From NCBI GenBank assembly GCA_038065095.1, contig JBBTRR010000006.1, positions 20,713 through 84,712 on the forward strand: a stretch of DNA of 64,000 bases. The letters run 5' to 3'. The DNA is from Patescibacteria group bacterium. GTDB taxonomy: Bacteria > Patescibacteriota > Minisyncoccia > JACQLN01. Below the pieces are notes generated by a model. The model saw only the letters and a list, made by a program, of their open reading frames with translations, searched no databases and was not told the DNA's origin. The position numbers were made by a program, and so were the translations under genes. This document shows, one piece after another, positions 1 through 64,000 of the stretch. Position 1 is the first letter of the stretch. The number at the start of each line of letters is the position of its first letter.

Positions 1-948
1 AATACTCAAAAAATAGACACACTTATTCAATTAATTAAAAACACTGAGCTTAATGGTGTGGTACTAGATGTAAAAGATGCTACTGGCTATTTAACTTACA
101 CAGTAAATGTGCCACTGGCCGAACAAATTGGAGCTAACAACCAAATTAAAGTTCGTAATATAGACGATCTAATAAATAAGTTTCATAAAGAAAATATTTA
201 TGTAATTGGCAGAGTTCAGGTTTTTCAAGACCCAGTCTTGGCTACTGGACGCCCAGATATTGCCATTAAAGAAACAAAAACCGGTAAAGTTTGGAAAGAT
301 AACAAAGGCCTTGCTTGGATAGATCCCTCCAGCCGAATTGCCTGGCAATACAACATAGATATTGGCAAAGATATGGCGGGCCATGGTTTTGATGAAATTA
401 ACTTTGATTATGTCCGTTTTCCATCCGACGGTGAAACCAATAAAATGGATTACCCATTCTGGAATGCAGTTCAACCTAAATACGAACTCATTGGCAGTTT
501 TTTTGCATACTTAAACCAAGAATTAAAAAGTTCCAATGTGCCAATTTCCGCCGATATTTTTGGACTTGCCGCATGGCGAGCTATGGATTTTAATTTTGAT
601 TTAAATATAGGCCAACGTTTAATAGATGCTTTGCCATATTTTGATTATGTTTCGCCCATGATTTATCCATCGCACTATCCAGATAATTTTGACGGCATTA
701 AAAAACCTGCTACAAAACCATACGAGATAATTAAAGGTTCGCTAACTGCTTGGCAAGATTTAAAAGCTACAACTTCTTATAAAGCTATCTTACGGCCGTG
801 GTTGCAAGATTTTGACCTTGGTGGAATAAAATACGATGCCGCAAAAGTGCGGGCGCAAATACAAGCTACTTATGATTCTAGCGTAGACAGCTGGCTGTTA
901 TGGAATTCGTCTAACCGCTATACTAAAGATGCTCTGTTGCCAGAATAG
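1..948 (+). CDS. TIM-barrel glycoside-hydrolase-like protein (DUF4015-like); 5' end lies upstream of the window
   Basis: Open frame runs from position 1 (ORF track starts at 58). FDEINFDYVRFP and YVSPMIYPSHY motifs resemble the putative glycosyl hydrolase family. Confidence 0.45.
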   Translation, partial: NTQKIDTLIQLIKNTELNGVVLDVKDATGYLTYTVNVPLAEQIGANNQIKVRNIDDLINKFHKENIYVIGRVQVFQDPVLATGRPDIAIKETKTGKVWKDNKGLAWIDPSSRIAWQYNIDIGKDMAGHGFDEINFDYVRFPSDGETNKMDYPFWNAVQPKYELIGSFFAYLNQELKSSNVPISADIFGLAAWRAMDFNFDLNIGQRLIDALPYFDYVSPMIYPSHYPDNFDGIKKPATKPYEIIKGSLTAWQDLKATTSYKAILRPWLQDFDLGGIKYDAAKVRAQIQATYDSSVDSWLLWNSSNRYTKDALLPE

Positions 949-976
949 CTTAAAAACTATACAATCTGAGAATTAT

Positions 977-1354
977 ATGGACCTATTTGATTACCAAAAC
1001 TTAATACTCCTTTTTGCCAGAATTGTTCTGGGTGTTACTTTTATTGCTCACGGCTGGCCTAAAATAAAAAACCCTACCGGCATGGCCGATTGGCTTAAAA
1101 GCATGCGTTTTCCGGCCACAAGGCTGATGTCTATAATAGTAGCCATAGTAGAGTTTTTTGGTGGATTAGCCATTCTGTTTGGTGTATACACACAACTTCC
1201 GGCCATACTTATTGCTTTTAATATGCTAGTGGCAACAGGCGTTAGAAAAATCGCTAACAAAGACAAATGGGTTGGAGGATACGAACTAGATTTATCTTTA
1301 CTGGCTCTGGCTTTAATAATTGCTTTATATGGGCCGGGCGAATGGATTATATGA
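977..1354 (+). CDS. DoxX family membrane protein
   Basis: FARIVLGVTFIAHGWPKI DoxX-like N-terminus with 3-4 TM helices. ATG at 977 preferred over the ORF-track start. Confidence 0.6.
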   Translation: MDLFDYQNLILLFARIVLGVTFIAHGWPKIKNPTGMADWLKSMRFPATRLMSIIVAIVEFFGGLAILFGVYTQLPAILIAFNMLVATGVRKIANKDKWVGGYELDLSLLALALIIALYGPGEWII

Positions 1355-1956
1355 AAAAGAAAATAAAAGCTATAAAAAATGATAATTCCATATCTCCAGT
1401 GGCTATTTTAATAGCTATTATTTTTACTGTTTCGTTTTTCTTTTTTTATAAGGAAAATCCAAAACCAAAAGAAACCGAAGCCGCACCTGTGGTTCAAGAC
1501 CCAACTTTCGGCTGGTATTTACATCAAACAAAAACCAATAATCTTTTTCAAGTTAAGTATCCTTATGGCTGGCATGCTACTTATAGCGGTGGTTTTATAG
1601 GTGAAGAAAATTTATATGTAGAAAGCCCAGATAAAAAAACCGTAATAAAAATAATGGCTAGAACCACCGAAAAATATACAAATATTGAATCACTTTTAAA
1701 AGATATAGATACAATCAACGCCAAAAATAATAGCTTTTATTTGATCAAACAAGAAGATGCTGTAGTAGATGGAAACACTGCTATTAGACGCGAAGAATAT
1801 TTAGCTGGCGAAAAAACAACTTCTATAATTACTTATGTATTAAAAGATAAATCTATAGTACAATTACAAGTAGATTTTATAGGATCCGAGAACATAAATG
1901 CTGAACAAATATCCTTTTATAGCTTAGTAGCCGATACGCTTAAATTCACCCCGTAA
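1351..1956 (+). CDS. hypothetical membrane-anchored/secreted protein
   Basis: ATGA overlap with the doxX stop. N-terminal TM/signal anchor (VAILIAIIFTVSFFFF). No recognisable domain. Confidence 0.4.
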   Translation: MKKKIKAIKNDNSISPVAILIAIIFTVSFFFFYKENPKPKETEAAPVVQDPTFGWYLHQTKTNNLFQVKYPYGWHATYSGGFIGEENLYVESPDKKTVIKIMARTTEKYTNIESLLKDIDTINAKNNSFYLIKQEDAVVDGNTAIRREEYLAGEKTTSIITYVLKDKSIVQLQVDFIGSENINAEQISFYSLVADTLKFTP

Positions 1957-1968
1957 TATTTAGTTTCA

Positions 1969-2712
1969 ATGTCCGAAAAAATAATAAGTGTAAAAAACTT
2001 AGGTTTTGGTTTTGGTAAAAGACAAATTCTAAAAAATGTCACCTTTGATATTACCGAGGGTGATATTTTGGCTATTATTGGCCCGAATGGCGCCGGTAAA
2101 ACAATGTTAGTGCGAAGTATTTTAGGTTTAAATGATAACTACACCGGCGATATTGTTTGGCATAAAAAACCAGAAACAGGTTATGTGCCACAAAAAATAT
2201 CTTTTGAAAAAGGTTTTCCTCTAACAGTTAAAGAATTTTTTTTGTTTGAAACAGGGAGTAATTTAAACTTTTGGTGGCCTAATAAAAAGAAAGAAGAAGA
2301 AATTAAACAAAGATTAGACGACGTAAAAATTGGCCATTTAATAAATGAAAGACTGGGCGATCTTTCCCAAGGCGAAATGCAAAGAATGTTAATTGCCAGA
2401 AGCCTGCTAGAAAACCCAAAACTTATTTTCTTTGATGAACCCGCTGCTGGCATAGATATTAGCACCGAAGAAACTGTTTATAATTTACTTTACGATTTAT
2501 ACAAGAAGCTAAATTTAACAATGGTTATGGTTTCACACGAACTTTCGGTTGTTTATAGGTTTGCCACCAAAGTTATTTGTTTAAACAAAGATTTGGTTTG
2601 CCAAGGCACACCCCAAGAAGTATTAACCCCCGAAGCTTTACAGGAAGTTTTTGGCCATCATGCTTCAGTTTATAAACATGCACATAATTTAGAACATGAT
2701 CATTCTTCCTAA
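1969..2712 (+). CDS. znuC: metal (Zn/Mn-type) ABC transporter ATP-binding protein
   Basis: Walker A GPNGAGKT, signature LSQGEMQRM, Walker B LIFFDEP. ZnuC/MntB-like length. Confidence 0.8.
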   Translation: MSEKIISVKNLGFGFGKRQILKNVTFDITEGDILAIIGPNGAGKTMLVRSILGLNDNYTGDIVWHKKPETGYVPQKISFEKGFPLTVKEFFLFETGSNLNFWWPNKKKEEEIKQRLDDVKIGHLINERLGDLSQGEMQRMLIARSLLENPKLIFFDEPAAGIDISTEETVYNLLYDLYKKLNLTMVMVSHELSVVYRFATKVICLNKDLVCQGTPQEVLTPEALQEVFGHHASVYKHAHNLEHDHSS

Positions 2713-2743
2713 TTTCTAATTACTAATATCTAATTCCTAAACA

Positions 2744-3538
2744 ATGGATTGGCTTGAAATATTAAATAACATTTACCCTATACTAATAAGCTTATCACTT
2801 GGGCTTTCGTTGCCTTTGATAGGTGTTTTTGTTATTTTACGCCGTGAAGCTTTATTACCCGACGCAATTTCTCATATCATACTTTTAGGCATAGCGCTTT
2901 CTATTACTTTCAAAATAAACCCTTTGGTCGGCATATTAGCTTTTGCTGTATTAGCTGGTTTAGCTATTTCCTTGCTAAAAAATAAAGCCAATTTAGCCTT
3001 AGATGCTATAGTAGGAGTTTTTTTTACAACATCTTTAGCCTTAGGTTCGCTTTTAATACCTTCCGAAGAACTTTTAGAAACATTTTTAGGCAATATAGAA
3101 AAACTAACAAGAGGAGATGTTTTATTATCCACTGTACTTGCCCTAATAATAATTATTAGTTTGTTAGTTAAATTTAGAGACTTTGCTTTTGTTTCTTTTG
3201 CGCCAGACTTAGCCAAAGTAGATAAAATAAATGTAAAAAAATACGAAATATTTTTCGTATTACTTCTTTCGCTGGGCGTGGCTATTGGCATTAAACTAAT
3301 GGGTACACTTTTGGTTAGTGCTTTAATAATTGTTCCCGCCGCTACCGCCAAAATATTTAGTTTTCAAATTCGCCCTATGACGGGCTGGAGTATGATCTTT
3401 GGTTTACTTTCTGTTTTAGTGGGACTAGGCACTACCACAACCTTAAATTCTCCTCCGGGGCCAACCATAATTTTGATAAGTGCCAGTATCTTCTTTTTAA
3501 CTTTTGTAATGCATTCTATATTTAGAAAGCGTAATTGA
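2744..3538 (+). CDS. znuB: metal ABC transporter permease (ZnuB/ABC-3 family)
   Basis: About 8 TM helices, ABC-3 permease-like. Adjacent to the ATPase. No substrate-binding protein adjacent. Confidence 0.7.
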   Translation: MDWLEILNNIYPILISLSLGLSLPLIGVFVILRREALLPDAISHIILLGIALSITFKINPLVGILAFAVLAGLAISLLKNKANLALDAIVGVFFTTSLALGSLLIPSEELLETFLGNIEKLTRGDVLLSTVLALIIIISLLVKFRDFAFVSFAPDLAKVDKINVKKYEIFFVLLLSLGVAIGIKLMGTLLVSALIIVPAATAKIFSFQIRPMTGWSMIFGLLSVLVGLGTTTTLNSPPGPTIILISASIFFLTFVMHSIFRKRN

Positions 3539-3554
3539 TTTATCTTAAAAGGCA

Positions 3555-3884
3555 GTGAAATTATCTAACGAATTTCACAAGAATGTAAAAGAGATTATCC
3601 CATCAAAAGACGGTAGGTTTTTGGTTAAAATTTGCGGAGATTCTATGATTGATGCCAATATAAACAATGGAGATACCGTACTTGTTGAAGAATTAAAAGA
3701 GTTTATTTCTGGTGATATAGTGCTGGCTTATAACGGCAAAAATCCCGTTATTGGAAAATTTATGTCTACAGATGAACCGCCTTATGTATATTTAAAACCA
3801 GAAAATTCAAATTATTCAAATATTTTATTTACTGATAGTATAAGAATGAAGGGAAAAGTTGTTTCGATTATTAAAAAACAATAA
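3555..3884 (+). CDS. UmuD'-like S24 peptidase (LexA C-terminal domain only; no HTH, no cleavable arm)
   Basis: GDSM Ser-nucleophile motif and downstream GK (Lys general base). Aligns with the UmuD' core ([21 protein letters not shown]). Only 109 aa. Confidence 0.65.
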   Translation: MKLSNEFHKNVKEIIPSKDGRFLVKICGDSMIDANINNGDTVLVEELKEFISGDIVLAYNGKNPVIGKFMSTDEPPYVYLKPENSNYSNILFTDSIRMKGKVVSIIKKQ

Positions 3885-5478
3885 AATAGCTGGGATGCAA
3901 CAAGAAAAACTACTAACGATTAAAGAAGCGAGCCAGTGGGCAACTAATCTTTTAAAACGGGATGTTAGTGAATCTAATATCTCGTATTTAGTGCAGTATG
4001 GGAAGGTTAAAAAACATAACGGTGGTAGTTCTGTTTTTATTGATATAGATGATTTAAAAAAATATTATGATTCATACCAAGGTAAAAGAGAAACAGACTG
4101 GAAAATAAAACTGGGTAATGATTTAAATTGGGCATTATCCTTTGATAATCTTCGGGAAATAGACACAACAAAACATGTCCACCGCCTACACCCTTATAAA
4201 GGAAAATTTATTCCTCAACTAGTTCAATATTTTGTTGATGATCATACTGATAATTTTAAAAAAGAAGTTTATTTTAAGACTGGTAATGTTATTTTAGATC
4301 CATTTTCTGGTTCAGGTACAACTTTAGTCCAAGCACAAGAAATGGGTATACACTCTATAGGAATTGATGTATCAAATTTTAATTGTATAATGGCAGAAGT
4401 AAAGCTTCTTAATTACGATCTAATAAAACTAGAAGAAGAAATAAAAAAAATAAAACAGACAATACAAAATTACGAAGTAGATAACAAAATTATGATTTTT
4501 GAAAATGAGTTATCAGCCAAAATAACTAGCTTTAATACTAAATATTTTCCAAGTCCCCAATTTAAATACGATCTTCAGCAAAAACATATTAATGAGAATA
4601 AATATGCAATAGAAAAAGAAAGTGAATTTCTAAAGATTTATAATGGTTTAATTAAGAAATACAATATTGAATTAAACAATTTTTCTGCCAAAAGCTTTTT
4701 AGATAAATGGTATATAGGAAATATCAGAAAAGAAATCAGGTTTGCTTTTGAGCAAATCAAAAAAATAAAAGATAGAAAAAATAAAAAAATAATTGCAATA
4801 GTTTTAAGCCGTACTATTAGATCGTGCCGCGCCACAACACATTCAGATTTAGCCACTCTAAAAGAGCCGCAGATAACAACATACTATTGCTGGAAACATA
4901 AGAAAATTTGCAAACCGCTTTTCTCAATAAAAGATTGGTTTGACCGTTACGCCACCGATACAGTTTATAGGCTTAAAATATTTACAAAACTAAAAACTAA
5001 CTCCCATTTTACAGTCATACCCGCAGACTCTCGTACAGTTGATATTTTTAAAGAAATAGAAAAAAGGAATAAGGAATTTTACAAAATTCTAAAAAAACAG
5101 AAAATAAGTGGCATTTTTACTTCTCCGCCATATGTTGGACAAATTGATTACCACGAACAACATGCTTACGCCTACGATTTATTTGGATTTAAAAGAAATG
5201 ATGATATGGAAATAGGACCTCTTTATAAAGGGCAAGGTAAAGAGGCTAAAGAATCTTATATAGACGGAATTTCAAAAGTCTTGCTAAACTCTAAGAGGTT
5301 TTTAGCTGATGGTTTTAATATTTTTTTAGTTGCAAATGATAAATATAACCTGTATCCTACAATTGCCGAAAGAGCGGGAATGAAGATTGTAAACCAATAC
5401 AAGCGACCTGTGCTAAATAGAACCGAGCGAGATAAATCACCTTATTCAGAAATCATATTTCACTTAAAAAATATATAA
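3859..5478 (+). CDS. DNA amino-methyltransferase (N4-C or N6-A), motif I precedes motif IV
   Basis: HPYKGKFIPQL, then LDPFSGSGTT (motif I), then a roughly 270-aa TRD-like spacer, then SPPY (motif IV). N-terminal HTH-like LLTIKEASQWA. Overlaps the S24 gene by 26 nt; alternative start at 3895. Confidence 0.8.
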   Translation: MFRLLKNNKIAGMQQEKLLTIKEASQWATNLLKRDVSESNISYLVQYGKVKKHNGGSSVFIDIDDLKKYYDSYQGKRETDWKIKLGNDLNWALSFDNLREIDTTKHVHRLHPYKGKFIPQLVQYFVDDHTDNFKKEVYFKTGNVILDPFSGSGTTLVQAQEMGIHSIGIDVSNFNCIMAEVKLLNYDLIKLEEEIKKIKQTIQNYEVDNKIMIFENELSAKITSFNTKYFPSPQFKYDLQQKHINENKYAIEKESEFLKIYNGLIKKYNIELNNFSAKSFLDKWYIGNIRKEIRFAFEQIKKIKDRKNKKIIAIVLSRTIRSCRATTHSDLATLKEPQITTYYCWKHKKICKPLFSIKDWFDRYATDTVYRLKIFTKLKTNSHFTVIPADSRTVDIFKEIEKRNKEFYKILKKQKISGIFTSPPYVGQIDYHEQHAYAYDLFGFKRNDDMEIGPLYKGQGKEAKESYIDGISKVLLNSKRFLADGFNIFLVANDKYNLYPTIAERAGMKIVNQYKRPVLNRTERDKSPYSEIIFHLKNI

Positions 5479-5479
5479 T

Positions 5480-6259
5480 ATGGCTTTATCAAACACACAA
5501 AAAAGCAAAATTTCGGCATTATTAGAAAGAAAAATTGAAGATAAACTTCGTCGTTATACCCGCGAAACTTCTTCAATGCCATTTTTAGCTCGTCTTATTC
5601 AAGATAGCGAGAAAGTTGCAGCATATTCTTTCATACATTCAGTGGCAACCACACTCGGTATGTCAATCTACGAACATATCTCGGTTATTCTCGCTGAAGA
5701 AACAGCAACAGAATGTTTTAGAAATTATGATGTTGGCGGTGTTATTTCGCGTGAGCAAAAATCAGTTATCGATGATATAGTCAGAAAACTTCGCAATGGT
5801 GAAAGAGAAGTTAATAACACACAAGAAATAAAATTAGTACTTAATGCTTCTGCTAAAGATGGAAAGGCACAAAAAGAAGGTAAAATCGCTGATTTTTATA
5901 TGAAGCGAGACGGAAGAGAATACTACTTTGAGATTAAGACAGTAAAACCCAATATAGATGTTTTTACAAAATCAAAAACAAAACTTTTGGAATGGGTAGC
6001 GCGCCGCCGAAGTCCAATCAAAGTTTTCCTCGCTTTTCCATATAATCCATACCATCCACAACCATACGAGCGATTTACAGAACAAGGTGTTTTGGATAGG
6101 GGAAAAGAATTTTTAATCGGCAAAGAATACTGGGATTTTCTTGGTGGCGAGAATACTTTTGAAGAATTGCTATCACTTTTTGATAATATTGGTAAAAAAT
6201 TCAAAGAAAAAATAAAAAATAAAATTCAAGAAGTGGCGCAAAATAGAATGTCCAGTTAA
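5480..6259 (+). CDS. putative type II restriction endonuclease (PD-(D/E)xK)
   Basis: Starts 1 nt after the MTase stop. ADFYM...(12 aa)...FEIKTVKP fits D-x(n)-E-x-K. No other domain evident. Confidence 0.55.
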   Translation: MALSNTQKSKISALLERKIEDKLRRYTRETSSMPFLARLIQDSEKVAAYSFIHSVATTLGMSIYEHISVILAEETATECFRNYDVGGVISREQKSVIDDIVRKLRNGEREVNNTQEIKLVLNASAKDGKAQKEGKIADFYMKRDGREYYFEIKTVKPNIDVFTKSKTKLLEWVARRRSPIKVFLAFPYNPYHPQPYERFTEQGVLDRGKEFLIGKEYWDFLGGENTFEELLSLFDNIGKKFKEKIKNKIQEVAQNRMSS

Positions 6260-6282
6260 TATCTTTATTTAAGAAAAAATTT

Positions 6283-6594
6283 ATGGAAATAGAATCAAAA
6301 CAACAAATTTTTGAACGACGGAAAGAAATCGAACAGGAACTCGTGAATATGCTTAAAGAAACTAAGAATGATTTTAATTTAGAATATATCAAGGATATCA
6401 TTTATAACGAAGATGATGGTGATGATTTAATGAAAGTTCTTGCTGTTTTTGACCAGGGACAAGATACTGATGAACTGAACAATATCCTTGAATTAGTAAA
6501 CGATGCCTGGAATTACTTTCCCCATAAAATCATAAACGGTCTTTCCCCAGCCGAAAAATTACTAGAATATCAAAAGAGTGAAAAACTATCCTAG
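6283..6594 (+). CDS. small acidic hypothetical protein
   Basis: 103 aa, D/E-rich (NEDDGDDLMKV). Immediately downstream of the REase. Confidence 0.4.
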   Translation: MEIESKQQIFERRKEIEQELVNMLKETKNDFNLEYIKDIIYNEDDGDDLMKVLAVFDQGQDTDELNNILELVNDAWNYFPHKIINGLSPAEKLLEYQKSEKLS

Positions 6595-7536
6595 TTTTTG
6601 TCCCACAATTTCTTTGTGACCATTTAAAAAATCTTGGGCATTTAGTATTTTTGAACCTTCGGGTTGAACTCTAATTAATTTTATTGCGCCATCGTTACAG
6701 GCGATATAGAGATTTTTAGATTCGTCTGTAAAAACTTCGCCTGACAACTTTTGTCCAACCTCGGAGGTTTGACACTTCTCCAATTCAATTAATTTGAGGC
6801 GGATGTTTTGGCCCGACTTGTTTTTGAAAAAAGTATATACACTTGGCCAATTTATGTAAGCTCGCCATAAATTATAAACTTCTTCAGCCGACATTTTTTG
6901 GTAATCAACCAAGCCATCTTCTTTTTTTATTAACTTGGTAAAAGTAGCTTCAGTGTGGTTTTGTTCTTGTGGTTTAATTTCGCCCGAAACATATTTGGGC
7001 AAATCACGAATTAGCATAGAAGCCCCTATTTGAGCTAATTGAAATTCTAAAGTTAAATAGTTCTCGCTTTGATCAATTAAAAAAACCTCTTGTGAAATTA
7101 CAGGACCATGATCCATCTTTTCGTCTATTACCATAAGCGATACACCTGTTTCGGTTAAACCCTGTGCTAAAGCATTTTGAATAGGCGATGGGCCACGTAA
7201 GCGCGGTAAAAGCGAAGGATGAATATTTATAGTTTTAAACTTTGGAATCTCAAGTACTTCTAGGGGAAGTAACTGGCCATAAGAAATCACTATCATAACG
7301 TCGGGATTTATATTTTTGATTTCACTGCTAATATCTTCAATAGAGATTGGTGTAGTCAAATTTAAATTTAATTCTTTAGCTAATTTAGAAACAGGGGAAT
7401 CTATTAATTGATTTTTGCGACCAGCAGGTTTAGCAGGTTCCGAAATAACCAAAGAAATATCCCAGTCCGTTTGAGATGTTATAGCTTTTAATATAGGAAC
7501 CGCAAATTCGCTGGTACCAGCAAATATTATCTTCAT
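6586..7536 (-). CDS. fmt: methionyl-tRNA formyltransferase
   Basis: MKIIFAGTSEFAVPIL N-terminus and formyl-transferase core with C-terminal domain. 316 aa. Confidence 0.9.
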   Translation of the reverse strand: MKIIFAGTSEFAVPILKAITSQTDWDISLVISEPAKPAGRKNQLIDSPVSKLAKELNLNLTTPISIEDISSEIKNINPDVMIVISYGQLLPLEVLEIPKFKTINIHPSLLPRLRGPSPIQNALAQGLTETGVSLMVIDEKMDHGPVISQEVFLIDQSENYLTLEFQLAQIGASMLIRDLPKYVSGEIKPQEQNHTEATFTKLIKKEDGLVDYQKMSAEEVYNLWRAYINWPSVYTFFKNKSGQNIRLKLIELEKCQTSEVGQKLSGEVFTDESKNLYIACNDGAIKLIRVQPEGSKILNAQDFLNGHKEIVGQKLG

Positions 7537-7602
7537 CGCTCAAATTATACTTAATTGTTTTGCAAATAGCTAGTAAATTGCTACTATAAAAGCAAGCAAA
7601 TT

Positions 7603-7890
7603 ATGCATATTGGCGATATAATAAGGGCTAACAAAGTTAATAAAAGACTTCATTCCAAAGAACATTTATTAGCCGAGGACATTTCTCGTTTAATGCACGA
7701 ACCTAAAAAATTTGCGGCATATTTAGGAATCGCTAATCTTTACCACGAAAGCGATTTACGAGGATTAGCTAAAAGAGTTATAGAAAAAAATAATCTACCT
7801 TTAGAAGCTAGGGGTAAATATTTTTTTGGAGCTTTAAAAGGACTAGTTAAAAAACCTACAGGAAAAATAGTTAAGGATTTTCCTAAATAG
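7603..7890 (+). CDS. hypothetical protein
   Basis: 95 aa. Its stop is 2 nt before the def start. Confidence 0.35.
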   Translation: MHIGDIIRANKVNKRLHSKEHLLAEDISRLMHEPKKFAAYLGIANLYHESDLRGLAKRVIEKNNLPLEARGKYFFGALKGLVKKPTGKIVKDFPK

Positions 7891-7891
7891 C

Positions 7892-8344
7892 ATGGAAATA
7901 ATTACAGGACCAAAAAATAAAATATTGCGAGCGAAATCTGAACTGGTAAAAGAAATCACGCCAGAAATTTTAAGCTTGGTTAAAGAAATGAAAGAAACTT
8001 TGGCTAAAGCCGAAAATGGTGTTGGTTTAGCCGCACCTCAAGTTGGTAAAAATATACGTTTGTTTGTGGCTGCCGAAGAAGTAGCCAAGGAAGGGCGCAT
8101 TGTTTTTATTAACCCAGAAATTACTCAGGTTTCTAAAAAACTTATAGGAGAAGAGGAGGGTTGTTTAAGTTTGCCTGGAGAATGGCACGAATTACCTCGA
8201 GCCGATAAAGTAACCATAAAAGCTATGAATGAAAAAGGTGAGAAATTTAAAATTAGAGTAAAGGGAATATTGGCCCGCTTAATGCTTCACGAAGTAGATC
8301 ATTTGAATGGCACTTTATTTATAGATCATTTAAAAAGTAAATAA
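7892..8344 (+). CDS. def: peptide deformylase
   Basis: GVGLAAPQ, EGCLSLPG and HEVDHLNG motifs. Confidence 0.92.
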   Translation: MEIITGPKNKILRAKSELVKEITPEILSLVKEMKETLAKAENGVGLAAPQVGKNIRLFVAAEEVAKEGRIVFINPEITQVSKKLIGEEEGCLSLPGEWHELPRADKVTIKAMNEKGEKFKIRVKGILARLMLHEVDHLNGTLFIDHLKSK

Positions 8345-8346
8345 AC

Positions 8347-8943
8347 TTGATAATTATTTATGCTATTTTTCAAAGAATAGTTTGGCTGGTTACTTTTATT
8401 TGTAGCCGGTTTTTTGGTTCGTTTAAAATTATTGGCCACGAAAATTTAAAATATTTAAAAAAACCTGTAATGATTATTTCTAACCACCAAGGTTTTTTTG
8501 ACCCGCTTATAATTGGTACAGTTTTTCCTTTCTTCTCTAACTATCTACCGATAACCTTTATGGTAGATGACAAATATTATAAAAATATATTTTTAAAACC
8601 TTTTTTTCTTTTAACCCAAACCTTTCCTTCTTATTATGGCCAAGGCTTAGATGTTTCTCTACGCGAACCCAGAAAAATTTTACGAAACGGCGGGGTATTT
8701 TTAATTTTCCCTACAGGTGAAAGGCACACATATGGCCCACGCCCTCGGCCTAAAAGAGGCGCTGCGGTTTTAGCCATAGAAATGCCAGATATTAATATTG
8801 TTCCAATATATATAAGCACAAATAAAAAGAAAACAACTCTTAACATAGGAAAATCATTTAAGTTAAGTGGCATTACAAACAGCCAAGATATTGAAACAGT
8901 TTCTCAACTTTTAGCCGAAAAAATATATGAGCTTGATGTATAA
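8347..8943 (+). CDS. plsC: lysophospholipid acyltransferase (PlsC family)
   Basis: NHQGFFD (HX4D) and FPTGER motifs. N-terminal TM. TTG start. Confidence 0.7.
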   Translation: MIIIYAIFQRIVWLVTFICSRFFGSFKIIGHENLKYLKKPVMIISNHQGFFDPLIIGTVFPFFSNYLPITFMVDDKYYKNIFLKPFFLLTQTFPSYYGQGLDVSLREPRKILRNGGVFLIFPTGERHTYGPRPRPKRGAAVLAIEMPDINIVPIYISTNKKKTTLNIGKSFKLSGITNSQDIETVSQLLAEKIYELDV

Positions 8944-8984
8944 ATATACTGAGCCAGCGATCGCTGGCTCAGTATAGATAAAAT

Positions 8985-9512
8985 ATGATGACTATATTAA
9001 TAATAACCGAAATAATAATCTTAACAGGGTTAGGCCTAGCTTTTTTATTTTTAGGCTTACCACTTCTTTTTACCGGCGCACCTTTTATGCCTTCGTATAA
9101 AAGAAATAAAAAAGATGTTCTAGAAGGTTTGTTTGAAATCGCTAAAAAAGAAAATGTTAAAAAAATTGTAGATGTAGGTTCGGGCGACGCTCGTGTGGTT
9201 ATAGAATTTGCCCGCCAAGGTTTTGAAAGCTACGGCATAGAATTTAACCCGCTACTTGTTTGGTATAGCCGTTATAAAATTAAACGATCAGGTTTAAAAA
9301 ATGCGCATATTATAAAAGGGAATTTTTGGAAAATAAATTTAAGCGAGTTTGATTTGGTTTATTTATTTCAACTTAATTACGTAAACGCATTATTAACTGA
9401 TAAATTTAAAAAGGAATTAAAAACCGGCGCTATTATTGCTAGTGCCGGCTTCCCAATGTTTGGTTTTGACCTTGTTAAACAAGAGGGGATATTTTGGGTT
9501 TATAGGAATTAA
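8985..9512 (+). CDS. class I SAM-dependent methyltransferase, membrane-anchored
   Basis: N-terminal TM then VDVGSGDARV motif I. Confidence 0.55.
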   Translation: MMTILIITEIIILTGLGLAFLFLGLPLLFTGAPFMPSYKRNKKDVLEGLFEIAKKENVKKIVDVGSGDARVVIEFARQGFESYGIEFNPLLVWYSRYKIKRSGLKNAHIIKGNFWKINLSEFDLVYLFQLNYVNALLTDKFKKELKTGAIIASAGFPMFGFDLVKQEGIFWVYRN

Positions 9513-9562
9513 GCATATTTGCCAAATAATATAATATTTAGTATAATAATCTATACGGAAAT

Positions 9563-10804
9563 ATGTCTAAATACCGAGAAAGTATATTAAAAAATGGTTT
9601 AAAAATAATCACATCAACGAATGAAAGCGCTTCTGTCGCTATAGTTTCGTTATGGGTAAAAGTCGGTTCGCGACACGAAAAAAAAGGTCAATCGGGTTAT
9701 ACTCATTTTTTAGAACATCTTCTTTGTAAAAAAATAAGTAATCTCTATGGTGGAGATAGTAGAAAACAAATTGGTGCTTATACAAACGCCTTTACAAGCA
9801 GAGAAAACACTCGTTTTGTAATAGAAGTGCCAATAAAGTATGTAAATGACTCTATAAAAGTTTTAAGCTCAGTAATAAGTGATTTTGAAATAAATACTGA
9901 AAATTTTGAAATAAATAAAAAGATTATTATAGAAGAAACACTGGGGGACGAAAATAAACCAATTAGAAAGTTTAATCATTTAACATTAAAGAAATTTTTT
10001 GGCGAACATCCACTTTCTCAAGATCCAATCGGATCTATAGACATAATTAAAAGCTCAACAGTAGAGCAATTAAGAGAATATCAGCACAATTACTTTGTTC
10101 CGGAAAACAGTGCTGTTATAATCATAAGTAATTTACAACATGAACAAATACTAAAAGAAGTAGAAAAATACTTCAAATTATGGGCCAACATTCAAACAAG
10201 AGAAAAAGAGGTACTTGTACCAGTTCACGATAGCAACGAAAATTATTTATATGTACCGACCCAGACAGAACAAACAAGAATAATATTAAATTTTCACTCT
10301 CCGGGAGGACTAAGCCCACAAGAAGAAGCCTCCCTTGTAGTTATAGGTAATTATCTAGGTTTTGGAGTAAAAAGCTTTTTATCTGAAAAATTAAGACATG
10401 CAACAGGATTAGTTTATACAGTAAACACTTTCAATGTCAGATATACGGACGCTGGAATTTTTCAAATACAAACAGCTTCTTCTGATCCAATAAAAACAGT
10501 TAAGATAATATTTGATTTAATTAACAATTTTTTACAAAATATATCTCCACAAGAAATAGAAGAAACTAAAGAAAAAATATATAATATTTCTGAACGTTTT
10601 TATGCAGATCCAAAAAATGAACTGGGATTTTTAGGAGAAGGATTTATTTTATTTAGTAAATTATTTGAACCAGAAGATTATAAAAAATTGATTAAAGAAA
10701 CCACCTTTGAAAAAATAACAGCTACAGGTAAAAAATACCTTAAAAAAGAAAACAGCTTACTAGCAATAATGGGACCAATTAACATAAAAGAAAGCATAAA
10801 TTAA
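9563..10804 (+). CDS. M16 family zinc peptidase (pitrilysin-like)
   Basis: Inverted zinc motif HFLEH (HxxEH). 413 aa. Confidence 0.75.
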   Translation: MSKYRESILKNGLKIITSTNESASVAIVSLWVKVGSRHEKKGQSGYTHFLEHLLCKKISNLYGGDSRKQIGAYTNAFTSRENTRFVIEVPIKYVNDSIKVLSSVISDFEINTENFEINKKIIIEETLGDENKPIRKFNHLTLKKFFGEHPLSQDPIGSIDIIKSSTVEQLREYQHNYFVPENSAVIIISNLQHEQILKEVEKYFKLWANIQTREKEVLVPVHDSNENYLYVPTQTEQTRIILNFHSPGGLSPQEEASLVVIGNYLGFGVKSFLSEKLRHATGLVYTVNTFNVRYTDAGIFQIQTASSDPIKTVKIIFDLINNFLQNISPQEIEETKEKIYNISERFYADPKNELGFLGEGFILFSKLFEPEDYKKLIKETTFEKITATGKKYLKKENSLLAIMGPINIKESIN

Positions 10805-10882
10805 CGTAACCGTTGACCTATCTACAATTAGGTGGTAAGAATACTCACAATAGAACATTGACAATTAAAAGGAGGTTATGGA

Positions 10883-11470
10883 ATGGATAATTCAGGATTA
10901 GAAACAAAACGTATAATCCTCAAACCAATAGAAGAAGCAGATTATTCTATACTATATAAGTGGAGAAATGAGTTTAGGTTTCTTTCTCTATTTTCTGCAA
11001 AAAGGGAAACCATTAGTTTGGGAGATTTTACAAAAGAAATAAAAAGAGAATTTGAACGCAATAGACACCTGCAATTCATCATCCGACGGAAAGATAAAGA
11101 TATTCCGATCGGTACTATGTTTTCTTTCAATTTTAATCCAATAGACGGTTATGTCTTTGTAAACGTATATATTGATTCTGAAGAAGAAAACAAGGGATAT
11201 GGAGTTGAAGCGATAGTATTATTTGTTCATTATCTTTTTATATTTTTACCAATAAGAAAGGTTTGTTTTGAAATATTCTCTTATAACAACCTCTCTCTTT
11301 CAACGATGCAAAACGGATCAAAATATGGCTTCTGCGAAGAAGGTAGGTTTAGAGAACATAGATTTTTTAACGGTAATTATTATGACGTATTTCGTTTTGC
11401 AATTCATAGAAATTCAATTGATAAAATTACTAAAATTTTACAACGTCTTAGAAAAAAACAATATGCTTGA
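10883..11470 (+). CDS. GNAT family N-acetyltransferase (RimJ/RimL-like)
   Basis: RimL-like N-terminus LKPIEEADYSILYKWRNE. Strong SD AAGGAGG upstream. Confidence 0.6.
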   Translation: MDNSGLETKRIILKPIEEADYSILYKWRNEFRFLSLFSAKRETISLGDFTKEIKREFERNRHLQFIIRRKDKDIPIGTMFSFNFNPIDGYVFVNVYIDSEEENKGYGVEAIVLFVHYLFIFLPIRKVCFEIFSYNNLSLSTMQNGSKYGFCEEGRFREHRFFNGNYYDVFRFAIHRNSIDKITKILQRLRKKQYA

Positions 11471-11482
11471 CAATCCTTTTAG

Positions 11483-11752
11483 ACAGAGATAATCTACTTA
11501 TTAGCACATTTTCAAATCGAAATACCACCAAGCATATCTGTGGCCGTCGCTGTACAGAAACTAAAGCAAGAATCAAGCAAAGTTCTAAAGAGTAAATTTA
11601 ACTTCATTCAAAACATGTATATAGACGGCCACATCTGGAGTGTGGGGTATTTCTCCTCGACCATTGGTTTAAACGAGGATCAGATAAAGAAATATATAGA
11701 ATACCAAAACAAGAAAGACTTACCCATACAACCTGAGTGTGAATTCTCATGA
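11483..11752 (+). pseudogene. tnpA: IS200/IS605-family TnpA (HUH Y1 transposase) C-terminal remnant
   Basis: HFQIEIPPSISV...KLKQESSKVLK...GHIWSVGYFSSTIG...IKKYIEYQ matches HVHLLVEIPPKISVS...YLKGKSS...HFWARGYFVSTVG...IKEYIQNQ. The N-terminal roughly 45 aa are missing and the frame opens just after a stop. Confidence 0.75.
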
Positions 11753-11760
11753 GACCAAAG

Positions 11761-11800
11761 AAAACCCCGCACAGAGTGCGGGGAGGAGGTCATTTATTTT
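11761..11800. terminator. bidirectional intrinsic terminator between convergent genes
   Basis: ccccgcac-aga-gtgcgggg hairpin flanked by A-run and T-run. Confidence 0.6.
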
Positions 11801-12312
11801 TTAAATAAAAACTCTTGAATAGAATGTGTATGTTCTCCTAATGGGGGGTGACTATCTTTTTCATCGTATTCGTTATAGGTTATCAGATTAAGAGGACTAA
11901 CACATTTTTCCATTTCCTCTTTAGAGAAAAAAACAGATCTATCTGGTAAAGAAAATATTTTATCTTTTTCTCCAAAAGAAGTTATCACTAAAAAACCGTT
12001 ATTATTTAAAGATTTTATAATATTTGGAAAAAGAGAATGAATAATGAAATTTTTGTCTAAAAAATGCAAAACAAATTTTATTATAATTAAATCGTATTTA
12101 TTATTGAAGTTAAAATCTTCTATTTTTGTTTGAATAGCATTAATACGTGGGTGATCTTTAAGATACGATGGAACTTCTTTTTTATCTACCCAATCTACAT
12201 CCGCACCAAAACTAGCACAGTATAAAGCCTCGGTAGCATGTCCAGCACCTAAATCTAAAACTTTTTTGATACTGTTTTCTGTTAAAATTTTATGTAAATA
12301 AGAAACAATCAT
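11794..12312 (-). CDS. TehB-like SAM-dependent methyltransferase
   Basis: VLDLGAGHATEALYCASFGADVDWVD resembles TehB VLDLGCGNGRNSLYLA..GYDVTAWD. Confidence 0.65.
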   Translation of the reverse strand: MIVSYLHKILTENSIKKVLDLGAGHATEALYCASFGADVDWVDKKEVPSYLKDHPRINAIQTKIEDFNFNNKYDLIIIKFVLHFLDKNFIIHSLFPNIIKSLNNNGFLVITSFGEKDKIFSLPDRSVFFSKEEMEKCVSPLNLITYNEYDEKDSHPPLGEHTHSIQEFLFKK

Positions 12313-12372
12313 AAAAATATGATATTTAATAAAAACGGAAGAGGGTTATTTTTCCTCTTCCGAACAAGTATA

Positions 12373-12654
12373 TTAATCTCGACCCGAAGGATTGTCATTA
12401 CAGCTCCAATTACTGCCTTCTCGAGCATCTGAATCGGAACCGCTTCGCCCTTGACTGTCTTCATCTATACCTTTCCAATATTCTTCCTGCATATCCTTCT
12501 CATATTCTCCGTAGCCATCACTTACAGCGTCTTCTACTGTAGTATATTCGTTACCACTACCAGCCGCATCCTCTGCTGTAACATATTCACTCTCATCGTT
12601 ATCTCCACCGCCAAAATAAGCCATATCATCCTTCCTTTCTTGGCTTAAAGCCAA
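12373..12654 (-). CDS. acidic low-complexity (disordered) protein
   Basis: 93 aa rich in D/E/G/S. Good SD AAGGAAGGA. Locally GC-richer than surroundings. Confidence 0.4.
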   Translation of the reverse strand: MALSQERKDDMAYFGGGDNDESEYVTAEDAAGSGNEYTTVEDAVSDGYGEYEKDMQEEYWKGIDEDSQGRSGSDSDAREGSNWSCNDNPSGRD

Positions 12655-12771
12655 TTAATTAAAGAACCAAAAACTTAATCTATTATATCTAAAGTGTTGC
12701 ATTTCAAGGGACAAAATGTCAAATAGAGTGCTATTGCGCCTAATAATATTCTAATATATAATTAACATTCT

Positions 12772-13374
12772 GTGAGAATAGATCAATTAGATAGATTTAG
12801 ATCCTCCGACAGTAGAGAAGAATCTAGTAAAGAAGCTTTGGGAGAAAAAGATGAAAAAGTAAAAAAACCTGAAGCGAATCGGGAAAAAATAACTACAACA
12901 GAAATTGCGCTTTTTGCTGGCTTGCTTGGATTAAAAGCCTATGTGATTTATGATAACAAAAGAAAAGAAGTACAAGAAGCTGTTAATGAGGCTAAAAAAG
13001 ATTTTCAAACTCAACCGGCATCTGTAAAAGAAATAGCTGGCGGATTACTTATGAGGTTTGGCTCGTTAGCGCTCGAATATCAACGAGAACGACAAGAAGA
13101 AAAATTAAAAATAAAACAAAAAGTTTTAAGCTCTTTACAAAAAATAGCTACCGAAGAAGAACGAATTGATTTACTTAGAGATTATGAAAAATTACAAAAT
13201 GAAACTATAAACGAATCTTTGAGAAGTCCCCGAGAAAGAGCAGAAATGACCGAAGAAGAAAAAACAGAAATTAAAACATCAATAGATCCATTAGCACAAG
13301 CCAAACAACAAGCAAAACAAGAAGTTGCTGATTTTGTAAAGGGATTACTAGGTATATCAAGATCTAAAAAATAA
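12772..13374 (+). CDS. charged coiled-coil protein with one TM helix
   Basis: K/E-rich heptad-like sequence. TM segment ITTTEIALFAGLLGLKAYVIY. Confidence 0.4.
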   Translation: MRIDQLDRFRSSDSREESSKEALGEKDEKVKKPEANREKITTTEIALFAGLLGLKAYVIYDNKRKEVQEAVNEAKKDFQTQPASVKEIAGGLLMRFGSLALEYQRERQEEKLKIKQKVLSSLQKIATEEERIDLLRDYEKLQNETINESLRSPRERAEMTEEEKTEIKTSIDPLAQAKQQAKQEVADFVKGLLGISRSKK

Positions 13375-13388
13375 TAAGGAGGTAAAAA

Positions 13389-13646
13389 ATGGATGCTACT
13401 AATTTTTTAAAAGAAAAAGGGAAACTTAAAGAGCTTGCCAGAAAAACGGTATTATTTGGACTTTCGCCAAAAGAAAACCTAGAAGAGTTTGAAAAATTTG
13501 TTGATAGTTTGATCCAATGCCCAGGCTCAGAAAGGTGCATACAATTTTTTATTAATTTATTTGAGGAAGAAAAGCGCGAATTAGCCCCTTATATAGATAC
13601 CCTTAGAAAAGTCTGGCTAGATATTCATACTTCTACCCCTGAATAA
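13389..13646 (+). CDS. hypothetical small protein
   Basis: Strong SD AAGGAGGT 7 nt upstream. 85 aa. Confidence 0.45.
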   Translation: MDATNFLKEKGKLKELARKTVLFGLSPKENLEEFEKFVDSLIQCPGSERCIQFFINLFEEEKRELAPYIDTLRKVWLDIHTSTPE

Positions 13647-13665
13647 CTTAGTAAAAAATGATCCT

Positions 13666-13694
13666 ACGCCCGTGTAAAAAACGGGCGTTTTTTG
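13666..13694 (+). terminator. intrinsic terminator
   Basis: acgcccgt-gtaaaaa-acgggcgt then TTTTTTG. Confidence 0.75.
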
Positions 13695-13707
13695 TTATAA
13701 TTTAACT

Positions 13708-15285
13708 ATGTTAAGCCAACAAGCAGTAGAAAAAATACTTGGAATTGAAAATGCCACACTATTAGACCCTAAAGATATGGCAAAAAAGTTGGTTATTACT
13801 TTTTATCCCCATGAAAAACATAAAGTAAGCGAAAATATACTTAGTTTTGCGAATAAATTTAAAGAGGCTCTCAAAAATATAGGGGTTACAATAATACCTT
13901 ACGAAGAATCGTTAGTTGAAGTACCTATAAAAAGAAAGCTAAAAATATTATTTTATTCAATAATAGGAAAGATTCCAAAAGGTCTCAAGAAGGGGAAAAA
14001 AATTAAAAGAGGTGTATCAGTTATAACCTTAGGAGAGGGTATCACCGGAGATTTAGCTATGGATAATACACTCGGATTCGCACAAAACAGCGTAATCACA
14101 ATCTTAGATATGCCAGAGGGGATAGGCCACGATACAGAGTTCCATGAACACTTTAATACGGCTATGAATTTATTTGCATACCATATGACAAATATAGCTA
14201 TTGTTATAGATAAGGAAAAATGGATACCTTATAACTTTAATGCCTCTCATCCAATTTATTTAATAGATGAAAATTTAGAAAAAAATATATTAAAAGGCGT
14301 TATACCAAAAATCGCAGCTCCGATAAAGCCTCCTAAACTAAGTGAATTTAAAATTCTTAAGGAAAAATTTGACCCATTTGATAAAGAGCACAAACACATA
14401 ACAGACGACTTTACTGAAAGCGGTTCCATGTTAGAAAAAACAAATTTATATCCCCCTGGTAAATTATTAGACTCACTACCATTTAGAAATGATTTCTATA
14501 AATGGATAGGTAAAATTCATTTAGACCATAGAAACGGAATGAGTTATGGGTTTTTAGCAAGACAACTGCCTACAAAGTTAGGTAGCGTTTATGACAGTAT
14601 AAGTTTTAAAAATAAATTTTCTAAAAACATAGAAAATTTTAATGATTTTTTTAGTCATGATAACGAAAATTATATAATTATTGATACAGCTAAAGGTAAA
14701 ATATGTATACAAATAACCCCAATTTGGGTGCTGGCACAGAAATCAGGTTCAAAAAAAACAAACATAAATCCTGAAAGAGATTTGATTAAAATAGGGTTGG
14801 TTGAGGGAAAAATGCTGATCCAAATACCAAAAAGACTCAAGATTACCCCAGATTACAAGCCTTCTTTTGATACAAAAGTAATATTGGCCCACGCAATAGG
14901 TAATGCAATTATAGCTTCCTTGATAAGACATTTTGATCCAAACTCAAAATTTGTAGATAACGTAGAAGAAAGAGGATTGGCTATAGCTCACTGGCATGGA
15001 TATATAAATCCAGAAATGATACCTGACGGCTGGAGTGTATATGGTGAAAATAATGTCCCTGTTTCTTGTTCAACTCCTCAATCTGCTATATTCGCACTAT
15101 CTGGTAAATTAAATAAGTTTTTAGAGATTTTCAATAACAATAAAAAATATCGGGGAGATATTCATATAGAACCTCATCACGGAAACAATATATGTTTTGA
15201 TTCCTTAAAAGAACTTGGTCAGTTTTTAAGCAAAGAAAATACTTCTAGATTAGGAAATCATTTTTTAAATTTTTATAAACAATAA
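13708..15285 (+). CDS. large hypothetical protein (no recognisable domain)
   Basis: 525-aa ORF with its own terminator upstream. The histidine kinase starts 15 nt after its stop. Confidence 0.5.
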   Translation: MLSQQAVEKILGIENATLLDPKDMAKKLVITFYPHEKHKVSENILSFANKFKEALKNIGVTIIPYEESLVEVPIKRKLKILFYSIIGKIPKGLKKGKKIKRGVSVITLGEGITGDLAMDNTLGFAQNSVITILDMPEGIGHDTEFHEHFNTAMNLFAYHMTNIAIVIDKEKWIPYNFNASHPIYLIDENLEKNILKGVIPKIAAPIKPPKLSEFKILKEKFDPFDKEHKHITDDFTESGSMLEKTNLYPPGKLLDSLPFRNDFYKWIGKIHLDHRNGMSYGFLARQLPTKLGSVYDSISFKNKFSKNIENFNDFFSHDNENYIIIDTAKGKICIQITPIWVLAQKSGSKKTNINPERDLIKIGLVEGKMLIQIPKRLKITPDYKPSFDTKVILAHAIGNAIIASLIRHFDPNSKFVDNVEERGLAIAHWHGYINPEMIPDGWSVYGENNVPVSCSTPQSAIFALSGKLNKFLEIFNNNKKYRGDIHIEPHHGNNICFDSLKELGQFLSKENTSRLGNHFLNFYKQ

Positions 15286-15299
15286 AAAAACTTACATAA

Positions 15300-16964
15300 A
15301 TGGGGTTTTTATTTAGCAACTACTATCAGGTAACTCTTTTTATTGGGGGAGTCATCGCTTTAATATCAAGTCTTACTGTTTATTACGACGGCCCAAAAAA
15401 AGCCGAAAATATTGGGTGGTTTTTATCTAACTTTTTTGCAGCAATTTGGAGTTTTGGTTATCTGCTTATGATCTCAACCAAAAACTATGAGCAGGCCTAC
15501 CTTAGCAATATAGTTCTTCATTGGGCCGCCATATTTATACCATTATTTTATTTTTTCTTTGCTTTAGCTATAACAAATACCTATGAAAAATATAAAAATG
15601 TATTTTATTTATATTCTGTAATGGGAATAGTTTTAGAAATTCTAAATCCTTCTAGAAATTTTGTAACAGATGTTTTCCCAAAATATATATTTAATTTTGC
15701 TCCCAATGCTGGGTATTTGTATAAATATTTCACAATATATTTTTTTGCAGTAGTAATATCAGCTTTATTAATAATATATAGAAGCTTAAAAGACCCTAGT
15801 AATTCTGAGAAGATAGATAAACTAAGAATAAAGTATATTTTTATTGCATCGGTATTTGGCTTCGCTGGAGGTAGTAGTGTATTTTTGTTAACTTTCAATA
15901 TTCCGATTCCACCTTATAGCTTAGCTCTCTTTTCTCTCTACCCAATAGTAATAACCTTTGCAATACTTAAGCATCATCTATTTAACGTGCGAGTGATTGC
16001 TACAGAACTTTTTATATTTTCTTTATGGATGTTCATAATTATAAAAATTCTATTTTCACAAGATATTACTGAAAGAATTTCTAACATTATACTTCTGGCC
16101 ATTACAATAGCTGTTGGAATTTTACTAATCAAAAGTGTATGGAAAGAAGTTAGAAACAGAGAAAAATTAGAAAAAATGAGTATTCAGTTGGCAGTGGCTA
16201 ATGATGAATTAAAAAGAGTTGACGCGGCTAAATCAGAATTTCTTTCTATAGTTTCGCATCAATTGCGAACCCCGCTGACTGCCATTAAGGGTTATATTTC
16301 TATGATGATAGAAGGCACCTACGGCAAGCTAGAAGAAATTCAAAATGGAACTTTGGAAAAAGTTTTTCAATCGGCTGAACGTTTAATAGTTTTAGTAAAC
16401 GATCTTTTAAACTTAAACCGCATAGAAGACGGCCGAATAATTTATACATTTGCTCCAGTAGATATAGCTCAAATGATAGACGATGCAATTTTTGATCTTA
16501 AATCTATGGCGGAAAATAAGGGTTTAAAACTTGCTTGGATAAAACCGCACGGCTTACCGATGGCTTGGGCTGATGCCGATAAAATCCGACAAGTTGTTAT
16601 TAACTTTATAGATAATTCTATAAAATATACTGCTTCAGGCAATGTAAACGTTAGCTTACGCTTAGAAAATGATTATTTGGTTTATGCTGTAAAAGATACT
16701 GGTGTTGGTATGACTCCAGAAGGTAAAAGTAGGTTATTTAGAAAATTTGAACGCGGAGAGGGTGGGCGATTGATGTATACCGAAGGCACGGGTTTAGGTT
16801 TGTATGTGGCTAAACTTATGACCGAGGCTCACAAAGGCACCGTCAGCGGAGAATCGGAAGGTAAAGACAAGGGCAGTACATTTAGCATCAGAATTCCAAC
16901 CGAAGAATACGCCAAGAAAAATAACGTCAACCAGCAACCCATTGAACCTATAAAACCAGCGTAA
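15300..16964 (+). CDS. sensor histidine kinase with N-terminal polytopic membrane sensor
   Basis: About 7 TM helices. HisKA H-box SIVSHQLRTPLTAIKGY. HATPase_c N/G boxes (IDNSIKYT, DTGVGM, GTGLGL). Confidence 0.85.
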   Translation: MGFLFSNYYQVTLFIGGVIALISSLTVYYDGPKKAENIGWFLSNFFAAIWSFGYLLMISTKNYEQAYLSNIVLHWAAIFIPLFYFFFALAITNTYEKYKNVFYLYSVMGIVLEILNPSRNFVTDVFPKYIFNFAPNAGYLYKYFTIYFFAVVISALLIIYRSLKDPSNSEKIDKLRIKYIFIASVFGFAGGSSVFLLTFNIPIPPYSLALFSLYPIVITFAILKHHLFNVRVIATELFIFSLWMFIIIKILFSQDITERISNIILLAITIAVGILLIKSVWKEVRNREKLEKMSIQLAVANDELKRVDAAKSEFLSIVSHQLRTPLTAIKGYISMMIEGTYGKLEEIQNGTLEKVFQSAERLIVLVNDLLNLNRIEDGRIIYTFAPVDIAQMIDDAIFDLKSMAENKGLKLAWIKPHGLPMAWADADKIRQVVINFIDNSIKYTASGNVNVSLRLENDYLVYAVKDTGVGMTPEGKSRLFRKFERGEGGRLMYTEGTGLGLYVAKLMTEAHKGTVSGESEGKDKGSTFSIRIPTEEYAKKNNVNQQPIEPIKPA

Positions 16965-16990
16965 CCCTTAATTAAATAAACCTAAACATT

Positions 16991-17695
16991 ATGAAAGAAA
17001 ACTTTGATAAGATAGCAGAAGTTGATCAAGAAAATTTAATGGTCAACAAAGTAGTTGAAGACTTTAATAAAATAGAAATACCATTAAAAATTAGAAAAAT
17101 AAAGCTTTTAGAGACAATGGAATTGCCTATTTCAAAAATTGACTTTATCAAAAAAGAAGATGCAGATAGCTTAGAAAGTATGATATTGAAAAAATTTGAA
17201 TACCAAGATTACCCCTTAATAATAAGATTTGCCTGCATACCAGACAAATTTTCTATGCCTTCTTTTTATATTGAAAAAGAAATGGATGGTGAAGAAAAAA
17301 GAGCAATAATAGAGAAGATCAATTCTTTAACTAAAGATGATATGTCCATCAAGTATCTAATCATACAAGATGCGACACCTGTTGAAAGTGCGAAAGATAA
17401 AATATCGGGAAGAATCTCATTTGAAAAAGAAGAATTAATGCCGGTACAGGAAATACTAGAAATATATAAAGGAGCACGAAGTACTGGAATATTAAACAAT
17501 GTTGATATTAATGATCCTAATTTTCAAAGATTTACTAAAAAAGCAGGTGAGTTTATGAAACCAACCAAGAAACTAGATACTGATTCATTAATAAAAGAGA
17601 GTGAGGTTAGAGAAATTTACAGCTTCTTAAACATATACCAAGAAAAAATAGAAACTATTACAGACATAATAGCAAAAAGCCAAAATAACAAATAA
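16991..17695 (+). CDS. hypothetical protein
   Basis: 234 aa, acidic/lysine-rich. No motif recognised. Confidence 0.4.
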   Translation: MKENFDKIAEVDQENLMVNKVVEDFNKIEIPLKIRKIKLLETMELPISKIDFIKKEDADSLESMILKKFEYQDYPLIIRFACIPDKFSMPSFYIEKEMDGEEKRAIIEKINSLTKDDMSIKYLIIQDATPVESAKDKISGRISFEKEELMPVQEILEIYKGARSTGILNNVDINDPNFQRFTKKAGEFMKPTKKLDTDSLIKESEVREIYSFLNIYQEKIETITDIIAKSQNNK

Positions 17696-17720
17696 AAGTT
17701 ACAATGTCAAATATAAACAC

Positions 17721-18128
17721 ATGAACCAACAAATTCAAAAAACAACAGTTAAAGGAACACTAAAAAGGGACGATAAAATCCTTTTTGTTAAGGATACTAA
17801 AGGTATATGGGAACTACCCGGTGGCAGAATAGATTTTGGTGAAAATCCAGAAGAAACTTTAAAAAGAGAATTTAAAGAAGAGCTTGGATGGGATAATGTA
17901 AAGGTTGGCAACACTATTAACGCTTGGAGTTTTACTTCACAAAAAGAAGATGTAGATTACCAATTTATAGTTTTAGTATACGAATGTTTTTCTGAAGAAA
18001 AATATATTAAATATAGCGATGAACATATCGAATACAAGTGGATACCTATATCTGGTGTTAATGAATTAAACATGAGAGATGGCTATAAAAACTCTGTGAG
18101 AAAATTCTTGTCTGGTTTGGACAAGTAA
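17721..18128 (+). CDS. NUDIX hydrolase
   Basis: Nudix box GGRIDFGENPEETLKREFKEELG. Confidence 0.85.
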   Translation: MNQQIQKTTVKGTLKRDDKILFVKDTKGIWELPGGRIDFGENPEETLKREFKEELGWDNVKVGNTINAWSFTSQKEDVDYQFIVLVYECFSEEKYIKYSDEHIEYKWIPISGVNELNMRDGYKNSVRKFLSGLDK

Positions 18129-18197
18129 ATTAAAGATCACCCCAATAACCGAACTTCGTCACGGTGAAAGAAGAGGTAGTCTGAAGGCAAGGGTTTG

Positions 18198-18250
18198 GGC
18201 AGTACATTTAGCATCAGAATTCCAACCGAAGAATACGCCAAGAAAAATAA
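18198..18250 (+). repeat. 53-nt exact copy of the histidine-kinase 3' coding end (16872-16924)
   Basis: ggcagtacatttagcatcagaattccaaccgaagaatacgccaagaaaaataa is identical at both loci. Flanks are partly similar. Confidence 0.85.
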
Positions 18251-18309
18251 TATAAACCAGTAGAATCAACCAAGTCATCTTAACTGACACAAATGACAGA
18301 TAGTAAAAT

Positions 18310-18343
18310 AACATTCCAACATTCTCAAGAATGTCAGAATGTT
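18310..18343. promoter_or_regulatory. nested inverted repeat, candidate operator
   Basis: aacattc-ca-acattct-caag-aatgt-ca-gaatgtt, about 45 nt upstream of the next start codon. Confidence 0.35.
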
Positions 18344-18388
18344 TATATTGTGTTTTAATATCATAATGAAATTTTCCTTCAATAATTT

Positions 18389-18751
18389 ATGAGAAGTAAA
18401 CCTCGGGATTATCTAAATCTTTTAGTGGAAGTGGTAATTGATAGACCGTTTAATAGTTTACATCCTAAACACGGTTTCAAATATGAAACTAATTATGGAT
18501 TTATACCTAATACTATATCCGCAGACGGAGAAGAACTAGATGCTTATGTTTTAAAAGTAGAAAAACCTATAGAAAAATTTCGTGGTAAATGCATAGCCAT
18601 AATTCATCGTGTTAATGATAATGATGATAAATTAGTGGTAATTCCAGAAGATGTGGAAAATATATCCGACGAGGAAATTAAAAAATTAACCCATTTTCAA
18701 GAGCAATATTTTAAATCAATAATTATCAGAGACAATATGTTTGATAACTAA
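18389..18751 (+). CDS. inorganic-pyrophosphatase-like protein, short and divergent
   Basis: NYGFIPNTISADGEELDAYVL resembles Ppa NYGYIPHTLSLDGDPVDVLV. Only 120 aa, with the DGDP D/P changed to E/E. Confidence 0.5.
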   Translation: MRSKPRDYLNLLVEVVIDRPFNSLHPKHGFKYETNYGFIPNTISADGEELDAYVLKVEKPIEKFRGKCIAIIHRVNDNDDKLVVIPEDVENISDEEIKKLTHFQEQYFKSIIIRDNMFDN

Positions 18752-18772
18752 ATTAATATATTAAATAAAAAT

Positions 18773-18806
18773 ATCCCCACCGTGTTGCGGCTGGGGATTT
18801 GTTTTA
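18773..18806 (+). terminator. intrinsic terminator
   Basis: atcccca...tggggat stem then TTGTTTTA. Confidence 0.6.
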
Positions 18807-19092
18807 TCAACTTATTACTTCTAAGGAAAAAGGTTTTCTCTCTAGCTCAGCCTTGAGTTTTTTTCTGGCCCAAAAAAGCATAAAAGTTATTTGCGAATAT
18901 TACCTTTCTAGGTTCTGCCATTATTAATGACATCCAAAACCTCCTTTATTTTTATAAAAACAATTAATTTATAAAACTTATTCCTAAATTATCACTTTGA
19001 TTGAATTACGTCAAGTAAAGTTTTACCTTGTAAAAACCCTGTGTAAAAGGTTAAAATGGACACTATATAGATTCGATAAAAACTCACTATAA

Positions 19093-20544
19093 ATGGAACG
19101 AATTTTGATATCTAAAACCCCTCAAAGTAAGGGGCAAAATGTTAGTGTTTCCGGCTGGGTTTGGGGCCGGCGCGATCATGGCAAATTAATCTTTATTGAC
19201 GTAAAAGACCGCACTGGTATTTTACAGTGCGTATTTTTGCCTAATAATAGAGAACTACATAAACTAGGTGATACCCTGCGCACAGGCTTTGTGGTGCAAT
19301 TAGAAGGTCAAGTTTCGGAACGCCCCAAGGGTATGGTAAACGCCGAAATAGCTACTGGGGAAGTTGAACTACAGGTCTCAAATCTTATTATATTAAACGA
19401 ATCAGAAACCCCACCTTTTGCTTTGGATACCGATGGTTTAGAAATAGGCGAGAACTTGCGAATGAAGTATCGCTATTTAGATTTGCGCCGAGATAGATTG
19501 CAAAAAAATATACGCACACGTCACCAAATATTGCAGTTTATTAGAAACTGGCTTACCGAAAAAGAATTTGTAGAAATAGAAACTCCTATTTTAACCAAAT
19601 CCACACCCGAAGGCGCACGTGATTATGTGGTACCTTCGCGTTTACAAAACGGCAAGTTTTACGCCTTGCCTCAAGCCCCTCAACAATACAAACAACTTTT
19701 AATGGTGGCTGGGTTCGAAAAATATTTTCAAATTGCTAGATGCTTTAGAGACGAAGATACTAGGGGAGACAGACAACCAGAATTTACACAGTTAGATATG
19801 GAAATGTCTTTTGTGGAGCGCGAAGATGTTATGACTTTAAACGAAGCCTTGCTTATTGCTTTAATAAAAAATCTATTTCCAGAAAAAAAGATCCAAGAAA
19901 CTCCATTTCCAAGAATAAGCTATGCCGAAGCTATGGAAAAATATAGTACCGATAAGCCAGATTTACGAAAAGACAAAGATGATAAAGATTTATTGGCTTT
20001 TTGTTGGGTTATAGATTTTCCATTTTTCGAGGAAGTTACAAAAGATAATTCTCATTTGTCAGATGAAGTGCTCGCACTTCGAAGCTCCGAAGGAGCGAAG
20101 AAGTGGACGTTTACACATAACCCATTTTCTAAACCAAAAGATGAGCATATGGAATGGTTAATGAACAAAGAAAATATTGGTGAAATTTTAACAACTCAAT
20201 ACGACATCGCCTTAAACGGTTTTGAAATTGGGGGTGGCAGTATTAGAAACCATAAACCAGAACCATTAAAAAAGGTTTTTGAAATAATGGGTTTTTCGGA
20301 AGAAAGAATCGCTTCAAATTTTGGTCATATACTTACAGCCTTAGGTTATGGCGCACCACCGCATGGTGGCATTGCTTGGGGTTTAGATAGAGTAATTACA
20401 ATATTAACGAATGAACTAAATATCCGCGAAGTCTTTTCTTTCCCTAAAACAGGCGATGGCCGAGATTTAATGATGGACGCCCCAGCCGAAATATCGGAAA
20501 AGCAATTAAAAGAACTTGGTATAAAAATAAAAAAGGACGATTAA
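19093..20544 (+). CDS. aspS: aspartyl-tRNA synthetase, short form lacking GAD insertion
   Basis: N-terminal OB fold, class II motifs, LPQAPQQYKQLLMVAGFEKYFQIARCFRDED, GGGSIR. 483 aa. Confidence 0.9.
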   Translation: MERILISKTPQSKGQNVSVSGWVWGRRDHGKLIFIDVKDRTGILQCVFLPNNRELHKLGDTLRTGFVVQLEGQVSERPKGMVNAEIATGEVELQVSNLIILNESETPPFALDTDGLEIGENLRMKYRYLDLRRDRLQKNIRTRHQILQFIRNWLTEKEFVEIETPILTKSTPEGARDYVVPSRLQNGKFYALPQAPQQYKQLLMVAGFEKYFQIARCFRDEDTRGDRQPEFTQLDMEMSFVEREDVMTLNEALLIALIKNLFPEKKIQETPFPRISYAEAMEKYSTDKPDLRKDKDDKDLLAFCWVIDFPFFEEVTKDNSHLSDEVLALRSSEGAKKWTFTHNPFSKPKDEHMEWLMNKENIGEILTTQYDIALNGFEIGGGSIRNHKPEPLKKVFEIMGFSEERIASNFGHILTALGYGAPPHGGIAWGLDRVITILTNELNIREVFSFPKTGDGRDLMMDAPAEISEKQLKELGIKIKKDD

Positions 20545-20661
20545 TTTTAAACAATGTTGTAAAATTTCTAATTACTAATATCTAATCAATTTCAAATGAT
20601 TAAATGACTAATGATAAATTCTTTTTTTGACATTGGGATTTAGACATTAGAAATTTCTGAT

Positions 20662-21375
20662 TTGTATATGTACCAAATTAAACTAGCAAAATTTGAAGGC
20701 CCACTAGACTTATTACACCAACTTATAGAATCTAAAAAATTAGAAATAACCGAAATATCTTTGGCCGAAGTAGCAGATCAGTTTTTAGTTTATTTAAAAA
20801 GTTCCGCCAATTTAGCTATGGAGGATATGGCTAATTTTTTAAATATTGCAGGCCGTCTGGCTTTAATAAAATCGCGGGCGCTTTTGCCGCTTTTAAAACT
20901 AACCGAAGAAGAAGAAAAAGATATTGAAAGTCTAAAAAACCAGCTAGCCGAATATCAAAAATATAAAGAATTAGCTAAAGAAATTCATAAAATAGATTTA
21001 AAAGGGGAAAGATATTACAACCGCACTTATTTGGCCAACATTGAACCTATTTTTTATTTCCCTAAAAAACTAACCAGCGAGATTTTAGCTACATCTTTAA
21101 GTAATCTAATAAGTACAATAACTTTACCTCAAAGAATTCCTCAAGCTCAACTTATAGAAAAAGTTTCCCTAGAAGAAAAAATAGCGGATTTAGAAAAAAA
21201 TATTAGGGAAAAGCTAGAATTAAATTTTTCCCAAATTGTGAGTTCAGAAAATCCAGAAGCTAGATTAGTAATATTTCTTTCCATGCTAGAATTATTAAAA
21301 CGTTCAAAAATTTCGGCAGAACAAAATTCAAATTTTGAAGATATAAAATTGAGATGGTTAGAAGTTAATAGTTAG
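20662..21375 (+). CDS. scpA: segregation and condensation protein A
   Basis: FEGPLDLLHQLIESKKLEITEISLAEVADQFL. Confidence 0.85.
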   Translation: MYMYQIKLAKFEGPLDLLHQLIESKKLEITEISLAEVADQFLVYLKSSANLAMEDMANFLNIAGRLALIKSRALLPLLKLTEEEEKDIESLKNQLAEYQKYKELAKEIHKIDLKGERYYNRTYLANIEPIFYFPKKLTSEILATSLSNLISTITLPQRIPQAQLIEKVSLEEKIADLEKNIREKLELNFSQIVSSENPEARLVIFLSMLELLKRSKISAEQNSNFEDIKLRWLEVNS

Positions 21376-21410
21376 TAGTTTTCATTTAACTAAAACTATA
21401 ACCAAAAACA

Positions 21411-22034
21411 ATGACTAATAACCAAAAACTACAAACTACAAACATGGATCCCGTTAGAAGCCACCCTGCCAAAGGCACGGCTACGACCACCTTGGGACGA
21501 TCTGCTTCTAACGGGATGGAACAGATTCTGGAAAGCTTGCTTTTTACTTATGGTGAATCTATAAGCTTAAAAAAACTAGCCGAAGTTACAAAAACATCGC
21601 CTAACAATATTCTTTTGGCTTTAGAAAATTTAAAAGCTAATTTAAAAAATAGGGGAATAAAACTTATAAATAAAGATAATTACTGGCAAATGGTTTCTAC
21701 TAAGGAATCATCAGAATTTATAGAAAAACTTGTCAAAAGCGAGATACAGGAAGAGTTAACTGCGGCTAGTTTAGAAGTCTTGGCTGTAGTAGCTTATCGT
21801 GGACCAGCCTCTAAAAGCGAAATAGAGATGCTACGTGGTGTAAATTCAGGCTATGCCTTACGCAATCTAACCCTTAGAGGGCTTATAAATAAAAACGAAG
21901 TTACAAAACCTCAAACTTATCAAATATCTTTGGGTGCTTTAAAAAAATTAGGTTTAAATACAGAGCATGAATTACCAAAATATAACGAACTAAAAACAGA
22001 ATTACTTAGAACAGAAAAATTGCTTCAAAACTAA
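21411..22034 (+). CDS. scpB: segregation and condensation protein B
   Basis: LESLLFTYGESISLKKLAEV and winged-helix repeats. Directly follows scpA. Confidence 0.8.
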   Translation: MTNNQKLQTTNMDPVRSHPAKGTATTTLGRSASNGMEQILESLLFTYGESISLKKLAEVTKTSPNNILLALENLKANLKNRGIKLINKDNYWQMVSTKESSEFIEKLVKSEIQEELTAASLEVLAVVAYRGPASKSEIEMLRGVNSGYALRNLTLRGLINKNEVTKPQTYQISLGALKKLGLNTEHELPKYNELKTELLRTEKLLQN

Positions 22035-23032
22035 TGCGACAAATTTTAAACATTTTAATTAGTGCTTTTATTGTAATACCACTCTTGCTTTTGTCGTACC
22101 AAGTGGGTTCACCCAAGTATCTAGCCGCCAGTGCTTATTTTAATGAACCGGCTCTAAAAATAAATATAGAAAAAGATACCCCTTCACCAGTAAAAATTAA
22201 AATTATTCCGCAAAGAAATATTATTATTCCAGATATTGAAACTGATGCAACTTCTTTTTTAGCTTGGGATTTTAAAGAAGATTTTTATTATTATTCAAAA
22301 AATATAGATGACCCTCGCCCCATCGCCTCATTAACAAAACTAGTAACAATGGCTGTAGTTTTAGATTATACCGAACCACAAGAAACAGCTTCGGTTTCTG
22401 GAAATGCCATTAAAAATGATGGCGATAGCGGTAATCTTAAAGAAGGAGAAATTCTTACTGTAAAAGATTTAATGGCCGCCTCTCTTTTAGAATCTTCCAA
22501 TGATGCGGCCTATGCCTTAGCAGAATATGTTGGTTCTAAATTGCAAACAAACTCCGAAGCTAAAGTCACCCCTGTAAGAGAATTTGTAAGAATGATGAAC
22601 CAAAAATTTAACGACCTAAACTTGGTTCATTCAAATTTTACGGATCCCACTGGTTTAGAAGATATAAATTCTTTTAGTACGGCTAATGATTTATCAAAAT
22701 TTATAAAATACTTAAGAGAAAATCCTAAATATACTATTATTTGGGAAATCTTAAAACTGAAAAATTATCACACTAGGTCTTTAAATAACATTGCTATACA
22801 CGATTTTAAAACCACAAATCTATTTTTAAGTGAATATAGTAATGTGTTGGGTGGTAAAACAGGTTTTACAAATAGAGCTTTAGGAAATATGATTCTTGTT
22901 ACAACAAGTTTAAATAATACAGAAATTATATATATAGTACTAGGCTCTAACAATAGATTTGAACAAATTAGAAAAGTGATAAAATGGGTAGAAGAAGCTT
23001 GGACTTGGCCGGCAAATAACACAAACATTTAA
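22034..23032 (+). CDS. dacA: D-alanyl-D-alanine carboxypeptidase (S11, PBP5-like)
   Basis: SxxK (ASLTK), SxN (SSND) and KTG (KTGFT) motifs. N-terminal signal/TM. Confidence 0.8.
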   Translation: MRQILNILISAFIVIPLLLLSYQVGSPKYLAASAYFNEPALKINIEKDTPSPVKIKIIPQRNIIIPDIETDATSFLAWDFKEDFYYYSKNIDDPRPIASLTKLVTMAVVLDYTEPQETASVSGNAIKNDGDSGNLKEGEILTVKDLMAASLLESSNDAAYALAEYVGSKLQTNSEAKVTPVREFVRMMNQKFNDLNLVHSNFTDPTGLEDINSFSTANDLSKFIKYLRENPKYTIIWEILKLKNYHTRSLNNIAIHDFKTTNLFLSEYSNVLGGKTGFTNRALGNMILVTTSLNNTEIIYIVLGSNNRFEQIRKVIKWVEEAWTWPANNTNI

Positions 23033-23034
23033 CT

Positions 23035-24081
23035 ATGCTAGATATTTCATTTCAAGTAGCAAAAATATTAACTTTAGCTTTTGGAGCTTTTGCTTTGGCT
23101 ATGATTTTAACTCCGTGGTGGACAAATATTCTTTATAAATATCGCCTAGGCAAACAAATAAGAACCGAGGGCGCGCCAATTTTTACCTCTATGCATAAAG
23201 ATAAAGAGGGTACACCCACAATGGGTGGTGTAATTATTTGGCTAACAACACTTATTTTAATTGCTGGATTGGCGATCTTAAAAGAATTAATGCCAAATAG
23301 TTTGGCCTCTGGTTTAAGTTTTTTATCTAGACCTCAAACATTATTACCCATAGGTATTATGATTTTTTCGGCCATAATAGGCTTAGGCGACGATATTTTA
23401 GGTGTATTTAAAATAGGTCCTAAGGGTGGTGGTTTAAAAATGCGTCATCGTTTACTTCTTTATACAGTAGTAGCCATAATAGGAGCGTTATGGTTTTATT
23501 TCAAACTAGACTGGACAACTGTTAAAGTTCCATTTTTAGGAAATTTTGATATAGGCTACTGGTTTATACCTTTTGCCACATTTATTATTGTAGCTACTTC
23601 TTTTTCTGTAAACGAATCCGATGGTTTAGATGGCTTAGCCGGAGGCTTGATGCTAACAGCTTTTGCCAGTTACGGCTTAATAGCTTTTTTTGAAAGTAAA
23701 TATGAATTAGCTGTTTTTTGTGCTGTGGTTGTAGGCGCTCTACTTTCTTTTCTTTGGTTTAATATACATCCAGCTAGATTTTTTATGGGTGACACCGGTG
23801 CGATGCCTCTTGGTATAACTTTAGCAGTTATTGCTTTGTTAACTAATTCAGCTTTGGTTTTACCCCTTATAGCTTTTGTGCCAATGATGGAATCAGTTTC
23901 AGTTATTGTGCAGGTTATTAGCAAAAAATTACGCCACGGTAAAAAAATCTTTCTTTCGGCTCCAATACATCATCATTTTCAAGCCAAAGGCTGGCCAGAA
24001 ACTAAGGTTACGGAAAGATTTTGGATTATTTCAGTTGTTATGGCTGCAATTGGAATAATCATACAATTGATAGGAAAATAA
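23035..24081 (+). CDS. mraY: phospho-N-acetylmuramoyl-pentapeptide transferase
   Basis: 10-TM MraY topology. Motifs GGVIIW, NESDGLDGLAGG and MGDTGAMPLG. Confidence 0.9.
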   Translation: MLDISFQVAKILTLAFGAFALAMILTPWWTNILYKYRLGKQIRTEGAPIFTSMHKDKEGTPTMGGVIIWLTTLILIAGLAILKELMPNSLASGLSFLSRPQTLLPIGIMIFSAIIGLGDDILGVFKIGPKGGGLKMRHRLLLYTVVAIIGALWFYFKLDWTTVKVPFLGNFDIGYWFIPFATFIIVATSFSVNESDGLDGLAGGLMLTAFASYGLIAFFESKYELAVFCAVVVGALLSFLWFNIHPARFFMGDTGAMPLGITLAVIALLTNSALVLPLIAFVPMMESVSVIVQVISKKLRHGKKIFLSAPIHHHFQAKGWPETKVTERFWIISVVMAAIGIIIQLIGK

Positions 24082-24110
24082 ATTATTTTAAATATGCTAA
24101 AATAATATCA

Positions 24111-25691
24111 ATGGCATTTGATATTCTCATTAAAAATGGATCTATTGTAGATGGAACTAGCCAACATCCTGCTTACAAAGCAGACATTGGTATTATTGGC
24201 GATAAGATTTTCGAAATAGGAAACCTTTCTAAAGCCAAGGCTAAAAAAGAAATAGATGCAGCAGGAATGGTTGTATCTCCGGGTTTTATAGATGTTCAAA
24301 ATCATTCCGATAGCTACGGCAGTATTTTAAATGACAATATTTTAGAAAGTATGGTTCGCCAAGGTATAACAACTATACTTATGGGGCAATGCGGATCTTC
24401 CCTAGCTCCACTTCTTAAAGGTTCTTTGGTATCTGTTCAGAAATGGGCCAGTACCGCTGGCATAAATATAAACTGGACAAGTATGGCAGAATTTTTAGAG
24501 ACTCTTTCAAAAAGAAAAACCAGCTTAAATGTTGCTTCACTTACCGGACACGCTACATTAAGAAGAGACTTTGTAGGAAACTCTGTTAGACCATTAACTC
24601 CTAAAGAAGAAATGCAAGTAAGCTCTCTATTAAAAAGATCTTTAACAGAAGGTTCTTATGGTTTATCTATTGGCTTGGCTTATAGTCACGAAAGATTGGC
24701 TACAGCAGAAGAACTTATAAAATTATTAAACACAACTAGATATTCTGGTGGAGTAGCTTCTTTCCATTTACGAAACGAAGGCGCCGAAATTTATGCTTCA
24801 TTAAACGAAGTTTTAGGTTTTTTGCATCATGCACCAATTAAAGCAAAAATAAGCCATTTAAAAATGCTGGGCGAGAAAAATATTATGGCCGCTGAAAAAC
24901 TTTTACGAATGATTGATGTCGCTAAAAGCAATGGAATTAATTTAAGTTTTGATGTTTACCCATATACAGCTTCGGCTATTATTCTTTATCTTTTGCTTCC
25001 CGAATGGGCTATTGTCGGCGGAAAAAATGAACTTATTAAAAAAATAAAAAATAGTGGCACGCACGAAAAAATTGTTCGTGATATTGAAAGCAAAAATTAT
25101 CCTTACGAAAAAATAACTATTGCCACCAGCGCCTTAGGACAGCTTTTTGTAGGAAAAAGTCTAGCTCAAATAGCCCGCGATCAAATTACTTCTGGTGCTG
25201 AAGCTATTTTAAACCTACTGCTAGCAGCCCGCGATCAAATTACTGTATTTTGGAACGATATAGATGAAACAGTTTTTGAAACCCTGTTAAAACACCCAGC
25301 TTCTATTATTGCCACTGATGGTTCTGGCTATAATAATGCAGTTAAAGAAAAGAATACTGTGCCTCACCCGCGCTCTTTTGGTACAACCGCCAAAATTTTA
25401 GAACGCTACGTAAAAGAAAAAAAGGTTTTAAGCTTAGAAGAAGCTGTGCATAAAATGTCGGCTAAACCAGCCGAATGGCTGGGTTTAAGAAATAGGGGAA
25501 TTATAAAAAAAGGTTTTTTTGCCGATATCGTAATTTTTGATCCTTTAAACATTAAAGATAATTCTACCTTTGAAAACCCTTTAAAATATCCATCAGGTAT
25601 TAAAAATGTCTTGGTTAATGGAAAAATTGTAGTAAATGAATCTGGATTTTCCGGAACCCTAGCTGGCCAAGTATTAAAAAAAGGATTTTAA
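24111..25691 (+). CDS. amidohydrolase, N-acyl-D-amino-acid deacylase (D-aminoacylase) family
   Basis: ILIKNGSIVDG...ADIGIIGDKIFEIG...GMVVSPGFIDVQNHSD. ATG at 24111 preferred over the ORF-track start. Confidence 0.7.
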   Translation: MAFDILIKNGSIVDGTSQHPAYKADIGIIGDKIFEIGNLSKAKAKKEIDAAGMVVSPGFIDVQNHSDSYGSILNDNILESMVRQGITTILMGQCGSSLAPLLKGSLVSVQKWASTAGININWTSMAEFLETLSKRKTSLNVASLTGHATLRRDFVGNSVRPLTPKEEMQVSSLLKRSLTEGSYGLSIGLAYSHERLATAEELIKLLNTTRYSGGVASFHLRNEGAEIYASLNEVLGFLHHAPIKAKISHLKMLGEKNIMAAEKLLRMIDVAKSNGINLSFDVYPYTASAIILYLLLPEWAIVGGKNELIKKIKNSGTHEKIVRDIESKNYPYEKITIATSALGQLFVGKSLAQIARDQITSGAEAILNLLLAARDQITVFWNDIDETVFETLLKHPASIIATDGSGYNNAVKEKNTVPHPRSFGTTAKILERYVKEKKVLSLEEAVHKMSAKPAEWLGLRNRGIIKKGFFADIVIFDPLNIKDNSTFENPLKYPSGIKNVLVNGKIVVNESGFSGTLAGQVLKKGF

Positions 25692-25692
25692 A

Positions 25693-26784
25693 ATGAAAAA
25701 CCATAGTAAAGCGGCAACAACATTTATAATGGCTACCGCTGTTTTGGTTTTGCTTGGTATAGCTGTAATGACCAACGCTTCTATACCTCTTGCTCAATCC
25801 AACCACGGCGAAAGTTTTTATTATTTTAAACATCAAATAACATATGGCTTAGGTTTAGGGCTTTTAGCCTTTTTTATTTTTTATAGAATAAATATAGCTC
25901 TGCTTAAAAAATTCGCGTTACCAGTTTTGATTTTTGCGATAGTTTTATTAAGTTTGGTTTTTGTGCCTAAGATAGGTTTTGAGGCTTTAGGAGCCAAACG
26001 TTGGATAAATATTTTTGGTTTTTCATTTCAACCTTCGGAATTTGCCAAATTAGCTTTGGTGATTTACTTAGCCCATTGGCTAGAATCTAAGAAAGATAAA
26101 ATTAAAAAACCCACGATGATATTTCCTTTTTTATTATGGACAGGAATTATTGGCGGATTAATAATTTTAGAACCAGATTTTGGAACATTCATAATAATCT
26201 GTGCCACAGCTTTTGCAATGTATTTTATGGCAGGTTCTGATTTAAAAACTATGGGTTTAGTTTTTTTAACTGGCATAGTTTTGCTTATTTCTTTAGTTGC
26301 TGTAGAACCATATCGTAGAGAACGCTTTACTTCGTTTCTTAATCCAGATCGTGATGCCGCAGGTTCCGGCTATCAATTAAAACAAGCTCTTATTGCTATA
26401 GGTTCGGGAGAATTTACCGGTTTAGGTTTAGGCAAAGGAATACAAAAATATAATTATTTACCAGAAACCATTGGCGATTCTGTTTTTGCTGTGGTTTCCG
26501 AAGAACTTGGTTTTATAGGATCAACTTTGGTTTTATTTATTTATTTAATTTGGGTGCTAAGTGGTTTAAAAATCGCTTCGCTTTCCAAAGATCTTTTTTC
26601 GCGATATTTAGTTATAGGTATAGTGGCTTGGATAGGCTTGCAAGCTTTTATAAACGCTCTGGGAATTTTAGGCATGATTCCTTTCACAGGTATTCCCTTA
26701 CCGTTTATAAGCTATGGTGGCACGGCCTTAATGATAGAACTAGCAAGTATTGGTATGGTGGCCAATATTGCTAAAAATAGATAG
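25693..26784 (+). CDS. ftsW: SEDS family peptidoglycan glycosyltransferase (FtsW/RodA)
   Basis: 10 TM helices, GSGY, GxSxxxxxxxLW-like regions. Follows mraY. Confidence 0.85.
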   Translation: MKNHSKAATTFIMATAVLVLLGIAVMTNASIPLAQSNHGESFYYFKHQITYGLGLGLLAFFIFYRINIALLKKFALPVLIFAIVLLSLVFVPKIGFEALGAKRWINIFGFSFQPSEFAKLALVIYLAHWLESKKDKIKKPTMIFPFLLWTGIIGGLIILEPDFGTFIIICATAFAMYFMAGSDLKTMGLVFLTGIVLLISLVAVEPYRRERFTSFLNPDRDAAGSGYQLKQALIAIGSGEFTGLGLGKGIQKYNYLPETIGDSVFAVVSEELGFIGSTLVLFIYLIWVLSGLKIASLSKDLFSRYLVIGIVAWIGLQAFINALGILGMIPFTGIPLPFISYGGTALMIELASIGMVANIAKNR

Positions 26785-26805
26785 ACTTTCAGAAATCATA
26801 TCGTA

Positions 26806-26849
26806 GTGTCCCGAGCATACGATCGTATGCTCGGGACACGTTTTAGTTT
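26806..26849 (+). terminator. 34-nt perfect palindrome intrinsic terminator
   Basis: gtgtcccgagcatacgat|cgtatgctcgggacac followed by GTTTTAGTTT. Confidence 0.8.
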
Positions 26850-26900
26850 GACAAATATGTTTTAATATTTTAGACTCAAGCCAAGTTCCTTAATATGTCT

Positions 26901-26948
26901 CCGAGAGGAGACTCACATTCCCGAGAGGGAATAAACCTTCGAGAGGAG
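26901..26948 (+). promoter_or_regulatory. three direct repeats yCGAGAGGRR at about 19-nt spacing ending at the start codon
   Basis: ccgagaggag at 26901, ccgagaggga at 26921, tcgagaggag at 26939. The last doubles as the SD. The first lies in the palindrome gtctccgagaggagac. Confidence 0.5.
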
Positions 26949-26955
26949 AAGTTTT

Positions 26956-27714
26956 ATGGATATTTTCGTAAAACAAAGCGCTGAAATATTGTTAGGAAAA
27001 AAATTAAGTATGAATCTGTTAGATTCTCTTGTGGAATTACGAAAAGAAATAGATGAAATAGATTTTGAATATATATTGAATCGTTCCCAAAATGAAGAAT
27101 GGGAAGTAGCCGCAAAAATATCACAAGCCGTAGTGGTGCGTACATACGGAGGTGATGCTTGGTCTAAATTAATCCGAAAAGAAATTTTTACTAGTAAATT
27201 TGGGGCTACACCTTTTTTCTTGGCAGGATTAGTACTTGGTTCTTTTAGAGCCGCTATTTGGTTAGATGAAAATTGTCCAACCAGAACATCTTTCTCGGAT
27301 CGTTTTCCTAGAATTATTGAGGAGTTTATTATTTGCCAAACCGAAGTTACAAAAATTACCGGTGCAACTATTTCAAATCCTAAATATGCATCGGAACTTT
27401 CAACTTTAGTAAAAAAATGGGCGGGTGGTAATCCCGATAAGAGCGCACCTGCTTCTTGGTGTAGCCAAGGAATCAGGCTAGGCGAAATAGGAAATATTTT
27501 TGTTCACGTGCAAGCCACCATAGAAGATGCGATGTTCGGTAAACTATCGCCGATAGGACAAGAAGTGTTGAATCAGTTAAACTATGCGGCTTTTAGCCTA
27601 CTGTCTGTAGAAGGTAGGTCGGCAGCGATGGAATATATGTTAAGTGGATCACATACAAACAGGATTTCAGAAAGACTAGCAAAAAGAGCTAGAGGAGCTA
27701 CCCCAATGAGGTAA
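26956..27714 (+). CDS. hypothetical protein, GC-richer insert between ftsW and murG
   Basis: 252-aa ORF with no recognisable motif. Flanked by strong terminators on both sides. Composition differs from neighbours. Confidence 0.5.
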   Translation: MDIFVKQSAEILLGKKLSMNLLDSLVELRKEIDEIDFEYILNRSQNEEWEVAAKISQAVVVRTYGGDAWSKLIRKEIFTSKFGATPFFLAGLVLGSFRAAIWLDENCPTRTSFSDRFPRIIEEFIICQTEVTKITGATISNPKYASELSTLVKKWAGGNPDKSAPASWCSQGIRLGEIGNIFVHVQATIEDAMFGKLSPIGQEVLNQLNYAAFSLLSVEGRSAAMEYMLSGSHTNRISERLAKRARGATPMR

Positions 27715-27721
27715 ATAACCA

Positions 27722-27756
27722 CAGGCAATCGATAATCGGTTGCCTGCTTTTTAATT
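27722..27756 (+). terminator. intrinsic terminator
   Basis: caggcaatcg-ataat-cggttgcctg then CTTTTTAATTT. Confidence 0.65.
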
Positions 27757-27782
27757 TAAAAAAATACTGCTAAAGTAGGTAT

Positions 27783-28910
27783 ATGAAAAACCTAAGGATA
27801 ATGCTGTGTGGCGGGGGAACAGGCGGGCATGTTTTGCCGTTGGTAGCCGTAGCTAGAGCCATTAAAAAACTTAATCCAACTGCCAAAATATACTTTGTTG
27901 GCCCAGAAGAATTCTCTTTAAATGCTTTACGCGAAGAAGGCGTAATAGTTAAAACCATAATCGCCGCGGGCAAAATAAGACGATATTTTTCGTTTAAAAA
28001 CTTTTGGGAAATAATAAAAATCCCTTTTGCCTTTATACAATCTTTAATAGTTGTGACATCCATAAACCCTAATGTGACTTTGGGCAAAGGCAGTTATGGC
28101 AGTGTGTTGCCCGTGCTAGCAGCCGATATTTTATTTAAAAAAACAATAATACATGAATCTGATGCTATACCCGGTTTAGCTAATAGATTTCTTTCTTATG
28201 TTACAGATAATGTGGCAATTTCTTTTGAAGAAGCCAGAAAATATTTTAATAACAAAAATGTATATTTAACCGGTAACCCTATACGAACAAATTTTATAAA
28301 CTTAAGTAAGGGGGAGGCGAGTAGTGTTTTAGATATTCAAACCGACAACCCTCCTTCGCATAAAGCTTCGGAAGGGCAAGGAAAAGTTATATTTATAAGT
28401 GGTGGGTCACAAGGTGCACAAAGAATTAATAATGCTGTATTAAAAGCTTTAGATTCGCTTTTAGAAAAATATTTTGTCATTTGGAGTGTAGGCAAAAATA
28501 ATTTTGATTCTATAAAACAAAAAATATCAAACAAAGATAATATAAAACTGTTTGATTTCTTAAACGAAAAAGAAATAGCTTCGGCTTACATACTATGCGA
28601 CCTTGCCGTGGGCCGCGCTGGCGCTGGCACAATTTTTGAACTAGCTGCTTTTGCTAAACCAAGTATCTTAATTCCACTGGAAAGAAAAGGTGGCGACCAG
28701 CCTGTAAATGCCTTCTCCTACACTAAAACAGGCGCTTCTTTTCTATTAAGAGAACGTGATTTAGATAACTTTAAAGAAACCCTAGAGAATATACTAAACG
28801 ACGACTCCAAACTAGATTCAATGCATGAAAATGCCGAAAAATTTGGTAAAATAGAAGCAGCCGATAGCTTAGCAAAAATATTATTAGATCTAGCAAAAAA
28901 TGAAAGTTAG
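27783..28910 (+). CDS. murG: undecaprenyldiphospho-muramoylpentapeptide beta-N-acetylglucosaminyltransferase
   Basis: GGGTGGHVLPLVAVARAI N-terminus. GT28 C-terminal domain. Confidence 0.9.
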   Translation: MKNLRIMLCGGGTGGHVLPLVAVARAIKKLNPTAKIYFVGPEEFSLNALREEGVIVKTIIAAGKIRRYFSFKNFWEIIKIPFAFIQSLIVVTSINPNVTLGKGSYGSVLPVLAADILFKKTIIHESDAIPGLANRFLSYVTDNVAISFEEARKYFNNKNVYLTGNPIRTNFINLSKGEASSVLDIQTDNPPSHKASEGQGKVIFISGGSQGAQRINNAVLKALDSLLEKYFVIWSVGKNNFDSIKQKISNKDNIKLFDFLNEKEIASAYILCDLAVGRAGAGTIFELAAFAKPSILIPLERKGGDQPVNAFSYTKTGASFLLRERDLDNFKETLENILNDDSKLDSMHENAEKFGKIEAADSLAKILLDLAKNES

Positions 28911-30306
28911 AACCCGTATTGCTCCCAGCCCTACAGGCTATATGCACGTTGGTACAGCTCGTACCGCGCTTTTTAATTATTTATTCGCCAAACAAAATCA
29001 CGGCGAATTTTTATTACGTATAGAAGACACTGATACTGAAAGATCAAAAGAAGAATATGAAACCGATATTATAAACGGCTTAAAATGGCTGGGTTTAAAT
29101 TGGGACGGTGAAATAATAAGACAAAGCGAGAGACTTGGTCTCTATAAAAAATATCTAGTTCAATTACTTAATGAAAAGAAAGCATATTACTGCCCACATA
29201 TAAAAGAATACATTGAAAAAGAAAAAGAAAGTCAGCTAGAAAACAAACAAGTACTCTTTCATCGATGCACCGAAAGAGATAGTAACCTAAAAGTTGGTGA
29301 GATTATAAGGTTTAAAAACAGAGCCTTAAATAGTGTCTCAAATGAAGATTCACTGATTCGAACGTTTCAAGATAATATACGAGGTCAAATTGAATTTTTT
29401 CCAAAACTACTTGGAGATTTTTCCTTAGCTAAAAATCTAGACGCCCCGCTTTATAATTTCGCAGTTGTTATAGACGATCACGAAACCGAAATAACCCATG
29501 TAATACGTGGTGAAGATCATTTACCTAACACTCCTAAACAAATACTCATACAGGAAGCTCTTGGTTTTGAACAACCAGAATATGCTCATCTGCCCCTGAT
29601 ATTAGCCGCCGATCGATCAAAGCTTTCCAAACGCCACGGCGCTGTTTCAGTTAATGAATTTACTAAGCTGGGCTATTTGCCAGAAGCTATGAACAATTTT
29701 TTAGCCTTGATTGGTTGGCATCCTAAAGATGAAAAAGAAATTTTTAGTTTAGAAGAACTAGCCAAAGAATTTCAACTGGAAAGAGTTCAAAAAGCTGGTG
29801 CAATTTTTAATATAGAAAAACTAAATTCTATAAACAATCATTACATAAAAGAAATGGTGCCAGCGGAAATATCTAAATTAATAGCGCCATATTTAGATAT
29901 GTATAACCCAACCGAAGCTCAACTTATTAAAGTAGCTCACTTATTTAAAGACCGTTTAAATATATTTTCCGAAATAAAAGAATTAGCTGGTTTTATATTT
30001 GCCTTACCAATTTATGAAACAAAATTATTAAGCTGGAAAGAAGAACCAAAAGAAAAAATTAAGGAAAACTTACAAATAGTTTTATCTATACTAGAAAATA
30101 TACCAAAAAACTCATTCGATATAGACGCAACCACAACCGAACTTATGCCTAAAGCCAACGAAATAGGTCGAGGCGATTTATTATGGCCATTAAGAGTGGC
30201 GCTATCCGGTATAGCTAAATCACCAAGCCCGTTTGAGATTTTAGACGTTTTAGGCAAAAAAGAATCAATAAATAGGATTAAAAAAACTATAGAAAAATTA
30301 AAATGA
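28900..30306 (+). CDS. gltX: glutamyl-tRNA synthetase
   Basis: HIGH-class motifs PSPTGYMHVGTARTALFNY and KLSKR. Confidence 0.92.
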   Translation: MKVRTRIAPSPTGYMHVGTARTALFNYLFAKQNHGEFLLRIEDTDTERSKEEYETDIINGLKWLGLNWDGEIIRQSERLGLYKKYLVQLLNEKKAYYCPHIKEYIEKEKESQLENKQVLFHRCTERDSNLKVGEIIRFKNRALNSVSNEDSLIRTFQDNIRGQIEFFPKLLGDFSLAKNLDAPLYNFAVVIDDHETEITHVIRGEDHLPNTPKQILIQEALGFEQPEYAHLPLILAADRSKLSKRHGAVSVNEFTKLGYLPEAMNNFLALIGWHPKDEKEIFSLEELAKEFQLERVQKAGAIFNIEKLNSINNHYIKEMVPAEISKLIAPYLDMYNPTEAQLIKVAHLFKDRLNIFSEIKELAGFIFALPIYETKLLSWKEEPKEKIKENLQIVLSILENIPKNSFDIDATTTELMPKANEIGRGDLLWPLRVALSGIAKSPSPFEILDVLGKKESINRIKKTIEKLK

Positions 30307-31592
30307 GTTTTTCTTTTAAAAGATTTGGGATATTCTTTATTTTTTTGGCGTTGTTTTTTGCACCAACTTTTGCTTATGCCGATCAATTAGAAAATTTGAA
30401 AATTGAAAGAGAGGGTTTACAAAATAATATTTCCGAATTAGAAGCAAAAATAACCGAATATCAAAAAAATTTAGATTCTAAAAGGGGAGAGATAACTTCT
30501 TTAAAAAATGAAATTTCGGGTATAAATACTCAAATAAACAAACTTAATTTAGATATTAAAAAAACCGAAAGCCAAATCAGTTTAACGCGTATAGATATTC
30601 GAGAAACTCAAACCAATATTCAAGAAACAGAACTAAGTATAGAAGAAAAACAAGAAGTGCTTGGAAGCATACTAAGGGAACTTCGCAAATTTGATGACGA
30701 AAGCCTATTAGAAAGAGCTTTAAAATATAAAACACTAACGGAGGCTGTAAAACAAACTGAACAATTAGATTCTTTGCAAAATAAAATGAACGATGTGCTT
30801 AAAGACACTAGAAAACTAAAAAATAATCTAGAAAACAAAGAAGTGGATTTAAAAGAAAATAAAAAAGAATTAGAAAATAAAACCGCTCAACTTTCTGTTC
30901 AAAAATCGGCTCAACAAGAACAAAAAACAAGAAAGGACACCGTACTTAAAGTAACTAAGGGCCAAGAACAAATATACCAAACACTACTAAACCAAGTAGA
31001 ACAACAGCAAGCCGATCTTTTGTCGCGTTTAGCAAAAATTGAAAACGATATTTTAATTCAAAAAAACTTTGTCGGTTATTTTCAGGCAGGCACTATTCCT
31101 AAACCAGGAACTAAAATCTTTGCTTGGCCCGAAGATAATGCTCGAGTTACCCAAAACTATGGTATGACCAAATACGCTAAACGTGGAGCTTATGGTGGCC
31201 AAGGCCACAACGGTATAGATATTTCTGCAGGCTTAGCCAGCCCTATAAAAGCTGCGGCCGGTGGCAAAATTGTCGCCAAAGGTTTAGAATCTTGCCAAAA
31301 CTATATTCGCCCATCTTGTAATAGTTATTGGGGCAACTGGGTTGCAATTCAACACCCTGGAGGCTTAGTAACTTTGTATGCACATATGTCTAAAATCTCT
31401 ACAAAATCTGTTAACGATGAGGTTCAAACTGGCGATGTTATTGGCTACGAAGGTGCTAGCGGTAATGTTACTGGCCCTCATTTACACTTTTCTGTTTACA
31501 CAGAATTCTTTACTTATAATGATCCAAAAACAGGGGACTTACGAATAAGTTATGGCTATCTAAAAACTTTAAACCCATTGGATTATCTATAA
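30303..31592 (+). CDS. M23 peptidase with N-terminal coiled coil (EnvC-like)
   Basis: Signal peptide and long coiled coil. C-terminal HNGIDISA ... GPHLHFSV (HxxxD, HxH). Confidence 0.85.
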   Translation: MSFSFKRFGIFFIFLALFFAPTFAYADQLENLKIEREGLQNNISELEAKITEYQKNLDSKRGEITSLKNEISGINTQINKLNLDIKKTESQISLTRIDIRETQTNIQETELSIEEKQEVLGSILRELRKFDDESLLERALKYKTLTEAVKQTEQLDSLQNKMNDVLKDTRKLKNNLENKEVDLKENKKELENKTAQLSVQKSAQQEQKTRKDTVLKVTKGQEQIYQTLLNQVEQQQADLLSRLAKIENDILIQKNFVGYFQAGTIPKPGTKIFAWPEDNARVTQNYGMTKYAKRGAYGGQGHNGIDISAGLASPIKAAAGGKIVAKGLESCQNYIRPSCNSYWGNWVAIQHPGGLVTLYAHMSKISTKSVNDEVQTGDVIGYEGASGNVTGPHLHFSVYTEFFTYNDPKTGDLRISYGYLKTLNPLDYL

Positions 31593-31856
31593 ATATAAAA
31601 AGTAAATATTTTGCGATATACTACACCAAAAGAAAGGGGGAGATAAAAAAATCATTATTCCGAACAGCATCCCGCCAAAGGCGGGCAGGTATGGAGTTTG
31701 CCTGCCGTAGGCAGGAAGACCACTTATATAAATAAAGAGGCTCCATACCCGCTTCGCCAGAGCTTTAGCGAGGCGAGTCGTCTGTGAGGAATAATGTTTT
31801 TTTGCTATAGATTAGTGTCGCATAAGCTACATTGTGCGACAGTTAGTTATCCACAT

Positions 31857-32312
31857 TCACTCTAAGCCCGGGCAATTACCCGCAGGCCTAAACCCAGAAT
31901 TTTTAGCTTCTAATATAGATGCAAAATATATTTTATTTTCTTCTTTCATCTTTAGCGCGCCGGCACAATTTTCAAAGTGATAAATTTTACTTCCTTTATT
32001 CCCTACAATTTTTTGTGTGGGTAATACCATAGCCGCAACATCAGGGTCAGTCCCCTCTATTGTAGGTGGGGAGGGGCTAAATTCTTTAGTATTGATAGTT
32101 TTAACAACAGCTTTATCTTTAACAGAATTATCTGTAACAATTTTATTTAAATCAGCAGTATTTAAAAGCGTGCTTTTTATATTAAGCCCCACAGTTTTGT
32201 TTTCTGCGCTTAAACGACCCAAACCAAAACTAATAAGCCCAACCAACATAATAACTGTAATTAAAAATATTTCGTTCTGGTATAATTTTAATTTTTCAAT
32301 AATAGACTTCAT
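31857..32312 (-). CDS. membrane-anchored protein with C-terminal Ada-like zinc-binding domain
   Basis: N-terminal TM. C-terminus KIYHFENCAG...KIYFASILEAKNSGFRPAGNCP resembles Ada_Zn_binding FYYG..CRPSC...FFxSxxEAxxAGFRPCKRC. Confidence 0.55.
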   Translation of the reverse strand: MKSIIEKLKLYQNEIFLITVIMLVGLISFGLGRLSAENKTVGLNIKSTLLNTADLNKIVTDNSVKDKAVVKTINTKEFSPSPPTIEGTDPDVAAMVLPTQKIVGNKGSKIYHFENCAGALKMKEENKIYFASILEAKNSGFRPAGNCPGLE

Positions 32313-32346
32313 AATTCTATATAGAAAATTTATGGTTCGAAATAGC

Positions 32347-33996
32347 TCACCACAAGTAAATTTTAAAAATATCTATACCTTTATTGTTTTTTATAATTAT
32401 TGGGCTTATACCTTGTTTTAATAAATCTTTCTCTAAAACGGGCGACGCTGTTAAAGCACCAGACCTTAAAGGTAATTCGACAGTAGGTATTATTAAATAA
32501 TTATTTTTAAAAACATTTTTTTCGGGGAGGGTTAAATAATCCATACTCTTTATAACTGGCCAGCCGTGGTATATCTGGCGCCTATCTAATATCCAAAGTT
32601 GAGCTGTTTCATATATAGATTCATCGTATACTATTAATGCATTATAATTACTATCCCCTTTTTCTTTAGCCTGTTCCACACTCGCAGATTGAAAAGTTTC
32701 TATAAACTTATATCTGGAATCAAAAACATATTTAGGATATTTATTTTTTAATTCTTCGGAAAAGAATTTTTCTAATTCATTATAACCCCAATTATAATTT
32801 TCCTGCCTAACAGGGGAATAAGCCAATACTTCCCTACCCCATGGAAAATTTATTACATGGCTGTTTAACGAATAAAATAATTCAAAAATAATTACTGGAA
32901 CTAAAATATATTTATAATTAAATTTTGATATAAAATTACCTGCCGTTAAAACCATAGTCGGCGTTAACATAGTTAAGAACCGACGAGTTGGGCCAATTAA
33001 CAAAAACAACGAAACTTGAAACACTAACCAAATAAATAAAAACCTATTTTTAGACTTAATCCAAAAAATACTTATGGCAAATAACATAAGCAAGACATAA
33101 GAATTTGATTTTACTAAATTAGGTATAAAATCTTTAACTCTATCATCTAGCGAACCAATTTCTTCCTTGCCAGGAGCCTCCAGCCACTCTTTAGGGTGTT
33201 GATTAAGTATATAAGAAAGCTGAAAATCAAAATGTCCTACATTTTTATAAAGACCAATATTATAAATGATTACCGGGCTAAATATTATTAACCCCACTAA
33301 CACGCCCAGCCATAAATTTATATCCTTAAAATAACTTCGTTTATAGATTAAAAGATAAGTGAATATTATTGGCACTACTATAAAAGTTGTGTATTTGGTT
33401 AACCCGCCCAAACCGACAGCCATGCCCATTAAAATTAAGTATCGCGAATTTTCTAAAGACTTTAAAAATAAAAATAATGTTAAAAGTATAAAAAAGATTA
33501 CGTAAGATTCCTGTAAACCAACTCGAGAAATAAATACGTTGTTAACTGTAACCGCCATCAAAAAAGCTGATATTAACCCAGCTTTTTCATAGAAAAGCCT
33601 TCGACCTATTAAATAGATCAACCAGACTGATAAAACTCCCAATAATGTCGAAGGAAATCTAAAAGCAAAGTTATTTTCACCAAATAATTTTATAAATATA
33701 TGTTGAATCCAAAACACTAAAGGTGGATGATCGTGCCAAGATAATCTCGCCCAAAATGGTACTCTAGTCGAGCCGAACCCCTCGACTCCGCTCGGGGCAA
33801 GCCACTCCCAAGGCGTTGACTGCTTATTGGCTACATCAAAATCCATTGGGCCGACAGCACGAAAAGCATAAAGCATCTCGTCGCCCAGCGGATCACCGCT
33901 AGATAAGTTAATAAAGCGCAACAAAGCTGCTAGAACCAAAATAAAAACTAAAATCTTTTTATTCTTAACCATAGAACTTTTATAAAACTCTCCCAA
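32347..33996 (-). CDS. GT-C family glycosyltransferase (PMT_2/ArnT-like)
   Basis: About 11 TM helices. DE motif in the first loop (GDPLGDEMLYAFRA). C-terminal soluble domain. Start possibly at 33972. Confidence 0.75.
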   Translation of the reverse strand: MGEFYKSSMVKNKKILVFILVLAALLRFINLSSGDPLGDEMLYAFRAVGPMDFDVANKQSTPWEWLAPSGVEGFGSTRVPFWARLSWHDHPPLVFWIQHIFIKLFGENNFAFRFPSTLLGVLSVWLIYLIGRRLFYEKAGLISAFLMAVTVNNVFISRVGLQESYVIFFILLTLFLFLKSLENSRYLILMGMAVGLGGLTKYTTFIVVPIIFTYLLIYKRSYFKDINLWLGVLVGLIIFSPVIIYNIGLYKNVGHFDFQLSYILNQHPKEWLEAPGKEEIGSLDDRVKDFIPNLVKSNSYVLLMLFAISIFWIKSKNRFLFIWLVFQVSLFLLIGPTRRFLTMLTPTMVLTAGNFISKFNYKYILVPVIIFELFYSLNSHVINFPWGREVLAYSPVRQENYNWGYNELEKFFSEELKNKYPKYVFDSRYKFIETFQSASVEQAKEKGDSNYNALIVYDESIYETAQLWILDRRQIYHGWPVIKSMDYLTLPEKNVFKNNYLIIPTVELPLRSGALTASPVLEKDLLKQGISPIIIKNNKGIDIFKIYLW

Positions 33997-34655
33997 ATTA
34001 TACCTAGGTTAAATTTGGATTTACCCGTTTTTCTTTCGGTAAAAATTATAGGTGTTTCGCAAATTTTATAACCCAATTTTTGAGCCTTATATGTTGTTTC
34101 AATTTGAAAGTTGTAACCAGTAGAACTTAACGAATCTAAATTTATTTTTTCTAACACTCCCCTTTTCCAACATTTAAAACCGCCAGTTAAATCTTTGTAA
34201 GGTAAACTCAAAATAAGCTGAGCATAAATATTACCAAACCTACTTACCATTTTTCTTATAACATCCCAATTTTCCGTGCCCCCACCTTTAATATACCTAG
34301 AACCTAAAACCAAGTCCCATTCCCCTATTTTGTGTAAAAAATCTAATATGTTTTTAGGATTATGCGATAGATCGGCGTCCATCTGTATAATATAGTCTGG
34401 CTTATCTTGAGCCGATAAAATTAATTTAAAGGCCGAAACATAGGCTTTGCCTAAACCTTCTTTCTTAGCTCGGCTTAATAATTTAATTGGATATTTTAGA
34501 GATAACTCCTTTACCACTTCGGCTGTGCCATCGGGCGAGTTATCATCTACAACCAAAACTTCTAGGTCGTTTAGGCCTAGTGCGAATATCTTTTCTATGA
34601 CTTCTATAATATTAGATCTTTCGTTATAAGTAGGTATAACTACTACTGCTTTCAT
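33948..34655 (-). CDS. GT2 polyprenyl-phosphate glycosyltransferase (Dpm1/GtrB-like)
   Basis: VVIPTYNE ... VLVVDDNSPDGT ... DADLSH motifs. Overlaps the downstream GT-C gene. Confidence 0.85.
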   Translation of the reverse strand: MKAVVVIPTYNERSNIIEVIEKIFALGLNDLEVLVVDDNSPDGTAEVVKELSLKYPIKLLSRAKKEGLGKAYVSAFKLILSAQDKPDYIIQMDADLSHNPKNILDFLHKIGEWDLVLGSRYIKGGGTENWDVIRKMVSRFGNIYAQLILSLPYKDLTGGFKCWKRGVLEKINLDSLSSTGYNFQIETTYKAQKLGYKICETPIIFTERKTGKSKFNLGIIWESFIKVLWLRIKRF

Positions 34656-34678
34656 TATTTATACACGATTTATATATT

Positions 34679-34706
34679 CCACACTTGGGAGCGAAGCTCC
34701 CAAGTG
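34679..34706. terminator. hairpin between the GT2 and cupin genes
   Basis: cacttgggagc-gaa-gctcccaagtg perfect stem with TTTTATATTT on the plus side. Confidence 0.5.
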
Positions 34707-34714
34707 TTTTATAT

Positions 34715-35110
34715 TTATTCTGTCGTTTTGCCATCATATTCTTCGTCATCGGCCATAGCTTCTTCTTTGGTTTTATGCACTAAACCATCTATATGATTCG
34801 GCGGAGAATAAACTGTATAAAGCTTTAACGGCTTATCATCAGATGTATTAATTATGTTGTGATTTGCACCAGCTGGCACAACTATAGCAAATCCATCCGA
34901 TATTAAATGTTCTACTCCATCTAAAATAGCCTTGCCTTCCCCTTGTTCACAACGAATAAATTGGTCTAAGTGATGAACCTCGGCACCAATATCTTCACCT
35001 GGTTTTAAACTCATTAATACAAGCTGACTATTTTTACTAGTATATAAAACATGTCTAAAATTTTCGTTGTTTATAGACTCTTGTTCTATATTGTTTACAT
35101 ATCCTTTCAT
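34715..35110 (-). CDS. cupin domain protein
   Basis: GEDIGAEVHHLDQFI...GFAIVVPAGANHNIIN cupin_2 motifs. Confidence 0.7.
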   Translation of the reverse strand: MKGYVNNIEQESINNENFRHVLYTSKNSQLVLMSLKPGEDIGAEVHHLDQFIRCEQGEGKAILDGVEHLISDGFAIVVPAGANHNIINTSDDKPLKLYTVYSPPNHIDGLVHKTKEEAMADDEEYDGKTTE

Positions 35111-35217
35111 GTTTAAATTAATTTAATTAATAATAGATCAACAGCTATAATAACAAACAATAACAAAAACAGCCATATTAAGAGGCTGTTTTTGTTCGGT
35201 AAAAGTAATTACAAAAA

Positions 35218-35466
35218 TTAAGAAAGATGTTTAGAAACCAGCTTTGTCATTTCGAACATGCTAACAGTAGCTTTGCCACCAAATACTTTCTTAAGGTTGG
35301 CATCGGCGTTTATATTGCGCTTGTTAGTAGGATCTTGAAGATTGTTCTTCTTGATGTAGACCCAGAGTTTTTTAACAACTTCCGAACGAGGCATAGGCCC
35401 CTTACCAACGACTTCAGCCAACTCGGAGCTGATATTCATTGGTTTCATAAATGCAGTGTTTGCCAT
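35218..35466 (-). CDS. SWIB/MDM2 domain protein
   Basis: PMPRSEVVKKLWVYIKKNNLQDPTNKRNINADANLKKVFG is the classic SWIB signature. 82 aa standalone. Confidence 0.8.
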   Translation of the reverse strand: MANTAFMKPMNISSELAEVVGKGPMPRSEVVKKLWVYIKKNNLQDPTNKRNINADANLKKVFGGKATVSMFEMTKLVSKHLS

Positions 35467-35603
35467 ATGTTTTTATTTTATTGATTAAGCTTTTACTAAT
35501 GGTATCTTAATTTCTGAAAAATGCAAGCGCTTAGGTTAGTTTAGCCATTAATTGAATCTTTATCGAGCTTGGTTCGATTTCACTTCGATAATTAAAATAT
35601 AAA

Positions 35604-35888
35604 TTAAATGCGCTTTTCTGTTTTAAGATAAACTTCAGATCTGTGTTTAATGGCGAATACTTTTACCTTATTTCCTTCAACTCTAAAAATAATCCTGTAG
35701 TCTCCCACCCGTAATTTGCGATAATTCTTGAGTGAACGGCGGAGCGGTTTACCGTAAACTTCTGGTTTTGTTATTAGTTTTGTTATTAGTTTTGTTTCAA
35801 TGGCTCGCTTTATATTCTTTTTCCACACAGCCGATAATTTTGGAATATCGTCCTGCACCACCAAATAATGATAAAATATTTCAAACAT
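35604..35888 (-). CDS. RelE/ParE family toxin
   Basis: C-terminal YRIIFRVEGNKVKVFAIKHR. ATG at 35888 overlaps the antitoxin stop by 1 nt (TAATG). Contains the LITKLITK tandem repeat. Confidence 0.75.
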   Translation of the reverse strand: MFEIFYHYLVVQDDIPKLSAVWKKNIKRAIETKLITKLITKPEVYGKPLRRSLKNYRKLRVGDYRIIFRVEGNKVKVFAIKHRSEVYLKTEKRI

Positions 35889-36109
35889 TATTTCCAAGCC
35901 TTGGCATGAGAAACAAACTGAGTTTGTTTTTTATCCCGTTTTTCGGCAATTTCATTCCAAAACAAATCTTCCTCAACCTCTAAAGCAACTTCAAGTAATC
36001 GAACTGCTTTAGTAGCTTCAGGCATACGATCGCGTTTGGCCAGCTTTTGAAGCGCTTCCTTTACTTCATCGGGTAAACTTATATTGATTCTAGACTTTAA
36101 AGTAGGCAT
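35888..36109 (-). CDS. ribbon-helix-helix antitoxin (CopG/RelB-like)
   Basis: RINISLPDEVKEALQKLAKRDRM beta-strand plus helix. Immediately upstream of the toxin. Confidence 0.7.
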   Translation of the reverse strand: MPTLKSRINISLPDEVKEALQKLAKRDRMPEATKAVRLLEVALEVEEDLFWNEIAEKRDKKQTQFVSHAKAWK

Positions 36110-36201
36110 GCGCTAAGTGTACCAAAAGTGTATCACTCAAGTCAACAAACTAAAATTCTATCTTGGGCTTCGCCCCAAAAAACTTTTCGGCGGACGGATT
36201 T

Positions 36202-36519
36202 TTAGAAAAGTTGAAAATAATGACCCATGAAAAATAATGTGAGAATAACGGTACCGAGCACCGTAGATATAAAAAGAAAACCGAGTGTTTTCTTGAGACG
36301 ATCATCGCTATATTTATGGTGCGACAAATATAATACTATGGTGGCAATCACATACAACAATACAGAAAAAATACTTTTAGATGTCCAATGATGACCGAAA
36401 AAGTCTTTAAGCCAATCTTTCAACGGCGCGGATAGTTCTGCCCCGACAGTAATAACCACGACAAAAATGATTGCAATAATTGCCGCGTATGCCGAGGAAA
36501 TGATTAATTTTGGTTTATC
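36202..36519 (-). CDS. hypothetical membrane protein
   Basis: Three TM helices. Start moved to MDKPKL, 11 nt downstream of the preceding gene. GC-richer block. Confidence 0.45.
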   Translation of the reverse strand, partial: DKPKLIISSAYAAIIAIIFVVVITVGAELSAPLKDWLKDFFGHHWTSKSIFSVLLYVIATIVLYLSHHKYSDDRLKKTLGFLFISTVLGTVILTLFFMGHYFQLF

Positions 36520-36530
36520 CATAAGATATA

Positions 36531-37013
36531 TCAGTTGATTGCACCCCAGCGAACCGTGGCAGAAATTATGAACCCCATCACGCCGATGAGAAGCCCAATC
36601 ACAGCAACAGCACCAGAAAGCCACAAGGCAAGTCGACGAAGTTTAAGCCGATCCATCTCCTCTTTCGGAAGCAAGGTGATGAAAAATACGGTCATCGCAA
36701 GCGGGATAACAAATAGGAAAATATGCTCCTTAGTTTCCATGATAATATTGTGTACCCACGGCGCAACACCACTTTTGATTACCGGCTTCACAAGCGTCCC
36801 ATAGTAAGCGACATAGTAGTAACCGCCAGCAAGCCAGCTTGCAATAAAAGCGACAGTACCTATTGCCGCAGTGATAACCATACTCCTCTGCGAGTTCCCA
36901 TCGCCTTTTAATTTTCCCAACAGCCACAAGAACGCGTCAATACCAATAATACCAAAGCCAAGGTGAAGGCCGATAAGAACAGGTTTACTTTGTAGTATAG
37001 CGACAATATCCAT
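36531..37013 (-). CDS. hypothetical membrane protein
   Basis: Four or five TM helices. No motif recognised. Confidence 0.45.
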   Translation of the reverse strand: MDIVAILQSKPVLIGLHLGFGIIGIDAFLWLLGKLKGDGNSQRSMVITAAIGTVAFIASWLAGGYYYVAYYGTLVKPVIKSGVAPWVHNIIMETKEHIFLFVIPLAMTVFFITLLPKEEMDRLKLRRLALWLSGAVAVIGLLIGVMGFIISATVRWGAIN

Positions 37014-37065
37014 AGGATAATTTTATCACTAAAATACACTTTGGGACAAAAACTAAAACCAAGTG

Positions 37066-37317
37066 TTAACTTAAATCTTCTTTTCTCTCCTCAAATTCTT
37101 TTTTGTCAATTTCACCTTTAGCGTAACGTTCTTTTAAGATTTCAAGCGGAGACTTATCTTTTCCGTGCGTGTTATCGCCATGATCGTGTCCACACATATG
37201 ACCCCTCCCAAAACTACCTCTTATTAAAGCGATAATCGCCCAAATTATAAGGCCCCAAAAGACCACCATAAAAATCCAGCCGAACCCGCCAAAGGGCGTA
37301 AATCCAAAATTCATCAT
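37066..37317 (-). CDS. SHOCT domain membrane protein
   Basis: N-terminal TM. His-rich [14 protein letters not shown]-terminal [31 protein letters not shown]. Confidence 0.7.
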
Positions 37318-37396
37318 AGAATTGTTTCCTTGATTAAGTCCTTGTGGGAGACGACCACCCTCCCATCATCATTTGCATCAATTGGAGGGTCATAAG

Positions 37397-37780
37397 CTAT
37401 TTCGCGTTATTAATAATGTTTTGAATGATTTGATCAATTTCTTTTGGTCGCTCGCCCAGATCGGCTTGCGGGAAAAACTGCGACAGGACAATCGGGCGCA
37501 TGCCGGAAATGAAAGTTTGCCGATCTTTAGTATAAACATTTATTTTGCAAGGTAAACAAAGTCCGATTTTAATATCCTTATTCAGAAACTCATTGGCAAA
37601 CTTTGCGTTGCAAAATTCAATAATCTTAAACGGTTCTCGTTTAAAACCCTTCTCGACTAAAGTTTCTTGTACATTATGAATATATAAAACCCGCATACCA
37701 GCTTTAGCAATTTCGCCTTGCACGCTTAAAACCGCCTCATCAAAAGTTTTTGCTGTTGTTATTGTGTAATCAAATTCCAT
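37397..37780 (-). CDS. DUF302 domain protein
   Basis: FDEAVLSVQGEIAKAGMRVL...FKIIEFCNAKFANEFL...IGLCLPCKINVY matches the DUF302 pattern. Confidence 0.7.
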   Translation of the reverse strand: MEFDYTITTAKTFDEAVLSVQGEIAKAGMRVLYIHNVQETLVEKGFKREPFKIIEFCNAKFANEFLNKDIKIGLCLPCKINVYTKDRQTFISGMRPIVLSQFFPQADLGERPKEIDQIIQNIINNAK

Positions 37781-37798
37781 ATCTTCAAATTTTAATTC

Positions 37799-38422
37799 TT
37801 AATTTCTTTTGAAAATGCTAAACAGAAAACTTTGCTTTGTGTTAAATGGCGTAGTATGTATTTCTTCAAAACTCCGTACATGACTAAAGTCTTTCTCAAA
37901 AGTTCTTGTTATTGAATCCTCGGAATACTGCGTAATGTCCAGCCCACTGCATTTTTTGGGCCCGTTCATGGAAAAAGTTGATATAATGAGGTATCCATTT
38001 GGCTTTATAAATTTGCCTGCACTTTCAACATAATGAGTAATATCATCCTCTTTAGTTAAAAAATGGAACGCGGCTCTATCGTGCCAAACATCAAAACGAG
38101 ATTCCGTGTCAAATTCCAAAACATCCGTCTCAATCCAAGTGACTGATCTCGCCTTTCCTGCAAGCCTTGTTTTTGCTTTTTGCAGAGCTTTGGCTGAAAT
38201 ATCCAACACGGATATATTTTTGAAACCAAGCTCTAAAAATTTATCAACGAGATTGGAATCTCCGCCACCAATATCAATGATAGCGTTACTCTTTTCCACT
38301 CCGGTTGATAGAACAAGATCAATTGAAGTCTCTGGAGTGTCTTGATACCAGCTTACATCATGTACCATATCCTTCGTTTGGTATATTTCCTCCCAGTGTT
38401 TTTTTGTTGAATTACTGCTCAT
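37799..38422 (-). CDS. class I SAM-dependent methyltransferase
   Basis: WEEIYQ...SWYQ N-terminus and motif I IIDIGGGDSNLV. Confidence 0.65.
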   Translation of the reverse strand: MSSNSTKKHWEEIYQTKDMVHDVSWYQDTPETSIDLVLSTGVEKSNAIIDIGGGDSNLVDKFLELGFKNISVLDISAKALQKAKTRLAGKARSVTWIETDVLEFDTESRFDVWHDRAAFHFLTKEDDITHYVESAGKFIKPNGYLIISTFSMNGPKKCSGLDITQYSEDSITRTFEKDFSHVRSFEEIHTTPFNTKQSFLFSIFKRN

Positions 38423-38497
38423 ATTAAAATTTTTCTAATAGTGAACCTATCGAAGTCTCACTTCAATATATTATGAAGTATTCCTATTTTTTGTAAA

Positions 38498-38587
38498 TGG
38501 CGGAGGAGGTGGGATTTGAACCCACGATACCGGTAAAGGTATGCCGCCTTTCCAAGGCGGTGCACTAGGCCACTATGCGACTCCTCC
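38498..38587 (-). tRNA. tRNA-Ser(GGA), CCA encoded
   Basis: Minus-strand sequence ggaggagtcgcatagtggcctagtgcaccgccTTGGAAAggcgg...gtgggttcaaatcccacctcctccgcca. Long variable arm. Anticodon GGA. Confidence 0.85.
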
Positions 38588-38817
38588 TATTTTTTTATTA
38601 ACTCAACAAAACCTCTGTTTGATATTCCTGACTGGGACAAAATATGTTTTATCACTTTTCTTGTTAAATCACCAGCGTGCATTGCCACAGTTGTACTTTT
38701 ATTTGTTAGCGGATGATGCAATCTAATATGACTACCTTTTTGACGAATAATTTTAAGTCCTGCTTTAAGCAGGACTATTACCATTTCCCGAGCGCTAACT
38801 ATTGGAATAATGCTCAT
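38587..38817 (-). CDS. hicA: HicA toxin (mRNA interferase)
   Basis: LLKAGLKIIRQKGSHIRLHHP...TTVAMHAGDLTRKVIKHILSQSGI fits the HicA pattern. Its stop abuts the tRNA-Ser 5' end. Confidence 0.75.
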   Translation of the reverse strand: MSIIPIVSAREMVIVLLKAGLKIIRQKGSHIRLHHPLTNKSTTVAMHAGDLTRKVIKHILSQSGISNRGFVELIKK

Positions 38818-39083
38818 ACCCCTAAGGTAGCCAGTTTTTTGCCAGTTTTTTTAACAAAACCTAACCTTATCAATTCTTCTTCGGCTACGCATTCAATACA
38901 AAGCTCAATCGCCTCTTTGACCATTTCCTTGGCTTGTTTAATATTTTTGCCCCAAGTTACAACTCCTTTTAATCCCGGAGCTGTTACCATATATCCCTTT
39001 TCATCTTTTTCTAAAACTATTCGATGCTCTCCATATTTGGTTTTAACAACATCTTGTTTTTTCATGCTAAAAATATAACCCAA
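38814..39083 (-). CDS. hicB: HicB antitoxin
   Basis: YMVTAPGLKGVVTWGKNIKQAKEMVKEAIELCIE HicB N-domain. Overlaps hicA by 4 nt. Confidence 0.7.
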   Translation of the reverse strand: MGYIFSMKKQDVVKTKYGEHRIVLEKDEKGYMVTAPGLKGVVTWGKNIKQAKEMVKEAIELCIECVAEEELIRLGFVKKTGKKLATLGV

Positions 39084-39088
39084 AACTA

Positions 39089-40021
39089 TTAAACTTTCAA
39101 CCCTTGCAAAGCCTTTATACGTTCTTCGATTGGGGGGTGTGTAGAGAATAATTTAGCCAACCAAGGCGTTTTTTGTTTGTGATCCGGAATGCCATCGCCA
39201 TCTGCATCCGCACCAAATGGGTTTTCGAAAAACAAATGTGCGGTGGCATTGGTAGCGGTACGAATTGGCTGATGATCGTATTGGGAAATTTTCCTTAAAG
39301 CCAAAACCAAACCTTCGGGGTAACGGGTTAATAAGACCGCAGAAGCGTCAGCCAAAAATTCGCGCTTTCTTGAAATAGCTAAATGTATTAATGTGGCAAA
39401 AATTGGCGCTAAAATAGAAAGTAAAATTCCGACTATAATCATAACCCCATTTCCCCCTCTATTTTCACCATCTCTATTGTGCCCACCAAACCAAAGCGAA
39501 CGCATAAACATATCGGCTAGTATTGAAACAAAACCAACCAACACCACCGCAACCGTAGAAACCAACATATCGCGGTTACCAATATGCGAAAGTTCGTGAG
39601 CTAAAACTCCTTCAATTTCTGATCTATCTAACTTATTTAATAAACCCGATGTAACTGCCACAACAGCATGTTCCGGATTTCTACCAGTAGCAAAGGCGTT
39701 TGGAGCAGGATCTTCTATAACAAAAAACCTTGGCATGGGCAAACCTGCGGTTATGGTTAAATTTTCTAAAATTCTAAAAAGTTCTGGGTTTGATTTTAAT
39801 TCAACTGGTTTGGCTTTGTGCATAGCCAAAACAATTTTGTCGGAAAACCAATAGCTTATAAAATTCATACCGATACTAAAAATAACAGCTATGTAGAGAA
39901 TGCTTGGATTTTGGTAATATTGACTAACTACAAAACCAATTCCAATAACCGCGCCAAAAAACACAGCCATCAAAAGCCATGTTTTTCGGATATTAGAAGA
40001 TTGATTCGAATATATTGTCAT
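39089..40021 (-). CDS. htpX: M48 protease HtpX
   Basis: HELSHIGNRD (HExxH). Four TM helices. Paired with lemA. Confidence 0.88.
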   Translation of the reverse strand: MTIYSNQSSNIRKTWLLMAVFFGAVIGIGFVVSQYYQNPSILYIAVIFSIGMNFISYWFSDKIVLAMHKAKPVELKSNPELFRILENLTITAGLPMPRFFVIEDPAPNAFATGRNPEHAVVAVTSGLLNKLDRSEIEGVLAHELSHIGNRDMLVSTVAVVLVGFVSILADMFMRSLWFGGHNRDGENRGGNGVMIIVGILLSILAPIFATLIHLAISRKREFLADASAVLLTRYPEGLVLALRKISQYDHQPIRTATNATAHLFFENPFGADADGDGIPDHKQKTPWLAKLFSTHPPIEERIKALQGLKV

Positions 40022-40029
40022 CTAATATT

Positions 40030-40602
40030 TTAGAACTTTACCGCTACTGGTTCTTGCGCCGGAGAATTATCGTCCAGATCAAAAAATTCTTTCTTTTTAA
40101 AACCAAACATTCCGGCAATTAGATTAGACGGAAAAGAATCTACTGCGACATTAAGATCGCGCACGTTGCCGTTATAGAATCTACGGGCGGCTTGAATTTT
40201 ATTTTCAGTGTCAGCCAGTTCGCGTTGCAAATCCAAAAAGTTGGCGTTGGCTTTAAGATCGGGATAATTTTCGGCCACGGCAAAAAGAGTTTTCAAAGTA
40301 TCGGTGAGCATATTCTCTTTGGCCGCCTTTTCGTGAGCGCCAGTCGCGTTTGACGCGACGCCCATGGCTTGAGTTCGGGCTTTGGTCACATTTTCTAGAA
40401 CGCTTCGCTCATGACTCATATAGCCTTTTACGGCTTCTATTACGTTCGGAATTAAATCGTAACGGCGTTTTAACTGCACCTCGATATCGGAAAAAGCTTC
40501 CTCTATTCTGGTTCGCAAAGTTACTAACCTATTAAAGGCATAAATAATCCAAAGAATTATTACTCCGCCCACGCCAATTAGAATCCAAGATATTAATGTC
40601 AT
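40030..40602 (-). CDS. lemA: LemA family protein
   Basis: N-terminal TM and LemA core NRLVTLRTRIEEAFSDIEVQLKRRYDLIPN. Confidence 0.85.
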   Translation of the reverse strand: MTLISWILIGVGGVIILWIIYAFNRLVTLRTRIEEAFSDIEVQLKRRYDLIPNVIEAVKGYMSHERSVLENVTKARTQAMGVASNATGAHEKAAKENMLTDTLKTLFAVAENYPDLKANANFLDLQRELADTENKIQAARRFYNGNVRDLNVAVDSFPSNLIAGMFGFKKKEFFDLDDNSPAQEPVAVKF

Positions 40603-40719
40603 GTTTTTATTATATCACCAAGTTAATAATTTTCAAATTCCAATTTACAATCAATTATCAATAATTCAATTTTCAAAAAAAGACTTTAATAATTGTTTGA
40701 TTGAGAATTGTAAATTTCT

Positions 40720-42363
40720 TTAGTAATCTTCCATCCCTCCTTGTGGCATCGCCGGCATTTCTTTCTTTTCTGGAATTTCGGTTATAGCCGCGCCAACTGT
40801 TAAATAATTAGCCGCCACCGAAACCGCATTTACAAAAGCAGTCTTGGTAACTTTTAACGGATCCATAATGCCATAATCTTTTAAGTTTTCTACTTTATTA
40901 GTTACCGCATTAAAACCAATCCAATTAGAATTTGGTTTAGACTTAGCTTGCATCAATTCACCAATAACTTCTTCAACAGATTCACCGCTGTTTTCAATAA
41001 TAGCTTTTACAGGCGACCTTAAAGCTTCAAACATTATTTTTGCGGCCGCCTTTACTATTGGTTGTTCATTTTTACTTTTGACATTTTTGCTTAAAACAAT
41101 ATTAAACAAAGCCATACCACCACCAGGCACAATACCTTCTTCCATAGCCGCTTTAGTAGCCGCCACTGCGTCTTCCACGCGCTGTTTTAATTCTTTTTGA
41201 GCCGATTCTGTTGGCGCACCAACTTTAATAATAGCTACACCACCCGAAAGTTTACCCGATCTTTCTTCTAATTTATCCTTATCAAAATCGGAAGTACTCT
41301 TTTCTATTTGAGTTTTTATTTGTTTAATTCTTTTTTCTATTTCTATTTTTTTACCAGCACCACCAATAATGGTTGTGCTTTCTTTAGTACAAATAACTTT
41401 TTTAGCTTGCCCTAAAACATTTATTTCTATGGCGTCTAAACGTAAACCTTTTTCTTCGGTAATAACTTCGGCGCCAGTTAAAATAGCTAAATCTTCCAAC
41501 ATATCTTTTCGTCTATCGCCAAAACCCGGAGCCTTAATGGCTAGAGCATTAAACGTGCCACGAATTTTATTTACAATTAATGTAGCCAAAGATTCACCTT
41601 CTACGTCTTCGGCAATAATTACTAAATTCTTTTTACCGGCTTTCGCTAATTTTTCTAAAAATGGCAAAAAATCGGTTAAGGTAGATATTTTTTTGTCGGT
41701 AATAAGTATTAACGGATTTTCATAAACCGCTTCCATTTTTTCGGCATTGGTTACCATATAGTGCGAAATGTAACCACGATCAAACTGCATACCTTCTACC
41801 ACTTCGTATGAACTGCCGACAGTGTTAGCGTCTTCCACCGAAATTACCCCGTCTTTACCAACTTCATCTACAACTTCGGCAATTAACTTGCCAATGTTTA
41901 CATCTTTGGCAGAAAGCGTGGCTACTTCCTGAATTTTTTTATTATCGTCTATAAGTTCGCGCTGGCTTTCTAATGTTTTTATAATTATATTAGAAGCTTC
42001 TTTAAGTTCGTTAGCCAATTGAATAACATTAAAACCACCTTTCTTTATAGATTCTTCGCCAGCCCTAATCATAGCTTGAGCCAAAACCACCGAAGTGGTT
42101 GTACCATCGCCTACATTTGTATTAGTTTTATCAGCCGCCTGTTTTACAAATTCCGCGCCCAAGTTTTCGTATTTATCAGCCAGTTCAATTTCTTTAGCTA
42201 CCGTTACACCATCAAAAGTAACTTGCGGTGCACCATAACTTTTTTCTATAACCACCGCTCGGCCTCGTGGCCCGAGTGTCATTTTTACAGCTTCGGCTAA
42301 TTTATCTATTCCCCGCCTCATAGCTGTTCTTGCGTTTTCATTAAATAATATTTGTTTTGCCAT
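40720..42363 (-). CDS. groEL: chaperonin GroEL
   Basis: AKQILFNENAR...TLGPRGR... and C-terminal GGM tail. Confidence 0.97.
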   Translation of the reverse strand: MAKQILFNENARTAMRRGIDKLAEAVKMTLGPRGRAVVIEKSYGAPQVTFDGVTVAKEIELADKYENLGAEFVKQAADKTNTNVGDGTTTSVVLAQAMIRAGEESIKKGGFNVIQLANELKEASNIIIKTLESQRELIDDNKKIQEVATLSAKDVNIGKLIAEVVDEVGKDGVISVEDANTVGSSYEVVEGMQFDRGYISHYMVTNAEKMEAVYENPLILITDKKISTLTDFLPFLEKLAKAGKKNLVIIAEDVEGESLATLIVNKIRGTFNALAIKAPGFGDRRKDMLEDLAILTGAEVITEEKGLRLDAIEINVLGQAKKVICTKESTTIIGGAGKKIEIEKRIKQIKTQIEKSTSDFDKDKLEERSGKLSGGVAIIKVGAPTESAQKELKQRVEDAVAATKAAMEEGIVPGGGMALFNIVLSKNVKSKNEQPIVKAAAKIMFEALRSPVKAIIENSGESVEEVIGELMQAKSKPNSNWIGFNAVTNKVENLKDYGIMDPLKVTKTAFVNAVSVAANYLTVGAAITEIPEKKEMPAMPQGGMEDY

Positions 42364-42454
42364 ATTTGTCTAAATTTAATTTATTAAATTTAGCTACAAA
42401 TATGTGTCCTGCGAAGCTTTAGCGAAGTAGGACCATATCTGTAACTGATTTTAT

Positions 42455-42745
42455 TTATTCGAGCACAGCGAGAATATCTTCTTCTCGTGCTATTAAATAA
42501 GTCTTACCGTCAACCTTTATTTCTTGTGGACCATATTTTGTAAATAAAACCACATCACCTTTTTTAACTGTCATCTTTACAATTTCTCCATCGTCTATTT
42601 TTCCTGGGCCAACTTCCAAAATTTTGCCTTGTTCTGGTCGTTCTTTATCTATAGTATCGGGTAGATAAATTCCCGATTTTGTTTTTTCTTCTTTGGACAT
42701 AGGCTCTATCAAAACCCTGTCGGCTAATGGTTTAATCTTCATCAT
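42455..42745 (-). CDS. groES: co-chaperonin GroES
   Basis: IKPLADRVLIE...ILAVLE. 96 aa. Confidence 0.95.
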   Translation of the reverse strand: MMKIKPLADRVLIEPMSKEEKTKSGIYLPDTIDKERPEQGKILEVGPGKIDDGEIVKMTVKKGDVVLFTKYGPQEIKVDGKTYLIAREEDILAVLE

Positions 42746-42939
42746 GATATGTTTAGAATTTAGAAAGTAGATTTTTAGAGTGTAGATTTAAAACCACTTT
42801 CTACCTTCTACATTCTACTGTCTAATATTGTTTTTATCACTCTTCTATTACGATTGATAATGTAACAAATGTTAAAACTGGAGTCAAGCCAGATTGGTTT
42901 TATATAGAGTAACCCTTCGACTCGAAGACTCGCTCAGGA

Positions 42940-42970
42940 TATTTGTTCAACACTTAGTGTTGAACAAATA
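42940..42970. promoter_or_regulatory. perfect 14-bp-arm palindrome about 195 nt upstream of groES
   Basis: tatttgttcaacac-tta-gtgttgaacaaata. Confidence 0.45.
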
Positions 42971-43001
42971 AAAAGTCGCTCCGATAATACATCGGAGCGA
43001 C
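42971..43001 (-). terminator. intrinsic terminator (minus sense) ending the structured GC-rich block
   Basis: Minus sense reads gtcgctccgat-gtatt-atcggagcgac then TTTTTATTTG. Confidence 0.7.
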
Positions 43002-43590
43002 TGGTGCGAAAGACTTCCCTCTGCACGTGACCATATCAACCATCTTTCCCTAGAAAGGAGGTTTATACGGCACTCGTAGAAGTCTCTCGACTTTATACTA
43101 CTGGGAAGATCATGAGGAATACTCACGTTCACCTGTCGAAGGTTCATGAGTAGTTCAGAGACCTTCCCAGCAAAATAATAAAGAACTGAATCCTCTGCTT
43201 AAAAAACAAAGGATTAATTTCGGGCTGGATGCCTAACGGTCGCACCCAGCCTTTCAGCCAAACAGGTATCAGACCACATCCAACTCACGAGGCATCGTGG
43301 GGAGGTAGAGTATTTCAGTCAGACTAGTCCGACGTAGGTCCTGTTTAGCTTACAATGGCGAGGTTCTAGGGAGGGTAGTCCCCCGCCAAAAACCAAACCA
43401 ATATACCATATTTATAGAACACTCTCATTATACATATATACAAAAAGGTGTCAACCCCGTTAGAGACAGAGGGTCGCTACGAGCCCTCGCGGTCTCTAAC
43501 GGGGTCAAGCCCATCTTAAGAACTAATTCCCAGAAGGACTGCCCTTCATAGGAAGGGCAGTCCTTCTGGTTGGGTTCCTACTACCTATGG
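43002..43590 (-). ncRNA. candidate large structured non-coding RNA (identity unknown) or non-coding foreign remnant
   Basis: About 50% GC against an AT-rich background. No ORF of 60 aa or more on the plus strand. Perfect 18-bp hairpin (43530-43569), 14-bp stem with nested hairpin (43454-43505), further helices. Bounded by terminators on the minus strand. Confidence 0.4.
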
Positions 43591-43625
43591 AATTAAAAAT
43601 CCGCTCCGACTTTTTGTCGGAGCGG
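43591..43625 (-). terminator. intrinsic terminator (minus sense) for the upstream GT-B-like gene
   Basis: Minus sense reads ccgctccgac-aaaaa-gtcggagcgg then ATTTTTAATT. Shares the cgctccga core with the 42971 terminator. Confidence 0.7.
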
Positions 43626-43631
43626 AAATAC

Positions 43632-44729
43632 TCACATTACCTTTTCCAAAAACTCAATAATCTTTCTTTCCGTATGCCAATCATCTGGCAGAGGAAAAGC
43701 TTTCTCCTGCTGGCGACAGCACCTATCTTGACCTGCCGAAGTTAATAGGAATTGGATAGCATCAGCTAGTTGATCACGACTACTGGCTTTGACAGCCCCA
43801 CCAAGTTCAGCAACAAACCAAGTTTCACCACCTGTTTGAATCTTCACACGAGCCCGAACACCTTCGTCGTTAAGGTAAATACCCGGCACACGGGCATAAG
43901 CACCAGCAATGGAAATATTCGTACCACTGGCGTAAATCATTACATCAGCCGAGCCCGCAATCCGCGCACCTTTCCAAATCTTTGTATCGTTTGTATTAGC
44001 AACCCAGATATCTTCCAATATTTTAGAACGTTCAACGAAGAGTTGAGTGAAACGCTCTTCATCACCGGGTTTATTGGGATCAGGCCTTTCGCCGGGGTGT
44101 TTGCCGACCACTAGCACGATACCCCTTGCATCCATACCAGCGAGAGCTTCCTTGACCACTTTGATGATGCGGTTGTTTTCCTCGGGCTCTTTGCCTAAAA
44201 TCAAGCCGACAGACCGGTCATTCTTGCTCAAACCGATTTCTGTGCTGACTCCAGAGATCTCCACTAATTTCTTCCGCCGTGGCCAGTTTTCGGCCTTGGC
44301 TTGCATCAGCGACTCATATTCTAACCTCCATTGCGGTGGTGGACCAAGATACACAGTCCCATCATATCCAAATTCTTTTGCGGCTTCAGATCCAGAAGGA
44401 TGAGCTAGAAAAACCAACTTGGCCCGATAAGCCCAATAATCCTTGGCCTTGGGTCGGAGACAAGCGCCGGGTACATCTTCAAACACAAACCATGGTGTTT
44501 GAAATTTGAGACAAAAATCCGCAAACTCCAACTCCTGTTCCGTTTCAAAACTGGAAAGGCCAGTAACCATAGCATCCAAATCTATTAGTTCTTGTCCTCT
44601 CTCTTTGGCCAAACCACGAACCTGTTTGGGGAATAGGGTCACTTCGTGACCCCTAGTTTCAGCCTCTTTGGCAAGCAACGCCATAGCATCGCCTCCAGCA
44701 TTATCAAAGCAGAAAAATCCGATCTTCAT
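43632..44729 (-). CDS. GT-B fold glycosyltransferase-like protein, anomalously GC-rich
   Basis: MKIGFFCFDNAGGDAMALLAKEAETRGHEV resembles the GT-B N-terminal glycine-rich loop. C-terminal ASGTN...RVPGIYL. R/G/A-rich composition unlike neighbours. Confidence 0.45.
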   Translation of the reverse strand: MKIGFFCFDNAGGDAMALLAKEAETRGHEVTLFPKQVRGLAKERGQELIDLDAMVTGLSSFETEQELEFADFCLKFQTPWFVFEDVPGACLRPKAKDYWAYRAKLVFLAHPSGSEAAKEFGYDGTVYLGPPPQWRLEYESLMQAKAENWPRRKKLVEISGVSTEIGLSKNDRSVGLILGKEPEENNRIIKVVKEALAGMDARGIVLVVGKHPGERPDPNKPGDEERFTQLFVERSKILEDIWVANTNDTKIWKGARIAGSADVMIYASGTNISIAGAYARVPGIYLNDEGVRARVKIQTGGETWFVAELGGAVKASSRDQLADAIQFLLTSAGQDRCCRQQEKAFPLPDDWHTERKIIEFLEKVM

Positions 44730-44904
44730 ATTGTGCCTCCATATAAGGGGTTTTTGGAAAATTAGTAAAAAAAGAACATGTAGAATATATCAGGTATTTA
44801 CCAATATTGTCAAACGTAACGATAAACCACGATCGTGTACTATTGTTACGTTTTATTTATTAACTTTTAATCAAGTCACCAAAGTTTAATTTTGATTTTG
44901 ATAA

Positions 44905-47847
44905 TTACTTTTTTAAAAACTTTCCCGTATAACTATTTTTAGCTTTTATAATTTCCCCAAGTGTTCCAGTAGCCACAACCTTGCCTCCACCGTTTCCACC
45001 TTCAGGGCCAAGGTCGATTATATGGTGAGCAGTTCGAATTACATCTAAGTTATGTTCAATTACCAAAACTGTATTCTTTTTCTCTACCAACAAATGCAAA
45101 ACTTTTAATAATTTATTTATATCTTCAAAATGCAAACCGGTGGTAGGTTCATCTAAAATATATAAAGTTTTTCCGGTATCTCGACGCGATAATTCTGTAG
45201 CCAGTTTAATACGTTGCGCTTCACCACCAGAAAGTGTTGTAGCCGGCTGGCCTAATTCCATATAACCTAAACCAACTTCTAACAGTGTTCCAATTTTTTG
45301 CTTTAAGGCTGGAATATTTTTGAAAAATTCAAAAGCATCTTCCACTGGCATTTTTAAAACCTGCGCAATACTTTTACCTTTGTATTCCACTTCCAAAGCT
45401 TCTTTGTTATAGCGCGTGCCGTGGCATTCTTCACATTCCACATAAACATCGGGCAAAAAGTGCATTTCTATTTTTTTAACACCCTGCCCTTCACAAACTT
45501 CACATCTGCCACCTTTTACATTAAAACTAAACCTGCCTGGTCCAAACCCGCGAATTTTTGCTTCACGAGTCGCGGCGTATAAATCTCTAATCACCCCAAA
45601 CATTCCTGTGTAGGTGGCTGGATTAGAACGCGGTGTTCTACCAATAGGGCTTTGATCTACCACTACCACTTTATCTAAATTTTCCCAACCAACAATTGAT
45701 TCAAATTTTCCTGGAGAATCTTTGGCACCATAAAATTTTTGTAATAAAAATTTAGCTAAAATATCGTTTACCAAACTAGATTTACCTGAACCTGAAACTC
45801 CGGTAACCGCCACAAATTTTGAAAGAGGAATACTAACCGTAATATTTTTTAAATTGTTTTCCCCCGCTCCTTTAATAACAATAGAGGGTAGATTTTTATC
45901 TTCTACTTTCAACTTTCCACCTTCTACTTTCTTTTTTCCGGACAGATACTCTCCAGTAATAGAATTAGACTTTTTAAGTTGCGCCGGCGTTCCTTCAAAA
46001 ACAATTTTGCCCCCGTGCTTGCCTGCTCCTGGGCCAACATCTATTAACCAATCAGCATTTTCCATAGTTTGTTCATCGTGTTCAACCACCACAACCGTAT
46101 TGCCAATATCACGAAGATGCTTAAGAGTTGAAATCAATCTATTTTGATCGCGCTGGTGCAAACCAATAGAAGGCTCATCCAAAATATACAGAACTCCGGT
46201 CAAGCCAGAACCTATCTGCGTAGCTAAACGAATTCTCTGGGCTTCGCCACCAGAAAGCGTAGCCGAAGACCGAGCCAGTGTTAAGTAATCTAAACCGACA
46301 TTTAGCAAAAATTCTAAACGATTTAAAATTTCTTTAATAATTGGTCCAGCAATCTTCATTTCGAAATCACTTAATGTCAGCTTTTTAGGCGATCGCCTAA
46401 AAAGCTGACTATTGTCTTGCCAATCAATGCCCTTCCTTTGTCCAACAATCTGAATAAAAAATTTCTGACACTCGTAAATAGAAAGACTAACTACATCCTG
46501 GATATTTATATTCAAAAATTTAACCGAGAGTACTTCTGGCTTTAATCTAGCTCCCTTACAAACCGGGCAAACTTTGTCTATCATATAACGCTCTATTTCG
46601 GCTCGTGTAAATTCTGATTCAGTTTCGTGATAGCGCCTAAGTAAGTTTGGTATAACTCCTTCAAAATCGCCATCTCTATCTTTATCGCCATATAAAATAA
46701 TATCTATAAATTTTTGTGGTAGATCTTTTACTGGCACCGAAACAGAAAAACCATATTTTGAAGAAATCTCTTCCACAATACTCCAATACCAACCTTGATA
46801 GCCAACACGGTAAGAAGCCGAAGCCCAAGGTTTAATGGCACCTTCCGCTAGAGTTATATTCTTACTTGGAAAAACTAAATCTGGATCAATCTCTTTTGTT
46901 ATTCCTAAACCCGTACAATGTGGACAAGCTCCGTGAGGACTATTGAAAGAAAAACTTCTGGGTTCAACATTTGGAAAATTTATACCGCAATAAGCACAAG
47001 ACATAGCTTCGGAAAAAAGTTCATCCTCACTTTTCCCTTTCATCCCCTTTACCCCATTAGCCCCGTTTGACTTAGAAATAATCATCAAACCATCACCAAG
47101 TTTTAAAGCCTGCTCTATAGATTCTGCAATACGTGCTCTAAGATCGGGATCATTTTCTATTTCTACCCTATCTATAACAGCTTCTATAGAATGACGTTTA
47201 TACTTTTCTAAATTTAGTTTTAAAGCCTCTTCTACTTTTAAAATTTCGCCGTTGACTCTGACGCGAGCATATCCAGAATTTGATAGCTTTGTAATAACTG
47301 CCTTGTGTTCGCCTTTTTGATCGCGAATAATTGGCGCCAAAATTACCAAAGCCGTCCCCTTTTTAAATTTTAGAATTTTATCTGTAATTTGTGTTGGGCT
47401 TTGGCGCGAAACAATGCGATCACATTTTGGACAATGCGGTACACCTACACGTGCAAACAATAAACGCAAATAATCATAAATTTCGGTGATAGTACCAACT
47501 GTAGAACGTGGATTTTTTGATACACTTTTTTGGTCAATTGATATTGCTGGCGACAGACCATCTATACTGTCTACATCCGGCTTATCCATAATACCTAAAA
47601 ATTGTCTGGCGTAAGCCGACAAACTTTCTACATACCGCCTTTGACCTTCGGCATATAAAGTATCAAAAGCGAGTGAAGACTTTCCCGAACCCGAAAGACC
47701 GGTTATAACCACCAGCTTGTTTTTGGGAATATCTAAGCTAACGTTTTTGAGATTGTGAACCCTAGCACCGCGTACTTTTATAAATTCCACCTGCCCCGTG
47801 GAGCGCAAGCTCTTTACGGGGCGAATTTTGATGTAGTTTTGCTCCAT
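44905..47847 (-). CDS. uvrA: excinuclease ABC subunit A
   Basis: Two ABC cassettes ([14 protein letters not shown] and [14 protein letters not shown]), zinc fingers CPKC/CxxC. Start taken at MEQNY. Confidence 0.95.
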
Positions 47848-47930
47848 ATATAAACAGTGGATTATACACCAAATCAATGTGAAAATCCAGCCTTTGACAC
47901 GAACGCCTTAGGGTTTATAATGGAAGTATT

Positions 47931-48179
47931 ATGCTAGCCAAAAAAACTACAATTGATGACCTAGCCAGAATGGTAGCTCGCGGGTTTAATAATGTTGAAA
48001 GTAAAATGGCTACCAAAGAACAACTTGAGAATGTTGAAAAACGTCTTGATGTAAGATTAACCAATGTAGAAAATAAATTAGATAATATAGAAAAAATAAT
48101 TCTTAAACAGCAAGGTGAGCATATTAAAAATCTCGATAAAAGAATAACTCATCTAGAAGAAATGTTCGCGGTAAAATAG
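47931..48179 (+). CDS. small coiled-coil protein
   Basis: 82 aa, heptad-like. Followed by two tandem terminators. Confidence 0.4.
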   Translation: MLAKKTTIDDLARMVARGFNNVESKMATKEQLENVEKRLDVRLTNVENKLDNIEKIILKQQGEHIKNLDKRITHLEEMFAVK

Positions 48180-48180
48180 A

Positions 48181-48255
48181 TCCAGCACCTTTTTATTTAA
48201 AAAGGTGCTGGATAAAAATTACTCCTCCGACACAAGGTCGGAGGAGTTTTGGTTT
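48181..48255. terminator. two tandem hairpin terminators
   Basis: ccagcacc-ttttt...-ggtgctgg, then ctcctccgac-acaag-gtcggaggag-TTTTGGTTTT. Confidence 0.7.
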
Positions 48256-48263
48256 TAGAGAAA

Positions 48264-48515
48264 TTACTTGATTATTATAGATACAATCAAAAGCACCGAA
48301 CTTACAAGCATGAAAATAAAGCCTCTTCTAGCAACATCTGTTACCTCAATCATATCCCGTGTTGCTAGTGTTATTTGTGCTATGTTTTGCCTAAATCCTG
48401 AAGAACAAAGTGCTTCTAAAAAACCTTTGATTTTACCTAACTGGTCAGAAAGAAGAAAAGCTCCGTACGAGAGGCAGATTATGCCCAAACTGGCTATAGC
48501 TGCTGTTACTCTCAT
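48264..48515 (-). CDS. small membrane protein
   Basis: GGAGGG SD 8 nt upstream on the minus strand. Two TM helices. Preferred over the overlapping plus-strand ORF. Confidence 0.4.
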   Translation of the reverse strand: MRVTAAIASLGIICLSYGAFLLSDQLGKIKGFLEALCSSGFRQNIAQITLATRDMIEVTDVARRGFIFMLVSSVLLIVSIIIK

Positions 48516-48594
48516 CTTCTAATCCCTCCTGTTTGTATTGGTTTAAGAGCTTGCCTTCGCTGAATTATTGCTTTAATATTACCAGATAATAAAA

Positions 48595-49944
48595 ATGCTG
48601 TCAAATAGTAAAAAACTAGCCAAATTACCCGCTTCAGCAGGGGTGTATTTCTTTAAGGATAAAGACGGAAAGACAATATACATAGGTAAATCGGGTAATC
48701 TAAAAAATCGTGTTAAAAGCTACTTTAGTAAAGGAGTTAAGTTTTTTAGTCCAGCTAAAGTCAAAATGCTAGCTGAAATTACTGACTTTGAAATTTTAAA
48801 AACAGAATCTGAAATTGAAGCGCTCATAAAAGAATCAGAACTTATTAAAAAACATAAACCCAAGTTTAATGTTTTAATGCGCGACAGTAAAAATTATCTA
48901 TATGTTGCTTTTACCCGCGAAGAATTCCCTAAGATAATTCTGACCCATCAACCTAGTGGCTATACATCATCGAGCCTGAAGGCTCCTCAGAGCCTGAACG
49001 GCCTAGTGGCTAAAAACTATCTCGGCCCCTTTACCGATGGCACCGCCGTTAGAAAAACTTTGCACATTTTACGAGATATTTTCCCTTATTGCACCTGCCA
49101 ACAAAAACACGAAACTAAATGCTTAAATGCTCATATGGGTAAGTGTTTAACTTTCTGCTGTCTTAAAGAATCCTCCAAGATATACCGAATTTACGATCGT
49201 AAATTCGGTATACGGGGGCAATATCAAAAAAATATTAGAGCCATAAAGTCTGTGCTAATTGGCCGAAGCCGAGTTTTGCTTAAAGAACTTAAAAAAGAAA
49301 TTAAACAAGCTATAAAAAATCAAAATTTTGAATTAGCTAAAACAATTAAAAATCAAATAATAAATTTGGATTCGGTTTTAAAACACGCCCATGTTTTAAC
49401 CGAAAAATTTGAATTTTCTTCCCCATCTATATTTAAAGATACTTTGCCAGATTTTACGTTGCTGGGTTTTAAAAATAACCCAAAACGAATAGAAACTTAC
49501 GATATTTCTAATTTCCATGGCGCGGAAGCCGTGGGTTCTATGGTTGTTTTTGAACTTCAAGAAAATGGACAATATAAAGCCAATAAAAACGAATATAGAA
49601 AATTTAAAATTAAAACTGTTTCGGGCATAAACGATCCCGCTATGATGGCAGAAATTATTAAACGCCGTTTAAATAATAATTGGCCACTGCCACAATTGAT
49701 AATTGTAGATGGCGGACGAACACAGTTGAATGCGGCATTAGAAATATTACAAAAAACAAATATTCGTGTAGTTTCTTTGGCTAAAAAATTAGAAGAAATA
49801 TATTTACCCGAAAACAAGGAACCAATCCTTGCTCAAAAATTTGGCCGAAGCTTAAAATATCTTTTTCAAGCGATACGCGATGAAGCGCATAGATTTGCTA
49901 TTAGCTATCATAGAAAACTGCATCGCCAAGCTATTTCTAAATAA
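48595..49944 (+). CDS. uvrC: excinuclease ABC subunit C, short form
   Basis: GIY-YIG AGVYFFKDKDGKTIYIGKSGNLKNRVKSYF. UVR-like FELAKTIKNQI. RNase H-like nuclease domain (DISNFHG, IVDGGRTQL). No C-terminal (HhH)2. Confidence 0.85.
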   Translation: MLSNSKKLAKLPASAGVYFFKDKDGKTIYIGKSGNLKNRVKSYFSKGVKFFSPAKVKMLAEITDFEILKTESEIEALIKESELIKKHKPKFNVLMRDSKNYLYVAFTREEFPKIILTHQPSGYTSSSLKAPQSLNGLVAKNYLGPFTDGTAVRKTLHILRDIFPYCTCQQKHETKCLNAHMGKCLTFCCLKESSKIYRIYDRKFGIRGQYQKNIRAIKSVLIGRSRVLLKELKKEIKQAIKNQNFELAKTIKNQIINLDSVLKHAHVLTEKFEFSSPSIFKDTLPDFTLLGFKNNPKRIETYDISNFHGAEAVGSMVVFELQENGQYKANKNEYRKFKIKTVSGINDPAMMAEIIKRRLNNNWPLPQLIIVDGGRTQLNAALEILQKTNIRVVSLAKKLEEIYLPENKEPILAQKFGRSLKYLFQAIRDEAHRFAISYHRKLHRQAISK

Positions 49945-49947
49945 TAC

Positions 49948-49976
49948 TTGACAACTTAACAATAAAAGATTTTAAT
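49948..49976 (+). promoter_or_regulatory. sigma70-like promoter
   Basis: TTGACA, 17-nt spacer, TTTAAT. Confidence 0.5.
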
Positions 49977-49989
49977 TATAGTATTAGTA

Positions 49990-50232
49990 CCTTAAACTGC
50001 TTATCCTCATGAAAAATGAGGGCTGACAACCAAAAGCGTATGTATTACGTAGACGGAACGGATAAAGTAGACCTCCCCTCTGCTCTATTCCGTGGTCAGC
50101 CCTCTTTACAAAAAACGGGGAGATATTAAAAGATAAAGAAAGGAGTTTTTTAAGGTCAACAGACAAAACGAATTTCATCCCACTAAGTGGGCAAGCAAAA
50201 ACATATTTCCAATATCTGGGGAGAAATTGGAA
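49990..50232 (+). promoter_or_regulatory. structured 5' leader with mutually exclusive helices (candidate riboswitch or attenuator)
   Basis: Local hairpin cctcat-gaaaa-atgagg (50005-50021) competes with the 10-bp long-range pairing gagggctgac (50018-27) and gtcagccctc (50094-50103). Further hairpins before SD GGGGAGA. Confidence 0.45.
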
Positions 50233-50604
50233 ATGCAAACGACCAGAGAAGCTCCAGACCTAAGCAAGGTAGTGTTGCCAGAAGGATATAGAGTCGTCGG
50301 CTACTTCAAGAATGGAGCCGAGCACCTACTCCTTTCCACGAGGCATGGGCTCATAGGGTGTCTAAAAAAGAAGGATGACACCCTTGGGAGGGAGGTCAAG
50401 GTGGCAACTTCCAGAGAGTTTGTCGATACTAGGAAGTCTCGCCACACCAACTTCTTCCTCTGCCTCGCCAGCGATCCGGGCAACCAAGAAAAAGGTCTGG
50501 ATCTGGTGTACCAGTCAGACAGAGAGTTGGCCAGATCCAAGTTCACTCTTGTCTGTTCTGGATCATCATATGTAAGGGTCATGAGCGCACAAAACGCTTC
50601 ATGA
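50233..50604 (+). CDS. hypothetical small protein, GC-richer
   Basis: ATG at 50233 with SD GGGGAGA. 123 aa. Strong terminator downstream. Confidence 0.45.
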   Translation: MQTTREAPDLSKVVLPEGYRVVGYFKNGAEHLLLSTRHGLIGCLKKKDDTLGREVKVATSREFVDTRKSRHTNFFLCLASDPGNQEKGLDLVYQSDRELARSKFTLVCSGSSYVRVMSAQNAS

Positions 50605-50611
50605 TCAACGT

Positions 50612-50650
50612 GCCGGCAGCTTAAAACAAAGCTGCCGGTCTTTTATTTTT
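50612..50650 (+). terminator. intrinsic terminator
   Basis: ccggcagctt-aaaacaa-agctgccgg then TCTTTTATTTTTT. Confidence 0.8.
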
Positions 50651-50830
50651 TTAAATTGACTTATCTAATCAAAATTGCTAGCATTATTGTGTACTGAAAA
50701 AATCTCTTTTTACTTAATAGATACTCTATGTATGACCCTAAAAGGGTGAGGTTTTTAATTGTCCCATTTTAGAAACAGCCCGCTCTAGGTCATTTGGGCG
50801 CGCGAAGCGCGGGCGGGGTTTCTAACGGGA

Positions 50831-51049
50831 TTGCTTAATATGATAATAAACATAATACAAATAGTTTTAGCTGTCTTGTTGGTAATTACTGTGTTGCTAC
50901 AACAACAAGGTTCTGGTTTATCTGGCGCCTTTGGCGGTGAAGGAGAATTTCATCATACTAAAAGAGGTGCCGAAAAATATCTTTTCGTAGCTACGATTGT
51001 TTTGTCTGTTCTATTCTTTGGAACTGCCTTGGCTAATATAGTTTTCTAA
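50831..51049 (+). CDS. secG: preprotein translocase subunit SecG
   Basis: 72 aa. TM, LLQQQGSGLSGAFGG, second TM, as in SecG. Confidence 0.8.
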   Translation: MLNMIINIIQIVLAVLLVITVLLQQQGSGLSGAFGGEGEFHHTKRGAEKYLFVATIVLSVLFFGTALANIVF

Positions 51050-51077
51050 ATATATCTCGCGATCCGAGATAACTTAT

Positions 51078-52823
51078 TTGAAAGTGAAGGAAAAAATTAA
51101 CAAAATTTGGAAACGCATAAAGTTTATGCGTTCGTTATCTATAAAACACTGGCGTTATTTGCTTAGACAACTAAGCAAGAAAGAAATAAACGCTATTTTA
51201 GTTTTTCTTGGATTAGCCATCACCTCATCTTTATTTTTAGGTGTTTATGATTATTGGTTTTTAAGAACTTCGGTCGCATCCTCTGGTGGAACATATTCCG
51301 AAGGTGTTATTGGCGAACCTCGTTATATAAACCCCGCTTTAGCTTCGGCTAGCGAAGTTGACCGCGACCTAACTACACTTATTTTTTCTGGCTTAGTTAA
51401 ACACAATGAACTTGGAAATATTATTCCAGATCTAGCCGAAAGTTATCAAATAAGAGATAACGGAAAAACTTATGAATTTAAACTTAAAGAAAATTTAAGC
51501 TGGCCCGACAAAAAGCCATTAACTAGTGATGATGTAATTTTCACAATAAACTTAATTAAAGATTCTAAATTTCAAAGCCCGCTACGCAACAACTGGCAAG
51601 GTGTAAGAATAGAAAAAATTGATGAGCTTAGATTTGTAATAAAATTGCCGGTAGCCTATGAACCTTTTTTAGAAAATGCTACCCTAGGAATTTTACCTCA
51701 ACATATTTGGGAAAATGTTCAACCACAAAACTTTCTATTAACTCAACTTAACTTAAAACCAATAGGTTTTGGTCAATATCAAGTTACAAAAATAACCAAG
51801 AATGCTTCTGGAGTTATAAAGTCTATGGAATTTTCTCCCAATCCGCGCTATTATGAAAAAGCAAATATATCTCTTTTAAGAATTCGTTTCTATGAAAACC
51901 AAGAAGATTTGGTTAATGCTTTTAAGCGCCGAGAGATTGATGGTTTTTCTTTAAGCTCAGTTTTAGATAAAATAGAACTTAAAAAATCTAGAGATCTTGT
52001 TTTTTACGACATTAAGTTGCCTAGGTATTATGGAGTATTTTTTAATCAAACAAGATCCGATGTCTTAGCCGAGCTTGATGTAAGAAAAGCTTTATCTTAT
52101 GCCACAGATAAAGAAACACTAATAAAGGATATTTTAAAATCTGAAGCTCAAACTCAAAAAGGACCATTGCCTTTTGGGCTTTTGAATATAGGTATACCGG
52201 AAATAAACTATAATTTTGATATTGAAACTGCTAAAAACATACTAGATAAATCTGGCTGGAAGATTGGGGAAAACGGCATAAGAGAAAAAAAATTAAAAGG
52301 TAAAACAACAAAATTAGAATTTGCGCTTACTACTACGGATTGGCCGGAACATACGCAAGTTGCCAGTAATTTAAAACAAAACTGGGAAAAGATAGGCGCA
52401 AAAATAGATTTAGATGTTGTGCCAGTTAACGGCATTCAAACCCAAAACATAAGACCACGCCAGTACCAAGCCCTACTTTTTGGAGAAGTTTTAAGCTTAA
52501 ACCCAGACCCATTTTCTTTTTGGCATTCCACACAAAGAAGAGATCCTGGTTTGAATTTAGCATTATATAACAACAAAAAAGTTGACGGACTTTTAGAATC
52601 AGCTCGCCAAGAAAACGACCCCAACAAAAGAATAAAATCTTACGAAGCCTTCCAAAAAATAATAATGCAAGACATCCCAGCCATATTCCTTTATAGCCCA
52701 AATTATATTTATGCTGTATCTGGAAAAATTAAAGGTATTAACACCAAAGCTATTAACACTCCATCGCAAAGATTTGAAAATATAAACAAATGGCATACCG
52801 CCACCAAGAGAGTAAAAAAATAA
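51078..52823 (+). CDS. ABC transporter substrate-binding protein, family 5 (OppA/DppA-like)
   Basis: N-terminal anchor. SBP_bac_5 architecture and length. Start may be at 51126. Confidence 0.75.
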   Translation: MKVKEKINKIWKRIKFMRSLSIKHWRYLLRQLSKKEINAILVFLGLAITSSLFLGVYDYWFLRTSVASSGGTYSEGVIGEPRYINPALASASEVDRDLTTLIFSGLVKHNELGNIIPDLAESYQIRDNGKTYEFKLKENLSWPDKKPLTSDDVIFTINLIKDSKFQSPLRNNWQGVRIEKIDELRFVIKLPVAYEPFLENATLGILPQHIWENVQPQNFLLTQLNLKPIGFGQYQVTKITKNASGVIKSMEFSPNPRYYEKANISLLRIRFYENQEDLVNAFKRREIDGFSLSSVLDKIELKKSRDLVFYDIKLPRYYGVFFNQTRSDVLAELDVRKALSYATDKETLIKDILKSEAQTQKGPLPFGLLNIGIPEINYNFDIETAKNILDKSGWKIGENGIREKKLKGKTTKLEFALTTTDWPEHTQVASNLKQNWEKIGAKIDLDVVPVNGIQTQNIRPRQYQALLFGEVLSLNPDPFSFWHSTQRRDPGLNLALYNNKKVDGLLESARQENDPNKRIKSYEAFQKIIMQDIPAIFLYSPNYIYAVSGKIKGINTKAINTPSQRFENINKWHTATKRVKK

Positions 52824-52830
52824 AGCTCTC

Positions 52831-52915
52831 GGGGATGTGGTGAAATTGGCAGACACGCAGCGTTCAGGTCGCTGTGAGCGCAAGCTCTTGGGAGTTCAAA
52901 TCTCCCCATCCCCAC
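52831..52915 (+). tRNA. tRNA-Leu(CAG)
   Basis: ggggatg acceptor, D-arm GGTGAAATTGGCAG, anticodon loop TTCAGGT, long variable arm, T-arm GGGAGTTCAAATCTCCC. Confidence 0.85.
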
Positions 52916-53009
52916 CTTCAAAATAAAAAATTAAAGATTAAAAATTAAAGTTTTTTAATTTTGAATTTAAATTTTACATTTTGAATTTTAACTTTTAAAT
53001 TTATTAAAT

Positions 53010-54905
53010 ATGAATCAACCATACAGACCACATAGTGGCGATAGACAAAATAATAGACAAGGTAACAGACACAGCGGTCGACCATCCAATTCGGGAAAAT
53101 TATTTTTTAGATCATCAACTAATCAAGATAACGAAAACCCTCGCGGACCAAGAAACCTTAGGGGTAATTTTGTTCCAAAAACTAACGAAGAATACCAGGA
53201 CACAGGCCCTAAAGTACCTCAACAGAATTGCTTACGTATTATTCCTTTGGGTGGCTTAGGCGAAGTTGGTCGCAATATGACAGTTATAGAATGGCGTGAT
53301 TACGACAAAGACGATCGCGATATTTTACTTATTGATGCTGGCGTAAGATTTCCCGAAGAAGACATGCCTGGTATTGATTTGCTAATTCCAAACATAAAAT
53401 ATTTAGAAGATAAAACCGACAAAATTAGCGGACTAGTATTTACACATGGTCACTTCGACCATATCGGCGCCTTGCCTTATATGCTTGAACAAATTGGTAA
53501 CCCAATGATTTATGCCGCTCCATTAACTAAGGGTTTGATTATAAAACGCCACGAAGAGTTTAAACAACTACCCAAGTTAATGATAGACGAAATTAGAAAT
53601 GGTGATAAAAGAAAGATTGGCGTTTTTGAAGTTGAATTTATTCACATCAATCATAGTATTCCCGACGATATGGCTTTGCTTATTAAAACTCCAGCGGGCA
53701 ATATTATGTGCACTTCCGATTTTAAATTTGATCATAACCCTGTTATAGATAAGCCCGCCGAAATTGAACGCTTAAAGAAAATTGGTGACGACGGTTTACT
53801 TTTAGTAATGAGCGATAGCACTGGTGCCGAAGAACCAGGCCACTCTATTTCTGAATCCGACATTCAAGCCAACCTAGAAAAACTTATTCAAGATGCTCCA
53901 GGGCGAGTTATTGTGGGTATGTTTGCTTCGGCTATTAATCGTGTTCAACAAATTATTGCTATTTCCGAAAAATTTAATCGCAAGGTTGTAGTGGAAGGTT
54001 TTAGTATGAAAGCTGCAGTAGAAGTTTCTAAAGTTTTGGGCTACATCAAAACCAAAAAAGGAACTTTAATTTCGGCTTCCGAAAGCAATAAATATCCAGA
54101 TAGCAAAATAACTATTTTAGGCACTGGTGGCCAAGGCGAAGAAAACGCTGTTTTAATGAGATTAGCCACCCACCGCCATAAACAATTAGAACTTAAAAAA
54201 GGAGATACCATTATATTCTCTTCTTCTATTATTCCGGGCAACGAAAGAACCATTCAACAATTAAAAGATAATTTATTGCGTCACGGCGTAAAAGTTTATA
54301 ACTACCGAATGTTAGACATTCATGCTGGCGGACACGGCCATCAAGAGGATTTAATGTATATGTTGGAACTTGTTAGACCAAAATTTTTAATGCCAGTACA
54401 CGGCCAACTTTCAATGTTGTTTGCTATGAAAGACCTTGGCATACGTTTTGGTATGAAAGAAGAAAATATTGTTGTGGTTGAAAACGGTAATGTGGTTAGA
54501 GTAACCGCCGATCAAATTTCTGTAGATAAAAAACCAGTGCCAGCCGAAATGGTTATGGTAGATGGGCTTGGTGTGGGCGATGTAGGTTCGGTAGTGCTTC
54601 GCGACCGCCAAATGTTAGCCGAAGATGGCATGTTTATGGTGGTAGCTGTGGTAGATTCTAAAACCGGCCGAGTGCGCGGTAGCCCAGATATTATTTCCCG
54701 TGGATTTATTTATTTACGCGACAACAAACAAATGCTGTTAGACGCTAGAATGATAATTAGAAAAGTTATAGAAGGGGCTACTGGCGGTGAACATCCATTT
54801 AACGATGCGTTGGTTAAAGATGAAATTAGAGAACGCTTAGGCCAATTCTTATTCCAAAAAACTCATAGACGACCAATGATTCTGCCAGTGTTGATTCAGG
54901 TGTAG
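53010..54905 (+). CDS. rnj: ribonuclease J with about 70-aa R/N/G-rich N-terminal extension
   Basis: HGHFDHIGALPY (MBL HxHxDH). Beta-CASP and C-terminal domain. 631 aa. Confidence 0.88.
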   Translation: MNQPYRPHSGDRQNNRQGNRHSGRPSNSGKLFFRSSTNQDNENPRGPRNLRGNFVPKTNEEYQDTGPKVPQQNCLRIIPLGGLGEVGRNMTVIEWRDYDKDDRDILLIDAGVRFPEEDMPGIDLLIPNIKYLEDKTDKISGLVFTHGHFDHIGALPYMLEQIGNPMIYAAPLTKGLIIKRHEEFKQLPKLMIDEIRNGDKRKIGVFEVEFIHINHSIPDDMALLIKTPAGNIMCTSDFKFDHNPVIDKPAEIERLKKIGDDGLLLVMSDSTGAEEPGHSISESDIQANLEKLIQDAPGRVIVGMFASAINRVQQIIAISEKFNRKVVVEGFSMKAAVEVSKVLGYIKTKKGTLISASESNKYPDSKITILGTGGQGEENAVLMRLATHRHKQLELKKGDTIIFSSSIIPGNERTIQQLKDNLLRHGVKVYNYRMLDIHAGGHGHQEDLMYMLELVRPKFLMPVHGQLSMLFAMKDLGIRFGMKEENIVVVENGNVVRVTADQISVDKKPVPAEMVMVDGLGVGDVGSVVLRDRQMLAEDGMFMVVAVVDSKTGRVRGSPDIISRGFIYLRDNKQMLLDARMIIRKVIEGATGGEHPFNDALVKDEIRERLGQFLFQKTHRRPMILPVLIQV

Positions 54906-54949
54906 GTTCTTGATAAACTAACCTCAGTTCTTACCTAAAGGAGGTTTGT

Positions 54950-55258
54950 ATGCCCAACCTACCAAAAACATGGGGGGTTTCGTATCAACATGGAAATCCC
55001 GACGTTCCACACAGCTGGGATTATGAATGTTTGGAATGTAAGTGGAGTTATTTTAGTGCGGAATCTTTTGACCAAATAGTAGGATTTCATTTGCTGTCCG
55101 AACCAGAATATGGAATTACAACAAGTTATAAAAAAATAGGTATATTTATAATTGAATGCCCCAAATGTTTTTCGAAGTTTTGGATACATGCAACAGAAGA
55201 TATTATGGAATATGCGATACACGGTTGCCAAAAATGGCCGAAAGAAAACCCCGAATGA
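54950..55258 (+). CDS. small zinc-ribbon protein
   Basis: Strong SD AAGGAGG. CLEC and CPKC pairs plus HGC. Bidirectional terminator follows. Confidence 0.45.
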   Translation: MPNLPKTWGVSYQHGNPDVPHSWDYECLECKWSYFSAESFDQIVGFHLLSEPEYGITTSYKKIGIFIIECPKCFSKFWIHATEDIMEYAIHGCQKWPKENPE

Positions 55259-55275
55259 TTTCGGGGTTTTTTATG
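55247..55275. terminator. bidirectional terminator
   Basis: aaaaccccgaa-tgatt-tcggggtttttt. Confidence 0.7.
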
Positions 55276-56607
55276 CTTTCAAAATATTTTCTATTTCCTC
55301 TTTCAGCTTATTTATCTCTTCCCTATTCTTGCCTTCTAAATTTAGCCTCCAAACGCTTTCGGTATTAGAACGGCGTAGGTTAAAACGCCACGCTGAGTTT
55401 TCCACACTTAAGCCATCAATTTCGCTTATGTTTTCGTTTTTATATTTTTCTTTTATGGTTCCAATAATTTTATCTATTCTGCCTTCAAAAGGAATATTTA
55501 TTTCGGGAATAATTATATAATTTCTGTAAGGTTCTAAAAGTTTAGACAGTGGTTTTTTCTTTTTATTTAAAACAAAAACCATAGCCAGCACCGCCACTAT
55601 AGCATTATCGCCATAATATAAATCTTTAAAAAAATAATGCCCCGATTTCTCCGCGCCCATTTCTGCTTTAATTTTTTTCATTGTGGCCTGCATTTTGGTT
55701 CGGCCAACCGGCACCACACCTAATTGCATGCCTTTCTTTTTGGCAGTTTCATCTACAACACGTGCTAATGCAATATTTTTTACAACTGCTTTGGCTTTTT
55801 TATAAGGCAGGTAGTTTTCTATAAACAAAGAAAAAACATAACTTGGGTCTATAACCTCGCCCAGTTCGTCTAAAAACAAAACCCTATCACCATCGCCATC
55901 TATAACAACGCCAAAACCAAACTTACTCTGCTTCATTAGTATTTTTATTCCCTTTTGGCTTTCGGGTAAAAGCGGGTTCGGGCTATGTGCCGGAAATTTA
56001 CCATTGGGAGTTTCGTTTAATGTAGCAAAATCTATTTTTAATTTTTCTAAAACTAAAACAAATTCTGGTCCAGAGGAACCATTAGAAAAGTCTAGAGCAA
56101 TTTTCAGCTTTGATCTAAATGAAGGCATTTTTTTAATTATAAAATCAACATATTCCCCTATGGGCGAATGTTTTTTAGAATCAATTTTATGCTCTACTTT
56201 TGCCTCGCTTGTATTTACATTTTTGAATTTATTTTCTAATTTATTAAGCCCAGTCAGTTTATCTACAATCCCATTTTTTGCCGAAAAAAGTTTAAGCCCG
56301 TTTTGGTCTTTAGGATTATGCGAAGCCGTTATCATTAAAGTATCTACTTTATATTTTTGCGAATACCACAAACAAAATGGGGTGCTAACACAGCCCAAAT
56401 CTATAATTTTTACTTTCTTATTTTGCAAAGCCGAAGCTAAATACAAAAACAAAGTTTCGCCCGAAAGCCGAGAATCTCGCCCTATAGCAATCTTTTTAGG
56501 TTTAAAAGCTTCGTAATATGCTTTGCCTAAATTATAAAAAATAGTTTCGTTTACTTCGCCTGGGTAGTGACCCCGAATATCGTATTCGTGAAATATACTA
56601 GAAGACA
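55271..56607 (-). CDS. phosphoglucomutase/phosphomannomutase (alpha-D-phosphohexomutase)
   Basis: Active-site TASHNPKDQNGLK. Four-domain length. Start at MSSSIFHEYDIRG. Confidence 0.85.
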
Positions 56608-56636
56608 TAATTATTATATGATAGCATAATAGGCTT

Positions 56637-57710
56637 ATGAAGATCGGCATTGTTGGATTACCAAATGTTGGTAAATCTACCTTATTTAAAACCATAACAG
56701 AAAAGGAGGTTGTTATTGCTAATTACCCTTTCGCCACAATAGATCCAAACATTGGAGTTGTGGCAATACCCGACGAACGCTTACAAAAACTAGCGGAGTT
56801 TTCTAATTCTAAAAAAACTGTACCAGCCATAATAGAATTTGCCGATATTGCCGGATTAGTAAAAGGCGCTTCGCAAGGCTTAGGTTTAGGCAATGAATTT
56901 TTAAATAATATTCGCGATGTAGATGCAATTTTGCACTTGGTTAGAGTTTTTAAAGATAGCAATATAATTCACGTAGAAAACGAACCCGATCCTGTTCGTG
57001 ATTTTGAGATAATAAATTTGGAACTTATTTTAAAAGATTTAGATATAGTTTCTAAGGCTTTGACCAAAGCTGAATCGGAAGCCAAAACTAACGACAAATT
57101 AAAAGTTAAACGAAAAGAAATTTTCCAAAAAATGAAATCTTTGCTAGAAGAAAACAAACTTCTTTATGGGCATCTTGATGCAGACGAAACCAAAATAGCT
57201 TATGAAGTTGGATTGTTAACATATAAACCAATGCTAGTTGTTTTTAATATTTCCGAAGAAGAACTTTCAATAAATTGGGAACCAGATGCAAAACTTAAAA
57301 ACCTTCTTGGAAATATTCCTTACTTAGCTATAGCTATAGCTGTAGAAGAAATGGCTACTGGAGCCAACGAAAACGAAAAGAAAGAAATACTAGAAATGGC
57401 AGGAATTAAAGAAACTGGTTTGACTAAACTTATACGCAAAAGCTACGAAACTTTGGGCTTAATGACATATTTTACAACAGGCGAAGACGAAACCCGAGCA
57501 TGGACAATTCCAGTGGGTTCCAAAGCTCCACGCGCGGGCCGTGCCATACATTCCGATTTTGAAGACCGATTTATTAGGGCCGAAGTAATACACTGGGATA
57601 AGCTCTTAGAAGCTGGTTCTTGGGCCAAAGCACGCGATCTAGGCCTATTACGCATTGAGGGCAAGGAATACGTGGTTAAAGATGGGGATGTAGTTGAGTT
57701 TAGAGTCTAA
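56637..57710 (+). CDS. ychF: ribosome-binding ATPase YchF
   Basis: MKIGIVGLPNVGKSTLF G1 box and TGS domain C-terminus. Confidence 0.92.
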   Translation: MKIGIVGLPNVGKSTLFKTITEKEVVIANYPFATIDPNIGVVAIPDERLQKLAEFSNSKKTVPAIIEFADIAGLVKGASQGLGLGNEFLNNIRDVDAILHLVRVFKDSNIIHVENEPDPVRDFEIINLELILKDLDIVSKALTKAESEAKTNDKLKVKRKEIFQKMKSLLEENKLLYGHLDADETKIAYEVGLLTYKPMLVVFNISEEELSINWEPDAKLKNLLGNIPYLAIAIAVEEMATGANENEKKEILEMAGIKETGLTKLIRKSYETLGLMTYFTTGEDETRAWTIPVGSKAPRAGRAIHSDFEDRFIRAEVIHWDKLLEAGSWAKARDLGLLRIEGKEYVVKDGDVVEFRV

Positions 57711-57764
57711 TATTGACCTAACTGGCTGGATTTGTTAGGATATGGGAACAATTTTACTAAGGAT

Positions 57765-58037
57765 ATGGCGCATACAAAAGCAACTGGGTCTACTACATTA
57801 GGACGAGACTCAATATCAAAAAGATTAGGTTTAAAACTACACGACGGCCAAATAGCCAAAGCCGGTAATCTTATAGTTAAGCAAAGAGGTAGCCGAGTTT
57901 GGCCTGGTAAGAATGTTAAAAAAGGTGGCGATGATACACTTTATGCCGCTAAAGATGGAATTATAAAATTCAGCACAAAATTAAAGATAGATTTTACGGG
58001 GCACAAAAAACTAGTGAAAGTGGTGAGTGTAATATAA
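57765..58037 (+). CDS. rpmA: 50S ribosomal protein L27
   Basis: MAHTKATGSTTLGRDSISKRLGLK aligns to the L27 N-terminus. Confidence 0.88.
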   Translation: MAHTKATGSTTLGRDSISKRLGLKLHDGQIAKAGNLIVKQRGSRVWPGKNVKKGGDDTLYAAKDGIIKFSTKLKIDFTGHKKLVKVVSVI

Positions 58038-58053
58038 AGATTAAAAAAGACTA

Positions 58054-58090
58054 ATATCCGACCTTCTATAGAAGGTCGGATATTTTAAAT
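58054..58090. terminator. bidirectional terminator between rpmA and rplI
   Basis: atatccgacct-tctatag-aaggtcggatat then TTTAAATTATTTT. Confidence 0.7.
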
Positions 58091-58118
58091 TATTTTGTTA
58101 ATTCTTAATTCTTTATTA

Positions 58119-58568
58119 TTATGAATCTTCAGAAACCACCACCACTTTAACCTCGGCTTCTAATCCATGAGGCAAAGAAACAACTATCATATGATCCCCT
58201 ACTTTTTTAATAGCAGATTTAATCTTTATTTGGCTCTTAGATATTTTAAAACCAATACCACTTAAAGTTTCAGCAATTTTTTGAGCCGATAAACCAGCAT
58301 AACCCACACCTTCCTTAGAAACTTTCATTGGAATCTCAACTTCTAAACCTTCCAATTTTTGAGCCATACTTTCAAATTCCACCAATTCTTTTTCGGCTTT
58401 TTTCTTTTTAGCTTCACTCTGAACATCTAAATCCATCGCCACTGCCGAAGTTAAAACCATAGCTAAACCACGGGGAAACAAAAAATTCTTAGCGTACCCT
58501 GGGGTAACGGTTTTAACTTGTGATTTCTTTCCAAGACTCGGTACATCTTTTAGTAATACCACTTTCAT
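58119..58568 (-). CDS. rplI: 50S ribosomal protein L9
   Basis: MKVVLLKDVPSLGKKSQVKTVTPGYAKNFLFPRGLA. Confidence 0.9.
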   Translation of the reverse strand: MKVVLLKDVPSLGKKSQVKTVTPGYAKNFLFPRGLAMVLTSAVAMDLDVQSEAKKKKAEKELVEFESMAQKLEGLEVEIPMKVSKEGVGYAGLSAQKIAETLSGIGFKISKSQIKIKSAIKKVGDHMIVVSLPHGLEAEVKVVVVSEDS

Positions 58569-58577
58569 AATTTTATA

Positions 58578-59789
58578 TTACTTAGAATTTAAAATTACTT
58601 CAATAGCCTTATCTAACTGTGGATCTCTTAAGTTTTCTATATCATCTTTAGTAAATTCAACCTTAACATCAGCCTCCAAACCTTCGTGCATAATAGATTT
58701 TCCCGAAGGTGTTAACCATTTAGCAATAGTCACCTTTAAACTGGTACCTTCACGCATATTTTCGAGTTGTTGCACCGAACCCTTACCAAAACTTTTAGCA
58801 CCAATTAATTGTATTTTGCGGTTATCCCGCAAAGCTCCTGCCAAAATTTCCGAAGCCGAAGCTGAACCTTCGTTCATTAAAACCACCATCGGCATATTTT
58901 TTAAAACAGCATTGCCACTAGCTAAATATTTTTTGGTTTGAGTGCCATCGCCAAAATCTTCTATAGCCACCACACTTTCTACATCCATAAACCAACCAGC
59001 AATATCTTGCGAGACTTCTAAATAACCACCTGGGTTATTTCTTATATCTAAAACGATCCTATCGGCAGGACTTCGCAAAACATCTAGTACTGCTTTTCTA
59101 AATTCTGTAGGTGCAGTTTCACCAAAATTAAATAGCTGAATATACGCAACTTTATCTTTTTTAAGTTGCCATTTTACTGTAGGAATTTTAATATCGTCGC
59201 GAACAATGCTTATTTCTTTAATAGCGTCGTCCCCTGGTCTGCTTATGGTTAATTTAACCGCAGAACCTTTTGGACCACGTATCAAGCCCACGGCTTCACT
59301 TATACCCATATCTGCTGTAATAGTATCGTTAATTTTTAAAATTCTATCACCCGCTCTTAACCCAGCTTTTTGAGAAGGAGAATCTTCTAGTGGAGAAATA
59401 ACCGTTAACACTTCTTTTCTAACACCAATTTCGGCACCAATTCCACCAAACGAACCAGAAACATCATCTTTAAACTGTTTTGCTTCTACGGGTTCAAAAA
59501 AGGTTGTGTAAGGGTCTTTTAAAGATTTTACCATGCCATCTATAGCACCATAAACCATTTTCTTTCTATCCAAACTGGATCTATCCACATATTTATCTTG
59601 AATAATCTTCCAAGCATCCCAAAACAAACTAAAATCTACATCGTCAGGCTGAGTTAAAGATTTATTACCAACACCTTCTATGGCATATATAGATGGCACT
59701 TGGCTTTTGCCATAATAAAAACCACCATAAAAAGTGGTGACTGCAAGTGCTAAGGCAAAAATAAATAAACTAGCCGATTTCCTGTTCAT
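58578..59789 (-). CDS. ctpA: carboxyl-terminal processing protease (S41)
   Basis: PDZ plus S41 core. GAKSFGKGSVQ catalytic region. N-terminal TM. Confidence 0.85.
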   Translation of the reverse strand: MNRKSASLFIFALALAVTTFYGGFYYGKSQVPSIYAIEGVGNKSLTQPDDVDFSLFWDAWKIIQDKYVDRSSLDRKKMVYGAIDGMVKSLKDPYTTFFEPVEAKQFKDDVSGSFGGIGAEIGVRKEVLTVISPLEDSPSQKAGLRAGDRILKINDTITADMGISEAVGLIRGPKGSAVKLTISRPGDDAIKEISIVRDDIKIPTVKWQLKKDKVAYIQLFNFGETAPTEFRKAVLDVLRSPADRIVLDIRNNPGGYLEVSQDIAGWFMDVESVVAIEDFGDGTQTKKYLASGNAVLKNMPMVVLMNEGSASASEILAGALRDNRKIQLIGAKSFGKGSVQQLENMREGTSLKVTIAKWLTPSGKSIMHEGLEADVKVEFTKDDIENLRDPQLDKAIEVILNSK

Positions 59790-59876
59790 TTTGTGTTACT
59801 TTTTCCTTTTTTTAAGATTAAAAAAATAAGCCCAAACCAACCCCAAAATTATAGCTAATGCAAAATAAAAAAGATA

Positions 59877-59898
59877 CATGTCCGCCCAGTAGGAGTCG
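59877..59898 (-). repeat. partial copy of the tRNA-Lys 3' end (22 nt, 1 mismatch)
   Basis: atgtccgcccagtaggagtcg versus atgtccgcccggtaggagtcg at 60023-60044. Confidence 0.75.
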
Positions 59899-60026
59899 TC
59901 CCCTCGTCGCTAACGCGACTCTTTAAAACCTTGCGGTTTTAATATTTCCACATCGGGAAACCGAATCGTTTCCCGACCCCTTCGTTAAGGTTCGCCACCT
60001 ACCGGAATATTTTTAATTAATAAATG

Positions 60027-60099
60027 TCCGCCCGGTAGGAGTCGAACCTACGACCATCTCCTTAAAAGGGAGCTGCTCTACCAACTGAGCTACGGGCGG
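60027..60099 (-). tRNA. tRNA-Lys(UUU)
   Basis: Minus-strand sequence ccgcccgTAGCTCAGTTGGTAGAGCagctccCTTTTAAggagatggtcGTAGGTTCGACTCCTACcgggcgga. No CCA encoded. Confidence 0.85.
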
Positions 60100-60200
60100 A
60101 TAAATTTTCTAGTCTGTCCACTGGCGTCCAAAGGTCAAGTTGAGTCGGATAACAACTACTTGTCCTTCCGAAGCTCGAATATCATTCGAGCGAAGGAGGA

Positions 60201-60214
60201 AGCTACGGGCGGAT
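60201..60214 (-). repeat. partial copy of the tRNA-Lys 5' end (14 nt exact)
   Basis: agctacgggcggat at 60201-60214 and 60088-60101. Confidence 0.6.
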
Positions 60215-60281
60215 TATCTAAAGCATAATAGCAAAAAACGCCAAGAAATCAAACCAAAGGCTTAACCTTGATATAAGTAAC

Positions 60282-60809
60282 CTATTTTCTCAATAACAAA
60301 AACCCTAACAAGGGCAATCCAGCCCAAATTCCACGACTTATATCGCCCGAAAAAAGTTTATCCACCAAAGAAATATTACTTAAAACATCTACATCCGTAA
60401 CAAAATTAAGTGCGCTAGAAACCAAAAAACCCAATGTTATAACCGAAAGCAAAATCATCTTTATTCGGCCGGCATGGTCATTGCTAGCTCCGCCATAAAT
60501 ACCTTTAGCAATGGTGGTGTAAAGCAAAAAGAAAATAGCTAAAACTGCACCTAAGAAAATATAAACATTATCACCATAAGCCAACGCCCAATCAAAAGGT
60601 AGGGCTTGATATAGAGCTGTAACAATATATACAGCCACACCGAGTAATATTATTTTTCGTCTTTTTAAAAACATTGAAACCAAAACCGAAGCCACCAAAA
60701 AACCGAGTATAAAAAATGTATCCATTCTTTGCGCACCTAAAAAGAAAAGATCAAATTTAGAATTGATATTTCGAGATAAATCTATAACCCAATTTAAAAA
60801 CTTAGACAT
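60282..60809 (-). CDS. polytopic membrane protein (possibly CvpA-like)
   Basis: Four TM helices. About 175 aa. Weak resemblance to the CvpA architecture only. Confidence 0.4.
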   Translation of the reverse strand: MSKFLNWVIDLSRNINSKFDLFFLGAQRMDTFFILGFLVASVLVSMFLKRRKIILLGVAVYIVTALYQALPFDWALAYGDNVYIFLGAVLAIFFLLYTTIAKGIYGGASNDHAGRIKMILLSVITLGFLVSSALNFVTDVDVLSNISLVDKLFSGDISRGIWAGLPLLGFLLLRK

Positions 60810-60986
60810 AACTGTATTTTAACATAAAAAAGAATCAGAAAGACCAACTTTACAACTATGTTTACATCCGCTTGACGGCTATAAAATACCTGCTATACTT
60901 GTTTATAAATGGCTTCGGCCCTCCCCGTAAGGGGTAACAATTGCTTCGGCACGACTCTGTCGCAAGGCAGAGGTAAAAAGAAAAAC

Positions 60987-61388
60987 TCAAGGTAACAATG
61001 CCTTGAGTTTTTCAGTTAGACCTACAAAATCTTTCTGATTGATTTCCCCTATTCTATAAGACAGCCTACGCGCGTCAACCGTTCTAATTTGGGAGAGTAT
61101 TGCAAGACTTTCAGTTCCAGATCCAAAAGAGAATTTAAAATAATAAATTTCCTTTTTATTATTTTCCTTCTTAGGCTTCGTTAACGGTAACGCCCAAAAC
61201 ATATAAACATTAAATTTTCTTAAAATTAAAACTGGTCTCAAAAAATCTTCACCTATACCGTCCTGTTCAAAACCAACATTCGCGCCCAAATGACAAAACC
61301 AAATTTCTCTTTCATGAAAAAATGGCCTTTTTTCAATATCATCGATTTGCGATTTTTTATTGTGCCAAGTTTGAAAATCTTTTTTCAC
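60987..61388 (-). CDS. MazF/PemK-like toxin-fold protein (orphan)
   Basis: REIWFCHLGANVGFEQDGIGEDFLRPVLIL...ALPLT...SQIRTVDARRLSYRIGEINQKDFVGLTEKLKALL parallels MazF GEIWWVDLDPTRGSEQAGHRPAVVL...CVPCT...DQVKSIAW... Confidence 0.55.
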   Translation of the reverse strand: MKKDFQTWHNKKSQIDDIEKRPFFHEREIWFCHLGANVGFEQDGIGEDFLRPVLILRKFNVYMFWALPLTKPKKENNKKEIYYFKFSFGSGTESLAILSQIRTVDARRLSYRIGEINQKDFVGLTEKLKALLP

Positions 61389-61410
61389 ATTAGAAAAGAA
61401 AAGATTATTT

Positions 61411-62502
61411 TTATAACTCTCCTGCTATTTCTTTTAATACTTTTTGCGCCTTACTAGAAAGTTTTTTAGGCGTGCGAATGTAAACTTCCACATATTGATC
61501 ACCCCTTCGTGAAGCCGAATACGGCATACCTTTACCGCCCATTTTGAATATCGCGCCAGATTCCGTGCCAGAAGGAATTTTTAAATCTACTTTGCCATCT
61601 ATAGTTTTTATTTCTGCGCTACCACCTAAAACCGCCATATCAAACGGTACACCAAGTTCACTATATAAATCGGCGCCATCACGTTCAAAAATTTCGTGTT
61701 CTTTAATGTTAACTTTAATTTCTAGGTCTCCTGCTTCACCTCCGCGTATACCTTCTTCACCTTTGCTATGTATACGTAAAACTCCGCCAGATTCAATTCC
61801 TGCCGGAATTGGTATAGAAAGTTTTTCTATTTTTCTAACCCGCCCTTCACCTGAACAGTCCTTACAGGCTTGTTCCGGATATTGGCCTTCACCATGACAG
61901 GTTGGGCAAACTGCTGTTTGAGAAAAAACTCCAAAAAAAGTTCGCTGGGTTTTTTTAAGCTCACCCGCGCCTTCGCAGGTTTTACATTTTATTTTTCCAG
62001 TGCCCGGTTCTGTACCATCGCCTTTGCAACGCATACAACGAACTAATTTTCTTAATTCCAATTCTTTAGCTACGCCTTTAAAAGCTTCTTCCAAAGAAAT
62101 TTCTAGCGTTACACCAATATCGCGTCCACGTTGGGCCACATTATTACGACCCTTACGACCACCCCAGCCCGAGGCTGGTCCGCCTTGGGCGGAAAAAAAA
62201 TCAGAAAATATATCACCTAAATCAAATTCAACATTGTTAAAATCAAAATTAGAAAAATCAAAACCAGCTGGCCCGCCTTGTGGACCGCCAAAACCTTCTG
62301 CCGTGCCAAAACGATCATATTGCGCACGCTTATCGGGGTTACCCAAAATTTGGTAAGCCTCGTTTATTTCTTTAAACTTAGCTTCATCGCCACCAGATTT
62401 ATCAGGGTGAAATTTATGAGCCTTATCCCTATAAGCTTTCTTAACCTCTTCTTGCGAAGCGGTTTTATTAACTCCGAGTATGTTGTAGTAATCCTTTGCC
62501 AT
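61411..62502 (-). CDS. dnaJ: molecular chaperone DnaJ
   Basis: J domain with HPD (HKFHPDK). G/F region. Four CxxCxGxG repeats. Confidence 0.95.
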   Translation of the reverse strand: MAKDYYNILGVNKTASQEEVKKAYRDKAHKFHPDKSGGDEAKFKEINEAYQILGNPDKRAQYDRFGTAEGFGGPQGGPAGFDFSNFDFNNVEFDLGDIFSDFFSAQGGPASGWGGRKGRNNVAQRGRDIGVTLEISLEEAFKGVAKELELRKLVRCMRCKGDGTEPGTGKIKCKTCEGAGELKKTQRTFFGVFSQTAVCPTCHGEGQYPEQACKDCSGEGRVRKIEKLSIPIPAGIESGGVLRIHSKGEEGIRGGEAGDLEIKVNIKEHEIFERDGADLYSELGVPFDMAVLGGSAEIKTIDGKVDLKIPSGTESGAIFKMGGKGMPYSASRRGDQYVEVYIRTPKKLSSKAQKVLKEIAGEL

Positions 62503-62596
62503 AAATTAAAAATTAAAAATAAAACATTAAAATTACAGATTAAAATCTAAAAATTTAAATTTTGATTTGTCATTTTTATTTTTTATACTTGATATT

Positions 62597-64000
62597 TTAT
62601 TTTTCTTTAAATTCCCCTTCCTGCGGTTTCTCACCTTCATCCGATTTTTTTTCTGCACTCGGTTCAGCTGGTTGACCAGCTTGGGCCTGTTTATATAAGT
62701 CCGCACCAAATTTTTGTATAGTCTGGCTTAAAGCCTCTGTTTTAGATTTTATCACATCAATATCGGCCGAGTCTTTTACCTTCTTTAAATCTTCTAATTT
62801 TTCGTCTATTTCTTTTTTAACTTCTGGTGGAATCTTTGCTTGCCCTGAGCCTGCTTGCGGTGAGCCTGTCGAATCCGTCGAAGGGTCAGCAAGGTCACGC
62901 AAAGTTTTTTCGGTACTATAAATTATAGTTTCTGCATTTATTTTTACTTCCGAAACTTCTTTCTTTTTGGCATCTTCCACTGCATGCATTTCTGCTTCTT
63001 TTTTCATTCTCTCTATTTCTTCTTTAGATAAGCCTGAAGAACCCTCTATACGAATAGACTGTGCTTTACCAGTAGCCTTGTCTTTAGCAGAAACGGAAAG
63101 TATACCGTTAGCATCAATATCTATGGCAACTTCTATTTGAGGTGTGCCACGCGGAGCTGGTGGAATACCATCTAAAATAAACCTACCTAAGGTTTTATTG
63201 TCTGTAGCCATTGGGCGTTCGCCTTGCAAAATATGAATTTCTACTTGAGGTTGGCTATCGGCCGCAGTAGAAAAAACTTGAGACTTTGAAGTTGGTATGG
63301 TTGTATTTTTGCCAATAAGTACGGTCATTACCCCACCCAATGTTTCCAAACCCAAAGATAGAGGCGTAACATCTAACAAAAGAATGTCTTTAACATCGCC
63401 TTGCAAGATTCCGGCCTGAATAGCCGCACCTAATGCCACAACTTCGTCTGGGTTAATATTTTTATGAGCATCTTTACCAAAAAGCTTTTTAACAGCTTCT
63501 TGCATCGCCGGCATTCTGGTTTGTCCACCTACTAAAATAACTTCGTTGATTTCGGAAATTTTAAATTCAGCTTCTTCTACAGTTTTTTTAGTAATCTCTA
63601 TAGATTTTTCTATTTCGTTTCTAACTAAATCTTCCAACTTGGCCCGAGAAAGATTCATTAAAAAATGCTTTGGACCATTAGCATCCGTAGTTATGAAAGG
63701 AATATTTACTTCGGTTTCCAAAGACGAAGAAAGTTCATGCTTAGCTCTTTCGGCGCCTTCTTTTAAACGCTGTAAAGCCAAAGTATCTTTACCTAAATCT
63801 ATACCCTGATCTTTTCTAAATTCGTCTATTAAGAAGTGAATTATTTTTTGATCAAAATCGTCACCACCCAAGTGAGTGTCCCCTCCCACAGCTTTAACCT
63901 CTACTGTATTTTCGGATACTTCTAAAACAGACACGTCAAACGTGCCTCCGCCAAAATCGTAAACTACAATTTTTTCCTCTTTCTTTTTATCTAACCCATA
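62597..64000 (-). CDS. dnaK: molecular chaperone DnaK (3' portion; 5' end beyond window)
   Basis: [11 protein letters not shown]...[16 protein letters not shown]. Frame stays open to the window edge. Confidence 0.95.

Follow-up and report, generated by a model that had tools for sequence, protein, structure and literature searches.

The C-terminal domain of LexA is the domain of dimerisation and of contact with RecA*, and LexA proteins (MEROPS S24) combine it, as Peptidase_S24, with LexA_DNA_bind. UmuD', a product of proteolytic processing, keeps the residues Ser60 and Lys97 and works with UmuC. Among restriction-modification (R-M) systems, DNA-binding regulators fused to the methyltransferase (MTase) have precedent in M.SsoII and M.Ecl18kI (PMC3978073, PMC2760811), while C-protein systems such as that of C.PvuII carry a small gene immediately upstream of the R-M genes (PMC2175313). 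Here we analysed a 64-kb stretch of a groundwater Patescibacteria genome (hereafter the window), in which the initial annotation had described an UmuD'-like peptidase with an intact dyad in the controller position of an R-M operon. We consider it probable, with good confidence, that the locus is an island with an ordinary two-gene Type II R-M core, a truncated LexA C-terminal-domain (CTD) remnant and an independent fourth gene.

All four previously listed open reading frames (ORFs) were present on the + strand at their given coordinates (3555-3884, 3859/3895-5478, 5480-6259 and 6283-6594). They are designated S24', MTase, restriction endonuclease (REase) and P4, and together they make up an inserted island of ~3.05 kb (3539-6585, + strand), which is flanked by the convergent genes znuB (ABC-3 permease, stop at 3536-3538) and fmt (stop at 6586-6588, - strand). 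Locus L091 presented the empty site, in which znuB and fmt abut: positions 1-906 of L091 matched window positions 2584-3524 at the DNA level, and positions 911-1861 matched 6580-7536. At locus L092, the znuB|fmt junction was occupied by another, TA-like insert. Island status was assigned on the basis of this empty site together with the alternative insert, and the sequence comparison shows the znuB|fmt junction to be a variable hotspot and 3539-6585 to be a 3-kb insertion. Terminal repeats and an integrase were looked for at the island, and none were found.

The modification gene (3895-5478, + strand) encodes a Type II amino-MTase of 527 aa that matched Pfam N6_N4_Mtase (PF01555, 3.6e-13) and, along its full length, the PADLOC MTase_II profile PDLC03249 (2.3e-234). 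As proposed earlier, motif I (DPFSGSG, nt 4297-4317, residue 135) stands ahead of motif IV (SPPY, nt 5122-5133, residue 410), which it precedes by about 270 aa; SPPY suggests m4C as the product. More than 8000 homologues with 66-80% identity were found in many phyla, the best of them at 75-79%. The ATG at 3895 was accepted as the best start because it was the choice of the gene callers, the N-termini of homologues agreed with it, and DNA homology to other cassettes began exactly there. The S24' stop is consequently separated from the MTase by a 10-nt gap, and the overlap and translational coupling claimed previously, which would need an upstream TTG at 3859, were not upheld. The REase gene (5480-6259, + strand, 259 aa) begins 1 nt past the MTase stop, and its product covered positions 2-242 of the 242 in the Pfam RE_TdeIII profile (PF09520, 2e-60) and matched PADLOC REase_II (1e-19), assigning the putative endonuclease to the TdeIII family. 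Its PD-(D/E)xK core likely lies near ...IADFYMK...YFEIK...; a search for a solved homologue returned none.

To delimit the cassette, we compared it with related loci. In 67 of the 80 other loci compared, a relative of the REase came directly after the MTase, and the genes upstream of the MTase were diverse across the 80 loci. In more than 40 loci, DNA homology extended from 3895 to 6250-6260, where the REase stop lies; since it spans just the interval from the MTase ATG to the REase stop, the cassette consists of the M and R genes only. It recurred in hundreds of genomes. Carriage by phages was rejected, as a search of 2.9 million viral contigs turned up a single one with a relative of the MTase. 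An apparently swapped REase in locus L007 (42% identity by tblastn) was likewise discarded, as blastn aligned the DNA in a single HSP at 98.8% identity, and frameshift artefacts in a contig of 0.43x coverage accounted for the tblastn value. Palindrome avoidance was also considered as a guide to the recognition site: the avoided palindromes TCGA, CCNGG and GCNGC were not assignable to the M-R system, and GGNCC (o/e 0.89) and GANTC (o/e 1.21) showed no avoidance in the window. By profile matches and gene order, the M-R pair is a known, standard mobile Type II cassette whose activity is predicted. The MTase would protect host sites, the co-transcribed TdeIII-family endonuclease would cut unmethylated incoming DNA, and the two-gene cassette would spread horizontally.

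The N-terminus of the MTase was predicted to form a winged helix of the Xis/MerR type (residues 6-61, nt 3910-4077, + strand). The AF2 model of these residues had a beta-alpha-alpha-beta-beta-alpha topology with a pLDDT of about 83-88, and the best Foldseek match was Pukovnik Xis 4j2n (TM 0.79, rmsd 1.1-2.1 A), together with RdfS 8dgl; the Xis and RdfS matches reached TM scores of 0.63-0.79, but their E-values were only about 0.06-0.3. Pfam gave no HTH match on this segment, and the domain was kept in all homologues. The DNA-binding character that the initial annotation had read into the MTase N-terminus thus agrees with the structural model, and its picture of a compact Type II pair, in which an amino-MTase bearing a DNA-binding domain at its N-terminus is followed by a PD-(D/E)xK-type endonuclease, was confirmed. 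By analogy with fused regulators, the winged helix is likeliest a built-in transcriptional regulator, for which autoregulation is plausible. A search for its operator found none, the non-coding flanks not being conserved between cassettes, and promoter-like matches upstream were no commoner than in shuffled sequence. Only at loci L010 and L061 was an HTH_3 C-protein-like gene located upstream of the MTase.

The fourth ORF, P4 (6283-6594, + strand), whose 3' end overlaps the 3' end of fmt by 9 nt, encodes a five-helix protein of 103 aa (AF2 pLDDT 85) that is acidic, as noted before (pI 4.4). Searches of Pfam and PADLOC yielded no match, nor did a fold search of the PDB, so that the earlier suggestion of a DNA mimic or anti-restriction factor was neither strengthened nor weakened. 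More than 1000 homologues were recovered at 67-78% identity. P4 was absent from 80 other M-R loci, and elsewhere it stood at the 3' end of operons with ResIII+PIN_12 or with HATPase_c_3. Being missing from the other cassettes and attached to unrelated operons, it can no longer be counted as an R-M component and is an independent, portable accessory gene. The family of small acidic proteins to which it belongs is highly conserved, and it is of interest as one that closes a variety of defence-like operons and has no known fold or function.

The first ORF, S24' (3555-3884, + strand, 109 aa, GTG start), matched Pfam Peptidase_S24 (PF00717, 1.4e-15), in agreement with its earlier assignment, at profile positions 30-116 of 116 only. 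Its matches in the PDB by HMMER were LexA and UmuD (3e-8 to 2e-7), and the best NCBIfam model was lexA (7.6e-16, versus 2.3e-13 for UmuD; both below cut-off). The closest relatives were full-length LexA proteins (L086, 47-58%; P0125, 52%), with 58% identity to the L086 LexA by tblastn, and an exhaustive phmmer search placed full-length LexA among the clusters nearest to S24'. Alignment with 10 full-length LexA proteins by MAFFT revealed that S24' has neither the winged HTH (wHTH) nor the Ala-Gly cleavage loop, matching both the missing Pfam positions 1-29 and what had been described before; the LexA_DNA_bind winged HTH, absent from S24', was present in L086 and L028. A self-cleavage site (Ala-Gly or Cys-Gly) was not found in S24', whose reading frame starts C-terminal to the loop. 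S24' starts 16 nt past the znuB stop, and an in-frame TAA stands 2 codons upstream of its start, so that an N-terminal domain could not be accommodated.

We then examined the catalytic residues. The nucleophile of S24' is Ser30 (nt 3642-3644) within GDSM, which aligned with LexA S119 and UmuD S60. The column of the catalytic lysine (LexA K156, UmuD K97) was occupied by Gly67 (nt 3753-3755) in three alignments, namely MAFFT with the LexA proteins and HMMER against Mtb LexA 6a2t and UmuD 1ay9, and Lys68 of the 'GK' pair aligned with the following, non-catalytic basic residue (R157/K98). The sister proteins P0002 and P0003 have Ala-Arg at this site (VIARF), the catalytic lysine was kept in 14/14 of the nearest outgroup sequences read, and all clusters nearest to S24' keep TIKRF or TVKRF. 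The Ser/Lys dyad that had been called intact is therefore not intact on alignment, with Ser30 present and Gly67 (Ala in the sisters) in the lysine column, an outcome that the initial annotation had itself named as speaking against its reading. Lys68, shifted by one residue, could conceivably serve as a general base; the sisters are without any lysine there. In the absence of the wHTH, the cleavage loop and the catalytic lysine, S24' would be neither a repressor nor a self-cleaving sensor. On these alignments, S24' is a LexA C-terminal-domain fragment incapable of operator binding and self-cleavage and probably without activity on any other substrate, so that a LexA-CTD remnant with its catalytic lysine replaced by glycine takes the place of the active UmuD'-like peptidase. 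No Y-family (IMS) gene was annotated within +/-8 kb, consistent with the earlier remark that UmuC and DinB are not nearby, and the 64-kb window contained no full-length LexA.

Among 70 loci from other genomes, 10 carried a full-length lexA immediately 5' of the cassette, representing about 7 LexA clades from unrelated Patescibacteria and other lineages; lexA-M-R loci include L013, L028, L029 and L043. The lexA-to-MTase gaps measured 2-64 nt in 7 of the 10, and in several of these loci the lexA promoter contained a GAAC-N4-GTTC-type box between -35 (TTGACA) and -10 (TATAAT). The R-M reviews searched yielded no description of a linkage between lexA and an R-M cassette. The claim that a standalone UmuD'-like peptidase in the controller slot is an undescribed arrangement therefore stood in part: an S24-family regulator is recurrent next to the cassette as full-length LexA (10 loci), with no description found, but the recurrent arrangement is not in the form present in the window. 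The LexA clades were 20-45% identical, compared with 66-80% for their MTases, and LexA-adjacent cassettes were scattered in the MTase tree. Both observations argue against a general joint mobility of lexA and M-R, and independent juxtaposition of cassette and lexA fits better than a joint module; co-inheritance as a unit was seen only within L059/L067/L079 and L013/L029. Within the window, SOS boxes were sought by the box pattern of the clade, which was not enriched (13 occurrences against an expectation of 23); a perfect GAAC-N4-GTTC was present once, inside a coding region. The ORFs downstream of lexA in L096, L107 and L108 gave just a sub-threshold HSDR_N_2 match (E = 0.016) and are not claimed as nucleases. 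These linkages allow a combined scenario, which we put forward tentatively and regard as rather unlikely: the cassette would have docked directly 3' of a host lexA about seven independent times at least, yielding SOS-coupled R-M, and in the lineage of the window the dead, non-cleavable LexA-CTD would act as a decoy or partner for LexA or RecA* next to exchangeable defence cargo. If lexA and M-R are co-transcribed, the SOS response would govern restriction, a form of regulation that is not listed among those of R-M systems, and if M-R output follows LexA autoregulation, the result would be an SOS-coupled R-M operon.

We next assessed how S24' has been retained. Three lineages gave dN/dS values of 0.17, 0.22 and 0.36 with a significant synonymous excess (P = 8e-7 to 1.5e-3), an estimate that rests on three sequences only. 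P0001 (L007) was not counted as an independent sequence because L007 is a near-identical strain (98.8% DNA identity). At ~18% DNA divergence the lineages showed no frameshifts or stops, and both the GTG start and the length were conserved. The gene order was znuB-S24'-MTase in L088 and znuB-S24'-unrelated gene in L089, and an identical S24' protein occurred on 22 or more contigs from many samples. These comparisons indicate that S24' is resident in the lineage and, judged by its codon substitutions, under purifying selection, which argues against a pure relic. The likeliest reading of S24' is as the left boundary of imported DNA, the donor of which would have had defence cargo directly 3' of lexA, a gene order met repeatedly at other loci. 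S24' and M-R may have arrived together, or S24' may already have resided in the island before the present cargo replaced an older one. Its derivation from a lexA that once resided between znuB and fmt and then decayed found no support, as no lexA is present there in L091 (empty) or L092; a decayed-resident origin would concern ancestors closer than these two.

Any role left to S24' would be non-catalytic; speculatively, as a LexA-CTD that cannot be cleaved, it could serve full-length LexA or RecA* as a partner or decoy. On this basis S24' could be a domesticated dead LexA-CTD with an acquired regulatory role in the island, one that poisons or tunes full-length host LexA as a non-cleavable dimerisation partner, or binds RecA*, and so links SOS to the defence cargo. 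The low dN/dS with a conserved start and length, the identical protein across many samples, its retention beside two different cargos (window and L088 versus L089), the dimerisation and RecA*-contact functions of the domain, and the recurrent linkage of its LexA clade to downstream defence-type genes all favour domestication. We nevertheless regard it as unlikely, since the window lacks a partner LexA, all family members fall into a single cluster at 50% identity, and the selection signal from three sequences could partly reflect signals embedded for the downstream genes.

The same selection data bear on the view that S24' is a pseudogene fragment without function that has so far escaped decay. 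Of the functional modules that make up LexA, three in number, S24' has lost two along with the catalytic lysine, it sits at the edge of the inserted island, and no ribosome-binding site was recognisable, as is also true of most genes in this genome. A synonymous excess with P down to 8e-7 at the observed divergence, and three independent lineages with uninterrupted frames and a conserved start codon, speak against decay and make the pseudogene view improbable.

Least of all can we accept an active, processed UmuD'-like peptidase that is translationally coupled to the MTase and controls the R-M operon (for example, one that might cleave off the MTase N-terminal DNA-binding domain upon damage), which is highly improbable even though the S24 fold, a Ser30 in GDSM identical to that of UmuD, a UmuD'-like length and domain boundaries, the short gaps in a co-directional gene array, purifying selection on the ORF and a detachable N-terminal wHTH on the MTase speak for it, because the catalytic-lysine column holds Gly or Ala, the nearest relatives are LexA rather than UmuD with no UmuC at hand, S24' and MTase do not overlap, S24' has no DNA-binding domain and lies outside the conserved cassette, 60 of the 70 loci that could be evaluated carry the same MTase with its wHTH and no adjacent S24 gene, and S24' precedes an unrelated gene in L089.

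The result for the window is thus mainly corrective: a standard mobile R-M system, and a 'UmuD'-like controller' that is a truncated, lysine-less LexA fragment. The lexA-cassette linkage and the P4 family are both testable with existing metagenomes and simple reporters. Compared with known systems, the M-R pair shows the same M-then-R order, 1-nt gap and full-length profile matches as TdeIII-family Type II R-M (PF09520 + PF01555) and no essential difference from it, the MTase here having an extra N-terminal winged helix. With M.SsoII and M.Ecl18kI it shares a small DNA-binding fold at the MTase N-terminus and no separate C protein; these two are C5-MTases that carry a classical HTH and have divergent genes (PMC3978073, PMC2760811), whereas in the window an amino-MTase bears a winged helix of the Xis/MerR type and the M and R genes are co-directional. 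As in C-protein R-M systems (C.PvuII; PMC2175313), a small gene lies immediately upstream of the R-M genes, but S24' is without any HTH and no C-box was identified. S24' shares the fold family and the GDSM serine motif with LexA (LexA_DNA_bind + Peptidase_S24), and differs from it in having lost the wHTH at its N-terminus, the cleavage loop with its Ala-Gly site and the catalytic lysine. It resembles UmuD' in size (109 versus 115 aa), in domain boundaries, in an identical GDSMID motif and in the lack of a DNA-binding domain. However, UmuD' keeps its Ser60/Lys97 pair and its UmuC partner and arises by proteolytic processing, whereas S24' has no such lysine and no Y-family polymerase within +/-8 kb, arose by gene truncation, and has its phylogenetic affinity with LexA.

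Four co-directional ORFs lie on the forward strand, as the initial annotation had described, between a znuC/znuB-like ABC transporter on the left (znuB stop, 3536–3538) and a convergent fmt gene on the right (fmt stop, 6586–6588). ORF1, here S24′ (3555–3884, GTG start), encodes a 109-aa S24 protein (Peptidase_S24, 1.4e-15), ORF2 (3895–5478; longest ORF from 3859) a methyltransferase (MTase; N6_N4_Mtase, 3.6e-13), and ORF3 (5480–6259) a restriction endonuclease (REase) matching the whole RE_TdeIII profile (2e-60); ORF4 (6283–6594) gave no domain match in the profile search. The REase starts 1 nt past the MTase stop, as proposed, and ORF4 follows after 23 nt. Identical proteins were carried by more than 20 contigs of Hainich groundwater 0.1-µm metagenomes, and NCBI assigns the MTase to a Patescibacteria MAG. 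S24′ had been described as overlapping the MTase start and translationally coupled to it, but the overlap arises only with the mechanically longest ORF, from TTG 3859. ATG 3895 is the start in gene callers, homologue N-termini start at the equivalent Met, and nucleotide homology begins exactly there; 10 nt therefore separate the S24 stop (TAA, 3882–3884) from the MTase. Because a recognisable Shine-Dalgarno is missing from most genes of this genome, the junctions give no specific evidence for coupling.

The initial annotation was upheld in part, in what it observed as in how it read it; the R-M pair itself was borne out. In PADLOC, ORF2 matched an established Type II MTase family from end to end (2.3e-234), ORF3 matched a Type II REase, and ORF1 and ORF4 matched no model. 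MTase homologues number more than 8000, the best 120 being 75–79% identical and spread across many candidate phyla. A scan of genome collections recovered 80 MTase loci (L008–L087) from Patescibacteria, Proteobacteria, Atribacterota, Bdellovibrionales, Bacteroidota and also archaeal bins, 67 of them with a TdeIII-family gene directly after the MTase. The DNA similar to the window opens at the MTase ATG (3895) in more than 20 loci and runs to the REase stop (6250–6260), so the unit in common is M plus R alone. By these comparisons, the R-M pair is an ordinary, highly mobile two-gene cassette of known kind.

Across the 80 loci, the MTase was 66–80% identical throughout, and the REases fell into classes 83–88%, 61–66%, 40–46% and 26–37% identical to that of the window, with the TdeIII-family gene absent in 13; this pattern points to REase exchange or loss next to a conserved MTase. 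Upstream neighbours were varied, and very often the cassette lay just 3′ of conserved same-strand housekeeping genes (pyrG, recA, lepA and groEL, with short gaps; also RNR, guaA and atpD), a position that would fit hitch-hiking without a promoter, or illegitimate recombination facilitated by homology. In L010 and L061, a small HTH_3 C-protein-like gene preceded the MTase instead.

We then scanned metagenomes with znuB. The convergent znuB–fmt junction proved variable: in a relative, contig L091 (znuB 85%, fmt 74%), znuB directly abuts fmt (empty site, 917–920), window 2584–3524 aligning with L091 1–906 and window 6580–7536 with L091 911–1861, while in a second relative, L092, the same junction holds another insert (4863–5970) encoding an HTH_XRE protein of 261 aa and a toxin-like 111-aa ORF. 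Given this empty site and alternative insert, window ~3539–6585 reads as an island, and the whole four-gene block is, as judged from these alignments, an insertion at a hotspot. Neither terminal repeats nor a recombinase was found. Two further contigs, of the window's lineage, share the left part of the island: L088 is colinear with the window over znuB, S24′ and the MTase (single 82% HSP), and L089 carries znuB and S24′ and then an unrelated gene, window homology ending at 3877. An apparent REase replacement in L007 (ERZ2470813 NODE_270, coverage 0.43) was dropped, since coverage of this contig is very low and the difference stems from frameshifts. L007 is 98.8% identical to the window but full of indels; these corrupt the reading frames of its called proteins (P0001 among them) and make protein identities misleadingly low.

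S24′ had been likened to processed UmuD′. Its nearest relatives are instead LexA proteins: it was 58% identical to the C-terminal domain of the LexA of L086 (tblastn) and, when 1.8 billion representatives were searched exhaustively, 52% to a full-length LexA (P0125), and its top NCBIfam match was lexA. In 10/80 loci the MTase is immediately preceded by a same-strand gene with S24 similarity, and all ten products are full-length (~200 aa), with a winged HTH, cleavage loop and S24 domain; those of L086 and L028 matched LexA_DNA_bind and Peptidase_S24 (profile positions 1–116). S24′ aligns solely with the LexA C-terminal domain, from just after the cleavage loop (Pfam S24 positions 30–116 only), in keeping with the described lack of an HTH and cleavable arm. 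An in-frame TAA stands two codons 5′ of its GTG and the znuB stop is only 16 nt away, which leaves no space to encode an N-terminal domain. S24′ is thus a truncated LexA C-terminal domain, not UmuD′. The truncated form was limited to one 50%-identity cluster. Three other short S24-only proteins near the same LexA clade (P0124 from L094, P0127, and P0128 from L097; 104–134 aa) keep the catalytic Lys; their contigs are very short and of low coverage, and they may be real truncations or assembly artefacts.

The Ser/Lys dyad, claimed to be intact, was examined in a MAFFT alignment with 12 references. Ser30 (GDSM) aligned with the nucleophile, but Gly67 occupied the general-base column (LexA K156, UmuD K97, Mtb LexA K197), and Lys68 of the "GK" aligned with the following non-catalytic basic residue (R157/K98); HMMER alignments to 6a2t and 1ay9 independently agreed. 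In P0002 and P0003, two independent sisters at ~80% identity, the motif is VIARF: the catalytic position holds Ala, and Lys is absent altogether. By contrast, 14/14 of the nearest outgroup sequences read keep T(I/V)K(R/K). On these alignments the dyad is not intact, the outcome specified beforehand as refuting the claim, and the proposed roles as UmuD′-like active peptidase and as R-M controller both give way to a truncated, lysine-less LexA domain.

Full-length lexA was immediately upstream of the cassette, on the same strand, in 10 of the 70 loci with ≥650 nt of upstream sequence (L013, L022, L028, L029, L043, L059, L067, L079, L080 and L086), with gaps of 2–64 nt in seven and 222–566 nt in three; the binomial probability was ~1e-10 to 1e-12, assuming lexA to be one of ~500–1000 genes. 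These LexA proteins represent ~7 lineages only 20–45% identical mutually, whereas the adjoining MTases, at 66–80% identity, are spread through the MTase tree, which indicates that the juxtaposition probably arose repeatedly and independently. In two clades, one HSP spans lexA-M(-R) in co-linear order, and the flanks are not homologous. In the window-related clade, TTGACA in the lexA promoters is followed by a 12–14-bp GAAC-N4-GTTC-like palindrome and then by TATAAT. Autoregulated SOS promoters classically have this order; in those genomes LexA would thus control a transcript that includes the cassette, suggesting that such loci may be SOS-coupled R-M operons. In the S24′ clade, each of these full-length lexA genes has another ORF within 3–17 nt downstream (L086 1557–1775, L096 922–1164, L107 817–1161, L108 1347–1505); the L086 stub and L096 ORF are homologous (52%, E = 1e-15), and the L107 ORF combines a PEF...VECK motif with an HSDR_N_2 match below threshold (E = 0.016).

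Most plausibly, the window locus would descend from a lexA-cassette arrangement, with the imported DNA broken within lexA on its left side. The GTG start and length of S24′ are conserved in the window, L088 and L089; dN/dS for these three copies was 0.17, 0.22 and 0.36 (Nei-Gojobori), with a significant synonymous excess (P = 8e-7 to 1.5e-3). The remnant is apparently not decaying freely, and is better described as a lineage-restricted, catalytically disabled, still maintained LexA C-terminal domain. The most natural guess at the role of S24′ is that, being non-cleavable, it would pair with full-length LexA or RecA* or act as a decoy for them, but no full-length lexA occurs within the 64-kb window.

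ORF4 is small and acidic as described (pI 4.4); its family counts more than 1000 proteins of ~101 aa, 67–78% identical. No homologue was found among the 80 M-R loci; elsewhere (L098–L105), homologues stand at the end of unrelated defence-like operons, a few nt past the preceding ORF, for example after a ResIII helicase and PIN_12 nuclease or after HATPase_c_3 and two unknown genes. For these reasons ORF4 is not an R-M component, contrary to its earlier placement. Its confident AF2 model has five helices (pLDDT 85), with no PDB fold match and, as in PADLOC, no match in Pfam; the suggested role as a DNA mimic or anti-restriction factor would be hypothetical.

Across the 64-kb window, TCGA (o/e 0.41), CCNGG (0.47), GCNGC (0.53), GGCC (0.68) and GATATC (0.26) are strongly avoided, and GGNCC and GANTC are not, which suggests pressure from other R-M specificities. 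Cumulative GC skew climbs to ~31 kb and then falls steadily (turn at ~31000–33000), a change in strand composition like that at replication origins or termini.

No description of lexA-R-M linkage was found in the literature searched, and two R-M reviews (EcoSal Plus 2025, NAR 2013) do not mention LexA as an R-M regulator. Within the MTase, the motifs come in the order proposed, motif I first (DPFSGSG, residue 135) and motif IV (SPPY, residue 410) ~270 residues further on. The suspected HTH-like N-terminus gained structural support: Pfam returned no HTH, but AF2 (26-sequence alignment) modelled residues 6–61 as a beta-alpha-alpha-beta-beta-alpha winged helix (pLDDT ~83–88). The best Foldseek matches were mycobacteriophage Pukovnik Xis (TM 0.79, rmsd 1.1–2.1 Å), RdfS excisionase, TraN and BldC, with E-values of only ~0.06–0.5, as expected at 55 residues. 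No operator for this domain was identified. By analogy with M.SsoII (PMC3978073) and M.Ecl18kI (PMC2760811), MTases known to regulate their own R-M operons through an N-terminal DNA-binding domain, the winged helix would most likely serve to regulate its own operon.

Follow-up and report, generated by a model that had tools for sequence, protein, structure and literature searches.

The gene for a 252-aa protein between ftsW and murG in this Patescibacteria genome is probably an autonomous monocistronic module whose translation is controlled by a leader of GAGA hairpins and whose alleles are swapped. The window, by which we mean the whole stretch of DNA that was analysed, comprises 64,000 nt (GCA_038065095.1, contig JBBTRR010000006.1, positions 20,713-84,712, forward strand). 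In the mechanism that we propose, one small clade would carry, between ftsW and murG, an inserted module made up of promoter, structured 5' leader, coding sequence and terminator, and its leader RNA of about 72 nt would fold as three tandem hairpins, each capped by GAGA and closed by a pyrimidine-purine pair. A trans-acting factor would read the GAGA loops. The genomes compared are all uncultured MAGs, and regulation is read from their sequence.

Boundaries and genomic position of the module

25693-26784: FtsW, upstream neighbour of the 252-aa ORF (PF01098, E 4e-98)
26806-26849, + strand: terminator-like hairpin after ftsW, a 34-nt perfect palindrome with a T-rich tail
26848-26876, + strand: sigma70-like promoter, TTGACA-17-TAGACT
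26884-26891, + strand: pyrimidine-rich element AGUUCCUU, conserved in four clade members
26897-26912, + strand: leader hairpin 1, GUCUCC-GAGA-GGAGAC, 6 bp, GAGA tetraloop
26917-26932, + strand: leader hairpin 2, AUUCCC-GAGA-GGGAAU, 6 bp, GAGA tetraloop
26937-26948, + strand: leader hairpin 3, CUUC-GAGA-GGAG, 4 bp, 3' arm is the Shine-Dalgarno (SD) sequence, 7 nt before the ATG
26956-27714, + strand: coding sequence, 252 aa, GenBank MEK7629479.1, annotated 'hypothetical protein'; rare all-alpha family
27722-27756, + strand: terminator-like hairpin (27722-27746) and T tract (CTTTTTAATT) closing the module
27783-28910: MurG, downstream neighbour of the 252-aa ORF (PF03033 and PF04101)

As a sequence-only reading of this DNA had pointed out, the slot between ftsW and murG holds a gene whose 252-aa product lacks any recognisable motif (zero matches in Pfam, NCBIfam, PHROGs and PADLOC). 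The same reading placed a terminator on each side of the gene, and both the 34-nt palindrome and the hairpin at 27722-27746 are indeed terminator-like. The former (26806-26839) consists of a 15-bp stem and a 4-nt loop followed by GTTTTAGTTT, has a terminator-like score and occurs only once in the window; it is specific to the window genome and absent from the clade members L002 and L003. The stem of the latter stays paired through compensatory changes in L002, L003 and L004. The promoter-like site between the first terminator and the repeats had been overlooked; upstream of homologue leaders, a TTGAC(A/T) element and, some 17 nt further on, TAnnnT are discernible by eye. The transcript is predicted to have its 5' end near 26883. 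Equipped with such a site, a leader and a terminator of its own, the gene would form the independently regulated cassette that had been envisaged, predicted here to be a separately transcribed unit. Its autonomy is indicated by these flanking promoter-like and terminator-like sites together with the unrelated contexts in which homologues are found, namely beside a Mur ligase and an amidase, before alaS, near pnp/rpsO and near rplS.

The view that the gene is GC-richer than, and in composition unlike, its neighbours is not confirmed. Among the window ORFs of at least 200 aa (n = 38) it ranks ninth in GC content (0.379 versus a mean of 0.350, sd 0.036) and has a GC3 of 0.265 (mean 0.261), so that both values lie within the distribution of the window ORFs and no atypical base composition is seen. 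The window annotation shows no integrase or transposase flanking the gene, and no homologue of the protein was found in phage or plasmid collections. Nor do the data support a recently acquired foreign cassette: the slot is filled in four of four clade genomes and only the allele inside differs. These four species-level genomes are that of the window (L001 is the same organism), L002, L003 and L004. L005 and L006, the next relatives, and other Patescibacteria loci containing both genes have ftsW and murG adjacent and lack the gene; two further loci, L024 and L039, carry unrelated inserts between them. Comparison of the junction among relatives, as had been recommended, thus reveals a lineage-specific insertion, albeit one occupied across the whole clade, and what the sequence-only reading had named as evidence against itself, a gene of typical composition conserved at this position across the lineage, is found by half. 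The 252-aa gene is not a core gene of the dcw cluster.

The leader of tandem GAGA hairpins

Three repeats about 19 nt apart had been noticed ahead of the start codon. They share the heptamer CGAGAGG at 26902, 26922 and 26940 (spacing 20 and 18 nt), and a search for further arrays, likewise recommended, gave four copies on both strands of the entire 64-kb window (2.1 expected), so few that a trio within 45 nt is not due to chance. The first copy lies in a palindrome (GTCTCC-GAGA-GGAGAC) and the last forms the SD, copy 3 (GAGAGGAGA) ending 7 nt before the ATG, both as described; that copies 2 and 3 are hairpins too (ATTCCC-GAGA-GGGAAT, perfect, and CTTC-GAGA-GGAG, 4 bp) had been missed. Hairpins 1 and 2 are present in both the MFE and the centroid fold of the window leader, and the 96-nt leader region has a z of -3.6, with none of 200 shuffles reaching an equally good fold. 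A start-codon hairpin in the window MFE fold was dropped, as it is not conserved in L002-L004. In the MFE fold the pyrimidine-rich element pairs with the SD region and might serve as an alternative anti-SD; the enclosing helix, UUCCUU paired with the SD, is found in only about half of the leaders and is a possible part of the leader structure. At gathering thresholds a scan of the whole window with Rfam 15 yielded two tRNAs only; when positions 26700-27850 were scanned permissively (E up to 10), the palindrome alone drew matches, all of them chance ones to miRNA, snoRNA and lncRNA families.

The pattern recurs in homologues. Thirteen independent leaders from fetched homologue loci, ranging in GC content from 33 to 58%, each have one to three hairpins, mostly two or three, upstream of the start codon, with GAGA loops (GAAA in L152) at positions that are similar in many leaders (about -53, -33 and -15 from the start codon in the window), and, the window aside, 11 of the independent homologue leaders were folded and mostly gave the same tandem hairpins. 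Tandem GAGA hairpins precede the gene in 10 of 12 independent family leaders; L158 and L163 have one GAGA hairpin and one with a variant loop (AAGA, UUAGCG). In a set of 29 hairpins from 12 leaders 93% of the stem cells pair as compared to 63% in shuffles, a value to be read with the fact that the set was chosen for having a stem, so that pairing at the inner three to four positions is partly so by construction. All six stem positions have changed on both sides, the closing pair is always pyrimidine-purine (C-G in 20 hairpins, U-A or U-G in nine) and the tetraloop is GAGA in 27 and GAAA in two. When 10 leaders are aligned over two hairpins, helix 1 is 100% paired and five of its six pairs covary; once the partners are shifted along, only 46-64% still pair.

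In 11 of the 13 leaders, L153 and L155 being the exceptions, the last hairpin has GGAG, GGA or GGGGG as its 3' arm, with 3-10 nt between this arm and the start codon. Because this arm is the SD sequence, the ribosome-binding site would be masked when the leader is folded, and such masking would presumably be regulatory. It is not universal, since the SD lies outside any hairpin in the subfamily of L155 and P0017, in which the GAGA hairpins stand 30-130 nt upstream. By its structure the leader would belong to the general class of SD-sequestering cis-regulatory leaders.

The leader is strictly associated with the protein family. A covariance model (R1) scored family leaders at 33-53 bits and everything else at no more than 19.7 bits in a search of 1.9 Mb, beyond which further motif-bearing genes may occur in these genomes. 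Leaders outside the training set were recovered (L153 with 32.9 bits, L168 with 35.7 bits), and the match in the window is at 26915-26958 (48.8 bits). Away from the family, tandem GAGA hairpins in the 1.94 Mb scanned for them amounted to a single weak case, rich in AU, and to viral repeats that had been selected by pattern. Viral contigs with three copies of CCGAGAGG (66 loci) were set aside; all are unrelated to the family and most are tandem direct repeats. Because the motif accompanies the protein family wherever it is found, we consider the leader most likely to be a cis-regulatory element governing how translation of the 252-aa gene is initiated, and the comparative data favour the third of the roles offered earlier for the repeats, that of a translational control element. 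Since the motif was seen only ahead of this family, the simplest candidate for the trans-acting factor would be the gene's own product, acting in autogenous control.

Within the window clade the stretch from promoter to ATG has kept an identity of 0.78-0.91, against only 0.46-0.66 at the four-fold sites of ftsW in the same genomes. Together with the conservation of the unpaired linkers, this suggests that purifying selection acts on the leader. It also bears on a rather unlikely alternative, in which the hairpins would do no more than make the mRNA stable at its 5' end or adjust the basal level of translation, with neither ligand nor factor. Hairpins with GNRA tetraloops are stable in themselves, and bacterial mRNAs are protected by stem-loops at their 5' ends; with such stable loops, a trans-acting factor that is only a candidate and a protein that is not basic, a passive element would have something in its favour. 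Stability alone, however, permits any GNRA or UNCG loop, whereas of the 29 hairpins 27 have GAGA and two have GAAA, with pyrimidine-purine closing throughout. Moreover, tandem number and spacing are kept across very distant genomes, and neither the excess of conservation over neutral sites in the window clade nor its extension to the linkers fits a passive role.

If the regulatory reading holds, tandem Y-GAGA-R hairpins ending in the SD would constitute a new and very compact class of bacterial 5' leader, small enough for complete mutational dissection. GAGA-tetraloop tandem leaders are undescribed in the literature searched, including work on CPR RNA motifs and motif catalogues (PMC5737381, PMC2864571, PMC11109978), and as far as could be found neither the leader motif nor the protein family has an earlier description. 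Gene callers sometimes translate the leader as a false N-terminal extension of the protein (P0003, P0010, P0020, P0023), and the motif model can correct such calls.

Alleles and the protein family

L002 and L003 share FtsW proteins that are 94% identical and 252-aa-family proteins that are 28% identical; between the window and L004 the respective values are 68% and 56%. At the nucleotide level the coding sequence (identity 0.44) falls below neutral sites of the neighbouring gene (0.66), identity is lost abruptly at the ATG and regained at the terminator, and gene tree and species tree disagree. FtsW at 94% and the protein at 28%, with the leader at 78-91%, point to allele replacement between conserved flanks: the coding part has likely been exchanged as divergent alleles, by what would be recombination in the leader and terminator flanks. 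Very fast evolution in situ is a formally possible alternative to such exchange. A mechanism of the DGR type was rejected, because the entire coding sequence diverges and not a single short variable region, and because no reverse transcriptase lies nearby. Such hypervariability suggests diversifying or conflict-type selection on the protein, and an ultra-conserved leader combined with a swapped coding region makes this a probable conflict or recognition gene, of interest in organisms whose biology (episymbiosis, phage pressure) is largely obscure. No toxin gene or toxin domain adjoins the family gene in any locus, the neighbours being housekeeping or unknown, and no PADLOC defence system matches the family. 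The cognate toxin gene expected beside a polymorphic-toxin immunity protein is thus lacking from the family loci.

The family is rare, with about 31 representatives among 1.8 billion proteins in an exhaustive search, and all placeable members are from Patescibacteria, two contigs being placed there by the cluster names of neighbouring genes. Less sensitive routes failed to reach it: a word-index protein search returned the same organism only and, with the family profile, three proteins only; GTDB genomes searched with the 252-aa protein alone gave nothing and the relatives were reached via FtsW; one metagenome scan with a four-member family alignment gave three loci. Common to the 31 representatives are the motifs GLxLGLFxAxxWLD, YESxLSQAIKAW and LDQLxYAxFG. 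Their core domain matched nothing in Pfam, NCBIfam, PHROGs or PADLOC, and the only matches in the 31 members were to fused domains, TPR in P0011 and STAS in P0033. With the family alignment AlphaFold produced a confident model (pLDDT 91.8, pTM 0.89), for which the alignment is needed, as a single sequence gave a pLDDT of 36. A profile search of the PDB gave E values above 0.6, and the structural search that had been proposed earlier, carried out with Foldseek against PDB and BFVD, gave no fold match (best E 0.34, TM at most 0.41), its top matches being weak alpha-solenoid-like noise. The leader would offer a first functional handle on a Patescibacteria-specific family with a confident model and no relative in libraries. 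With a median pI of 6.0 its members are not basic, a value that does not favour a classical RNA-binding autoregulator.

Likeness to known systems

By analogy with mini-ykkC the leader might be a riboswitch, which we regard as improbable. It does have two to three short covarying hairpins with invariant tetraloops, a variable linker and a last hairpin at or over the SD, just as the Guanidine-II riboswitch (mini-ykkC, RF01068), whose control is translational, has tandem short hairpins with covarying stems and invariant tetraloops, a linker of varying length and a 3' hairpin adjoining the SD. However, Guanidine-II has two hairpins as opposed to up to three, and its tetraloops are ACGR (the riboswitch is described in part in PMC9094411) instead of GAGA (27/29) or GAAA (2/29). 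Its loops pair together around guanidinium, and GAGA loops cannot make such Watson-Crick loop-loop pairs. Guanidine-II genes encode exporters (SugE/EmrE-type) and carboxylases, whereas the gene behind the leader always belongs to the same unknown all-alpha family without a Pfam match, encodes neither a transporter nor an enzyme that can be assigned to a pathway, and is hypervariable, as genes under riboswitch control seldom are. No Rfam riboswitch family was matched at E up to 10.

Very doubtful is a reading in which the hairpins mimic the C-GAGA-G of the 23S rRNA sarcin-ricin loop (SRL) and are read by a translational GTPase or an SRL-targeting ribotoxin. We give just as little credence to its extension, a triple SRL decoy that senses damage or occupancy, where a cut or binding would open the SD hairpin and induce a hypervariable countermeasure protein with a new fold. 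The partner could be a PIN/VapC20-like, BECR-like SRLase or N-glycosidase toxin or an SRL-binding GTPase, and the leader would then be an RNA-based alarm for ribosome attack in reduced Patescibacteria genomes. In the SRL, too, a C-G pair closes a GAGA tetraloop. The heptamer CGAGAGG, which all three window copies share, recurs unchanged as the core of the SRL oligonucleotide of E. coli, GGGCUCCUAGUACGAGAGGACCGGAGU, and isolated SRL oligonucleotides bind EF-G and IF2 (PMC3496166). Toxins that cleave the SRL are widespread in conflict loci of bacteria (bioRxiv 10.64898/2026.09.18.752725), and the hypervariability of the protein would fit an arms race. The likeness, however, is limited to the tetraloop and its closing pair, which is U-A or U-G instead of C-G in 9 of 29 hairpins, and in place of the bulged-G motif and flexible region (AGUA/GAA) of the SRL the leader has ordinary helices, regular Watson-Crick/G-U stems of variable sequence. 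The match carries little information because GAGA is one of only eight GNRA loops, and no toxin gene adjoins in any locus, nor is there a PADLOC match.

That the repeats are DNA iterons or an operator array for a transcription factor or replication protein, as the sequence-only reading had suggested, is extremely unlikely: three direct repeats 18-20 bp apart just downstream of a promoter-like site, two of them inverted repeats as are common in operators, would suit such an array, but no rep or partition gene lies nearby in the window, the motif is always sense-oriented and fixed in position relative to SD and ATG, and the homologue arms vary yet stay complementary around an invariant, asymmetric GAGA centre, the opposite of the pattern expected from a dimeric DNA binder. 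The constant loop, the covarying arms, the tolerated G-U (T-G) pairs, which form only in sense-strand RNA, and the confinement to the sense strand argue for RNA hairpins rather than a double-stranded DNA site.

For a translational control element with exchanged alleles, the reading that we prefer, three further systems offer comparisons. ANTAR targets are tandem hairpins recognised via conserved loop nucleotides, with variable stems; their loops are hexaloops, and they work by antitermination and share sequence with a terminator, whereas the leader has neither an ANTAR protein nor a terminator overlap. Hypervariable allelic loci such as polymorphic toxin immunity genes, hsdS and surface-antigen loci combine near-identical flanks with divergent alleles, as is the case here, but the 252-aa gene has no partner toxin, restriction or secretion gene near it and encodes a cytoplasmic, all-alpha protein outside known families. 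In autogenous operators (the MS2 coat protein/replicase hairpin, the thrS operator of ThrRS and ribosomal-protein leaders) the loop is recognised by a protein, often the gene's own product, and some of them mimic tRNA or rRNA. The 252-aa protein differs from such regulators in being acidic to neutral and without a known RNA-binding domain, its binding to the leader being putative, and the leader differs in that its site is triplicated and its loop is a plain GNRA tetraloop. Like these operators, however, the leader has a hairpin that holds or abuts the SD.

Gene order and composition of the module

The low-GC window (35%) comes from a Patescibacteria (CPR) genome and carries the gene order scpA, scpB, D-Ala-D-Ala carboxypeptidase, mraY, a 556-aa amidohydrolase, ftsW, the ORF under study, murG, gltX and M23 peptidase. 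The protein encoded by the ORF has the same sequence as GenBank MEK7629479.1, annotated only as 'hypothetical protein [Patescibacteria group bacterium]', and the nearest GTDB genomes (FtsW 85-86% identical) are MAGs that carry the labels 'bacterium' and 'Candidatus Yanofskybacteria'. The features of the locus, among them those from a terminator and promoter scan and a repeat search, are:

24021-25691, + strand, amidohydrolase-family gene (PF07969/PF01979) between mraY and ftsW
26806-26839, perfect 34-nt palindrome after ftsW
26848-26876, good sigma70-like promoter, TTGACA-17-TAGACT, between this first terminator and the repeats
26902, CGAGAGG copy 1, in the perfect 6-bp hairpin GUCUCC-GAGA-GGAGAC with GAGA tetraloop
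26922, CGAGAGG copy 2, in the perfect 6-bp hairpin AUUCCC-GAGA-GGGAAU with GAGA tetraloop
26940, CGAGAGG copy 3, in the hairpin CUUC-GAGA-GGAG, whose 3' arm is the Shine-Dalgarno sequence (SD), 7 nt before the ATG
26956-27714, + strand, ORF of 252 aa
27722-27746, second terminator-like hairpin

The palindrome, the second hairpin and the three repeats lie where the sequence-only reading had placed them, and the module is equipped with its own promoter-like and terminator-like sites. Since the whole window holds only four copies of CGAGAGG, both strands counted, three within 45 nt are not a matter of chance. Neither sister genome, L002 or L003, has the palindrome, the ftsW stop being directly followed by the promoter, and L004 has a different insert at its position, which argues that the ftsW terminator is a recent local addition. 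The amidohydrolase gene, an unusual resident of the dcw-like cluster, keeps its position in related Patescibacteria (L002-L008, L013, L015, L023); because the TTG start listed for it overlaps the mraY end, translation may truly begin later.

A composition deviating from that of the neighbours, as first claimed, was not borne out: the ORF has a GC of 0.379 and a GC3 of 0.265, against averages of 0.350 (sd 0.036) and 0.261 for the 38 long ORFs of the window. With this ordinary composition the feature is less unusual than first thought, but it is real and more specific, namely a conserved RNA leader. A 365-aa ORF at 43632-44729 (- strand), the clear compositional outlier of the window (GC 0.472, GC3 0.42) with no match in Pfam, makes a stronger candidate for foreign DNA.

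Conserved leader and probable replacement of the coding sequence at the ftsW-murG junction

The view of the gene as an acquired insertion met with a divided answer when window proteins were mapped onto the ftsW neighbourhoods of 80 genomes: the gene occupies the same slot in the clade relatives L002, L003 and L004, yet is missing from L005 and L006 (FtsW 65-69% identical) and from more distant Patescibacteria. Where it is missing, ftsW and murG are adjacent, except in L024 (9130-10544) and L039 (2258-5565), which have different, unrelated genes inserted. Judged from these gene orders, the junction seems to tolerate insertions in Patescibacteria.

The leaders of L002-L004, first hairpin through SD, match that of the window almost base for base; their proteins are 28%, 29% and 56% identical to the window's, respectively. 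The four clade members are 0.78-0.91 identical in the promoter-leader segment, whereas ftsW of the window, L002 and L003 is 0.46-0.66 identical at its four-fold degenerate sites, so that the leader must be under strong purifying selection. Between L002 and L003, FtsW is 94%, MurG 84% and the protein under study 28% identical, and nucleotide identity of its coding sequence (0.44) is lower than that at neutral sites of the neighbouring gene. Identity drops at the start codon and rises again at the terminator, and the gene tree, which groups the window with L004, conflicts with a species tree that groups L002 with L003. These patterns are most economically read as replacement of whole alleles from a diverse pool, via recombination in the conserved flanks.

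RNA structure and specificity of the leader

The leader folds more stably than its shuffled versions (z = -3.6). In L001, an assembly of the window's organism (ENA ERZ1286166 contig_1842, ~99% identity) in which frameshifts split almost every gene, hairpin 2 reads CCUGAGAGG with a U-G closing pair, which may be a genuine variant or else an assembly error. Because the N-terminal extensions of some family representatives read FERR, SREG or FREE, the translations of TTCGAGAGG and CCCGAGAGG, we retrieved DNA for ten distant members and added one from a metagenome scan. In the public gene calls of P0003, P0010, P0020 and P0023 and at L082 110-169 and L168 1445-1591, the start lies too far upstream, so that the hairpins are translated; the real starts of mis-called members were placed by a covariance model of the leader, R1.

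In all distant loci, a TTGAC(A/T)-type promoter precedes one to three GAGA-loop hairpins that lie just upstream of the start codon, with GAAA loops instead in L152. The stems are entirely unlike between taxa (GGCGC/GCGCU, GCCUCC/GGAGGC and UUCUUU/AAAGAA in L153; UUUCCC/GGGAAA, UCCUCC/GGAGGA and AAACUUCC/GGGGGUUU in L084). When 29 hairpins were aligned, 93% of stem cells were paired versus 63% in shuffles, with double changes at all six stem positions, although, the hairpins having been preselected for at least three pairs, only the outer positions provide an unbiased pairing test. Every loop is G-A-G/A-A, closed by a pyrimidine-purine pair. In a MAFFT alignment of ten leaders (last two hairpins to start codon), pairing is 100% in helix 1, where 5/6 pairs covary, and 85% in helix 2, which is the SD hairpin; with the partners shifted by 1-3 columns, pairing falls to 46-64%. 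In 11 of 13 lineages the SD lies within the last hairpin; in the L155 subfamily, missed by R1, the hairpins lie further upstream and the SD is unpaired. This comparative evidence shows the leader to be a conserved RNA structure. The iteron or regulator-binding DNA array proposed earlier is countered by the invariant asymmetric loop, the freely covarying arms, the G-U pairs, the sense-only orientation and the fixed distance to the SD.

A scan of 1.94 Mb for two neighbouring GAGA hairpins found them upstream of 10 of 12 independent family leaders, L158 and L163 having a single GAGA hairpin plus a variant loop; the other matches were pattern-selected viral repeats and a single weak AU-rich case. 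R1 gives family leaders 33-53 bits and nothing else more than 19.7 bits, recovers the leaders of L153 (32.9 bits) and L168 (35.7 bits), both outside its training set, and in the 64-kb window matches the module leader only. In L168 it shows that the ORF was mis-called and has its true start codon further in. Neither Rfam 15 nor a limited full-text literature search yielded a match to, or a description of, such a leader.

Among IMG/VR contigs, L099 (465-543) and L129 (492-570), putatively phage, carry four tandem hairpin-like repeats of the UUUCC-GAGA-GGGG type (R1 13.6-19.7 bits). These repeats, which have no relation to the protein family, precede by ~1.2 kb an ORF for a CI/LexA-like (S24 peptidase-type) repressor. 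Five viral contigs (L095, L107, L111, L121, L141) have three direct repeats of CGAGAGGGGTGTCAC at ~21-nt spacing, which look like DNA iterons or operators.

Protein family and possible modes of control

A profile-free exhaustive search of 1.84 billion representatives gave 33 matches, two of them low-complexity artefacts. The 31 real members are all-alpha proteins of 235-390 aa with the common motifs GLxLGLFxAxxWLD, YESxLSQAIKAW.R and LDQLxYAxFG, and none has a core-domain match in Pfam, NCBIfam, PHROGs or PADLOC. AlphaFold2 with the family alignment gave a confident 14-helix model (pLDDT 91.8, pTM 0.89). Foldseek of the model against PDB and BFVD reached E = 0.34 and TM = 0.41 at best, and a PDB profile search brought no match. 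Phage and plasmid collections contained no homologues; judged from neighbouring genes, two more homologue contigs belong to Patescibacteria, one being Buchananbacteria/Parcubacteria-like, the other 'Patescibacteria group'. Of the loci examined, L168 alone (5873-7377) hints at a mobile context, as a tyrosine integrase and an HTH/Gp49 (HigB-like) pair lie ~4-5 kb from the family gene. Domain variants comprise P0033 (L152 1897-2997), with a C-terminal STAS (anti-sigma antagonist-like) domain, P0011 (L153 743-1906), with TPR repeats, and P0017, P0021, P0024 and P0028, and include partly duplicated last helices; the fusions and duplication hint at a role in protein-protein interaction or partner switching.

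We suggest that the leader structure would limit ribosome access and that a factor reading the GAGA loops would modulate it. Since the motif was seen only with this protein family, the simplest model is that the encoded protein controls its own translation, even though the neutral-to-acidic pI of the family (median 6.0) speaks against it. Alternatively, the leader may be a passive stabiliser, or a small riboswitch, given an architecture analogous to that of guanidine-II. Mimicry of the sarcin-ricin loop of 23S rRNA could be read from the heptamer CGAGAGG, which is the core of that loop (PMC3496166), and toxins directed at it are common (bioRxiv 10.64898/2026.09.18.752725), but the leader hairpins lack its bulged-G region and no toxin gene lies nearby. 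We file the leader in the known class of structured SD-masking 5' leaders, in which it is a new motif tied to a new protein family.

Follow-up and report, generated by a model that had tools for sequence, protein, structure and literature searches.

Long structured non-coding RNAs of bacteria whose function has been solved have turned out to be ribozymes, cores of ribonucleoproteins or unusual assemblies, and conserved structured ncRNAs longer than ~250 nt are, to our knowledge, rare in bacteria. The large orphan RNAs OLE, ROOL and GOLLD are roughly 600–800 nt in size (~580–800 nt for ROOL and GOLLD), and ROOL and GOLLD frequently lie in a prophage context; we know of no function for these RNAs or for the raiA motif RNA. 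The housekeeping RNAs are recognized by well-defined marks: a tRNA-like acceptor and T-arm together with a tag reading frame in tmRNA, the CR-I to CR-V regions that form the long-range P4 helix in RNase P RNA, the domain IV motif in SRP RNA, and, in 6S RNA, a rod-shaped hairpin opened by a large bubble at its center. Small RNAs of the RsaE/RoxS type act through unpaired C-rich seeds that pair with the G-rich ribosome-binding sites of target mRNAs. In HrcA-controlled groESL operons, the operator is the CIRCE inverted repeat, with the consensus TTAGCACTC-N9-GAGTGCTAA, and we are aware of no structured RNA gene within a CIRCE regulon. Patescibacteria are largely uncultivated and have genomes of ~1 Mb with few regulators; in the literature and in Rfam, we found no non-housekeeping ncRNA described for this group.

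The locus analyzed here lies in a 64-kb stretch of DNA (referred to as the window) of a Patescibacteria (CPR) genome, which was assembled from metagenomes of groundwater; contigs that encode identical proteins are labelled Hain, which may stand for the Hainich groundwater wells. The minus strand carries, in this order, uvrA, a GC-rich gene for a 365-aa protein with a GT-B fold, a non-coding block, groES and groEL (Table 1), and the same order recurs across the loci of many relatives. The original prediction read the block of ~650 nt, bounded by two related intrinsic terminators, as a large structured ncRNA of the OLE, GOLLD or ROOL type, with decayed foreign DNA acquired together with the GC-rich gene as the alternative. 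The elements it described are all present on the minus strand at the coordinates given there, namely, two terminators sharing the core CGCTCCGA, a perfect 18-bp stem, a stem enclosing a nested hairpin, further helices, and the palindrome GACTAGTC, located at the tip of a conserved hairpin. The elevated GC content is also borne out, at 0.43–0.505 across the block against 0.31–0.36 on the groES side and in much of the window; the upstream 365-aa gene is equally GC-rich (0.45–0.515). The dense secondary structure is pronounced: the predicted fold of minus-strand positions 43630–42965 has an energy of -311 kcal/mol, whereas dinucleotide-shuffled sequences give -195 +/- 6.8 (z = -17.1). We consider it likely that the block holds an independent gene for a structured ncRNA of a family not in Rfam, for which action in trans would be the likeliest mode. 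The notion of a structured non-coding minus-strand RNA is thereby retained, but only ~455 nt (43420–42966) of the block belong to it, with a promoter of its own inside the block. Of the two terminators, the first is that of the protein gene upstream and lies outside the RNA gene, and the block does not form a single ~650-nt transcript.

Table 1 Positions of genes, signals and structural elements in the uvrA–groEL region of the window
Feature	Position	Strand	Sequence or remark
uvrA	47877-44905	minus	
GC-rich 365-aa gene (GT-B fold)	44729-43632	minus	
Flagged non-coding block	between 365-aa gene and groES	minus	
Terminator of 365-aa GT-B-fold gene	43595..43626	minus	stem 43626-43600, TCCGCTCCGAC-loop-GTCGGAGCGGA, then TTTTT
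Perfect 18-bp hairpin, 4-nt loop	43530..43569	minus	species-specific spacer insertion
Inverted repeat with nested hairpin	43453..43506	minus	GACCCCGTTAGAGAC...GTCTCTAACGGGGTT; 3' arm enters -35 hexamer
RNA-gene promoter	43427..43454	minus	TTGACA, 16-nt spacer, TATAAT; 12/12 sigma-70
Predicted structured ncRNA, long form, ~455 nt	42966..43420	minus	promoter-to-terminator conservation, covariation, fold
P0 hairpin	43357..43387	minus	GGCGGGGGACUACCCUCCCUAGAACCUCGCC; consensus helices 1 and 2; long form only
P1 domain	43257..43349	minus	long-range helix GCUAAACAGG (43349-43340) with CCUGUUUGGC (43266-43257); helices 3 and 4
P2 hairpin	43223..43251	minus	GGCUGGGUGC...GCAUCCAGCC, then invariant CCGAAAUUAA; helix 5
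P2b hairpin	43190..43214	minus	AUCCUUUG...CAGAGGAU, then invariant GUUCUUUAU linker (43186-43172)
P3 long hairpin	43100..43171	minus	GCUGGGAAGGUC...GAUCUUCCCAGU, inner helix around CCUUCGACAGGUGAACG; helices 7 and 8
P4 domain	43006..43091	minus	closing helix GUCGAGAGACUU with AAGUCUUUCGC; helix 9; long form only
RNA-gene terminator	42966..43001	minus	GUCGCUCCGAU-loop-AUCGGAGCGAC, then UUUUUAUUU; stem 43002-42974, AGTCGCTCCGAT-loop-ATCGGAGCGACT, then TTTTTATTT
Perfect AT-rich inverted repeat	42943..42967	minus	TTGTTCAACACT-A-AGTGTTGAACAA; directly past RNA terminator
groES promoter	42887-42859	minus	TTGACT, 17-nt spacer, TACATT; overlaps CIRCE-like repeat
CIRCE-like inverted repeat	42860-42834	minus	TTATCAATC-N9-GAGTGATAA; groES operator
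groES	42745-42455	minus	
groEL	42363-40720	minus	

The RNA gene is flanked by a promoter and a terminator of its own on the same strand, and its helices carry compensatory substitutions. The promoter is one of just two sites in the 64 kb that match the sigma-70 consensus at all 12 positions. Its sequence, TTGACAC...ATGTATAAT, is identical in five related loci (L009 and L016–L019), and the TTGACA-spacer-TATAAT pattern is also found in L038, L039, L013, L007, L001 and L022. About 8 nt past the promoter, relatives share a conserved GUUC motif. Judging from the -10 hexamer and this motif, the RNA is predicted to start ~7 nt past the promoter, near 43420, and, judging from the U-tract of the terminator, to stop at 42966; transcription of the gene and both ends are predictions from sequence. 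The terminator (helix 12 of the consensus structure) contains five pairs with compensatory changes, and the terminators are strong, with GC-rich stems of 11–13 bp and U-tracts.

The ~170 nt at the 5' end of the block form a spacer that varies between relatives. The 18-bp hairpin located there, each arm of which occurs at a single site in the window, is absent at the same position in L038, L018, L016, L019 and L022, including L038, although the GroES of the latter is 95% identical. The hairpin and T-run following the stop codon of the 365-aa gene are also found in L018, L016, L017, L019 and L022. The core shared by the two terminators is confined to them in the 64 kb (four arm matches against 0.44 expected). 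The inverted repeat at the -35 hexamer is kept with compensatory changes in L018 and L022 and takes a variant form in L017, and its arm motif CCCGTTAGA also occurs in inverted repeats at 21446–21520 and ~50780–50832. The AT-rich inverted repeat past the RNA terminator is kept in the closest relative only. A dispersed repeat was considered and discarded: within the window, the 18-bp hairpin and the RNA each occur just once.

For comparative analysis, loci were collected through proteins similar to the 365-aa gene product, scans of metagenome and genome contigs (with a 21-sequence alignment for the genome scan), contigs encoding exactly those proteins, and contigs encoding GroES homologs. An nhmmer search with the window block yielded matches with E values of 1e-36 to 1e-78 in L009, L016–L019 and L022, most of which run from the promoter to just past the terminator (query 182–736, corresponding to window positions 43459–42905). 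In the window itself, the HMM matches at 43425–42966. An apparent promoter deletion in a strain contig (L032) proved to be a run of N from scaffolding.

More diverged relatives, with GroEL 59–84% (mostly ~83%) identical, carry a short form of ~270 nt at the same locus (L001, L003, L004, L007, L013, L014 and L044). The short form has the same -10 box, TGTATAAT, as the long form, followed by GUUC, a P1 domain with UCCCCAC equivalent to that of the long form, P2, whose loop is CU-rich, P3 and the terminator. The short-form HMM matches window positions 43171–43103 (E 1e-7), the HMM matches on P3 are reciprocal, and the short-form covariance model (R1) matches 43193–43059 (E 3e-9) and recovers the long forms. 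By these profile matches, the long and short forms are homologous. The short-form covariance model produced no match to L015, L026, L039 or the Portnoybacteria loci; homology of the most diverged loci, L015, L026 and L039, rests on position and architecture, and the region upstream of groES in Portnoybacteria (GroES 75% identical) is without such an RNA. As far as sampled, the family is restricted to one clade of ultra-small Patescibacteria and to a fixed uvrA–groES locus. We conclude that this is probably a new family of structured ncRNA, with a core of ~270 nt and a long form of ~455 nt in the window.

Folded alone, the RNA gene has a minimum free energy of -192.9 (z -10.7) on the minus strand compared with -146.8 (z -5.6) on the plus strand. 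Given the far poorer fold of the plus strand and the many G-U pairs among those counted in the long form, the structure can be assigned to a minus-strand RNA. Covariation was assessed for each form separately. For the long form, eight sequences were aligned with MAFFT, and 91 pairs of the 95-pair RNAalifold consensus were counted after four spurious outer pairs had been dropped; 94.3% of the cells are paired in the long form and 96% in the short form (six sequences). Changes on both sides of a pair were found in 34 of the 91 long-form pairs, against 18.1 +/- 2.6 in shuffles (0/500 reach 34) and only 3–7 in slid controls, and in 16 of the 73 short-form pairs, against 8.7 +/- 2.0 (0/500), a contrast with controls that is inflated because the structures under test come from these very sequences, of which ~6 long forms and 4–5 short forms are distinct. 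Covariation in relatives, proposed originally as a check, is thus present in both forms and exceeds that in all 500 shuffles. P2, P3, the inner P3 helix, P4 and the terminator each have at least four compensatory pairs.

The ~455-nt RNA is predicted to fold into the P0 hairpin, the long-range P1 domain, P2, P2b, the long P3 hairpin, the P4 domain and the terminator. P1 encloses hairpins and the conserved segment CCUCCCCAC (43305–43297). P2 is paired in 100% of the cells and has compensatory changes in 4 of its 10 pairs. The P2b stem pairs despite differing in sequence (CUUCUAC/GUAGAAG in L018 and UCUCUGC/GCAGAGA in L019, read by eye); it was left out of the pair counts because MAFFT misaligns it. 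P3 is the element common to the long and short forms, with an outer stem that is kept in 13 sequences and in which one pair changes from G-C to A-U in six of them. P4 encloses ACCUCCUUUCUAGGG and the invariant GUGCAGAGGGAAGU, and its closing helix is 99% paired, with compensatory changes in four pairs. Among unpaired bases, C outnumbers G (515 vs 194), an excess due in part to an artefact of MFE prediction. Pyrimidines predominate in the conserved unpaired segments, which include CCUCCCCAC, CU-rich loops, UCCUCAU, and ACCUCCUUUCUA in P4.

Among 15 homologs, there is no ORF whose position, frame or strand is conserved, and no frame of the block has a Pfam match, consistent with the non-coding status originally assigned to it. 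The chance that the block hides one or more small protein genes therefore seems close to negligible: short ORFs do exist, for example, of 66 aa at 43147–42947 and of 33 aa at 43245–43144, but the longer of these passes through the terminator, and the alignment indels do not come in multiples of three.

For the product of the 365-aa gene adjoining the block, a search of 5.8 billion proteins returned 32 similar ones, all from Patescibacteria. The structure model of the protein is confident (pLDDT 90), in the PDB it best matches UDP-GlcNAc 2-epimerases and GT-B glycosyltransferases, and distant homologs adjoin NeuB and CMP-sugar synthetase genes. GGAG-type Shine-Dalgarno (SD) sequences precede only ~4 of the 46 genes in the window, many of which are apparently leaderless; the 365-aa gene is SD-led, unlike most of them. 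In the closest organisms (GroEL 93–100% and UvrA 86–97% identical), the 365-aa protein is only 45–50% identical, compared with 59–64% in more distant ones (GroEL ~83%). By these identities, the 365-aa gene is incongruent with organism relatedness, while the RNA tracks the relatedness of GroEL and UvrA. Furthermore, in L039–L043, uvrA and groES are separated by a 440-nt intergenic region in which the 365-aa gene is missing, and that region contains TTGACA-17-TATAAT, a predicted hairpin-rich RNA of ~240 nt and a terminator; the stem sequence of one of its hairpins, GGCCAGAAAGG/CUUUCUGGCC, is the same as that of P3 in L022. Because L039–L043 keep the RNA unit without the 365-aa gene, the RNA slot belongs to the position upstream of groES, and the GC-rich gene is a variable insertion adjoining it. 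On the question of co-occurrence with the GT-B gene, raised in the original prediction, the RNA unit is independent of that gene.

These observations bear on the possibility that the block is DNA-level palindromic clutter or decayed foreign DNA, such as REP- or MITE-like insertions or remnants that arrived together with the GC-rich gene, and has no function as RNA. The perfect hairpin of 18 bp is indeed species-specific, the arm motif of the -35 inverted repeat recurs in two other inverted repeats of the window, and the neighboring gene looks foreign, being GC-rich, SD-led and incongruent. However, both the hairpin and the -35 repeat fall outside the conserved RNA unit, and within 43420–42966 compensatory changes preserve the pairing of the helices, the plus strand gives a much poorer fold, and the unit occurs once in the window. 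A blastn search with 42900–44800 revealed no phage or plasmid match, and among viral contigs there were only 32 matches to a 15-mer, attributable to chance, with HMMs finding nothing beyond the seed. Given the presence of the RNA without the GT-B gene and the incongruence of that gene, we reject decayed foreign DNA as the source of the block and regard the clutter explanation as a whole as extremely unlikely.

Searches for known RNAs were uniformly negative. At the gathering score, Rfam 15 had no match to the RNA, and cmscan with all 4227 families assigned it to none of them in the 1.1 kb from 42700 to 43800 at E <= 10, nor in ten relatives at E <= 1; across these strict and permissive thresholds, the window and the relatives gave only tRNAs and chance matches to miRNA and snoRNA families. 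ARAGORN detected no tmRNA, either in the window or in any of 11 related loci. The failure to recognize tmRNA, RNase P, SRP or 6S signatures by eye in the original prediction was, accordingly, correct, and the proposed OLE/GOLLD/ROOL type was not substantiated. OLE RNA is rejected by its covariance model at the gathering score, at E <= 10, and at E <= 1 in the ten relatives. ROOL and GOLLD are rejected by cmscan, by the size of the RNA (270–455 nt) and by the lack of phage, plasmid or viral matches in the searches above.

We also weighed a highly diverged housekeeping RNA that the standard models might miss in Patescibacteria. A consensus-strength promoter in a compact genome would fit, as would the length of the short form, which is within the range of minimal RNase P RNAs, and there are short resemblances, namely, 5' GUUCUU and AGAGGGAAGUC, the latter of which we take to resemble the RNase P CR-I sequence GAGGAAAGUCC. 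However, the CR-I-like string is located toward the 3' end, within a contiguous local 13-bp helix, and is missing in the short forms, so that its position and context are wrong for RNase P, for which there is also no covariance-model match. For tmRNA, both ARAGORN and the Rfam models (one-piece and permuted) were negative, and neither a tRNA-like domain nor a tag reading frame is present; a permuted tmRNA, suggested by UUCGACAGG, fails on the negative ARAGORN result and on the lack of conservation of the motif (the UUCGAC string within P3 is not kept in L018, L016 or L022). SRP and 6S RNAs have no cmscan match, and the consensus folds are multi-domain, with at least three separate domains, unlike the single rod of 6S. 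The absence of the RNA before groES in Portnoybacteria fits a lineage-specific RNA. Taken together, a housekeeping identity is very unlikely.

An independent ncRNA gene must also be distinguished from a leader of the chaperone operon. The groES promoter and the CIRCE-like repeat are kept in every syntenic relative; the repeat matches the CIRCE consensus at 15/18 positions, and the Portnoybacteria loci have a canonical CIRCE, TTAGCAGTC-N9-GAGTGCTAA, at the same place before groES. With its own promoter and operator, groESL is thus a separate transcription unit, and since both lie downstream of the RNA terminator, a groES leader is improbable. Still, a cis element could be envisaged in which the promoter, structured leader and terminator make up a conditional attenuator of groESL, responding, for instance, to temperature or a factor, with read-through adding HrcA-independent transcription. 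The RNA unit always adjoins groES in the same orientation, even when diverged or when the GT-B-fold gene is missing, an invariant placement that is also expected of a cis-acting element, and the terminator of the short form ends only ~20 nt from the groES -35. Against attenuation, the distance between terminator and groES promoter varies from ~20 to 160 nt, no segment that competes with the 5' arm of the terminator was seen by eye, the terminators are strong, and there is no riboswitch or leader match in Rfam. In a riboswitch or attenuating leader, the terminator would be the sole barrier separating the promoter from the regulated gene and would compete with an antiterminator pairing. We consider such a cis element unlikely, and these observations do not support a groES riboswitch or attenuating leader as the identity of the RNA.

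The gene occupies a fixed slot directly upstream of groESL and is co-oriented with it; its RNA would be strongly transcribed, abundant and stable, and would most likely act in trans. The pyrimidine-rich character of the conserved unpaired segments suggests pairing with purine-rich RNA or protein binding by CCUCCCCAC, the CU-rich loops and UCCUCAU. A search for complementarity with the C-rich motifs gave no convincing targets, and the scarcity of SD-led genes in the window, with many genes apparently leaderless, makes a plain anti-SD mechanism doubtful.

Comparison with described systems reveals partial likenesses. Like the housekeeping RNAs, the groES-upstream RNA has a strong promoter that looks constitutive and a stable structure, and it has been kept in a reduced genome, but it lacks their defining motifs and overall shapes, and the Rfam and ARAGORN results were negative. 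The adjoining operon resembles HrcA/CIRCE groESL operons in having a sigma-70 promoter that overlaps a CIRCE-like inverted repeat before groES, and differs from them in the structured RNA gene that lies directly upstream in the whole clade. The C-rich sRNAs RsaE and RoxS of Firmicutes are likewise encoded by stand-alone genes that have a sigma-70 promoter and end at an intrinsic terminator, and have conserved unpaired C/U-rich motifs comparable to CCUCCCCAC, the UUUCCUUUCUCCUUU loop and UCCUCAU, and to the loops CUCCCUCC and UUCCCC of L039; in the groES-upstream RNA, such motifs recur across its forms. In contrast to these sRNAs, the groES-upstream RNA is 3–4 times longer and far more structured, has no sequence similarity to them and belongs to a host genome with few SD-led genes to target; the likeness would therefore concern a possible mechanism, not membership.

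A further parallel is with OLE, ROOL, GOLLD and the smaller raiA motif RNA, which are, like the RNA described here, GC-rich, densely structured intergenic RNAs of AT-rich genomes, with multi-helix architectures, covariation and conserved unpaired junctions, and which were likewise found through long GC-rich intergenic regions. The differences from OLE, ROOL and GOLLD are no less clear: the groES-upstream RNA matches no Rfam model, is smaller (270–455 nt), occurs, as far as sampled, in one clade at a fixed uvrA–groES locus, and has neither associated protein genes such as oapA nor a phage association, and in the literature we found no description of it and no link to these RNAs. That it represents a new class of large, ornate and abundant functional RNA specific to a Patescibacteria clade, with a sophisticated task such as that of a ribonucleoprotein scaffold or of a self-assembling or catalytic RNA, seems rather unlikely; if it did, the RNA could replace proteins missing from minimal genomes, and its adjacency to groESL would point to a function in proteostasis or in responding to stress. 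A promoter among the two best sigma-70 matches of the 64 kb, retention despite strong sequence divergence, and adjacency to the main chaperone operon make this RNA a tangible candidate for new RNA biology in Patescibacteria, and one that can be tested. As with the orphan RNAs, it was the GC-rich intergenic region that pointed to it, which shows that this heuristic works in Patescibacteria genomes.

Within each genome that carries the long form of the predicted structured RNA (about 455 nt), the two terminators bordering the RNA unit look alike. In L022, a related long-form locus from another genome, they are nearly identical, including the loops. This likeness of paired terminators within genomes hints at duplication or gene conversion. 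Short-form loci, for example L013, lack a terminator behind the 365-aa gene, whose stop codon directly adjoins the RNA promoter.

Features of the RNA neighbourhood and of the wider window (positions in the window unless a locus is named)
Feature	Position	Strand	Remark
Terminators around the RNA unit, window	43595-43626 and 42966-43001		
Terminators around the RNA unit, L022	4070-4100 and 4769-4800		
365-aa GC-rich gene	43632-44729	-	promoter and SD at 44813-44730
12/12 sigma-70 site	47894-47921	+	divergent from uvrA
tRNA-Leu(CAG)	52831-52916	+	called by ARAGORN
AT-rich perfect inverted repeat TTGTTCAACACT-A-AGTGTTGAACAA	42943-42967	-	directly 3' of the RNA terminator
Two further GC-rich inverted repeats	21446-21520 and ~50780-50832	+	arms (T/C)CCCGTTAGA(A/G)
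CIRCE-like inverted repeat TTATCAATC-N9-GAGTGATAA	42834-42860	-	overlaps the groES promoter
Long hairpin in the groES 5' UTR	42753-42828	-	ends a few bases short of the start codon

The product of the 365-aa gene was assigned to no family by Pfam or NCBIfam. Its predicted structure is a GT-B fold with two Rossmann domains and comes nearest to UDP-GlcNAc 2-epimerases, the residues H211-P212-G213-E214 are invariant, and distant homologues of the gene are adjoined by genes for NeuB, a CMP-sugar synthetase and Wzy_C. The protein is only 45–50% identical in the closest organisms but 59–64% identical in more distant ones, suggesting that alleles at a fixed locus have been replaced or exchanged horizontally.

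A clear GGAGG SD precedes the 365-aa gene and sets it apart from most other genes of the window: among ORFs of at least 150 aa across the whole window, GGAG occurs within 22 nt upstream in only about 4 of 46. A TATAAT-like box lies 6–14 nt before the ATG of many window genes, among them uvrA and the ORFs whose starts are at 13708, 9563 and 40602. Together, these features suggest that initiation is mostly leaderless or SD-independent. The 12/12 sigma-70 site divergent from uvrA, the only one in the window besides the RNA promoter, has an ATG 9 nt past its -10 element, and its mRNA is therefore probably leaderless. The tRNA-Leu(CAG) was not reported by the Rfam tRNA model at the gathering score.

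Both additional GC-rich repeats have arms resembling those of the repeat at 43453-43506, which abuts the -35 element of the RNA promoter, and the one at 21446-21520 falls within the 5' part of ORF 21411-22034. The three may belong together as a small family, either of palindromic elements or of sites bound by a protein. The AT-rich repeat is common only to the window and its closest relative, L038.

The groES 5' UTR hairpin, the source of a chance mir-1255 match, could act as an RNA thermometer or mRNA stabiliser; long hairpins of unrelated sequence also occur in the groES 5' UTRs of four related loci (L014, L015, L018 and L026). Some Portnoybacteria contigs carry an inserted transposase gene of the rve type upstream of groES (L046, 822-2120; L047, 45-1343), and other contigs with an identical encoded GroES are free of this insertion. 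The CIRCE-like repeat at the groES promoter is kept clade-wide, and Portnoybacteria loci (L045) carry the canonical TTAGCAGTC-N9-GAGTGCTAA in the same place.

Follow-up and report, generated by a model that had tools for sequence, protein, structure and literature searches.

The segment 49948-50650 in the genome of an uncultured groundwater Patescibacteria bacterium is confirmed as a self-contained, monocistronic expression unit, and we see an even chance that its long structured leader is a previously undescribed cis-acting RNA acting through SD/anti-SD mimicry. The leader probably governs the translation efficiency of the gene behind it, ORF X, and it probably also acts on the survival of the mRNA. 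Positions are those of the window, by which we mean the whole 64,000-nucleotide stretch of DNA that was analyzed. The window belongs to a contig of 35% GC, an identical copy of which is known from Hainich groundwater, and its proteins bear NCBI Patescibacteria MAG names.

By sequence inspection the unit consists of a promoter, a leader of about 249 nt, a gene for a protein of 123 amino acids, and a terminator (Table 1). A first-pass annotation of this DNA had put the promoter, the gene, and the terminator in the same places and had estimated the leader at roughly 240 nt. The promoter is an 11/12 match to the consensus; a promoter scan skips it because the scan demands A as the second base of the -10 hexamer. 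Transcription is predicted to start at about 49984, inside the conserved AGTACCTTAA. The terminator stem (50612-50639) has 11 bp, 7 of them G-C, and is followed by a run of T. Upstream lies uvrC (48595-49944, with GIY-YIG, UVR, and UvrC RNase H domains), downstream lies secG (ATG at 50840, with a SecG domain), and a gene for RNase J, with matches to the beta-CASP and C-terminal domains, is found two genes downstream at 53010-54905. Most genes in the window have no strong SD, and few besides ORF X have one.

Table 1. Coordinates of the expression unit and of the predicted elements of its leader
Feature	Position	Strand	Description
Sigma-70-type promoter	49948..49976	+	TTGACA 49948-49953, 17-nt spacer, TTTAAT 49971-49976
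Leader	~49984 to ATG 50233	+	~249 nt, predicted start to start codon
P0	50005..50021	+	Competing local hairpin CCUCAU-GAAAA-AUGAGG; CCTCAT 50005-50010 with ATGAGG 50016-50021
Three-way-junction domain	50018..50104	+	Closed by long-range helix P1; short P2, long P3 arm
P1	50018-50027 with 50095-50104	+	Long-range helix, GAGGGCTGAC with GTCAGCCCTC
P2	50036-50040 with 50046-50050	+	Hairpin in junction
P3a	50058-50062 with 50089-50093	+	Pairing of P3 arm
P3b	50066-50071 with 50079-50084	+	Pairing of P3 arm
L3	50072..50078	+	CCUCCCC, C-rich P3 loop, putative anti-SD mimic
G2	50117..50122	+	GGGGAG, 12 nt past P1; exact SD copy, no start codon behind
P4	50126..50153	+	50126-50132 with 50147-50153; loop AAAGGAG (50139-50145), GGAG 50142-50145; STAB-SD-like
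P5	50179..50191	+	CCCAC-UAA-GUGGG (UCAUCCCAC/GUGGG); conserved UUUCAU just before
P6, SD hairpin	50206..50235	+	8-bp stem, UUUCCAAU 50206-50213 with AUUGGAAA 50226-50233; SD GGGGAG 50218-50223 in loop
ORF X	50233..50604	+	ATG 50233, TGA 50604, 123 aa, GC 0.51, GC3 0.58
Intrinsic terminator	50612..50649	+	GCCGGCAGCUU-AAAACA-AAGCUGCCGGU, then U run

Relatives were found both through the protein and through the neighboring secG, and they keep the unit of promoter, leader, ORF, and terminator at the uvrC/secG locus. The promoter TTGACA-17-TTTAAT is unchanged in loci L001, L003, L004, L006, and L008 and in the inverted L050; L009, L015, L053, and L055 have TTGACA-17-GATAAT, GAAAAT, or AAAAAT. A terminator of differing stem sequence trails ORF X in L001, L003, L008, L009, L015, L050, L053, and L055. 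In L050 and L053 the entire unit, from promoter to terminator, is inverted between uvrC and secG, which supports the term "self-contained" used by the earlier reader. Leader and ORF X gene are always inherited together, the inverted units included.

In a four-way DNA alignment, the fractions of variable columns at the three codon positions of ORF X are 0.26, 0.29, and 0.61, and all indels are multiples of three and in frame, so that ORF X is a genuine coding gene. The leader columns of the same alignment show no codon periodicity (0.41, 0.49, and 0.44), and the leader is therefore untranslated. A noncoding RNA had first been suspected here, with a block of 50% GC that is open on both strands and a fold z of -9.5 for the whole transcript. 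A large noncoding RNA in place of a gene is excluded by the codon-position variability, the in-frame indels, and the protein homologues, and ARAGORN and Rfam found no tmRNA, RNase P, or other known RNA in the GC-rich block.

Homologues of ORF X (P0002 to P0008) include proteins of 84, 73, and 67% identity, all in the uvrC-X-secG position. Searching 1.84 billion representative proteins with a profile yielded three more, distant members (P0006 to P0008), again at the uvrC/secG locus, and genome and metagenome scans with the ORF X protein profile returned just 3 loci. Anchoring on close SecG homologues led to further small Pfam-less ORFs beside secG that HMMER had overlooked; these align colinearly with ORF X and have the common motifs NGA, G[LF], P[NDG], and SG..L..G..V[RK]V. 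Profile searches with the family gave nothing significant in Pfam, NCBIfam, PHROGs, PADLOC, or PDB sequences, in keeping with the first description of a protein without known function. AlphaFold (AF2) models are poor, with pLDDT values of 42 and 49 and chiefly beta strands. We read ORF X as a lineage-restricted, fast-evolving small cytoplasmic protein of an orphan family.

The composition of the gene is unusual. Its GC3 of 0.58 is 5 standard deviations higher than the window mean of 0.27 (standard deviation of 0.06, 47 long ORFs), and in every lineage examined GC3 is 0.50 to 0.60 in ORF X and 0.20 to 0.49 in the neighboring genes. The high GC3 is thus a maintained property, and recent horizontal transfer is excluded as its source by the persistence of these values in all lineages at a syntenic locus. 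The coding RNA also folds better than shuffles in three lineages (z of -3.4, -5.1, and -2.6). Comparison of L006 with L008 shows 96 to 100% identity over uvrC, the leader, and secG and only 52 to 66% from about codon 4 of ORF X through the terminator, and these sequences make it evident that the coding cassette was exchanged, the breakpoints lying in conserved flanks. Across the family the protein diverges to less than 25% identity while the leader loops are invariant.

The leader folds better than expected (z of -4.1), and none of 200 dinucleotide shuffles was as stable. We followed the full structure in the window, L001, L003, L004, L006, L008, L009, L015, and the inverted L050 and L053, a small sample of 9 distinct sequences from about 7 lineages, with L006 and L008 near-identical. 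Independent MFE folds of the window, L004, L009, L015, L050, and L053 give one architecture, a three-way junction closed by a long-range helix, and RNAalifold on MAFFT alignments yields P1, P2, P3b, P5, and P6. In the junction, 91% of the cells are paired, and 9 of the 17 pairs show compensatory changes on both sides; the covariation score is 0.397, whereas shuffles score 0.199, with none of 500 reaching the junction's value, and slid controls do not exceed 0.23. The helix gagggctgac/gtcagccctc proposed in the first-pass annotation, which is P1, is backed by such changes, with GAGGGCUGAC/GUCAGCCCUC in the window, GAGAGCUGGC/GCCAGCUCUC in L050, and GGGGCUGAGG/CCUCAGCCCC in L015. The junction strands differ among subgroups (J1/2 is AACCAAAA, CAUU, ACCCGAUGU, or UUUUCC). 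Two family members, L048 and L055, have no junction domain at all, which shows that the domain is dispensable.

We compared the leader with known RNA families. At the gathering threshold, Rfam 15 found two tRNAs only in the window, and with E values of up to 10 the region 49700-51100 gave only chance matches to eukaryotic snoRNA and lncRNA models, which agrees with the earlier judgment by eye that the leader falls outside the TPP, SAM, FMN, glycine, fluoride, Mn, ZTP, and guanidine consensus classes. A covariance model of the junction (R1) found no second copy in the window, and the other GC-rich orphan gene there (43632-44729) has no similar leader. R1 recovered L009 only when its filters were switched off (E = 0.0016), and on the correct strand it failed to find L015; because of this weakness on distant leaders, those leaders were aligned by hand. 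A pattern scan of viral contigs (GGGCTGA...CTCCCC...TCAGCCC) returned 31 loci, all R1 negative and hence chance matches.

The first-pass annotation had proposed that P1 and the local hairpin P0 are mutually exclusive. The 3' strand of P0 shares four nucleotides (GAGG) with P1, and with GAGG common to both the two helices are partly exclusive. In constrained folds, forcing P0 costs 0 to 1.8 kcal/mol above the MFE in the window, L001, L003, L004, and L008, and such a small cost makes two states plausible in the window subgroup. P0 is kept in L001 and L004, and L003 retains it through a paired insertion that makes it longer by a G-U pair. It has just 4 bp in L006 and L008, L009 has an analogue (CCCC/GGGG), L015 and L053 have none, and in L050 it does not overlap P1. 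Judged from these leaders, the predicted P0/P1 switch is not conserved family-wide and is confined to the window subgroup. The proposed overlap and the near-isoenergetic folds thus stand for that subgroup, but the competition does not extend to the family: covariation in relatives supports P1 and the junction, and the alternative pairing through P0 is unconserved in distant leaders.

The same helices had suggested an attenuator. We consider it hardly conceivable that the leader is a transcription attenuator or a separate small RNA gene upstream of ORF X. The alternative helices of the window subgroup and the length of the leader would suit either, but the interval from 49985 to 50233, between promoter and ORF X, contains no terminator-like hairpin with a U run, and the 3' strand of the helix leads into UUUACAAAAAA and not into a U tract. 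A mini-ORF within P0 (AUGAAAAAUGAGGGCUGA, encoding MKNEG, 50010-50027) has no SD and is not conserved, being absent in L009, L015, and L053. No second promoter was found ahead of ORF X.

The long arm of the junction ends in the C-rich loop L3. CUCCCC occurs in L3 in the window, L001, L003, L004, L006, L008, L009, and L015, on a stem that varies below it, and the variants are UCCUCCCC in L053 and GCCCCCA in L050. The motif is the exact complement of two GGGGAG copies, G2 and the real SD, and L3 and both copies are predicted to be single stranded, with unpaired probabilities of about 1.0 for L3 and 0.67 to 1.0 for the SD loop. The computed energy of the CUCCCC/GGGGAG duplex is -10.3 kcal/mol, or -13.0 kcal/mol with flanking bases, compared with -6.3 and, with flanks, -7.8 kcal/mol for the same SD with a canonical 16S tail, the host's own 16S 3' end lying outside the window. 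Possible partners of G2 are L3, as a pseudoknot, the 5' CCUC, as an outer helix, and the freed CCCUC of P1; the MFE model pairs it with the 5' CCUC and not with L3.

Which copy is the better partner for L3 differs among the leaders. In the window group, G2 and the SD are equal (-13.2 and -13.0 kcal/mol). In L050, L3 and G2 have changed together (GCCCCC with GGGGGC, -15.2 kcal/mol), which makes G2 the better partner; the real SD is still GGGGAG there, and its pairing with L3 is down to 4 to 5 bp and -9.6 kcal/mol. G2 is missing in L015 and L053. The SD is the better partner in L009, with complementarity lengthened to 8 bp, in L053, with 7 bp, and in L015, with 6 bp. Taken together, these options mean that L3 always has a partner of the GGGGAG type, be it a decoy or the real SD. 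Both GGGGAG and CUCCCC are near-invariant, and the pairing of L3 with the SD accordingly has little covariation of its own; the only direct covariation of L3 with a partner comes from the L050 event and from flanking pairs in L009 and L053.

These unpaired elements bear on whether the leader is a metabolite or ion riboswitch, in which the junction with a loop-tail pseudoknot would be the aptamer and the ligand would set the availability of L3 to sequester the SD. A riboswitch architecture was also part of the earlier annotation. The structured leader of that claim holds; the junction nucleotides are not conserved in distant relatives, and we regard a riboswitch as distinctly unlikely. The unpaired elements that do stay invariant are CUCCCC and GGGGAG. 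They complement one another and so point to pairing of SD with anti-SD, and the junction strands, which vary among subgroups, offer no conserved ligand pocket. Rfam gives no match, L048 and L055 have lost the junction domain, and P0 as an alternative hairpin is not shared by the whole family. The only gene that the leader is seen to precede is a hypervariable orphan without any metabolic or transport signature. In favor of a riboswitch are the complex covarying junction with its possible pseudoknot, the near-isoenergetic folds of the window subgroup, and the 5' position of an SD-complementary element, which recalls translational riboswitches.

Three hairpins follow G2. In every structured leader one hairpin shows GGAG in its loop (P4 in the window), and the stem sequences are unrelated: UUAAAAG/UUUUUAA, GAUGACC/GGUCAUC, ACCUUAAC/GUUAAGGU, AACAGCA/UGCUGUU, and CGGUGGCU/AGCCGCUG. 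P5 covaries as CCCGU/GCGGG, CCCGC/GCGGG, and CCCCA/UGGGG. P6 carries the SD in its loop, and its stem ends with the A that opens the start codon ATG (50233-50235). Its cells are 100% paired, 3 of the 8 pairs are compensatory, and none of 500 shuffles reaches its covariation score. With L050, L053, L051, and L048 added, the arrangement stem-[GGGGAG]-stem-AUG is found in 11 of the 12 loci, on stems such as UUUCACAC/GUGUGAAA, AGAUUAUC/GAUAAUCU, GAUUGAA/UUCAAUC, and AUCGC/GCGAU. Hairpins with the SD in the loop are not general at gene starts in the window, which excludes a general habit of the genome.

GGA motifs in hairpin loops, one of them overlapping the SD, are typical of CsrA/Rsm targets, and the leader has three GGA motifs, two in hairpin loops and one over the SD. 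A protein-controlled operator would follow if ORF X itself, by autoregulation, or a global, CsrA-type RNA-binding protein bound the GGA/GGAG loops (P4, the SD loop, and G2) and blocked initiation. The hairpin over the SD and AUG resembles phage coat-protein operators, and the joint inheritance of leader and gene, kept even on inversion, would fit as well. We nevertheless hold an operator to be unlikely, since ORF X has no recognizable RNA-binding domain and a poor structure model, the protein falls below 25% identity while the loops are invariant, with no sign of protein-RNA coevolution, and the C-rich loop is left unexplained.

The mimicry reading accounts for this loop. In the proposed mechanism, pairing of L3 with the decoy would leave the SD free and translation on, and pairing of L3 with the SD loop, in a kissing complex predicted to be stronger than the SD-16S pairing, would turn translation off. 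How L3 is partitioned would depend on how the junction is folded or on a factor bound to it. The SD-like decoy sequences may in addition recruit the 30S and keep RNase J off the 5' end, much as STAB-SD does, a 5' mRNA stabilizer of Bacillus thuringiensis cry3A reportedly described by Agaisse and Lereclus in 1996.

We favor mimicry because L3 stays C rich in the loop while its stem changes, because L3 and G2 changed together in L050, and because the complementarity of L3 to the SD was lengthened in L009 and L053, with the SD as the best partner where G2 is missing. The computed energies point the same way (-10.3 to -13 kcal/mol for L3/GGGGAG, -6.3 to -7.8 kcal/mol for the 16S tail), as do the covariation of P6 and the junction, the conservation of the unit at uvrC/secG, and the presence of GGAG-loop hairpins with unrelated stems in every structured leader. 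The rarity of strong SDs in the window, the nearby RNase J gene, and the STAB-SD precedent add to this. Against mimicry, the drift of L3 away from the SD in L050 favors a purely structural L3-G2 pseudoknot, L048 and L055 do without the junction, and the MFE gives G2 to the 5' CCUC.

The stabilizing part of this reading could also stand by itself. The leader would then be a constitutive stabilizer and enhancer with no switch. Its 5' structure and decoys would do no more than guard the transcript against RNase J/Y, and the hairpin with the SD in its loop would simply present that SD for efficient initiation on a highly expressed gene. A promoter close to consensus, a strong SD, which most genes do not have, the presence of RNase J, a GC-rich and strongly folded transcript in all lineages, the STAB-SD precedent, and the unconserved alternative hairpin are all consistent with it. 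It gives no account, however, of the retention of a loop that is the exact complement of the SD or of the covariation between L3 and G2, and an AUG held in an 8-bp stem should hinder initiation. We think it very unlikely.

Several described systems resemble the leader in part. In the STAB-SD of cry3A, a noninitiating SD binds the 30S and blocks RNase J (PMC4113751). Likewise, the leader has SD-like AAAGGAG and GGGGAG sequences in a long 5' untranslated region, far from the start codon, in a genome that encodes RNase J, and neither G2 nor the AAAGGAG of the P4 loop has a conserved start codon downstream. Unlike STAB-SD, its SD-like sequences lie in or next to conserved hairpins and are joined by a conserved anti-SD-like loop and a three-way junction. 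The SAM-II, preQ1-II, and guanidine-III riboswitches are alike in that they too are structured leaders whose loop pairs with a purine-rich sequence of the SD type on the 3' side of the closing helix. They differ in that our leader has no Rfam match and no conserved ligand pocket and precedes an orphan gene, and in that its junction-adjacent partner is a decoy, the real SD being about 100 nt downstream in a hairpin of its own.

CsrA/RsmA leaders and Escherichia coli rpsA share with it several GGA-loop hairpins, one of them at the RBS, and a start codon in or near a hairpin, but here there is also an anti-SD-like loop, and the motif is GGGGAG/AAGGAG and not the ANGGA context. The operators of MS2-type RNA phages likewise have a small covarying hairpin with the start codon at the RBS; in our case the loop holds the SD, and the setting is chromosomal. 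RNA thermometers of the ROSE and fourU types are set apart by the position of the SD in the loop, with only the A of the AUG in the stem. The leader belongs to none of STAB-SD, the SD-pseudoknot riboswitches, the CsrA/rpsA leaders, or the phage operators. We class it as a new leader motif of narrow distribution whose general kind is known, linked with a new family of orphan proteins.

On a wider view, the leader could stand for a regulatory RNA of a new class that mimics the SD as well as the anti-SD partner, senses ribosome availability or a ligand, and drives a GC-rich hypervariable cassette that is swapped and inverted among strains of ultra-small Patescibacteria, for example, as a diversifying host-interaction or defense module with a fixed control region; we find this view distinctly doubtful. 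There is evidence that the coding cassette was exchanged and flipped while the control region was kept. The leader structure is real and undescribed, the behavior of the cassette is curious, and the distribution is narrow.

Patescibacteria (Candidate Phyla Radiation) cannot be grown alone, gene regulation in them is scarcely known, and the locus is a compact, testable case. It joins an undescribed covarying leader, both sides of the RBS interaction, an orphan protein family, and an exchanged and flipped cassette. If the leader binds a ligand, it would represent a new riboswitch class. If SD mimicry is true, the leader would show a simple way in which nature tunes translation where most genes seem to have no strong RBS.

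Comparing the strains that carry loci L006 and L008, two relatives' counterparts of the region, we found uvrC, the ORF X leader, and secG with its own leader to be 96 to 100% identical. Identity drops to only 52 to 66% in the stretch that starts around codon 4 of ORF X, the 123-aa orphan gene, and runs through its terminator (L006 1510-1950 vs L008 2265-2710). By sequence comparison, the ORF X coding cassette has evidently been swapped, with breakpoints in the conserved SD hairpin, which has the ORF X AUG at its base, and in the secG promoter. In two relatives, L050 and L053, the entire ORF X unit is flipped with respect to uvrC and secG (see the table). Runs of Ns in L051, L052, and L048 may be scaffold gaps at a strain-variable spot; these runs conceal the leader junction domain, a three-way junction, of that lineage.

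Features in the window and at relatives' loci (L numbers, each with its own coordinates)
Feature	Locus	Position	Strand	Remarks
Inverted ORF X unit	L050	822-1499	minus	promoter TTGACA-17, structured leader, ORF, terminator
Inverted ORF X unit	L053	1627-2330	minus	promoter TTGACA-17, structured leader, ORF, terminator
N run (length within 90-100)	L051	2209-2308		Hainich (groundwater) contig; at expected promoter and 5' leader domain of ORF X unit
N run (length within 90-100)	L052	2219-2308		as L051
N run (length within 90-100)	L048	2756-2854		third contig; in secG spacer
secG leader	window	50656-50840		own promoter TTGACT-17-TAGCAT at 50656
GC-rich inverted repeat, 55-70 nt	window	~50771-50829		TCCCATTTTAGAAAC...GTTTCTAACGGGA; inserted between secG-leader GAGG and secG ATG
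MITE-like palindromic element	L014	~900-1090
MITE-like palindromic element	L053	~1435-1545
MITE-like palindromic element	L055	~2215-2365
MITE-like palindromic element	L048	~2540-2720
Coiled-coil-like ORF, ~80 aa	window	47931-48179
Coiled-coil-like ORF, ~80 aa	L001	709-957
Coiled-coil-like ORF, ~80 aa	L015	88-330
Mini-ORF AUGAAAAAUGAGGGCUGA (MKNEG)	window	50010-50027		within P0 hairpin
GC-rich ORF (0.47, relatively high)	window	43632-44729	minus	no Pfam match
GC-rich ORF (0.47, relatively high)	window	36531-37013	minus	no Pfam match
tRNA-Leu (CAG)	window	52831-52916		ARAGORN; directly after peptide-binding protein gene

The conserved secG leader contains the hairpin ACCCTAAAAGGGT and a GAGG motif. 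The inverted repeat inserted downstream of this motif is present in the window, L001, and L004 and absent from L003, L006, L008, and L009, and its tip varies among genomes. Separately, in several relatives the spacer that separates the ORF X terminator from the secG promoter is occupied by MITE-like palindromic elements with the ends CCCCGCACAAA...TTTGTGCGGGG. On the other side of uvrC, the window and relatives share a conserved coiled-coil-like ORF between uvrA and uvrC, for which no Pfam match was found.

In a crude scan with uncurated start codons, only about 9 of the 47 long ORFs of the window carried GGAG or GAGG at a distance of up to 20 nt from the best candidate start, and strong Shine-Dalgarno sites seem to be rare in this genome. 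One of the two further GC-rich ORFs (43632-44729) combines the promoter TTGACA-17-TATATT with a strong GGAGG site, but unlike ORF X it has a short leader without structure. In L003 and L006, the mini-ORF in P0, a local hairpin of the ORF X leader, encodes MKIEG instead; it lacks a Shine-Dalgarno site and, in the leader comparison, is missing from distant leaders. The tRNA-Leu was not reported by the Rfam scan at gathering thresholds.

ORF X itself has a GC content of about 0.50 and a GC3 of 0.50 to 0.60 in every lineage (window, L001, L003, L004, L006, L008, L009, and L014/L015), against a GC3 of 0.20 to 0.49 for the adjoining genes, and its coding RNA folds with z scores of -2.6 to -5.1. A long-range pairing is predicted within it between window positions 50242-50260 (ACCAGAGAAGCUCCAGACC, codons 4 to 9) and 50489-50502 (GGUCUGGAUCUGGU, the codons of the residues GLDLV). 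Among close homologues both strands are invariant in nucleotide sequence, including the wobble positions, and the predicted pairing is found again in the divergent L008 cassette. Selection on RNA structure could account for the high GC and GC3 and the folding of ORF X, as could a recombination hotspot with GC-biased gene conversion.
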